Made by a program: the position numbers and the translations under genes
IMG/VR virus record: IMGVR_UViG_3300020048_000037
Reading direction: 5' to 3' (one strand)
Length of the DNA stretch: 20,000 bases
Origin: an uncultured virus (IMG/VR IMGVR_UViG_3300020048_000037)
Lineage: Duplodnaviria; Heunggongvirae; Uroviricota; Caudoviricetes
Shown: positions 1 to 20,000 of the stretch, piece after piece
How positions within the stretch are numbered: the stretch's first letter is position 1
Layout: every line of letters begins with the position of its first letter
The notes under the pieces: generated by a model
Told to the model about the DNA's origin: nothing
Database searches by the model: none
The model's input: the letters and a program-made list of their open reading frames with translations, nothing else

Positions 1-292
1 TTATATTAACTGGCAACAAAAGTTTAAGAAAGAAAATTATACATTATATAAAAAATGTATTTTTTCAGAACCAATTGATAATTTTTTTATATCACCAAGA
101 AGTAAAGAAAAAATTGCTTTTGGCAAAAAAATAAAAATAACTTGTTCAGGTATATCATACTATACATCTAATAAGTTATATATTAACAAACAAGTTAAAT
201 ATTCAACTCACTCATATAAGGATGAAAAAATGTTAGTTAGATTATTGAAAATTAGTGAATTAAAAAATATAGAAAATGAAAGTTACATTTAA
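1..292 (+). CDS. Hypothetical protein, 5'-truncated by the window edge
   Basis: Frame 2 is open from the window start to TAA at 290-292 (...EKMLVRLLKISELKNIENESYI*) and overlaps the start of the next ORF. Not in the supplied track. Confidence 0.7.
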   Translation, partial: YINWQQKFKKENYTLYKKCIFSEPIDNFFISPRSKEKIAFGKKIKITCSGISYYTSNKLYINKQVKYSTHSYKDEKMLVRLLKISELKNIENESYI

Positions 293-617
293 TAAAGTAA
301 ATGATACAAAATTAGAACGAAAAATAAAATTAGAAAATATTTTTAAAAAAAATAAAGATTTTTTTGTTTTTTATAGTTGGGGTACAGAAAATGAATACTA
401 TTATGAAGATATAAGAGATCTTCATTTATTGTGTCTTTCAATATCACTTGATTTACTTAGAAACACATTTAAAACAAATGAAATTGGTAATATTAAATAT
501 GATAATTATATTGAAAATGAAACAGCAATATCTGAGATTCAAAAATTAGGTAATATGATAAAAAAAGATAAAGAAGACAATCCATATAAATATCATCGTA
601 AAAATATTAAAAAATAA
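276..617 (+). CDS. Hypothetical phage protein (113 aa)
   Basis: ORF track; coupled to the upstream ORF; contains ERKIKLENI motif. Confidence 0.75.
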   Translation: MKVTFNKVNDTKLERKIKLENIFKKNKDFFVFYSWGTENEYYYEDIRDLHLLCLSISLDLLRNTFKTNEIGNIKYDNYIENETAISEIQKLGNMIKKDKEDNPYKYHRKNIKK

Positions 618-678
618 ATTTAAATATTAAAAAACATTAAATAACACATAAAAAATATTATCATATTAAAAAAAGATA

Positions 679-686
679 TATCTTTG
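679..686 (+). promoter_or_regulatory. Bacteroidota-type sigma-A promoter, -7 element TATCTTTG
   Basis: Matches TAnnTTTG in an intergenic region, and the same octamer recurs at 4524 and 9323. No clear -33 TTTG here. Confidence 0.55.
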
Positions 687-733
687 TAGTATTATTAAAA
701 TATTATTATTTTCACTCTAAAAAAGTAAATATT

Positions 734-766
734 ATGGAAGATAGTTGTAACTCACCGCCATGGTAA
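734..766 (+). CDS. Small peptide MEDSCNSPPW (10 aa)
   Basis: ATG GAA GAT AGT TGT AAC TCA CCG CCA TGG TAA; paralogous to 836-868 with synonymous codon differences. Confidence 0.5.
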   Translation: MEDSCNSPPW

Positions 767-835
767 GATAAATATAAATATAATAGATAAACAATAAATA
801 TAAACAATAGATACAATTTTAAAGATTTAAGTAAT

Positions 836-868
836 ATGAAAGATAATTGTCATTCTCCACCGAGTTAG
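836..868 (+). CDS. Small peptide MKDNCHSPPS (10 aa)
   Basis: ATG AAA GAT AAT TGT CAT TCT CCA CCG AGT TAG; same length and M-x-D-x-C-x-S-P-P pattern as 734-766. Confidence 0.5.
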   Translation: MKDNCHSPPS

Positions 869-943
869 TAGATAAATATAATATAAATATGATATAATAA
901 AGCCAAAAAAGCAATAAAATATAAATAATAGATATAATGATAA

Positions 944-977
944 AAAAAGCCATTCTTAATAGTAAGAATGGCTTTTT
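944..977. terminator. Bidirectional intrinsic terminator
   Basis: AAAAAGCCATTCTTA-ATAG-TAAGAATGGCTTTTT inverted repeat between convergent units. Confidence 0.85.
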
Positions 978-993
978 CCATTTATTAAAATAT

Positions 994-1431
994 TTATTTA
1001 TTTTTAGCTTTTTCTATGTTTTCTGCAAATTTTTTACCATCTTCTCCTAATTCTCCATTTTTTAAATCATTTAAAACATCTTCATATTCATCTGTAACCA
1101 TATCAACTTCTTTGACAAAATTATCATCCTTTTGTTTTGATTTAAATAATGATGCACCTTTTTCTCCTAGTACTTTAATTTTATTTGCAAATTCTTTACC
1201 GCGATCACCTAATATTGAATTTTTTAATGCAGATATTACTACACCACCTACTGAACTTACAATTCCACCTACAGCAAAAGCTTCAACAGCTAACCCCATA
1301 TAATATGCTGCTTGCATAATAGGTTCTAATCCTGATCCAGCAGAAATTATATCAGAAAATATATTTTCATTTATTTCTTCTTTTTTAATATTTTCATTTA
1401 CAAAATTACCAAAATCTTTTATCTTATTCAT
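994..1431 (-). CDS. Hypothetical, probable virion/internal protein with a central Gly/Ala-rich hydrophobic segment
   Basis: ORF track; N-terminus MNKIKDFGNFVNE resembles the shared N-terminal motif; hydrophobic stretch AVEAFAVGGIVSSVGGVVISAL. Confidence 0.7.
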   Translation of the reverse strand: MNKIKDFGNFVNENIKKEEINENIFSDIISAGSGLEPIMQAAYYMGLAVEAFAVGGIVSSVGGVVISALKNSILGDRGKEFANKIKVLGEKGASLFKSKQKDDNFVKEVDMVTDEYEDVLNDLKNGELGEDGKKFAENIEKAKNK

Positions 1432-1465
1432 AGTCTTTTTTATTTTTTATTTGTATATATAAATT

Positions 1466-1981
1466 TTATATGTTGAATTTATCAACACCAAACATCCATT
1501 CAACTCCTTTTTTAACAACAGAATTTAAATCATCTTCATATAATGTATAATAATGTTTAAAATTAATAGGATCTGATTCTAATAATTCAATAATTTTTTT
1601 ATCTAATTTATTTTTAAAAATGTTTTTATATTTTTTATATATCACATCTTCAATCTTAAATATACTATTACGAAATGATACAGTACTATAATTTAGTTTA
1701 TTATCTATGTTATATCTATCCATAACTTCATAAAAACTATATGAACCAATTTTTTTTTCATAACCAATTAAATTGTTATATACTGTTCTATATTCAAAAT
1801 TAACATGTTCTATTTCATCTAATGTTAACTCATCAATCTTATCTAATATATTTAAATTATTTATATAATTTTCAATAAAGTCAATTAACTTATTAGTTTC
1901 TGCTATTGTTAGGTATTCAAAATTTTTTCTGTTTCTAGACTTATTTTCAAATCTTTGTTCAAATGTTTTTATATACTTCAT
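1466..1981 (-). CDS. Hypothetical protein, MKYIKxFE / KFN[LIV] family
   Basis: Starts MKYIKTFE, ends VDKFNI*. Confidence 0.8.
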   Translation of the reverse strand: MKYIKTFEQRFENKSRNRKNFEYLTIAETNKLIDFIENYINNLNILDKIDELTLDEIEHVNFEYRTVYNNLIGYEKKIGSYSFYEVMDRYNIDNKLNYSTVSFRNSIFKIEDVIYKKYKNIFKNKLDKKIIELLESDPINFKHYYTLYEDDLNSVVKKGVEWMFGVDKFNI

Positions 1982-2316
1982 AAATTAAATTTTTTTGTTT
2001 CTTTTTTCATTTTTAATTCTTCAATGGTTTTACCATATTCTACAATTCTACTAATATCAAACCATCTATAAAAAACTCTACCTTTTTTTAAAAAATAATG
2101 TTCTATATTTTTTGGAACATATTCATATTTAACACTAATATCACTTATATTTATGTTTATATTTAATTCAACTACAATACCTATTGTATTTTCTAAAAAA
2201 TCTTTAATATTGTTCATTATTTCATTTTCTACATAACTATAAAATGGTGGTTTCATTAACACATAATCACCAACACCAATCTTATCAAATTTTTCAAAAA
2301 CTATCAAGTATTTCAT
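1978..2316 (-). CDS. Hypothetical protein, MKYIKxFE / KFN[LIV] family
   Basis: Starts MKYLIVFEKF, ends TKKFNL*; 4-nt overlap with the next gene. Confidence 0.8.
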   Translation of the reverse strand: MKYLIVFEKFDKIGVGDYVLMKPPFYSYVENEIMNNIKDFLENTIGIVVELNININISDISVKYEYVPKNIEHYFLKKGRVFYRWFDISRIVEYGKTIEELKMKKETKKFNL

Positions 2317-2411
2317 GTTTTATATATTATTTTTTATTAATCGTTTTTTTATATCAAATATTTTTTATATATTTATAATTATATAATTAAATAATAAAAA
2401 TAATATTAAAT

Positions 2412-2636
2412 ATGAAAAGACTTAAAAATTATTTAAATGAGCTGTCACCTAAAAATTGGACAAGAGAATATACAGGTATTTATACATTAACTATATGGGT
2501 ATCAATATTATGCTTATTGTTATTATTACGTTATACATCTAATTATACACCAAGTATGTCTGATGTATTAATAATGATAATATTTACTTTTGCAGGAATG
2601 TTAACAGGATATTTTTTTGGTAAACACATGAAATGA
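2412..2636 (+). CDS. Small membrane protein (2 predicted TM helices)
   Basis: Two hydrophobic stretches; ATGA overlap with the downstream gene. Confidence 0.7.
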   Translation: MKRLKNYLNELSPKNWTREYTGIYTLTIWVSILCLLLLLRYTSNYTPSMSDVLIMIIFTFAGMLTGYFFGKHMK

Positions 2637-3448
2637 AAATACAAGAAATAACAGATAAAATAATAAAAAGAATATCAGATTATGTTGAATTTGATATATA
2701 TGAAGCATTTGATCAATCAGACTATATAACCATATATGGTGGTGCTGTGAGAGATAGTATAGCAGGCTTAGATATTCACGATGTTGATATTCTTTGTATG
2801 TCAGAATCCGCAATAGCACTTAGAAATTATATAGTTGAACATTGTGGTTATAAAAATCTAGATTTATATGATTTAGATTCTATTAATATGTACAAAGGAA
2901 TATCATTAATATCAGAGCCTTGGACATTTATAAATAGTAACAATAAAATTATACAAATTATCAGACCAAATTATACTCATTGTAATGGTATTATTACAAA
3001 TTATAATAATTATAATAATATTACTAGTTCTTATATTAAATCATATGTTGATTTGATAAAAAATGTTGATTTATCATGTTGTGGTGTTTATATAGAAAAA
3101 ATAGATATGTCAATTGATAATTCAAATAATAAAAAAAGAATAATACTTAAAGAATCATGTAAAAATGCTATATCTCATTGTTTATCTAAATCATTTGAAA
3201 TTAATAATTGGGCAAAATTATATAATCAAGAAAGAACATTATATAGAGAATGGAAATTAGAAAATAGAGGTTGGTTTAATTTATATCCTACAAAATTTGG
3301 GCATAATCAAAACAATAATATATTAAAACACAATAGACACATTAAAATATCTCTATTAGAATTAGAGTCAGATTATAATTATAAAATGTGGACAGATTAT
3401 GAATATTCAAAGCACGAAAAAAAGACAAATATAGATTATCCTTTTTAA
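2633..3448 (+). CDS. Nucleotidyltransferase, poly(A) polymerase/CCA-adding-enzyme head-domain-like
   Basis: Signature IYGGAVRDSIAGLDIHDVDIL (GGxVRD...DxD) and later VDLSCCGV (D[FL][TS]xx-like). Confidence 0.8.
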   Translation: MKIQEITDKIIKRISDYVEFDIYEAFDQSDYITIYGGAVRDSIAGLDIHDVDILCMSESAIALRNYIVEHCGYKNLDLYDLDSINMYKGISLISEPWTFINSNNKIIQIIRPNYTHCNGIITNYNNYNNITSSYIKSYVDLIKNVDLSCCGVYIEKIDMSIDNSNNKKRIILKESCKNAISHCLSKSFEINNWAKLYNQERTLYREWKLENRGWFNLYPTKFGHNQNNNILKHNRHIKISLLELESDYNYKMWTDYEYSKHEKKTNIDYPF

Positions 3449-3468
3449 ATAAAAAATAAAAATAAAAA

Positions 3469-4122
3469 ATGACAGATTATAGTAAATTAAAATGGGGTAA
3501 TATAGATGAACGTTCTATTAATTCAATGACGAATGAACTTTTAGATAATGTATATGAAAGATATTTCAAAGTAGAAAAAAATGACATAGTTGTTGATATC
3601 GGTGCATTTATTGGAGGATTCACATATTCAATATTAGATAGAAAACCTGAACATTGTTGGGTAGTAGAGCCAGTTGAAGAGCATTTCAGAATATTATATG
3701 AAAATCTTAAAGGAAATCCAGTATCTTTTGTAAGAGGTGCAATTTCAGATAAAAACACAGAAGTTATAAAATGGTGTGGTTATGAAAGTGATTCACCAGG
3801 AATAAATTTTAAGAATTTTATAAAAAATAACTGTATTGATAAAATAGATTTTCTTAAAGTGGATTGTGAAGGTGGAGAGTATTTCATATTCACAGAAGAA
3901 AATTTACATTACTTAAAAAATAATGTTAATAAATTTTCAGGAGAATTTCATCTATTCAACTTAGAATTAAAAGAAAAATTTAGATATTTCAGAGACAATA
4001 TACTTATCAAATTTGATAATTATAATATCACATCTTATGATGGAGTAGATATCAAATGGGATATATTTAATGAACATTTCATAGAATATTATTCAGAAAT
4101 AATAATACATATTAAAAACTAA
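3469..4122 (+). CDS. FkbM family SAM-dependent methyltransferase
   Basis: VVDIGAFIG (SAM-binding motif I), VVEP, and IDFLKVDCEGGE typical of FkbM/Methyltransf_21. Confidence 0.9.
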   Translation: MTDYSKLKWGNIDERSINSMTNELLDNVYERYFKVEKNDIVVDIGAFIGGFTYSILDRKPEHCWVVEPVEEHFRILYENLKGNPVSFVRGAISDKNTEVIKWCGYESDSPGINFKNFIKNNCIDKIDFLKVDCEGGEYFIFTEENLHYLKNNVNKFSGEFHLFNLELKEKFRYFRDNILIKFDNYNITSYDGVDIKWDIFNEHFIEYYSEIIIHIKN

Positions 4123-4127
4123 AAACT

Positions 4128-4457
4128 ATGACTAAAATTGAAGAAATACAAAAAGAAATAGAATACAAAAAAATAGCAATTAAAGAATTGGAAAAGCTAA
4201 AAAAATTAGAGATAAGACATTTAGCAGTTAAAGATTTATCTGAATTTACAATGCAAGAAAAATGTGAAAAATTTGATAAATTATACAATCTTGCGTTATC
4301 TGTATTAACAGAAGCAGAAACTAATAAATATTTTGATGAAAATGAATCTCATTTTGATGAGAATGATTTTTTTGAAATAATAGCACGTGATGAAACTACA
4401 TTTTGGGAATATTGTAATTCTCTTGAAGATGATGAAGATGATGATGAAGATGATTAA
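4128..4457 (+). CDS. Hypothetical protein with N-terminal coiled coil and acidic tail
   Basis: ORF track; ends EDDEDDDEDD; followed by a terminator. Confidence 0.8.
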   Translation: MTKIEEIQKEIEYKKIAIKELEKLKKLEIRHLAVKDLSEFTMQEKCEKFDKLYNLALSVLTEAETNKYFDENESHFDENDFFEIIARDETTFWEYCNSLEDDEDDDEDD

Positions 4458-4473
4458 AATATTAAAAAAACAT

Positions 4474-4504
4474 AAAAGTCAAACAAATATGTTTGACTTT
4501 TTTT
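4474..4504 (+). terminator. Intrinsic terminator
   Basis: AAAAGTCAAACA-AATA-TGTTTGACTTTT followed by a T-run. Confidence 0.85.
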
Positions 4505-4531
4505 GTATATGAATAATTATAACTATCTTTG
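4502..4531 (+). promoter_or_regulatory. Bacteroidota-type promoter TTTG-N18-TATCTTTG
   Basis: -33 TTTG at 4502-4505 and -7 TATCTTTG at 4524-4531, directly after a terminator and heading a co-oriented gene run. Confidence 0.75.
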
Positions 4532-4535
4532 CACT

Positions 4536-4811
4536 ATGAAAACAAAGTATATAGAACATCTAATTGAATTATCAGAAAAGAAAACATCTCTTTTAAGAGA
4601 ATTAAAAGAATCTGTTATATATGAAGAAAAAATATATGATTTAATTCGTTTCGATATGGGGTTTCAAAAAAATTATGTATTATATCTTATATCAGGTAAA
4701 AAAGAATTAAAATCAGGTAGGATATCAGATATTAAATCATATATAAGATTACGTAATATTGACATCAAAACTATACACAACAATAATGTTTTATTAACAA
4801 TAGATAATTAA
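4536..4811 (+). CDS. Hypothetical protein (start revised to ATG 4536, MKTKYIEHL..., probably leaderless)
   Basis: The track start at 4503 is a TTG inside the terminator/promoter; the in-frame ATG lies 4 nt after the -7 element. Confidence 0.7.
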   Translation: MKTKYIEHLIELSEKKTSLLRELKESVIYEEKIYDLIRFDMGFQKNYVLYLISGKKELKSGRISDIKSYIRLRNIDIKTIHNNNVLLTIDN

Positions 4812-4813
4812 TT

Positions 4814-5599
4814 ATGACTCAAGTAGAAAAAATACACAAGGAAATTGATACTGCTCAAGATAGATTATTAAATCAAGTTATAATACTCATATCTACAAAT
4901 GAAATATCAGAAAATCTAAAAACTAAAGCAGAAAGATTAAAGAATTCAGGATTTATTAATAGTGAATTGGTACGTACTTTTGAACAAAAAAATACACAAT
5001 TAGTAATAACAAAAAATCAAGCTAATATTATTAATCATTATAAAAATGATTATCCTGGATATAAATTCTTAACTGAAACAGAATTTGACAGAATATGTAA
5101 AAAGTATAATCTAATTTATGCACCTATTTCAAATTATATTAAGGATATACCTGATGACAATTTGAGAGATATTGAAAATATTATTCCACTAAATAATAAT
5201 GATATTTCTAAATCTTTTTATAAATATACTAATTTACGTAAATGGCGAAAAGGTGTAACAAAAGAAGCAAAAAATTGGATAATAAACTTAGAATCAACAT
5301 ATCACTTAACAGAAGAAGAAGCATCAAGTATGTGTCCATTTAAATTTGAGTCATATAATAATTGGTTCACAGCAGTAGATTGGGTATCAACTAAATTTGA
5401 AAGAGATGGATTATTCATTGCTGCACCTAAATCTCATTTTAATATCAAAGGATTAAAAAAGAATAAAAAAGGATGGTTTAATGTATCTTTTATTGTTGAA
5501 CCAAAAGATCCAATAGTATTTAGATATGTTAATAGTGGAATACAAGTTATTACTAAATGGGGAGATGAAGCTAATGATCCAAATTTAATTATATTTTAA
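4814..5599 (+). CDS. Hypothetical phage protein (261 aa)
   Basis: ORF track; GLFIAAP and PKDPIVF...ITKWGDEA motifs recall an uncharacterised phage protein family (from memory, not searched). Confidence 0.8.
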   Translation: MTQVEKIHKEIDTAQDRLLNQVIILISTNEISENLKTKAERLKNSGFINSELVRTFEQKNTQLVITKNQANIINHYKNDYPGYKFLTETEFDRICKKYNLIYAPISNYIKDIPDDNLRDIENIIPLNNNDISKSFYKYTNLRKWRKGVTKEAKNWIINLESTYHLTEEEASSMCPFKFESYNNWFTAVDWVSTKFERDGLFIAAPKSHFNIKGLKKNKKGWFNVSFIVEPKDPIVFRYVNSGIQVITKWGDEANDPNLIIF

Positions 5600-5610
5600 T
5601 ATAACAGAAA

Positions 5611-5883
5611 ATGAAGATTAATTTTAGTTTTGATTATTGTATAGATAATGCTATATTAATAGATTACGTATCACAAAATTCTGGAATAGAATGGGATGAT
5701 GTGTGTGAAATGGAAAGTATATATCGTCATTCTAATAATTTTGAAACACCAATAGCATATCCTTTAATTGAATTAGGAGAAAGTGATTGTTCAACATTTC
5801 AATATTGGGTGGAACAATTTTTAAAAGAATATAAAAAAGAGATAGGAGATAAAACAGTTTATTCATTATTTATAAATTACTAA
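5611..5883 (+). CDS. Hypothetical protein (90 aa, acidic)
   Basis: ORF track; operon spacing. Confidence 0.75.
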   Translation: MKINFSFDYCIDNAILIDYVSQNSGIEWDDVCEMESIYRHSNNFETPIAYPLIELGESDCSTFQYWVEQFLKEYKKEIGDKTVYSLFINY

Positions 5884-5895
5884 AATATTAAAGTT

Positions 5896-6258
5896 ATGAA
5901 AGTAAGTTTCGAAAAAGTTAGTGCTATTGCACTTGATGAAGTATCAAAATTAAAATATATTTATTTTGATCAAATGACAGGATTAATTGGTACTATATTA
6001 AACAATTCAGGAGTTGAAAAAATAAATCCAATACCTGAAGATTATTTTATTGCTATTAAAAATGCTATTTGTGATGAATTTCATGGTGGTATGGAGCCAG
6101 AATTTGATACAAAGGAAGCGTTTGAGAATTGGTTGAATATGAATTCAGAACACTACTTCTATATTACAACAGAAGAAAGAAAACTCATGGATAATACATG
6201 GAGCCAACAATCTCCATACAGAGATAAAAACATACCATATTTATTTCACAAAAAATAA
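5896..6258 (+). CDS. Hypothetical protein (120 aa)
   Basis: ORF track; operon spacing. Confidence 0.8.
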   Translation: MKVSFEKVSAIALDEVSKLKYIYFDQMTGLIGTILNNSGVEKINPIPEDYFIAIKNAICDEFHGGMEPEFDTKEAFENWLNMNSEHYFYITTEERKLMDNTWSQQSPYRDKNIPYLFHKK

Positions 6259-6267
6259 ATTCATTTA

Positions 6268-6867
6268 ATGGCAAGCATAAAATTAACAAATAAGCAACTC
6301 AGACTTATTCAAAAATCATTGGATTTATATTCTCGAATTGGAATTCTACAATTAGACGAAATATTATCAGTACCTACTATTGATAATTTTTTATACAAGC
6401 AATTCACGCCAAATAAAGAACTACAAGTTGGTGATAATACAACAAGAGGTAAAATTGTTGAAATCGGAGAAGATTTCATAAAAACTGAAGGTACATGGAG
6501 TAATGGTATTGAAATAAAAACATGGAATGATATTGACAAAATAAGATTATCTCCTGATTATGGAATGTTACATGAAACTAGTGATAAAATAAAAACTAAA
6601 CTAAACGAAATAAAAGTATTAATAACAGGTGATAATCAATTCTATAACGCATATACTGGGATATATGGTAGTACTACTGATAATTCTTGTAGAGAAGCAT
6701 TTGATATGATACAATATATAAGACATGAATTTTGGAAAGCAGATCCAAATCATTCTAATATAACAGTAGACTCCAGTATAACTAAATCTTCAATTGATAT
6801 GCCAATTATTGTTAAATTAGATAATAATCAAGATAATAGAAAAGAAAAACTACACAATTTAAAGTAA
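6268..6867 (+). CDS. Hypothetical protein (199 aa)
   Basis: ORF track; ends DNRKEKLHNLK. Confidence 0.8.
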   Translation: MASIKLTNKQLRLIQKSLDLYSRIGILQLDEILSVPTIDNFLYKQFTPNKELQVGDNTTRGKIVEIGEDFIKTEGTWSNGIEIKTWNDIDKIRLSPDYGMLHETSDKIKTKLNEIKVLITGDNQFYNAYTGIYGSTTDNSCREAFDMIQYIRHEFWKADPNHSNITVDSSITKSSIDMPIIVKLDNNQDNRKEKLHNLK

Positions 6868-6871
6868 AAAT

Positions 6872-7300
6872 ATGGATTTAATTTTTTTGTTATCTTTAGG
6901 ATTATTTTTTGGATATGAACTACATAAATTAGTAAAATTTGATTTTTTTTATAGAATTTTTTGTATATCATCAGATTATGGAAAAGAAATAGTGAAAAAA
7001 CAAAATTCTGTAGCATTAAAAGAAATACTAAAACAGTCTATTGTTAATTTATACTATACTATAGTTATTTTTTATGGTTTATTTACTACTAATAATTATT
7101 ACTTGTTCTTCATTTTAATTTTAATCGGAATAATTACATCTTTTATTTTTAAAAAAATAAAAATAAGTTGGTTTAGAAAAACAATAAAAATAATAGATGG
7201 TATTTTATCTATTTCAATATTATTAATATTGATAATAAACTTACTTTTTTATAATATGACTGATGCACAGTTATTAACTAAATTTATGAATATAATTTAA
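6872..7300 (+). CDS. Integral membrane protein (about 4 TM segments)
   Basis: Several long hydrophobic segments. Confidence 0.75.
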   Translation: MDLIFLLSLGLFFGYELHKLVKFDFFYRIFCISSDYGKEIVKKQNSVALKEILKQSIVNLYYTIVIFYGLFTTNNYYLFFILILIGIITSFIFKKIKISWFRKTIKIIDGILSISILLILIINLLFYNMTDAQLLTKFMNII

Positions 7301-7401
7301 TGAATATAAATACAGAACAAATAATACAAACATATTTAGTAGACTTACAACAAGATATAGTAAGTAGAGTTAAATATGTCAAATCTTTAGAATTAGTATG
7401 A
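7300..7401 (+). CDS. Small ORF MNINTEQIIQTYLVDLQQDIVSRVKYVKSLELV (33 aa)
   Basis: Fills the gap exactly, with TAATG overlap upstream and ATGA overlap downstream. Below the track length cutoff. Confidence 0.55.
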   Translation: MNINTEQIIQTYLVDLQQDIVSRVKYVKSLELV

Positions 7402-8135
7402 TGTCAGACAAAAAAACATGTTATCAAAAACCATTATCAGTAATTTGTATAAAATCAAATAATACAAAATTAATAATAGGTGCAAAATATTTAGCAACAA
7501 CAATGTATTACGTATATAATAGTAATGTTAAAAAAGTTGCAATAAAAAATGTTGGTAATTATACTGCTGATTCTTTTACATTAGAAACTGGAGAACCATT
7601 AATTGATTTAGATGTATTTTTTGTTAATAGTGCTAAAGACTTAGATATAGAAAATAATAATTATGTAGGTAAACTTGTTAGATGCCGTTATAGTGATAGT
7701 AAAATATTAAAAAATGGACAAATATATTATGTTGAAGAACAATTTATAGATAGAACAAAAAAATACCTTAGTTATTATATAAAAATTAAAGGTGTCAAAC
7801 ATAAAATTCAGTCATATAATTTTGAAGAACTACCTGTTTCTGAACAAAGAGCAATAAAAATAAAAAATATAGCAGGAGATAAACTAAAAACAACAGAAAC
7901 AACACGAAAATTTTTACTTTATACTGAAATTGAAAAAACTGAAATTTTATTAAAATCACTATTATTAATATTATCAGATATTAATAAAATAGAAAATCTA
8001 GATAAATTAAATATTGATATAATTCAACTAATAAAAAATAAATGTAAAAAATATAACGTCATAGAAGATGATATTTATATTTTTCTAAAAAATGATATAA
8101 AATCAATAATTGATTTGTATGGTATAAAAATATAG
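7398..8135 (+). CDS. Hypothetical protein (245 aa) with two short beta-rich repeats
   Basis: VICIKSNNTKLIIGAKY and VRCRYSDSKILKNGQIYYV resemble each other; contains EQRAIKIKNI. Confidence 0.75.
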   Translation: MMSDKKTCYQKPLSVICIKSNNTKLIIGAKYLATTMYYVYNSNVKKVAIKNVGNYTADSFTLETGEPLIDLDVFFVNSAKDLDIENNNYVGKLVRCRYSDSKILKNGQIYYVEEQFIDRTKKYLSYYIKIKGVKHKIQSYNFEELPVSEQRAIKIKNIAGDKLKTTETTRKFLLYTEIEKTEILLKSLLLILSDINKIENLDKLNIDIIQLIKNKCKKYNVIEDDIYIFLKNDIKSIIDLYGIKI

Positions 8136-8171
8136 AATTTAAAAAATAATATATACAAATAAAAAATAACT

Positions 8172-8450
8172 ATGAAGTATATTAAAAAATTTGAATTTTT
8201 AGAATTTGATATACCAGAGAAAATTAAAAAATTGGCTATCGAATTAGATTTTAAATTTAGAACAACAACAAAAGAAGATATGAAAAATAAGACTATCTTC
8301 CAAATAATAAAAGAACTTGGCTTTGATAGTGGAGAATTAAGTGGAGTTGAACTAGGGCAAATTCTAATGTATCAGATGAAATTCAATAAAATGACTGATA
8401 ATGAATTCTTAAAATTCTATAATAATTATAAAAAAAATCCTGAAATTTAA
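8172..8450 (+). CDS. Hypothetical protein with MKYIKKFE N-terminal motif
   Basis: ORF track; preceded by AATATATAC. Confidence 0.75.
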   Translation: MKYIKKFEFLEFDIPEKIKKLAIELDFKFRTTTKEDMKNKTIFQIIKELGFDSGELSGVELGQILMYQMKFNKMTDNEFLKFYNNYKKNPEI

Positions 8451-8466
8451 ATTTCAGGATTTTTTT
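8431..8466. terminator. Bidirectional terminator (perfect 36-bp palindrome) closing the tRNA operon
   Basis: AAAAAAATCCTGAAATTT|AAATTTCAGGATTTTTTT between the convergent CDS and the tRNA cluster. Confidence 0.85.
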
Positions 8467-8467
8467 G

Positions 8468-8538
8468 TTCCATTGTATAGATTCAAACTATACCTCTAAC
8501 ATTCAATGTGTTATGTGCTATCGCTACACCACAAGGAA
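8468..8538 (-). tRNA. trnQ: tRNA-Gln(TTG), atypical (A33, A19:U56, one acceptor-stem mismatch)
   Basis: Minus strand folds TTCCTTG-TG-GTGT-AGCGATA-GCAC-A-TAACA-CATTGAA-TGTTA-GAGG-TATAG-TTTGAAT-CTATA-CAATGGA-A; anticodon at 8504-8506. Confidence 0.7.
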
Positions 8539-8548
8539 ATATAAAATG

Positions 8549-8619
8549 TTCTTACTCTAAGATTCGAACTTAGTCACTCATTTTCAGATGATGAGATGCT
8601 ACCATTACATCAAGAAAGA
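8549..8619 (-). tRNA. trnQ: tRNA-Gln(CTG)
   Basis: TCTTTCT-TG-ATGT-AATGGTA-GCAT-C-TCATC-ATCTGAA-AATGA-GTGA-CTAAG-TTCGAAT-CTTAG-AGTAAGA-A; U1:A72; C31/A39 mismatch; anticodon at 8585-8587. Confidence 0.75.
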
Positions 8620-8620
8620 G

Positions 8621-8706
8621 TCGCCTTGGTGGGGTTCGAACCCACAAGCTCATTATGAGCATCAGTTTCAAAGACTGACATGTTTAGCCAATTCCATCAC
8701 AAGGCA
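8621..8706 (-). tRNA. Class II (long variable arm, Leu-type body) tRNA with Gln anticodon TTG
   Basis: TGCCTTG-TG-ATG-GAATTGGCTAAA-CAT-G-TCAGT-CTTTGAA-ACTGA-T-GCTCA-TAA-TGAGC-TT-GTGGG-TTCGAAC-CCCAC-CAAGGCG-A; anticodon at 8669-8671. Confidence 0.9.
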
Positions 8707-8716
8707 GTGATATTTG

Positions 8717-8788
8717 TTGCTCTATTCGGATTCAAACCGAAACTGCGGACTTCAAAGATCCGATTGCTATCATTACAAATATAGAGCA
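8717..8788 (-). tRNA. trnQ: tRNA-Gln(TTG) with A19:U56
   Basis: TGCTCTA-TAT-TTGT-AATGATA-GCAA-T-CGGAT-CTTTGAA-GTCCG-CAGT-TTCGG-TTTGAAT-CCGAA-TAGAGCA-A; perfect acceptor stem with U1:A72; anticodon at 8753-8755. Confidence 0.85.
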
Positions 8789-8798
8789 TTATATAAAC

Positions 8799-8823
8799 AA
8801 AAAAACCAACTTTAATAATTGGG
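8799..8823 (-). terminator. Weaker second terminator-like hairpin upstream of the tRNA cluster
   Basis: Minus strand CCAAT-TATTAAA-GTTGG followed by T7; its CCCAAT could also pair with ATTGGG of the first hairpin. Confidence 0.5.
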
Positions 8824-8826
8824 CAT

Positions 8827-8883
8827 AAAAAAACCCAATCTATAAGATTGGGTAAAAAAACAGACACGACTCTAACCCAATCA
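8827..8883 (-). promoter_or_regulatory. Transcription attenuator: terminator (8827-8853) plus antiterminator segment (8874-8883)
   Basis: Minus strand ACCCAATCT-TAT-AGATTGGGT-TTTTTT terminator. An upstream GATTGGGT overlapping the leader stop codon is identical to the terminator 3' arm and can sequester the 5' arm ACCCAATC. Confidence 0.8.
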
Positions 8884-8934
8884 AACGAAAGTTTGTTGTT
8901 GTTGCTGAGTCATATTTGAAATATTTTTATTCAT
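8881..8934 (-). CDS. Gln-rich leader peptide MNKNISNMTQQQQQTFV (17 aa; alternative start 8913 gives MTQQQQQTFV)
   Basis: ATG AAT AAA AAT ATT TCA AAT ATG ACT CAG CAA CAA CAA CAA ACT TTC GTT TGA, directly before a terminator and four Gln-anticodon tRNAs. Confidence 0.8.
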   Translation of the reverse strand: MNKNISNMTQQQQQTFV

Positions 8935-8979
8935 TGTAAATTCAATTAAAGTCGTAATGTATATAGTAATATATTTTTA

Positions 8980-9183
8980 TTAAGTTTTTTCTATTTTTAA
9001 ATTTTCTAAATCTTTTTTTGTTGCGATATCAAATAATTGAATATATTCATGTAATTCTAAATCACACAGTCTTTTTTTATTAAACAATTCAAACATTGTT
9101 TTCCATCCATCAACTTCATTCCAATCCAATAGATAATAATATCCTCTAGCTGGTACTTGTGTATAATCAATTAATTCTTTCAT
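8980..9183 (-). CDS. Hypothetical protein (67 aa)
   Basis: ORF track; A-rich initiation region; downstream of the promoter at 9323-9353. Confidence 0.7.
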   Translation of the reverse strand: MKELIDYTQVPARGYYYLLDWNEVDGWKTMFELFNKKRLCDLELHEYIQLFDIATKKDLENLKIEKT

Positions 9184-9206
9184 ATTTATATTTATTTTTA
9201 TTTTTT

Positions 9207-9318
9207 AAAAAGAAACTCTCGCAATAGAAATAAAACAATATAAACTTTTAAAAAATAATGATTAAATTGCGAGAGTTTCAAACGAAAAAAGAAAAAACAC
9301 TGCTTCACAGCAAACAAG
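9207..9318 (-). ncRNA. Putative structured 5' leader or small RNA
   Basis: Follows the promoter: TGCT-GTGA-AGCA GNRA hairpin (9301-9312), a pyrimidine tract, then a perfect 14-bp inverted repeat GAAACTCTCGCAAT/ATTGCGAGAGTTTC (9212-9225, 9266-9279) ending in T5. Confidence 0.45.
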
Positions 9319-9322
9319 AATA

Positions 9323-9353
9323 CAAAGATAATATAATTTTTTTATATACCAAA
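9323..9353 (-). promoter_or_regulatory. Bacteroidota-type promoter TTTG-N19-TATCTTTG
   Basis: Plus strand CAAAGATA at 9323-9330 and CAAA at 9350-9353; consensus elements and spacing. Confidence 0.75.
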
Positions 9354-9383
9354 TTTTTTATATATAAATAAAAAATATTTTTC

Positions 9384-9818
9384 ATGAAACACATCAAATC
9401 ATTCAAATTATATGAAACAGGAGAATGGAATAAAAATATAACATGGGAATATGTTAAAAATAATCCTGATGATGATAGTCAAGAATCTAATATGATATTT
9501 TTTTTAAGTGAAACACTATCAGATTTAATATTATTATTAAATGATGATTATATTAAAATCCTTGATATAAAAGGATATGATATATCAACAGGACCATATG
9601 CTAATGTGAGTATTTTAGGAAATTTTTATAAAATATGGATTTCTAATGAAAGAGATAGCGATTTATATATTGAAAATTTTCCAATTGATAATTGCTCAGA
9701 AATTGACTTAATACCTGGATATATTGGTAGTATTAAAGAAATAGCACACATTATTAATAGCGTTGCTATTAGTGGTGGTTTTGAATTATATGACTCAACA
9801 AAAAAATTTAATGTATAA
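9384..9818 (+). CDS. Hypothetical protein, KFN[LIV] family
   Basis: Starts MKHIKSFKLYE, ends TKKFNV*. Confidence 0.85.
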   Translation: MKHIKSFKLYETGEWNKNITWEYVKNNPDDDSQESNMIFFLSETLSDLILLLNDDYIKILDIKGYDISTGPYANVSILGNFYKIWISNERDSDLYIENFPIDNCSEIDLIPGYIGSIKEIAHIINSVAISGGFELYDSTKKFNV

Positions 9819-10960
9819 TGAAATATTTAATATATTTTAATGAAAGTATTGAAAATAATATAGATAACTCATCAAATGATTTTACAACATTATATGAAGA
9901 TGATAATTGGATTGTAACAAAAGCAAAATCATACGAGTCTTTAGAAACTTGGTCAGAAGATGGTAATATAAATATGAAAACACATCGTTATGATTTTTCA
10001 AATTTATATTTAAATACAAATAAAAAAGATAATACTAAAATTGTATTAAATTTCGATAGAACAGATTTTTATAATATTGATGATGATGTTATTTATTTGA
10101 AAGATTTTTTTGATGAAAATAATTATTTATTTAAATTTTATAGTAGTATTATACCATGTGATAATATTGTAAAAGACAATAATGATTATTGGCTAGTAGT
10201 TAAAGATTATTCATTTTTTGAAGATTACTTTAAATTAGATAGTGGAACAAGACATGATTTAATTAAAGAAATATTATCAGATGAAGGTTATAATGCAGAT
10301 TACTCTACATCTAATTTTGAGTTAGATGAAAATATTAAATTAAATAAGGATAATTTAGATATTGTTAAAATTTTATTGTTTCTTGAAAAAATTGAAAATG
10401 ATTACGAATATAATATTGATGATATATCTGATTATGATGATGTTGTTAGTATAATAGAAGAATATGATTTAGATGATATTATAAGAATATTTAAAAGTTG
10501 TATTTGTACAGGACATGAAAGAGCAGATAGTAATGCTGCATGGAACGATATTTTTAATGAAATTGTTTCTTTTTTTGGTATTGATGAAAATATTATTAAA
10601 TGGGATCATTATAATAATAGCATAGGACAAATGTTATGGTTAAAATTCAATAGTGAATCTGATGCAAATAATGCTAAATTTATTATACTCAAACCAGATG
10701 ATAGTTATGAAGATGATATAATTGAATATTCACCACCTTATTATGGATATTCTGGAGATTCAAAATATATAGTAGAAACATTTAATGAAGAATTTATTGA
10801 TAGAATAACAGAATATGATAATGTTGATGTAAATTATGATAAAATAATAGATTATTATAATTTTTTTAAAGAAAAACAAGAAATAAATCCGAATATAAAA
10901 ATCACAGATATATATGGTGATTATAAAATATATTTAGATACTAAAAAATTTAACATATAA
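9818..10960 (+). CDS. Highly acidic hypothetical protein, KFN[LIV] family (380 aa)
   Basis: Starts MKYLIYFNES, ends TKKFNI*; D/E/Y-rich. Confidence 0.85.
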   Translation: MKYLIYFNESIENNIDNSSNDFTTLYEDDNWIVTKAKSYESLETWSEDGNINMKTHRYDFSNLYLNTNKKDNTKIVLNFDRTDFYNIDDDVIYLKDFFDENNYLFKFYSSIIPCDNIVKDNNDYWLVVKDYSFFEDYFKLDSGTRHDLIKEILSDEGYNADYSTSNFELDENIKLNKDNLDIVKILLFLEKIENDYEYNIDDISDYDDVVSIIEEYDLDDIIRIFKSCICTGHERADSNAAWNDIFNEIVSFFGIDENIIKWDHYNNSIGQMLWLKFNSESDANNAKFIILKPDDSYEDDIIEYSPPYYGYSGDSKYIVETFNEEFIDRITEYDNVDVNYDKIIDYYNFFKEKQEINPNIKITDIYGDYKIYLDTKKFNI

Positions 10961-10961
10961 T

Positions 10962-11480
10962 ATGATAACAATTTTTAAAAAATTTCAATTAAATGAAACA
11001 ATGATTTCTCATGATATTAGTGAATTACATAACGGTAATTATTTAAATTTAGAAAGAACAATAAATGGTGATTTGAAAATTAGTTTGACTGATGAAGGTA
11101 GAGAAAAAGTTGAAGAAGATGGAATAAGTGAAGAAACATTTTTTGATTATTTTGAGGATATTACATCAAATTCTAGTTTATTGTACATTACTGATATATC
11201 TGAAATAGGTGCAATGATGAATGCTCCTGCTATAGTAATAGGTTATTATTGTGATGATGACGGTAATTATGTTGATATTAATAATGAAGATTACTCAGAA
11301 ATTTTTTATTATACTAATTATATTATACGTGATTTTACAGAAGATTTAAAAACTGATGAATATGTAATATTTAAATCATCTGGTATACTTACACCAGAAG
11401 AATTAGAAGAATTTGAAGATAGTAAATTAACACCACAAGAAAATGAACTAAAAAAAGCATCAAAAAAATTTAATTTATAA
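10962..11480 (+). CDS. Acidic hypothetical protein, KFN[LIV] family
   Basis: Starts MITIFKKFQLNE, ends SKKFNL*. Confidence 0.85.
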   Translation: MITIFKKFQLNETMISHDISELHNGNYLNLERTINGDLKISLTDEGREKVEEDGISEETFFDYFEDITSNSSLLYITDISEIGAMMNAPAIVIGYYCDDDGNYVDINNEDYSEIFYYTNYIIRDFTEDLKTDEYVIFKSSGILTPEELEEFEDSKLTPQENELKKASKKFNL

Positions 11481-11481
11481 A

Positions 11482-11805
11482 ATGATAACAAATTTTAAAA
11501 TATTTGAATCTAATGATGATATATGTTTTTCAGTAGGTGACGAAGTTACTTGTATTAATGGTTCATTTTCAACCACAGGACCAGTTAGTTTTAAGAAATA
11601 TATAGTCATGAGAATTTATGCCAAAAAATGGAATAGTTTTCCAGCTAAAACTATTGTTATTGAACATCAATATGTAACAAAGAAAGATATTGATTATTTT
11701 CATTGTGATGTTAAAGACATAGAAACAAATATTATTTTAACAGATTGGCTTTGTGAAAGATTTATATCAGAATTAAGACAATCAACAAATAAATTTAATT
11801 TATAA
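11482..11805 (+). CDS. Hypothetical protein, KFN[LIV] family, tandem paralog 1
   Basis: MITNFKIFESNDDICFSVGDEV...TNKFNL*. Confidence 0.85.
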   Translation: MITNFKIFESNDDICFSVGDEVTCINGSFSTTGPVSFKKYIVMRIYAKKWNSFPAKTIVIEHQYVTKKDIDYFHCDVKDIETNIILTDWLCERFISELRQSTNKFNL

Positions 11806-11806
11806 A

Positions 11807-12136
11807 ATGATAACAAATTTTAAAATATTTGAATCTAATGATGATATATATTTTTCAGTAGGTGACGAAGTTATATGCATTGATGGAGAAAAAGATGATA
11901 TTAATTCTAATATACCTAAAGAATTACATAAATACTTAGTATTGAGAATTTATGAGGAAATTTTTAATAGCGACTGTGATTCAGAAATAATTAATCATCA
12001 ATATGTAACGAAAAAAGATATTGATTACTTTTTTGTTGATGTTAAAAATATTAAAACTAATATGATTTCAAAGCAATGGCTAGCCAGTAGATTTATGACA
12101 GAATTAAGAACAGCAACAAACAAATTTAATTTATAA
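11807..12136 (+). CDS. Hypothetical protein, KFN[LIV] family, tandem paralog 2
   Basis: MITNFKIFESNDDIYFSVGDEV...HQYVTKKDIDYF...TNKFNL*. Confidence 0.85.
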   Translation: MITNFKIFESNDDIYFSVGDEVICIDGEKDDINSNIPKELHKYLVLRIYEEIFNSDCDSEIINHQYVTKKDIDYFFVDVKNIKTNMISKQWLASRFMTELRTATNKFNL

Positions 12137-12139
12137 AAT

Positions 12140-12177
12140 ATGCATCATTATCATTCATATTGATAATGATGCATTTT
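12140..12177. terminator. Terminator hairpin between convergent genes
   Basis: ATGCATCATTATCA-TTCATAT-TGATAATGATGCAT 14-bp stem. Confidence 0.8.
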
Positions 12178-12191
12178 ATTATGATAATAAA

Positions 12192-12353
12192 TTAAATATT
12201 ATTTAATTTCTCAATTATAATTTTCTCAATATATTCAGAATAGTTTTCAATACCGTTATCCTCACAATATTTTTCCCATAATTTATATACATCAGGATCA
12301 ATTGAGAATGAAACATGTTTTCTTTTATCTTCTTCGTCTACTTTTTTGCGCAT
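12192..12353 (-). CDS. Ribbon-helix-helix-like small DNA-binding protein (53 aa)
   Basis: MRKKVDEEDKRKHVSFSIDPDVYKLWEKYCEDNGIENYSEYIEKIIIEKLNNI*: alternating strand VSFSID, helix, G-x(3)-S-E-Y-I helix. Not in the track. Confidence 0.75.
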   Translation of the reverse strand: MRKKVDEEDKRKHVSFSIDPDVYKLWEKYCEDNGIENYSEYIEKIIIEKLNNI

Positions 12354-12498
12354 TTGTGTTTTATTTTAATATAATAAAAATATTTTAAAAAGTTTATTTT
12401 ATTAAAACTCTAATTATCATAACTTTAATATTATTTGCTAAAAAAATAGCATTTTTGACTTTAATTTATTTATATATACTATAAAAAAAAATAATATT

Positions 12499-12675
12499 AT
12501 GAAAGAGACAAATAGAAAAATTGTAATATCAATATCTTTGAATCCAAAATTATTAGAAACTATAAATAATACAGTTTCTAATCGTTCTAAGTTCTTAGAG
12601 AATTGTATAATATCTGAATTGTGTAAAAGTTCTACAATCAAAGAAGAACTTCATAAAAAAATGTTAATATTATGA
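12499..12675 (+). CDS. Ribbon-helix-helix-like small protein (58 aa)
   Basis: MKETNRKIVISISLNPKLLETINNTVSNRSKFLENCIISELCKSSTIKEELHKKMLIL*: ISISL strand and NRSKFLE helix start; ATGA overlap with the endonuclease gene. Confidence 0.75.
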   Translation: MKETNRKIVISISLNPKLLETINNTVSNRSKFLENCIISELCKSSTIKEELHKKMLIL

Positions 12676-14084
12676 TATTAACAAAAATAGTAGAAGTTAA
12701 AATAGCCAATAAAAATATAAATTATTATAAAGTTAAAGGTTATAAGTGTGAAGTTAATGATATAATATGTGTTAAAATAGAAGATTTAACTAAAGGTAGT
12801 CACGAAAAAATAGTAGTTAAATGTGACAATTGTGGTAAAGAAAATGAAATGACATATCATTCTTATAATTGTAATTTTTATAATTGTAATTTTCATTATT
12901 CTTGTTCTAAATGTTCGGTAGAAAAAACTAAAAAAACAAATTTGGAAAAATATGGTGTTGAACACGTATCTCAATCGAAAGACATAAGAGAAAAAATTAA
13001 AAATACTAGTTTGGAAAGATATGGAGTTGAAAATGCATCTCAAAATATAAGTGTACGTAATAAAATTAAAGAAACTTGTTTGAAAAAATATGGAGTTGAA
13101 AGTTATTCAAAAACAGATGAATATAAAGAAAAATTTAAAGAAACAATGATGACACGATATGGTGTTGAACACCAAATGTATACTCAAGAAACTAAAGATA
13201 AAATTAAAGAAACTTGTTTGAAACGATATGGAGTAGAATACATTTTACAAGATATAGACATAAGGAACAAATCTAAAATAACTTGCTTGGAAAAATATGG
13301 AGTAGACAATTATTCAAAAACAGATGAATATAAAGAGAAATTTAAAGATACTATGTTGAATCTATATGGTGTTGAATATCCTACTCAAAATTATGAAATT
13401 AAAGAGAAAATTAAAAAAATTAATTTAGAAAAATATGGTTTTGAATATCCTATACAGAATTCAATTATTTATGAAAAAGTTAAAAATACAAATTTGAAAA
13501 GATATGGTGTTGAACATGTTTCACAAAATAAAAAAATAAAAAATAAAAAAATAAAAACTTGTCTTTTTAATTTTGGTGTTGAATATCCTACCCAATGTGA
13601 TCAAGTTCAAGATAAGATTAAAGAAACATGTTTAAAAAAATATGGAGTGGATAATTATTCTAAGACAGAAGAATGCAAAGAAAAATTTAAAGAAACAATG
13701 TTGGAACGTTATGGTGTTGAAAATCCTCAACAAAGTGAAGAAATTTTTGAAAGAACACAAAAATCAGCGTTTCAGTTAAAGAATTATAAAAATTATTTAT
13801 ATAGAGGAACTTATGAATTAGATTTTCTTATTAAATTTAGTGATAAAATAAAAATTGAGAAGGCTAAGTCTATTGATTATTTCTTCGATAGTAAAAATAA
13901 AAAATATCATCCTGATTTTTATCTACCTGATTATAATTTCATAATCGAAATTAAAAGTAGTTATACTTATGAGTGTGAAAAAGAACAAAATGATGCTAAA
14001 AAAGAAGCCACTATAAATAGTGGCTATAATTTTTTATTCATTGTTGATAAAGATTATACTGAATTGTTTCTAATATTGAAATAA
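12672..14084 (+). CDS. Putative free-standing homing endonuclease: N-terminal Zn ribbon, 12 x 23-aa KYGVE repeats, C-terminal PD-(D/E)xK nuclease
   Basis: CDNC...CSKC; repeats of type KETCLKKYGVExxSQ; C-terminal YE...YHPDFYLPDYNFIIEIKS. Confidence 0.8.
   Translation: MILTKIVEVKIANKNINYYKVKGYKCEVNDIICVKIEDLTKGSHEKIVVKCDNCGKENEMTYHSYNCNFYNCNFHYSCSKCSVEKTKKTNLEKYGVEHVSQSKDIREKIKNTSLERYGVENASQNISVRNKIKETCLKKYGVESYSKTDEYKEKFKETMMTRYGVEHQMYTQETKDKIKETCLKRYGVEYILQDIDIRNKSKITCLEKYGVDNYSKTDEYKEKFKDTMLNLYGVEYPTQNYEIKEKIKKINLEKYGFEYPIQNSIIYEKVKNTNLKRYGVEHVSQNKKIKNKKIKTCLFNFGVEYPTQCDQVQDKIKETCLKKYGVDNYSKTEECKEKFKETMLERYGVENPQQSEEIFERTQKSAFQLKNYKNYLYRGTYELDFLIKFSDKIKIEKAKSIDYFFDSKNKKYHPDFYLPDYNFIIEIKSSYTYECEKEQNDAKKEATINSGYNFLFIVDKDYTELFLILK
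12930..13760 (+). repeat. Intragenic 69-bp degenerate tandem repeat (12 units)
   Basis: [YF]G[VF] codons recur every 69 nt from 12951 to 13710. Confidence 0.85.
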
Positions 14085-15416
14085 TTATTTCTTCTTAGTG
14101 TACTCTGTTTGTCCTTCTTTACCTGGTATATCACCCTTCGTACCTTTTTTCTTATCGTCACCAGATGGAATTTCAGACAATAGTTCTGCTGTATCTGGGT
14201 AAATTTGATTTTCAGAATCTGTACTAAAATTAACATTGAAATAATCTTTGAAATTCAAAAGATCATTATTTCGGAGTAAATACTCTCGGTTCACCATTAA
14301 TACTTTATCTAAGAAATTTGAAATCTTGCTAATTTCACTATTAAAAATTTCCATAGTTTTACTATTAAAAATACCAATAGGTTTTTTCAATTTCTTATTA
14401 AATGAACTTAATACAAGTTTAAAAATATATTCTATTTTATCATCTGATTTAATATACTCAATAGTTTTATCATTTTTCAATAAAAATGTATTTATCTTAA
14501 ACTTATCTTCAGAGAAAAATGTAGGTATTGATAAATTCCAATTTTTTATTTCTTTTAAAATATTATCAATATATTGATTAAATATGGCAGATATCAATTC
14601 AATATACAATTCATCTTTTGTTATTTCTTTTAATTTCACATTCTCAAAACTAATAAGTTGTAAAAATTCTAAAAAATTTAACAATATTAATGAATAATTC
14701 TCCAAATATTCTGTTTTGCTATCTAAGCTCATTCTTTCATATGAAGGATTCAAAATTTCAAATGAAAACTCATCATCTCCAGCAATTCTAACAATAATTT
14801 TTTCTAAATTATCATTAAATCCATCCATTAAAAAAGAATTTTCCAATTTTGGATTTAGTATCTTATAGAAAAAATATGAAAAATTAGACTCTCCATATAC
14901 ATATTCTAAATCCTCTGATGATGTATGTAAAAATAAATTAATTACTTCTAATTGCTTCTCATTTAATTTACCTTTAAATATTACTGGTAATGGATCAACA
15001 TTGAATAATTTAGAATATTCTAATATCTCATTATAATTATATTTATATTTTGTACCTTTAACTATACATGTTAATATCAAATTATTTAACGGCATTTTCT
15101 TATATTCAATATTACCTGGTTGATTATCAGGAAAATATTCAAATACAAACCACCATGTAGTTGATAATAAATTTGTTACAAAATCTGGAAGAGTTGAGAG
15201 ATAAACAAAAATTGTATTATAAAATTTTTGTACAGCTAAATCTACGAAATTTAATTCTTCGTTGTTAATTGATTTTGGTTTAATTACGAATTTATTACCA
15301 TTCCATCGTATAAATACCTGTGCACCTTGAATATCTTCATATATTAGTAATTCTTTATCTTTAAGTGTACTAATTAAATTTTCTGGTTGTTTATTAAGTT
15401 TAATAATTTGTGTCAT
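14085..15416 (-). CDS. RNA ligase (Rnl2)-like fold protein, apparently lacking the catalytic lysine
   Basis: IYEDIQG at the motif I position (normally EKxxG), FVFEYF (motif III), PLPVIFKG, and NLEKIIVR (motif IV-like). Confidence 0.6.
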   Translation of the reverse strand: MTQIIKLNKQPENLISTLKDKELLIYEDIQGAQVFIRWNGNKFVIKPKSINNEELNFVDLAVQKFYNTIFVYLSTLPDFVTNLLSTTWWFVFEYFPDNQPGNIEYKKMPLNNLILTCIVKGTKYKYNYNEILEYSKLFNVDPLPVIFKGKLNEKQLEVINLFLHTSSEDLEYVYGESNFSYFFYKILNPKLENSFLMDGFNDNLEKIIVRIAGDDEFSFEILNPSYERMSLDSKTEYLENYSLILLNFLEFLQLISFENVKLKEITKDELYIELISAIFNQYIDNILKEIKNWNLSIPTFFSEDKFKINTFLLKNDKTIEYIKSDDKIEYIFKLVLSSFNKKLKKPIGIFNSKTMEIFNSEISKISNFLDKVLMVNREYLLRNNDLLNFKDYFNVNFSTDSENQIYPDTAELLSEIPSGDDKKKGTKGDIPGKEGQTEYTKKK

Positions 15417-15531
15417 ATAATTCTTTTGTTTTTTGAACTTTATGTTATATAGTTAATTATTTGAGTTCATTTATAATTAGTATATATAAAAAATATAAAA
15501 ACAAATTAATTTTTTTACACTAAATAAAAAC

Positions 15532-15816
15532 ATGGTATATGATGAACGAGAAACAGATTATGTTAAACACATAAAGAATAGAACTGCATTAGGTAAATTA
15601 TACGATCAATGTGTGTCACATGGACTTAATTGTAGTGGAGAAGGATGGATGGAGTGGACAAAATTAGCTGATGAATTTGTAAGTATTTTATATGACTTAG
15701 AACATGGACGTAAAATAAATTTAGACATTCTAATAAAATCATATGATACTAAGTTACCAAACAAAATAATTGTAGTACAAAGATTAATAAAATTGATGAA
15801 AATGACAAATGAGTAA
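15532..15816 (+). CDS. Hypothetical protein (94 aa)
   Basis: ORF track; ends VQRLIKLMKMTNE. Confidence 0.75.
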   Translation: MVYDERETDYVKHIKNRTALGKLYDQCVSHGLNCSGEGWMEWTKLADEFVSILYDLEHGRKINLDILIKSYDTKLPNKIIVVQRLIKLMKMTNE

Positions 15817-16573
15817 AAAAACGATTAAAGGTAAAAATTATGAATTTACTCCTGAATGGAGTGGATTTGATATAAATTATGAAGTTGCTGGTTATTTTGA
15901 TCCTAGACCAGTTCTTCAAATATATTTTATTTGGGGTAAATTATTTATTAAGTTACCTTGGAGACATTATAAAAAAATTGAACTAGAAAAGGATATTAAA
16001 GATATCAGGAAAGAAAAATTATCTACATTATGTAATAAAAAAATAAAAATTAAAAAGAAATATAAAAAAGAACTTTATGATCAATGTCAAACACCAAGAT
16101 ATGGTGTAGGAATTTACGATAAAATGTTAACATTTCGTTGGGGTTATAATTCTAAATCATTTCGTTTTCCATGGTATTATATATGGACAAGAACAAGTGT
16201 ACTTTGTATAGATGAAGTTACTTGGTATAATGAAACAATAAAAACTGGACATATGGAATTTTATGACACTAAAAAATGGGAGGGAAAATTATTTAGTGAA
16301 ACACATCCTTTTAAATATACAACAAAATACGGTGAAGAACAAAATTGTTTAGCAACAATAACTGTAGAAGAAAGAGAATGGAGATGGGTATGGTTCACTT
16401 GGTTGAAATATACTAGAAAAATAAGGAAAGACATAGAAGTAAAATTTAGTGATGATATAGGTGAGCGTAAAGGCTCATGGAAAGGTGGTACAACTGGATG
16501 CGGATACACAATGAGAAAAGGAGAAACTCCATATGACACATTAAAAAGAATGGAAAGAGAAAGAAAATTTTAA
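15809..16573 (+). CDS. Hypothetical Trp-rich phage protein (254 aa)
   Basis: ORF track; GERKGSWKGGTTGCG motif; basic insertion containing DIRKEKLSTL. Confidence 0.8.
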   Translation: MSKKTIKGKNYEFTPEWSGFDINYEVAGYFDPRPVLQIYFIWGKLFIKLPWRHYKKIELEKDIKDIRKEKLSTLCNKKIKIKKKYKKELYDQCQTPRYGVGIYDKMLTFRWGYNSKSFRFPWYYIWTRTSVLCIDEVTWYNETIKTGHMEFYDTKKWEGKLFSETHPFKYTTKYGEEQNCLATITVEEREWRWVWFTWLKYTRKIRKDIEVKFSDDIGERKGSWKGGTTGCGYTMRKGETPYDTLKRMERERKF

Positions 16574-16575
16574 AA

Positions 16576-16812
16576 TTATTTTCTATCAATAAATTTAATA
16601 ATACCAACATTTTCAACTAATTTTAATTTTTCTTCTTTAGTCATATTATTCCATTCTGTTTGACTTATTAAATCATATTTTTTACAATATTGAACATTAG
16701 GATTTTTACACATTTTTATTTCTTCTGAGTGCTCACCATATTTACCAAGATATGATAAATATATTGGACAATATTCTGATTGTTCACACTCAATATTATT
16801 AGGTAAATTCAT
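16576..16812 (-). CDS. Small Cys-containing hypothetical protein (78 aa)
   Basis: Four Cys (CEQSEYC, CKNPNVQYC); preceded by TTTTATATATA. Confidence 0.65.
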   Translation of the reverse strand: MNLPNNIECEQSEYCPIYLSYLGKYGEHSEEIKMCKNPNVQYCKKYDLISQTEWNNMTKEEKLKLVENVGIIKFIDRK

Positions 16813-16835
16813 AATAATTTTTATTATTATATATA

Positions 16836-16867
16836 AAAAAAGAGAATAATTAATTATTCTCTTTTTT
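16836..16867. terminator. Palindromic terminator downstream of the helicase
   Basis: AAAAAAGAGAATAATT|AATTATTCTCTTTTTT. Confidence 0.8.
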
Positions 16868-16881
16868 ATTTAAAAAACAAG

Positions 16882-18804
16882 TTAAAACAATTGTTCTAGT
16901 AAATAAATGAATTTTTTACCATTTTTAGTTTTAATATCATCAATTGTTATCTTTGATGAAATCAAATTACAATAATAATTTAATATTTTTTTGATATCAC
17001 CAAAATTGTTACAATGTTTTTTAATATTAGTATGAACAACATAATTTTCAACATAACCTTTGATATATTCTATATTTAACTTTGAGTTCTTAGATAAAAC
17101 CAAATTCTTATCTTTATCCAAATGTATTCTTATTATATTTTTATTAAATAATACATACCCTTTAAAGTATATATTATATACAATTTCTTTTGGAAATTTA
17201 TTTAAACAATCTGAATTATTATATTCACTATATGATGAATGAGTTTTTTCTGTATTTAAAAAATAATAATCCTTATCTTTTTTAATATTTTTAGATATTG
17301 GCACCTTTTTTTTATTATTCATATAATTCAGATGTGATTTCACATTGTTTATATCTGTATAGATTATAAACTTATATTTATGATATCCACAAGCTCTACC
17401 AATAAAGCTTTGAACAATAAAATTAGTTCTATTCAAATCATAATTTGAAGTTCTATCAAATAACATTACAATATTTGATTTATCTAATTGATATGATTGC
17501 TTCATTTTTTCTTTAATAAACACTATTGTTGGTACTTCTGGTGTTATACATAGAATATCATTAAGAACTTCTTTATCTTTTTCATAATATGTCAAACTAG
17601 AAAAACCATCAGGTATTAGATTATTTGTGTTTGTATTTCTACTTATCCTAATAATATAATATCCAATTTTATTATTGAATTTATGTAATTCATTTTTAAA
17701 TCTTTCAGAACCTTCTTCTGTAGTTAAATTAAAAGATTGTCTTAATAAATTATTAACAAAAAAATATTTTAATCCTTTATAATCAGGTCCATGAGTCAAT
17801 TCAATAGTATTCTTTGTTTTATATATCATATTACCAACCTGTTCTTCATATGGAGTAGCTGAAACTGTAAATATATAAATATTTTTTCTTGATAAATTAG
17901 TCACACCATTTAAATTTATTCCATTGTGCTGCAAAAAACTATTCATTGCACTATTAATATTTGTGGCTAAATGTGATTCATCAATAAAAATTATACAATT
18001 TTTTAAATTCAAATTTTTATTTTTTTGTATACAAGAAATTAAATCTGGATTGTGTAATATACCATCTCTCATCAATAATTTTTTATTGTCTTGTCTACTT
18101 TCACCATGAGCAATATCAATCTTCAATTGATATTTATTTGCATTATCACTCATTGATGTTATTAGTAAACTAGAACCAAAATCTAAACCTAAAAATTCTC
18201 TTAATTTATCATTTGTTTCAAGTAAAAAAATTACATTACGCATAACACCTGTTTTACCAGATTGAGGATCAGCAGTCAACATATTAAATCTACTATATGT
18301 TGTATTACCTACTGATAATAACATATTATGAATACAAGTTAATGATGCATATATTTGATCCTTAAACACGTGAGCTTTATCAAGTGTGTTTTTAGTCCTA
18401 TTTAATTTCTTCAATTTAACACCAGTAATAATATATATCTTATCTATCAATTGATTAATACGAATATTTATATCATTTGGTGATATTGTTGTACATGTAG
18501 TAGTTGTTCTAATATTACTAATATTAGATTTTATGATGTCATGTTTTTTATCTTTAACTACATGTTTTAATAAATCAATATCAGATTGAGTACATTTACC
18601 ACTACTTATTCTATTTTTTAATACTTCTTCTACAGTAATAATATAAGATGAACGATTATAATTCCATTTCTTACTGTATAATATATTTACTAATTGAATA
18701 TTACTATAACGGCTAAAATCATATATTCTATTATATTTTTTACCTTCTTTAGTAAAAACTCCATTAATTTTACCTTTTTGAGATTTGATAATATTGTTTG
18801 TCAT
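16882..18804 (-). CDS. Superfamily 2 (DExH) helicase/ATPase
   Basis: Walker A ADPQSGKTG, Walker B IIFIDESH, motif III VSATP, motif VI QSFIGRACGY. Confidence 0.85.
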   Translation of the reverse strand: MTNNIIKSQKGKINGVFTKEGKKYNRIYDFSRYSNIQLVNILYSKKWNYNRSSYIITVEEVLKNRISSGKCTQSDIDLLKHVVKDKKHDIIKSNISNIRTTTTCTTISPNDINIRINQLIDKIYIITGVKLKKLNRTKNTLDKAHVFKDQIYASLTCIHNMLLSVGNTTYSRFNMLTADPQSGKTGVMRNVIFLLETNDKLREFLGLDFGSSLLITSMSDNANKYQLKIDIAHGESRQDNKKLLMRDGILHNPDLISCIQKNKNLNLKNCIIFIDESHLATNINSAMNSFLQHNGINLNGVTNLSRKNIYIFTVSATPYEEQVGNMIYKTKNTIELTHGPDYKGLKYFFVNNLLRQSFNLTTEEGSERFKNELHKFNNKIGYYIIRISRNTNTNNLIPDGFSSLTYYEKDKEVLNDILCITPEVPTIVFIKEKMKQSYQLDKSNIVMLFDRTSNYDLNRTNFIVQSFIGRACGYHKYKFIIYTDINNVKSHLNYMNNKKKVPISKNIKKDKDYYFLNTEKTHSSYSEYNNSDCLNKFPKEIVYNIYFKGYVLFNKNIIRIHLDKDKNLVLSKNSKLNIEYIKGYVENYVVHTNIKKHCNNFGDIKKILNYYCNLISSKITIDDIKTKNGKKFIYLLEQLF

Positions 18805-18821
18805 ATTTTAATTTTTTAAAA

Positions 18822-19229
18822 TCATAAATATTTATAAGCATAAATAACAACTATTACTATAAATATTAAAGAACAGAAACAAAAAAATATATTAAATATA
18901 TTATCAGAATTTTCATCTTTTATTTTAGAAATTTCTTGTTTACTAAAATAAAACCCAACAGTCTCACCAGATTTTTTATATTTTCCTGCAGAATAAAATG
19001 TTTCAGGCCTTAAATTTATACTAGTATTTTTATTAATTTCAATGATATTAACAACAGCAATATATTTAGCTGAAACTTTATATCCAGCGGCGTCATGATA
19101 AGTTTCTAGTACTTTACAATTATATAATTTTTCTGAACTTGAGTTATATACTGCATATAAAGTAAGTCCAAATAAAAATGAAGCAGACATCACAAGTATT
19201 ATTAATAATGTTTTTTTCATATTTATCAT
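18822..19229 (-). CDS. Membrane protein with N- and C-terminal TM helices
   Basis: Hydrophobic termini around a soluble domain. Confidence 0.75.
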   Translation of the reverse strand: MINMKKTLLIILVMSASFLFGLTLYAVYNSSSEKLYNCKVLETYHDAAGYKVSAKYIAVVNIIEINKNTSINLRPETFYSAGKYKKSGETVGFYFSKQEISKIKDENSDNIFNIFFCFCSLIFIVIVVIYAYKYL

Positions 19230-19537
19230 TTTAAATTTTTTAAATTATCTTTATATGGTCTATTTAATTCATCAACAATATCTTTATCAAGATAAGTTTC
19301 AAGTTTTAATGGTTTAAAACTATTTACCATATCATTATATGATGGTAGACTATGATAAATTAAATATGCATTATTAATTTTTTTATCTGGAATATCGGAC
19401 ACATTGTAATCATAGCATATATCTATTACATTATTTCTAAATGAAGATACTTGCATATTTCTGGATAGTGAATAAACACACAATGAAAATAAACCTAAAA
19501 GTAAGACTATTATTATTTTATTAAAAATTATTTTCAT
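19226..19537 (-). CDS. Hypothetical protein with N-terminal TM/signal segment
   Basis: ORF track; 4-nt overlap with the next gene. Confidence 0.75.
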   Translation of the reverse strand: MKIIFNKIIIVLLLGLFSLCVYSLSRNMQVSSFRNNVIDICYDYNVSDIPDKKINNAYLIYHSLPSYNDMVNSFKPLKLETYLDKDIVDELNRPYKDNLKNLK

Positions 19538-19572
19538 ATAATTATTTTTAAATTGTTTTTTATTAATTGTTT

Positions 19573-19752
19573 TTATAATTCATTTACGATTGTACCTAAA
19601 ATTGGATATATATGAACGTTATTATTTGTATCTTTAAACTCATGATATCCCATACTGTAAGAATTAAAATCTACAATATTTTCAACTATATAATCTTGAA
19701 AATATGAAGATGTACCAGACTGTAATATAATTGTTATTCTAAATTTTCTCAT
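19573..19752 (-). CDS. Small hypothetical protein (59 aa)
   Basis: MRKFRITIILQSGTSSYFQDYIVENIVDFNSYSMGYHEFKDTNNNVHIYPILGTIVNEL*; fills the gap in the operon; just below the track cutoff. Confidence 0.65.
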   Translation of the reverse strand: MRKFRITIILQSGTSSYFQDYIVENIVDFNSYSMGYHEFKDTNNNVHIYPILGTIVNEL

Positions 19753-19764
19753 ATAATTTAAATA

Positions 19765-19902
19765 TTATGATAAAGGAAAAAAGTAAATCAACAAAAAAAT
19801 AAAAGCTCCTATTAATATACCACCTATCCACAAGCCATGTTTCAATCCTTCTGAATATTTTGAGTCCAAAAGTTCTTTTAATTTTTCTTTTTCTATATTC
19901 AT
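19765..19902 (-). CDS. Small single-TM protein (start revised to ATG 19902, MNIEKEKL...)
   Basis: C-terminal GLWIGGILIGAFIFLLIYFF; the ATG has an A-rich upstream region. Confidence 0.6.
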   Translation of the reverse strand: MNIEKEKLKELLDSKYSEGLKHGLWIGGILIGAFIFLLIYFFPLS

Positions 19903-20000
19903 ATTTTTTACGTTTTTATAACAACAAATATAAGCAATTATTTTCACAATTTCAAATAAATATTGTATGTTAATAATTAATTTTTATATTTCAATTTAAT

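Follow-up and report, generated by a model that had tools for sequence, protein, structure and literature searches.

Leader-peptide attenuators are known from the amino-acid operons of enterobacteria, where they include the trp, his, leu, phe, thr, and ilv leaders. In E. coli, the pheST attenuator with its pheM leader controls the phenylalanyl-tRNA synthetase. Phage tRNA genes, for their part, are usually seen as constitutive, serving to adjust codon usage or to replace tRNAs cut by defence systems. To our knowledge, no described attenuator has glutamine codons as its regulatory element, and a full-text literature search, judged from its listings and the openings of abstracts, returned no published attenuation of tRNA genes.

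Here, we analyzed a stretch of 20,000 nucleotides from an uncultured virus of the Caudoviricetes (IMG/VR IMGVR_UViG_3300020048_000037), referred to below as the window. Our analysis makes it likely, judging from sequence comparison and folding, that a conserved attenuator of the leader-peptide type precedes tRNA genes of the phage in this DNA, and that it is specific for Gln in this instance. As in the enterobacterial attenuators, the predicted element combines an ORF containing regulatory codons with an antiterminator and a terminator that exclude each other, and the position of the ribosome would decide between the two. It resembles pheST in that a leader-peptide attenuator would control the decoding machinery of the amino acid that is sensed, and it resembles the T-box (RF00230) in that the choice between terminator and antiterminator would follow the state of one tRNA species.

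Organization of the Gln Cassette

On the minus strand we located a short leader ORF with a start and a stop codon 5' of the tRNA genes, an intrinsic terminator placed between the leader and these genes, and four tRNAs 3' of the attenuator with the anticodons TTG, TTG, CTG, and TTG, in this order (Table 1). A preliminary description of this DNA had listed a leader with a Gln run, a segment at its stop codon (segment A below), a terminator, a group of four tRNAs whose anticodons read Gln codons, and a terminator closing the cluster, and all of these were found where it had placed them. It had also held that the 5' arm of the terminator is complementary to the segment overlapping the stop codon, which is true over 8 nt at 100%, and that the leader uses both Gln codons while the cluster supplies both Gln anticodons (TTG and CTG), which was confirmed with ARAGORN at the 90% threshold. 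The locking hairpin (8917-8862) and the second hairpin with its T-run (8824-8799) go beyond that first description.

Table 1. Features of the tRNA-Gln cassette, predicted helices, and other assigned features of the window.
Feature	Position	Strand	Energy (kcal/mol)	Evidence or remark
Promoter-like conserved motif upstream of leader	8958..8997	-		comparison; overlaps stop of 67-aa ORF 8980-9183
Leader ORF with Gln run (ATG 8934-8932, TGA 8883-8881)	8881..8934	-		read directly
Sensor run: CAG and four CAA, five consecutive Gln codons	8893..8907	-		read directly
Anti-antiterminator hairpin: CAA run plus flanking bases, paired to A and the 3' flank of A	8862..8917	-		fold
Segment A, 5' arm of antiterminator, overlaps TGA	8875..8882	-		8 nt, 100% complementary to 8846-8853
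Segment B, common to antiterminator and terminator	8846..8853	-		pairs with both A and C
Rest of terminator: last base of 5' arm (8845), 3-nt loop, segment C (8841-8833), T-run	8827..8845	-
Segments D and E and second seven-T run, weaker hairpin	8799..8824	-		pairing search, fold
tRNA 1, anticodon UUG	8716..8788	-		Rfam tRNA 46.2 bits; ARAGORN 90% threshold
tRNA 2, anticodon UUG, 87 nt, long variable arm	8620..8706	-		ARAGORN default and 90%; Rfam 50.6 bits
tRNA 3, anticodon CUG	8548..8619	-		ARAGORN default and 90% threshold
tRNA 4, anticodon UUG, A33 replaces usual U	8467..8538	-		Rfam 35.9 bits; ARAGORN 90%
Closing terminator, bidirectional, common to convergent ORF 8172-8450	8431..8466	.		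16 pairs, A/T runs on both sides
Helix of CAA run and flanks with A and 3' flank	8917-8862		-16.8	0 of 200 shuffles as good
Helix A:B	8884-8844		-12.1	1 of 200 shuffles as good
Helix B:C, terminator 1	8855-8831		-11.5	0 of 200 shuffles as good
Helix C:D	8843-8815		-10.4	1 of 200 shuffles as good
Helix D:E, then seven T	8826-8797		-4.1	17 of 200 shuffles as good
Homing endonuclease	12672-14084			family match
Acb3-type CBASS inhibitor	15809-16573			E 1.6e-43

The leader consists of 17 sense codons followed by TGA, and its codons 10-14 read CAG and then four times CAA (8907-8893, minus strand). Gln thus fills 5 of the 16 codons that follow the ATG, compared with a share of 1.9% among the 5162 codons of the 24 window ORFs of at least 100 amino acids. 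In these ORFs CAA is used 89 times and CAG 8 times, so that CAA makes up 92% of the Gln codons written by the phage, and the tRNA set, with three UUG anticodons and one CUG, fits this mostly-CAA usage.

The support for the individual tRNAs is uneven. ARAGORN recovered two of the four at default settings (8620-8706 and 8548-8619) and all four at the 90% threshold (8788-8716, 8706-8620, 8619-8548, and 8538-8467), and with the Rfam tRNA model three exceeded the gathering score, which is 29 bits (8621-8706, 8717-8788, and 8468-8538); tRNA 3 is missing from the Rfam matches at E ≤ 10. One of the four tRNA-Gln genes has a mismatched anticodon stem. Two fall under the default ARAGORN threshold, one of them with A33, and may be weak or non-functional. 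The long-armed tRNA 2 has a long-arm homologue in a related Gln cassette (L005, see below).

Upstream of the leader lies a promoter-like motif, described by eye from comparison with the relatives: a near-identical motif occupies the same place before the Gln leaders of L005 and L109, and related motifs stand ahead of the leaders in G001-G005. On this basis, the stretch 8997-8958 is a putative promoter. A scan of the minus strand found no sigma-70-like site within 8827-8790, with little power, since it returned 17 sites in 1.8 kb when 16.6 were expected. In relatives, only 16-22 nt separate the first tRNA from the end of the pattern match, itself within the T-run (L109, L112, L061 / L097), a gap that is probably too short for a separate tRNA promoter. 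No Shine-Dalgarno sequence is present at the leader start. Leaders lacking one are usual in Bacteroidota, and promoter consensus sequences of Bacteroidota type were recognized by eye in the relatives.

Most ORFs of the window have no assigned family, and those that do, among them the homing endonuclease and the CBASS inhibitor of Table 1 and an FkbM-type methyltransferase, point to a phage accessory region. Whole or in part, the sequence of the window is present in 11 of the 12 listed sequencing runs, all of them on record as DNA metagenomes; the listing named no RNA run with this sequence.

Predicted Helices of the Leader RNA

Segment A begins at the second base of the leader stop codon and can pair with segment B, which is also the 5' arm of the terminator. 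The terminator hairpin (8853-8833) has 9 pairs, 4 of them G-C, and a loop of 3 nt, and is followed by seven T; within 7900-9700 there are 2 terminator-like sites, where 0.1 are expected from 50 shuffles, and the other of the two is the closing hairpin (8466-8431). Upstream, the CAA run and its flanks can fold back on A and its 3' flank. This locking hairpin reaches a z score of -3.66, with 0 of 200 shuffles equalling it. Downstream, segment D has two alternative partners, C at -10.4 kcal/mol and E at -4.1 kcal/mol. The leader RNA can be read as a chain of five helices of balanced energies, each of which excludes its neighbours, and the stretch 8790-8940 as a whole folds better than 200 of 200 shuffles (z -4.77). 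In this folding model, the D:E hairpin is possibly a weak back-up terminator that would be off whenever terminator 1 is off.

Identification of Related Cassettes by Stem Sequence

We searched for relatives with patterns that specified only the stem segments, and neither leader codons nor tRNAs. The pattern of A, B, and C together identified 10 viral loci, three of which have tRNAs: L005 carries Gln tRNAs, and L001 and L002 carry four and five Leu tRNAs, respectively. The seven others (L003, L004, and L006-L010) have no tRNA and no T-run and were discarded as chance matches. The pattern of the terminator alone identified 84 viral loci and gave, with the window, 91 distinct instances. Only 6 of these have an exact core of A at a distance of 20-60 nt upstream, and all six are followed by same-strand tRNAs of one amino acid, namely Gln (the window and L005), Leu (L001, L002, and L050), or Glu with both anticodons (L043); in every case the leader ending at A is rich in the matching amino acid. 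Among the remaining 85 instances, those without an exact A, five have same-strand tRNAs within 1400 nt. Three of the five, L061, L013, and, more weakly, L021, have an imperfect A and mixed leaders whose codons correspond to the mixed tRNAs that follow. In L047, the terminator simply marks a gene end before nine mixed tRNAs, and L030, which has no A segment, has its Ala and Glu tRNAs at least 375 nt downstream.

A scan of metagenomes added 20 loci, among them two Gln cassettes (L112 and L109), one Leu (L106), one Ala/Gly (L120), and three mixed cassettes. Three loci (L121, L122, and L124) were set aside because they have no leader ORF, and four (L107, L113, L116, and L117) have a leader and no tRNA within the downstream DNA that was retrieved. 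Taken together, the viral loci, the metagenome loci, and the window comprise 18 distinct A-B-C elements, a set that leaves out L002 and L050, in which the spacer between A and B exceeds the 40-nt limit of the pattern. If a leader is taken to be any ORF that opens with ATG, has 8 codons or more, and ends at A, then 15 of the 18 possess one, and 11 of these 15 have tRNAs in the 1200 nt downstream.

The cassette of L113 sits upstream of an RtcB gene. Upstream of 80 RtcB relatives from Bacteroidota genomes there are eight terminator-like hairpins within 330 nt, none with a matching segment A. A blastn search with 8400-9250 gave no match among 50,697 phage records.

The viral records behind L001, L002, L013, L043, and L050 are fragments (11-32% complete according to CheckV) with 17-37 tRNA matches each. 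ARAGORN arranged the tRNAs of these five large records in 43 clusters, and at least 12 of the 43 stand, as judged by eye, behind a leader-terminator unit.

Leader Codons Match the tRNAs Behind Them

The preliminary description had suggested asking of related phages whether the amino acid of the leader agrees with the anticodons, and it does so in Gln, Leu, Glu, Ala/Gly, and mixed cassettes. For a quantitative comparison, we defined a sensor stretch of six codons ending 12-15 nt before A; this was done after the spacing had been seen, which makes the resulting figures somewhat flattering. Over the 11 elements with tRNAs, 41 of the 66 sensor codons are cognate to a tRNA behind the leader, where 6.9 are expected from amino-acid composition, and when the tRNA sets were shuffled among the elements, 41 was reached in 1 of 100,000 trials. 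When each amino-acid class was represented by a single element, 27 of 42 codons were cognate, and among the 5040 permutations the true pairing alone attained this value. As read from these sequences, the direction of the leader-tRNA match is beyond doubt even with a sensor stretch chosen post hoc.

The cassette of the window would sense Gln only, and its stems are common to the Leu, Glu, Ala/Gly, and mixed versions. An alignment of the four Gln cassettes (the window, L005, L112, and L109) has a mean column identity of 71% over leader and switch, and in it the Gln codons of the leaders vary only between CAA and CAG. These homologous Gln clusters (L005/L111, L112, and L109) keep both the Gln run and the antiterminator, on which the earlier proposal depended. 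The leader frames of L005/L111 and L112 have their start and Gln run in common with the window and likewise end at segment A, and in L109 an in-frame TAG ends the leader frame two codons earlier. Segments D and E are present in L005 and in L111, where the D:E stem is a perfect 6 bp, and are absent from L112 and L109.

Four further elements (L095, L099, L098, and L102), which were reached by way of their tRNA clusters, have different stems, in which A, B, and C are altered together relative to the window, as judged from exact-complement searches and folds. In L095 and L099, A and B are exactly complementary, and the pairing of C to B makes use of G-U wobbles; in L098, A:B is perfect and B:C has one mismatch; in L102, the A:B helix extends over 12 nt. 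L095 and L099 precede tRNAs for Trp, His, Phe, Lys, and Ser, and their leaders contain 13-14 consecutive codons for exactly these amino acids.

Folding With a Masked Ribosome

The ribosome was represented by a mask that extended from 15 nt behind the first base of the A site to 12 nt ahead of it, dimensions assumed from general footprint knowledge. In classical attenuators the choice is a kinetic one and is made while the terminator still lacks its 3' arm, so the transcript was cut just after segment B and folded with the ribosome masked. In the free RNA of the window ending after B, the probability of A:B was 0.00. With the A site on any of the five Gln codons it was 0.99 in silico, one codon past the Gln run it was 0.56, and with the ribosome on the last two codons or the stop codon it was 0.00 again. 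The idea that a ribosome at the stop covers A and that an early stall frees it, put forward in the preliminary description, was thus reproduced by the mask folds. A thermodynamic switch received no support: in equilibrium folds of the leader through segment C, the terminator had a probability of 0.95-0.96 at every ribosome position in the window. Since the terminator stays formed at equilibrium once C is present, the attenuator model needs kinetic trapping.

The same behaviour was seen across the 11 elements folded. In all 11, the last cognate codon is the last masked position that leaves A free, with an A:B probability of 0.83-1.00 at that codon and of 0.05-0.61 one codon later. This codon starts 9-16 nt before A (13 nt in five elements, 14 in two, 16 in one, and 12 or 9 in three). 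A constant distance close to that of the ribosome edge would be expected if a ribosome reads the signal, and would be unexpected for an RNA that binds a protein or a tRNA. In 8 of the 11 elements the free RNA forms A:B at 0.77-1.0. Most relatives therefore lack the locking hairpin and would read through when untranslated, and locking is not general to the design.

Alternative Explanations

A switch that works without translation, in which a tRNA (through a T-box-like specifier) or a leader-binding protein decides and the ORF is incidental, would account for the CAA run being complementary to part of A, which it locks in the window, and a codon run could in principle pair with anticodons. We consider this very unlikely, given that 15 of the 18 pattern-defined elements preserve the start codon, the frame, and a stop codon that lies at A or immediately beyond it, that the Gln codons vary synonymously among relatives, and that the spacing of 9-16 nt fits the edge of a ribosome. 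Mixed leaders, moreover, contain many different codons matching the mixed sets of tRNAs, a task beyond any single specifier. A comparison of 8200-9300 with all Rfam families at E ≤ 10 revealed no T-box, and neither a T-box nor another known leader family reached its gathering score; the only leader-family matches were two weak ones to Thr_leader, which lie on the closing terminator and score 27 and 25.7 bits, where the gathering score is 55. Harder still to credit is that the hairpin is an ordinary terminator of the upstream 67-aa ORF, with a mini-ORF and a repeat that arose by chance and tRNAs that are transcribed from their own promoter. Short ORFs are indeed frequent at the G+C content of the window (22.2%), and the stem is a common phage terminator, since 85 of its 91 instances lack an exact A and 80 of these 85 have no same-strand tRNA within 1400 nt. 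Nevertheless, relatives preserve the whole arrangement together with the agreement between leader codons and tRNAs, the conserved promoter-like motif lies upstream of the leader and not 3' of the terminator, and the room between terminator and tRNA in relatives is just 16-22 nt; a sigma-70-like site is also absent from 8790-8827 in the scan of little power mentioned above.

The attenuator could also be real and yet report glutamine or nitrogen starvation, or the general speed of translation, and serve to time tRNA expression during infection instead of making up for lost tRNA. A stalled ribosome cannot distinguish an absent tRNA from an absent amino acid, which leaves some room for this reading, but an extra tRNA is no cure for amino-acid starvation, and the one-to-one identity of leader and tRNA in the Gln, Leu, Glu, and Ala/Gly cassettes is needed by a sensor of tRNA supply and not by a timer. 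We therefore regard a timing role as improbable and prefer an attenuator that senses the supply of the very tRNAs it controls.

Proposed Mechanism and Comparison With Known Attenuators

Based on the features described above, we propose that the phage probably makes its four tRNA-Gln only when Gln codons are read slowly. Transcription would start upstream of the leader. If the leader is untranslated or the ribosome has departed, the CAA run would lock A, B:C would form, and the polymerase would stop at 8832-8827; a ribosome reaching the TGA would cover A, and the terminator would form likewise. When charged tRNA-Gln is scarce, a ribosome would wait on a Gln codon, melting the locking hairpin and exposing A, which could then pair with B before C is made, so that no terminator arises and the tRNAs are transcribed. 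The new tRNA-Gln would relieve the stall and close a negative feedback loop. We infer leader translation, read-through and its dependence on charged tRNA-Gln, a kinetic race between the helices, and the trigger in nature, and the model would presuppose that the host couples transcription to translation.

The example offered in the preliminary description, an anticodon nuclease of the host, is one of several candidate triggers; others may be a gap in codon usage, loss of tRNAs during infection, or glutamine starvation. A more far-reaching reading is that the cassette is a module of swappable codon-demand sensors, with which large phages would keep each tRNA cluster as an inducible and self-limiting stock of replacements. 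Here it would be employed for counter-defence: the four divergent tRNA-Gln genes, of which one has A33, one the mismatched anticodon stem, and one the long variable arm, would provide nuclease-resistant substitutes, made only once the host tRNA-Gln has been destroyed or has become too scarce for a phage with 92% CAA among its Gln codons. We offer this reading as speculation and hold it to be doubtful.

If the attenuator model is true, the phage would gauge decoding speed codon by codon and make a given tRNA on demand, and textbook attenuation, which covers amino-acid synthesis genes and one synthetase operon, would extend to genes of non-coding RNA. The combination of constant stems with sensor codons that change along with the tRNAs may reveal how sensors are re-targeted in evolution, and the cassette could be used as a compact part, open to re-programming, that reports how much of a tRNA is available in a cell.

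Compared with the described systems, the predicted locking helix of the window would terminate transcription without translation, much like the 1:2 helix of the trp leader. Unlike the enterobacterial leaders, which control enzymes, the element would control tRNAs and thereby the supply of the sensed molecule itself; it also differs from them in residing in a phage and in having a possible second terminator wired in. The product under pheST control is the enzyme that charges the tRNA, whereas here it would be the tRNA. Finally, the T-box binds uncharged tRNA directly, in the absence of translation, by means of a conserved specifier loop and T-box sequence to which the window has no match, whereas the element proposed here would follow the state of its tRNA through a translating ribosome.

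Divergence of the four tRNAs with Gln anticodons and of their relatives

The four predicted tRNA-Gln genes of the window tRNA operon are strongly divergent from one another, and an alignment of 12 predicted tRNA-Gln from the window and related loci has a mean column identity of 59%. All four window tRNAs have U1 and A73 in common; position 33 is A, not U, in one of them, and in one the anticodon stem is closed by a C-A mismatch, while the acceptor stem of that tRNA contains a U-U mismatch. Long variable arms characterize the tRNAs for Leu, Ser, and Tyr. One window tRNA, with the anticodon UUG and a length of 87 nt, carries such an arm, and since this feature is conserved between the window and the related Gln locus L005/L111, it is not a one-off error.

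Many of the tRNA clusters of large viral records (loci L095-L105) have a conserved motif of ~9 nt located 15-30 nt upstream of the first tRNA, which was read by eye and occurs with or without an attenuator. The tRNA lies too near for the motif to represent a -35 box; it may correspond to a processing or binding site.

Features of the window and of related loci (~, approximate)
Feature	Locus	Position	Strand
Four predicted tRNA-Gln genes	Window	8467-8788	minus
tRNA (UUG), long variable arm	Window	8620-8706	minus
tRNA (UUG), long variable arm	L005	1370-1455
Five ORFs with a nearly identical C-terminal pentapeptide	Window	9384-12136	plus
ORF matching Acb3	Window	15809-16573
In-frame TAG, Gln cassette	L109	~1190-1200
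Small ORF, Leu cassette	L001	~1280-1470
Small ORF, Leu cassette	L002	~1600-1860
Cassette	L113	1201-1271	minus
ORF	L113	3-1064

Other genes in the window

Five successive ORFs share a nearly identical C-terminal pentapeptide; two are clear paralogues, and none of the five matched any Pfam or PHROG family. Separately, an ORF located 7 kb away from the tRNA operon is a predicted anti-defence gene, with a match to the CBASS inhibitor Acb3 (PF25187, E = 1.6e-43).

Variant cassettes and a cassette near an RtcB gene

In the Gln cassette of L109, an in-frame TAG is present two codons ahead of the TGA that overlaps segment A, the 5' arm of the antiterminator. Either the frame closes earlier, at this TAG, or the phage carrying the cassette may decode TAG as an amino acid. 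The Leu cassettes L001 and L002 include a small ORF (~60-85 aa) which would be co-regulated with the tRNA-Leu array, given its placement between the attenuator and the array.

The metagenome locus L113, a 6.6-kb contig, harbors a cassette with the same stems as the window and a leader of 15 codons without any codon run. A gene encoding an RtcB RNA ligase (Pfam, E = 4e-44) lies ~137 nt downstream of this cassette. A ribosome-sensing switch placed ahead of an enzyme that repairs cut tRNAs would be notable; however, among 80 RtcB relatives in Bacteroidota genomes, no such cassette was found upstream (0/80).

Follow-up and report, generated by a model that had tools for sequence, protein, structure and literature searches.

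A stretch of 20,000 nucleotides from an uncultured virus (IMG/VR IMGVR_UViG_3300020048_000037), here called the window, carries a class II tRNA gene with the glutamine anticodon UUG at positions 8621–8706 of its minus strand, and this gene belongs to a family of such tRNAs that is widespread in phages. In textbooks, the long variable arm of bacteria is reserved for Leu, Ser, Tyr, and Sec tRNAs. The gene probably encodes a functional phage tRNA in which a leucine-derived scaffold has been remoulded into a second-format glutamine isoacceptor, a reading that draws on the structure of the gene, its conservation, the acceptor ends of its family, and the all-glutamine array in which it lies.

Structure and genomic setting of the class II tRNA(UUG) gene

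ARAGORN calls the gene as an 87-nt tRNA on the minus strand, and direct reading of the sequence gives 86 nt. The sequence-only reading of the same DNA had been silent on the strand. Against Rfam RF00005, the gene scored 50.6 bits (E 2.2e-08), above the gathering score of 29 that defines a tRNA, and its variable region is longer than 10 nt and forms a stem-loop of its own, as defines class II; the structure drawing, the conservation of the gene, and the covariation in its family (see below) are in line with this assignment. The acceptor stem (8700–8706 and 8622–8628) consists of seven pairs, UGCCUUG/CAAGGCG, pair one being U1·G72, and the discriminator is A73 (8621). In the D-arm (8680–8697), the stem comprises A10:U25, U11:A24, and G12:C23, with G13·A22 unpaired and the D-loop reading AAUUGGCUAA; A15 was found opposite U48 by direct reading. 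The anticodon UUG (8669–8671) stands in the loop CUUUGAA on the stem UCAGU/ACUGA, the variable region (8646–8661) is 16 nt long with a 5-bp stem (U-GCUCA-UAA-UGAGC-UU), and the T-arm (8629–8645) reads GUGGG-UUCGAAC-CCCAC. Thus, the 3-bp D-stem, A15:U48, the long arm, A73, U1·G72, and the UUG loop, all listed in the sequence-only reading, were all seen again. No CCA is encoded, and the gap to the downstream tRNA gene is a single base. When folded for minimum free energy, the bare sequence does not give a cloverleaf, as is usual for unmodified tRNA sequences; its acceptor stem and variable-arm hairpin are retained (z −2.62).

The class II gene is the second in an array of four minus-strand tRNA genes, all with Gln anticodons. 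Gene 1, a class I tRNA-Gln(UUG) at 8717–8788 (Rfam 46.2 bits), has U1:A72, G2:C71, C3:G70, A73, and the loop CUUUGAA; it was missed by ARAGORN in the window, and its orthologue in G003, a related 330-kb record, was called by the same program. Gene 3, a class I tRNA-Gln(CUG) at 8548–8619 called by ARAGORN, contains a U5·U68 mismatch and a C·A mismatch in the anticodon stem, a cleaner copy in relatives scoring 52.9 bits in Rfam. Gene 4, a class I tRNA with UUG at 8468–8538 (Rfam 35.9 bits), has the loop CAUUGAA, with A at the usual U33, and its orthologues in G003 and in a further relative, G009, have a normal loop. A terminator-like hairpin with a T run (8833–8853, minus strand) lies upstream of the array and closes the preceding minus-strand unit, and a second one of 16 pairs with T runs (8431–8466, minus strand), which is kept in relatives, directly follows gene 4 and ends the array. 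The orthologous arrays of G003, G004, and G009 likewise consist of four genes with Gln anticodons throughout. The class I neighbours switch between C34 and U34 (CUG vs. UUG) from one lineage to another, as would be expected of Gln isoacceptors. Only the class II UUG gene and a CUG gene are left in the array of one lineage, a count that concerns the array alone, in incomplete genomes. No conserved partner gene was found beside the array in the window and the relatives compared with it.

The window has a GC content of 22% and, read with code 11, a high coding density; among its products are an anti-CBASS protein of the Acb3 family and a DUF7487 homing endonuclease, and it is present in aquatic metagenome runs. 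Stop-codon recoding was considered and set aside, since code 11 already gives dense open reading frames and reading TAG as Q adds little. The element is read as a huge bacteriophage, to which bacterial tRNA identity rules would apply, because of the gene content of its relative G003: gp32, UvsW, PolB, PhoH, and a type II topoisomerase (a T4-like replication set), OmpA, the anti-defence proteins Tad4 and Acb3, and, for RNA repair, RtcB, a polynucleotide kinase, a CCA-adding-type enzyme, and PPK2-HAD. No aminoacyl-tRNA synthetase was found among the 100 largest open reading frames of G003. A giant virus of eukaryotes had come into consideration through the low GC content, a genome size of about 700 kb implied by CheckV, and distant homologues of a 640-aa protein in giant-virus records, but this assignment is contradicted by the gene content of G003. 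The enrichment of terminator-like hairpins (12 vs. 1.6 expected) also argues against it; the Mimivirus-type AAAATTGA motif is not enriched (5 vs. 9.4 expected). Searches for NCLDV capsid proteins gave no match and, having had no positive control, are accorded no weight. There was likewise no match for a 521-nt region against the phage collection at E 1e-5, for the 640-aa protein against phages, or in a single-protein locus search.

Conservation, phage family, and origin of the body

An exact search with the 3′ part of the gene returned seven IMG/VR contigs in which this class II UUG gene precedes a CUG gene, and the class II gene is kept in at least 12 viral contigs (12 of the 30 loci of a wider search), always with UUG. 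Among four lineages it is 93–98% identical, compared with 43–89% for the flanking class I Gln tRNAs, which makes it the best-conserved gene of the array; the 640-aa protein, encoded about 10 kb from the array, is 59–61% identical between the same lineages. The changes between lineages fall in loops or preserve pairing (e.g., G7:C66 to G7·U66). In a contig from another study, the class II gene differs from that of the window only at G26A, and the adjoining class I gene differs by 8 substitutions and 2 indels. As judged from these homologues, 8621–8706 is a real phage gene under selection and carries no private mutation.

The wider family was collected with a pattern combining a Leu-type D-loop word, CTTTGA at anticodon-loop distance, and GGTTCGA at class II distance; it fixes parts of the D-loop, anticodon loop, and T-loop, and therefore gives a partial picture, and leaves the acceptor stem and discriminator free. 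The pattern matched 22 loci in viral contigs and 48 in metagenome contigs; according to ARAGORN, all except 9 of the 70 contain a tRNA that bears the motif, which yielded 36 distinct sequences. With an odd member with an 8-nt loop (L273) dropped and the window sequence added, the set again comprised 36 distinct class II tRNA(UUG) sequences. Members lie on many unrelated contigs, including complete phages of 320–365 kb. The family is defined by the D-arm UGGAAUUGG, A15:U48, the loop CUUUGA(A/C), a variable arm of 12–17 nt, 7/5 stems, and an A/U or wobble first pair; the window sequence shows all of these and aligns over its full length with the 35 others. In the alignment, 99.3% of the 828 pair cells are standard, and 19 of the 23 pairs change on both sides; the family covariation values were reached by none of 500 shuffles, nor did slid controls come near them. 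Covariation is seen in each of the three core pairs of the variable arm, with 97.2% of its cells paired, and in pair 10:25 (G:C in 20 members, A:U in 15). U48, which lies outside the search pattern, is present in 36 of 36 members.

The acceptor end, left free by the pattern, was found to differ from that of tRNA-Leu. Pair 1:72 is U:A in 22 members, A:U in 6, U·G in 4 (the clade of the window), U·U in 2, and G·U and G:C in one each; of the 36 members, 28 have U1, 2 have G1, and 31 have G2, and the discriminator is G73 in 19, A73 in 11, and U73 in 6. As a control, the same pattern with the Leu anticodons UAA and UAG gave at least 119 loci and at least 107 distinct tRNAs with a sound acceptor stem. 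Among the matches listed, G1 was found in 98/107, G2 in 32/107, C2:G71 in 69/107, and A73 in 107/107. The Fisher p values for the contrast among these matches range from 3e-09 to 3e-22, and kinship among the sequences overstates their independence. With the anticodons CUG, CUA, and UUA, the pattern matched one extra locus, a Leu-type amber suppressor with G1·U72 and A73. By these counts, the acceptor ends of the family are Gln-like (U1, a weak first pair, G2, and mostly G73) and unlike those of the Leu controls, and the contrast, read by published identity rules, suggests that Leu acceptor marks have been lost and Gln-like ones gained. The U1·G72 pair, previously noted as an oddity of the window gene, may be better read as a Gln-type mark.

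The body of the tRNA is, on sequence comparison, Leu-type, with a modest margin over Tyr. A blastn search of 50,697 annotated phage records gave weak long matches on 21 annotated tRNA-Leu genes and on no Gln, Tyr, or Ser gene, the other matches being four spurious ones in tail genes and ten short ones to the T-arm only; the six matches that were fetched have UAG or UAA anticodons according to ARAGORN. In Aeromonas phage APT65, the tRNA-Leu(UAG) has the anticodon arm CCAGU-CUUAGAA-ACUGG; set against it, UCAGU-CUUUGAA-ACUGA in the window gene shows A35U and a change in one stem pair. When one genome per bacterial species was searched, 10 recognizable tRNAs were found to carry the D-arm word GTGATGGAATTGG....ACAT: nine tRNA-Leu and one class II tRNA(UUG), the latter in a prophage of Ruminococcus sp. 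AM36-2AA. In a comparison with 159 tRNAs from five phage arrays, the window gene reached 95% identity with its orthologue, 73% with a Leu tRNA, 72% with a Tyr tRNA, and 66% with the best class I Gln tRNA. A tree was also built from 105 class II tRNAs whose anticodons had been masked. In it, 34 of the 36 family members have a Leu tRNA as their closest neighbour from outside the family, and 2 have a Tyr tRNA; built on 84 columns, the tree is poorly resolved, and the family does not form one clade in the quick tree, so that only the nearest-neighbour tally was used. The blastn matches, the D-arm word, the tree, and a loop that differs from that of Leu(UAG) by A35U alone all agree with the Leu-type class II body under a Gln anticodon that the sequence-only reading had described. 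Origin from the phage's own class II tRNA-Tyr was considered and rejected, the D-arm, the blastn matches, and the tree favouring Leu, with Tyr a close second in percent identity. The anticodon stem and T-arm of the window gene are those of the Tyr gene of G003, and the arm also occurs in many class I Gln and Tyr tRNAs of phages. The window tRNA had no match in E. coli genomes, and its exact 22-nt D-arm had none in bacterial genomes.

Identity marks, charging, and role

When compared with the published identity rules, the window gene carries marks of both amino acids. On the leucine side, it has the discriminator A73 and the tertiary core (A14, A15:U48, G18G19, and the 3-bp D-stem) in full, and it lacks the Leu anticodon (NAG/NAA, with A35), UUG being present in all homologues, as well as the Leu-type G1, in place of which U1·G72 is found. 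On the glutamine side, it has U35 and G36 in the loop CUUUGAA. Of the E. coli GlnRS set, G2:C71 is present, and G3:C70, G73, and G10 are replaced by C3:G70, A73, and A10:U25; of the U1-A72 pair in the E. coli Gln rules, U1 is present and the pair is weak, with G and not A at 72. A 16-nt arm takes the place of the 4–5-nt variable loop of a class I body. C3:G70 and A73 are also found in the first class I tRNA-Gln of the window, which shares U1, G2:C71, and the loop CUUUGAA with the class II gene as well and differs from it at position 72. For E. coli LeuRS, A73 is described as crucial and the tertiary core as needed, the anticodon, acceptor stem, and variable arm being ignored (PMC9976931, section 12). 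On E. coli rules, which may not be those of the host, the A73 and intact Leu core of the window gene would lead to acceptance by LeuRS, and some leucylation may therefore be expected in the clade of the window, which keeps both. For tRNA-Gln, U1-A72 is described as the mark read by GluRS2 and amidotransferases, and base pairs 1-72 and 3-70, together with U35, as conferring glutamine identity even where the body is that of a class II tRNA-Ser amber suppressor (PMC9976931, section 17).

In the reading favoured here, the family core (D-arm, A15:U48, variable arm, and T-arm) would derive from the tRNA-Leu type, and the anticodon and acceptor end would have been remoulded to the Gln type, with a weak first pair (U1 or an alternative), G2, and, in most members, a discriminator other than A. 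The class II gene would be transcribed together with the three class I Gln tRNAs as one terminator-bounded unit and matured by RNase P and 3′ trimming, with CCA presumably added by an enzyme because none is encoded. The tRNA would decode CAA, the dominant Gln codon of the phage (96 CAA vs. 9 CAG in the window; 1715 vs. 272 in G003). Its charging would most likely be with glutamine, by GlnRS or by a non-discriminating GluRS and an amidotransferase, making it a second-format glutamine isoacceptor beside the ordinary one. As to its benefit, it may be guessed that a second format safeguards the phage where host factors target or restrict tRNAs with one kind of body. In the family of the 640-aa protein, 14 CAA columns (168 cells) contain Q in 90 cells, K in 12, R in 9, N in 6, and E in 6, with L outside the eight commonest residues; this Gln-like substitution pattern favours a CAA codon that behaves as Gln.

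Other explanations differ widely in how well they fit these data. It is extremely improbable that the gene is a decaying duplicate, a private mutation, or an assembly error of a tRNA-Leu(UAG) gene: a single change, A35U, does separate the Leu loop CUUAGAA from CUUUGAA, but UUG recurs in all homologues from many samples, all stems are intact, the class II gene is better conserved than its neighbours in the array, and the covariation extends across 36 family sequences. A Leu anticodon in homologues, which the sequence-only reading had named as the sign of an error or private mutation, was seen in none of those found, and its argument that intact stems speak against decay is shared here. That reading had left two roles side by side, insertion of leucine at CAA as an emergency mistranslation and a Gln acceptor on a foreign scaffold; the Gln-like acceptor ends of the family and the all-Gln array favour the latter. 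A leucine donor at CAA, charged by LeuRS and serving deliberate or tolerated mistranslation or having a mixed Leu and Gln identity, is unlikely. It would explain why A73, A14, A15:U48, G18G19, the 3-bp D-stem, and the long arm are all retained in the window gene, whose body has tRNA-Leu as its nearest relatives, and it would suit an enzyme that, like E. coli LeuRS, uses A73 and the tertiary core and not the anticodon or arm (PMC9976931, section 12). It also has a precedent in the nev-tRNAs of nematodes, Leu-derived class II tRNAs with Gly or Ile anticodons that accepted only Leu in vitro, as described in excerpts of Hamashima et al. (2012, PMC3333845). However, A73 is missing from 25 of the 36 family members and present in 107/107 of the Leu controls among the matches listed, and the G1 of 98/107 of these controls, again among the matches listed, is replaced by U1 in the window gene. 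Moreover, the array is all-Gln, the class II gene being the sole UUG gene left in the array of one lineage, and with CAA dominant (96 vs. 9) and its columns polar and Gln-like, leucine at every CAA would impose a proteome-wide burden. The emergency-mistranslation role thus has the acceptor ends, the array context, and the CAA columns against it.

Still less probable is a tRNA that does not decode, acting instead as a decoy or sponge, shaped like a tRNA, for a host defence protein that targets tRNAs, or as an aminoacyl donor in a non-ribosomal reaction. Relatives of the phage do encode RtcB, a polynucleotide kinase, a CCA-adding-type enzyme, a PPK2-HAD RNA-repair protein, Tad4, and Acb3, charged tRNAs are used by phage enzymes elsewhere (Mom uses Gly-tRNA, according to an excerpt of PMC13219725), and, class I Gln tRNAs being present as well, decoding alone leaves the second format unexplained. 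Against such a role stand the canonical 7-nt anticodon loop with U33, A37, and an invariant UUG, the cognate acceptor-end marks kept across the family, which would matter only if the tRNA is charged, and the lack of a conserved partner gene beside the array.

Parallel tRNA formats and known systems

Long-armed tRNAs with anticodons of class I amino acids are not limited to Gln. In G003, Met, Asn, and Glu anticodons also occur on long-armed tRNAs. Three complete jumbo phages (G011, G013, and G014) have 42–53 Rfam tRNA matches each; their long-armed copies have Asn, Gln, His, Cys, Trp, Glu, Val, Lys, Ile, Met, or Pro anticodons and are usually neighboured by a class I tRNA of identical anticodon, and the long-armed Gln gene adjoins a class I tRNA-Gln(UUG) in all three. 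Several of these long-armed copies carry U73 in Cys, C73 in His, and A1:U72 with G73 in Trp, the discriminators or ends proper to those anticodons. A tentative extension of these observations is that large phages keep parallel class II-format tRNAs for class I amino acids, with cognate marks retained, as a counter-defence against a host nuclease, transferase, or other factor that reads body format, so that translation would continue once class I tRNAs are disabled; the A73 variant of the window may then take both Gln and Leu. Animal Schlafen proteins are described as cleaving type II tRNAs, a body-format specificity that makes a format-based host attack conceivable. As a separate observation, all five Leu tRNAs of G011 are only 74–75 nt long and are without a long arm.

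The nev-tRNAs resemble the phage family in being class II tRNAs derived from tRNA-Leu with anticodons of class I amino acids, and they too are conserved, as well as expressed; however, they are nematode nuclear genes that keep Leu identity and read rare codons, as described in excerpts of PMC3333845. In the phage family, by contrast, A73 is lost in 25/36 members and G1 in 34/36, the codon read is the commonest Gln codon of the phage, and the genes lie among Gln tRNAs. The window gene is set apart from the nev-tRNAs by its phage context and, for the charging side as judged by sequence, by a family acceptor end unlike that of Leu. The conversion of a tRNA-Ser amber suppressor to glutamine identity was reportedly first described by Rogers and Soll in 1988. 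In that system, as summarized in part of PMC9976931, a class II body with U35 and Gln-like pairs 1-72 and 3-70 becomes a GlnRS substrate, which indicates that a long arm need be no bar to GlnRS. It is a laboratory construct with a Ser body and the anticodon CUA, whereas the phage family is natural and conserved and has a Leu-like body and a full UUG anticodon.

The cases of tRNA remoulding known to us lie within one structural class, or in mitochondria or eukaryotic nuclei. Such remoulding, or alloacceptor anticodon shift, likewise involves an anticodon substitution followed by adjustment of identity elements, according to an excerpt of PMC3923123. The phage family differs in that a class II body would have passed to a class I amino acid, and in phages. 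With the tRNA-Leu(UAG/UAA) of phages and bacteria it shares a near-identical D-arm (UGAUGGAAUUGG...ACAU), A15:U48, the T-arm, and the long arm; unlike the family, phage Leu tRNAs have a Leu anticodon and, among the matches listed, G1 (98/107), C2:G71 (69/107), and A73 (107/107). With the canonical class I tRNA-Gln, the window gene has in common UUG, U1 in a weak first pair (albeit with G and not A at 72), G2:C71, and its place in a Gln cluster, and it differs in the 16-nt arm, 3-bp D-stem, Leu-type D-loop, A10:U25, C3:G70, and A73. The allo-tRNAs of Mukai and colleagues, from 2017, are said to have an 8/4 or 9/3 acceptor/T-stem geometry and Ser identity. They too are long-armed bacterial tRNAs with assorted anticodons that came from metagenome mining, whereas in the phage family the stems follow the standard 7/5 geometry and the core is Leu-like; allo-tRNAs are mentioned in the abstract of PMC7590224.

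No report of long-armed tRNA-Gln or of paired tRNA formats in phages was found in the literature searched, in which coverage of subscription journals and supplements is incomplete. We could not find a description of this widespread phage family of long-armed tRNA-Gln, which thus appears to be undescribed. In annotation, isotype models are expected to assign these genes to Leu and the anticodon assigns them to Gln, a conflict that is not to be taken for an error. The family amounts to a natural experiment in rewriting tRNA identity on a foreign body and may serve as a source of scaffolds for tRNA engineering. Finally, the pairing of ordinary and long-armed tRNAs in jumbo phages raises the question of which host factor distinguishes the two formats, a question that bears on tRNA-targeting anti-phage immunity.

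Long-armed tRNAs in large phages

In large phages, Asn, His, Cys, Trp, Glu, Val, Lys, Ile, Met, and Pro anticodons occur on long-armed tRNAs of 82-96 nt, as surveyed in one region of the related 330-kb phage record G003 (L054; G003:52000-61000) and in sequence pieces L435-L446 from the complete jumbo phages G011, G013, and G014. Most of these tRNAs adjoin a class I copy with the identical anticodon, and the D-arms of some are Ser-like, not Leu-like. In the complete 328-kb phage G011 (L435-L436), all five Leu tRNAs are 74-75 nt long and lack the long arm, and a long-armed copy is present in each of the Gln, Asn, and Pro tRNA sets. In a further genome record, G007, a long-armed tRNA of 91 nt (L187 1083-1173) combines the His anticodon GUG with C73; its D-arm, UGAUGGAAUUGGCUAAACAUG, is identical to that of the window's class II gene.

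In runs X1 and X2, the loose ends at positions 8657 and 8700 reflect another tRNA, present in two contigs of the source study. Its 44-nt region spanning the D-arm and anticodon arm differs from the window's gene at five positions, and both flanks diverge. It probably represents a related long-armed tRNA from the same community, perhaps a Leu tRNA.

Amber suppressors and tRNA-like genes

An amber-suppressor tRNA with a CUA anticodon occurs in each of the relatives (L008 1501-1572; G002:4949-5019), and G011, G013, and G014 each have their own. On a 35.6-kb viral contig, the long-armed tRNA at L434 51-133, which has G1.U72, A73, and the anticodon CUA, is a Leu-type amber suppressor. TAG is rare as a stop codon, ending one ORF of the window's 27 and, in G003, 14 of 451 (versus 122 ending in TGA); despite the CUA tRNAs and the rarity of TAG stops, ORFs are dense under code 11.

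In addition, tRNA-like genes of 93-100 nt are present in G003 (L055 2415-2514; G003:320914-321013) and in G002 (L012 and L018), none of them called by ARAGORN. The variable arm of one is 29 nt long, and its anticodon loop has just six bases; in another, the anticodon region is enlarged by approximately 27 bases.

Class I neighbors in the Gln array

The anticodon of the class II array gene is constantly UUG, while its class I Gln neighbors have exchanged C34 and U34 between lineages (L043 1416-1750; L188 1280-1640)—that is, gene 1 reads CUG in the further lineage G009 and UUG in G003, and gene 3 the reverse. The window's CUG tRNA (8548-8619, minus strand), in which U5.U68 is mismatched and the anticodon stem contains a C.A mismatch, is absent from the Rfam matches in the window; the copy in relatives is clean, scoring 52.9 bits. 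In the fourth tRNA (8468-8538, minus strand), the anticodon loop reads CAUUGAA, A occupies the position of the near-universal U33, and C4.U69 is mismatched. The loops of the G003 and G009 orthologues are normal (UUUUGGA); the window's gene may be a decaying copy or have an unusual loop.

Protein genes of the window

Small paralogous ORFs run through the window (1466-2316, minus strand; 8172-8450; 9384-12136, plus strand), including a tandem pair (11482-11805 and 11807-12136). They begin with MKYIK.FE or MITNFKIFESNDD, end with KKFNL, KFNI, or KFNV, and have no match in Pfam or PHROG. The plus strand also encodes an Acb3-family CBASS inhibitor homologue (15809-16573; PF25187, E 1.6e-43) and, at 12672-14084, a DUF7487 homing endonuclease in which KYGVE repeats are numerous; G003 has at least seven DUF7487 ORFs, some adjoining split PolB pieces.

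A 271-aa ORF (2633-3448, plus strand) has a sub-cut-off match to the PolyA_pol head domain (E 0.018) and shares its nucleotidyltransferase motif, GGAVRD...DxD, with the CCA-adding-type ORF of G003. Located 6 kb from the tRNA array, whose genes encode no CCA, this ORF is possibly a divergent tRNA nucleotidyltransferase.
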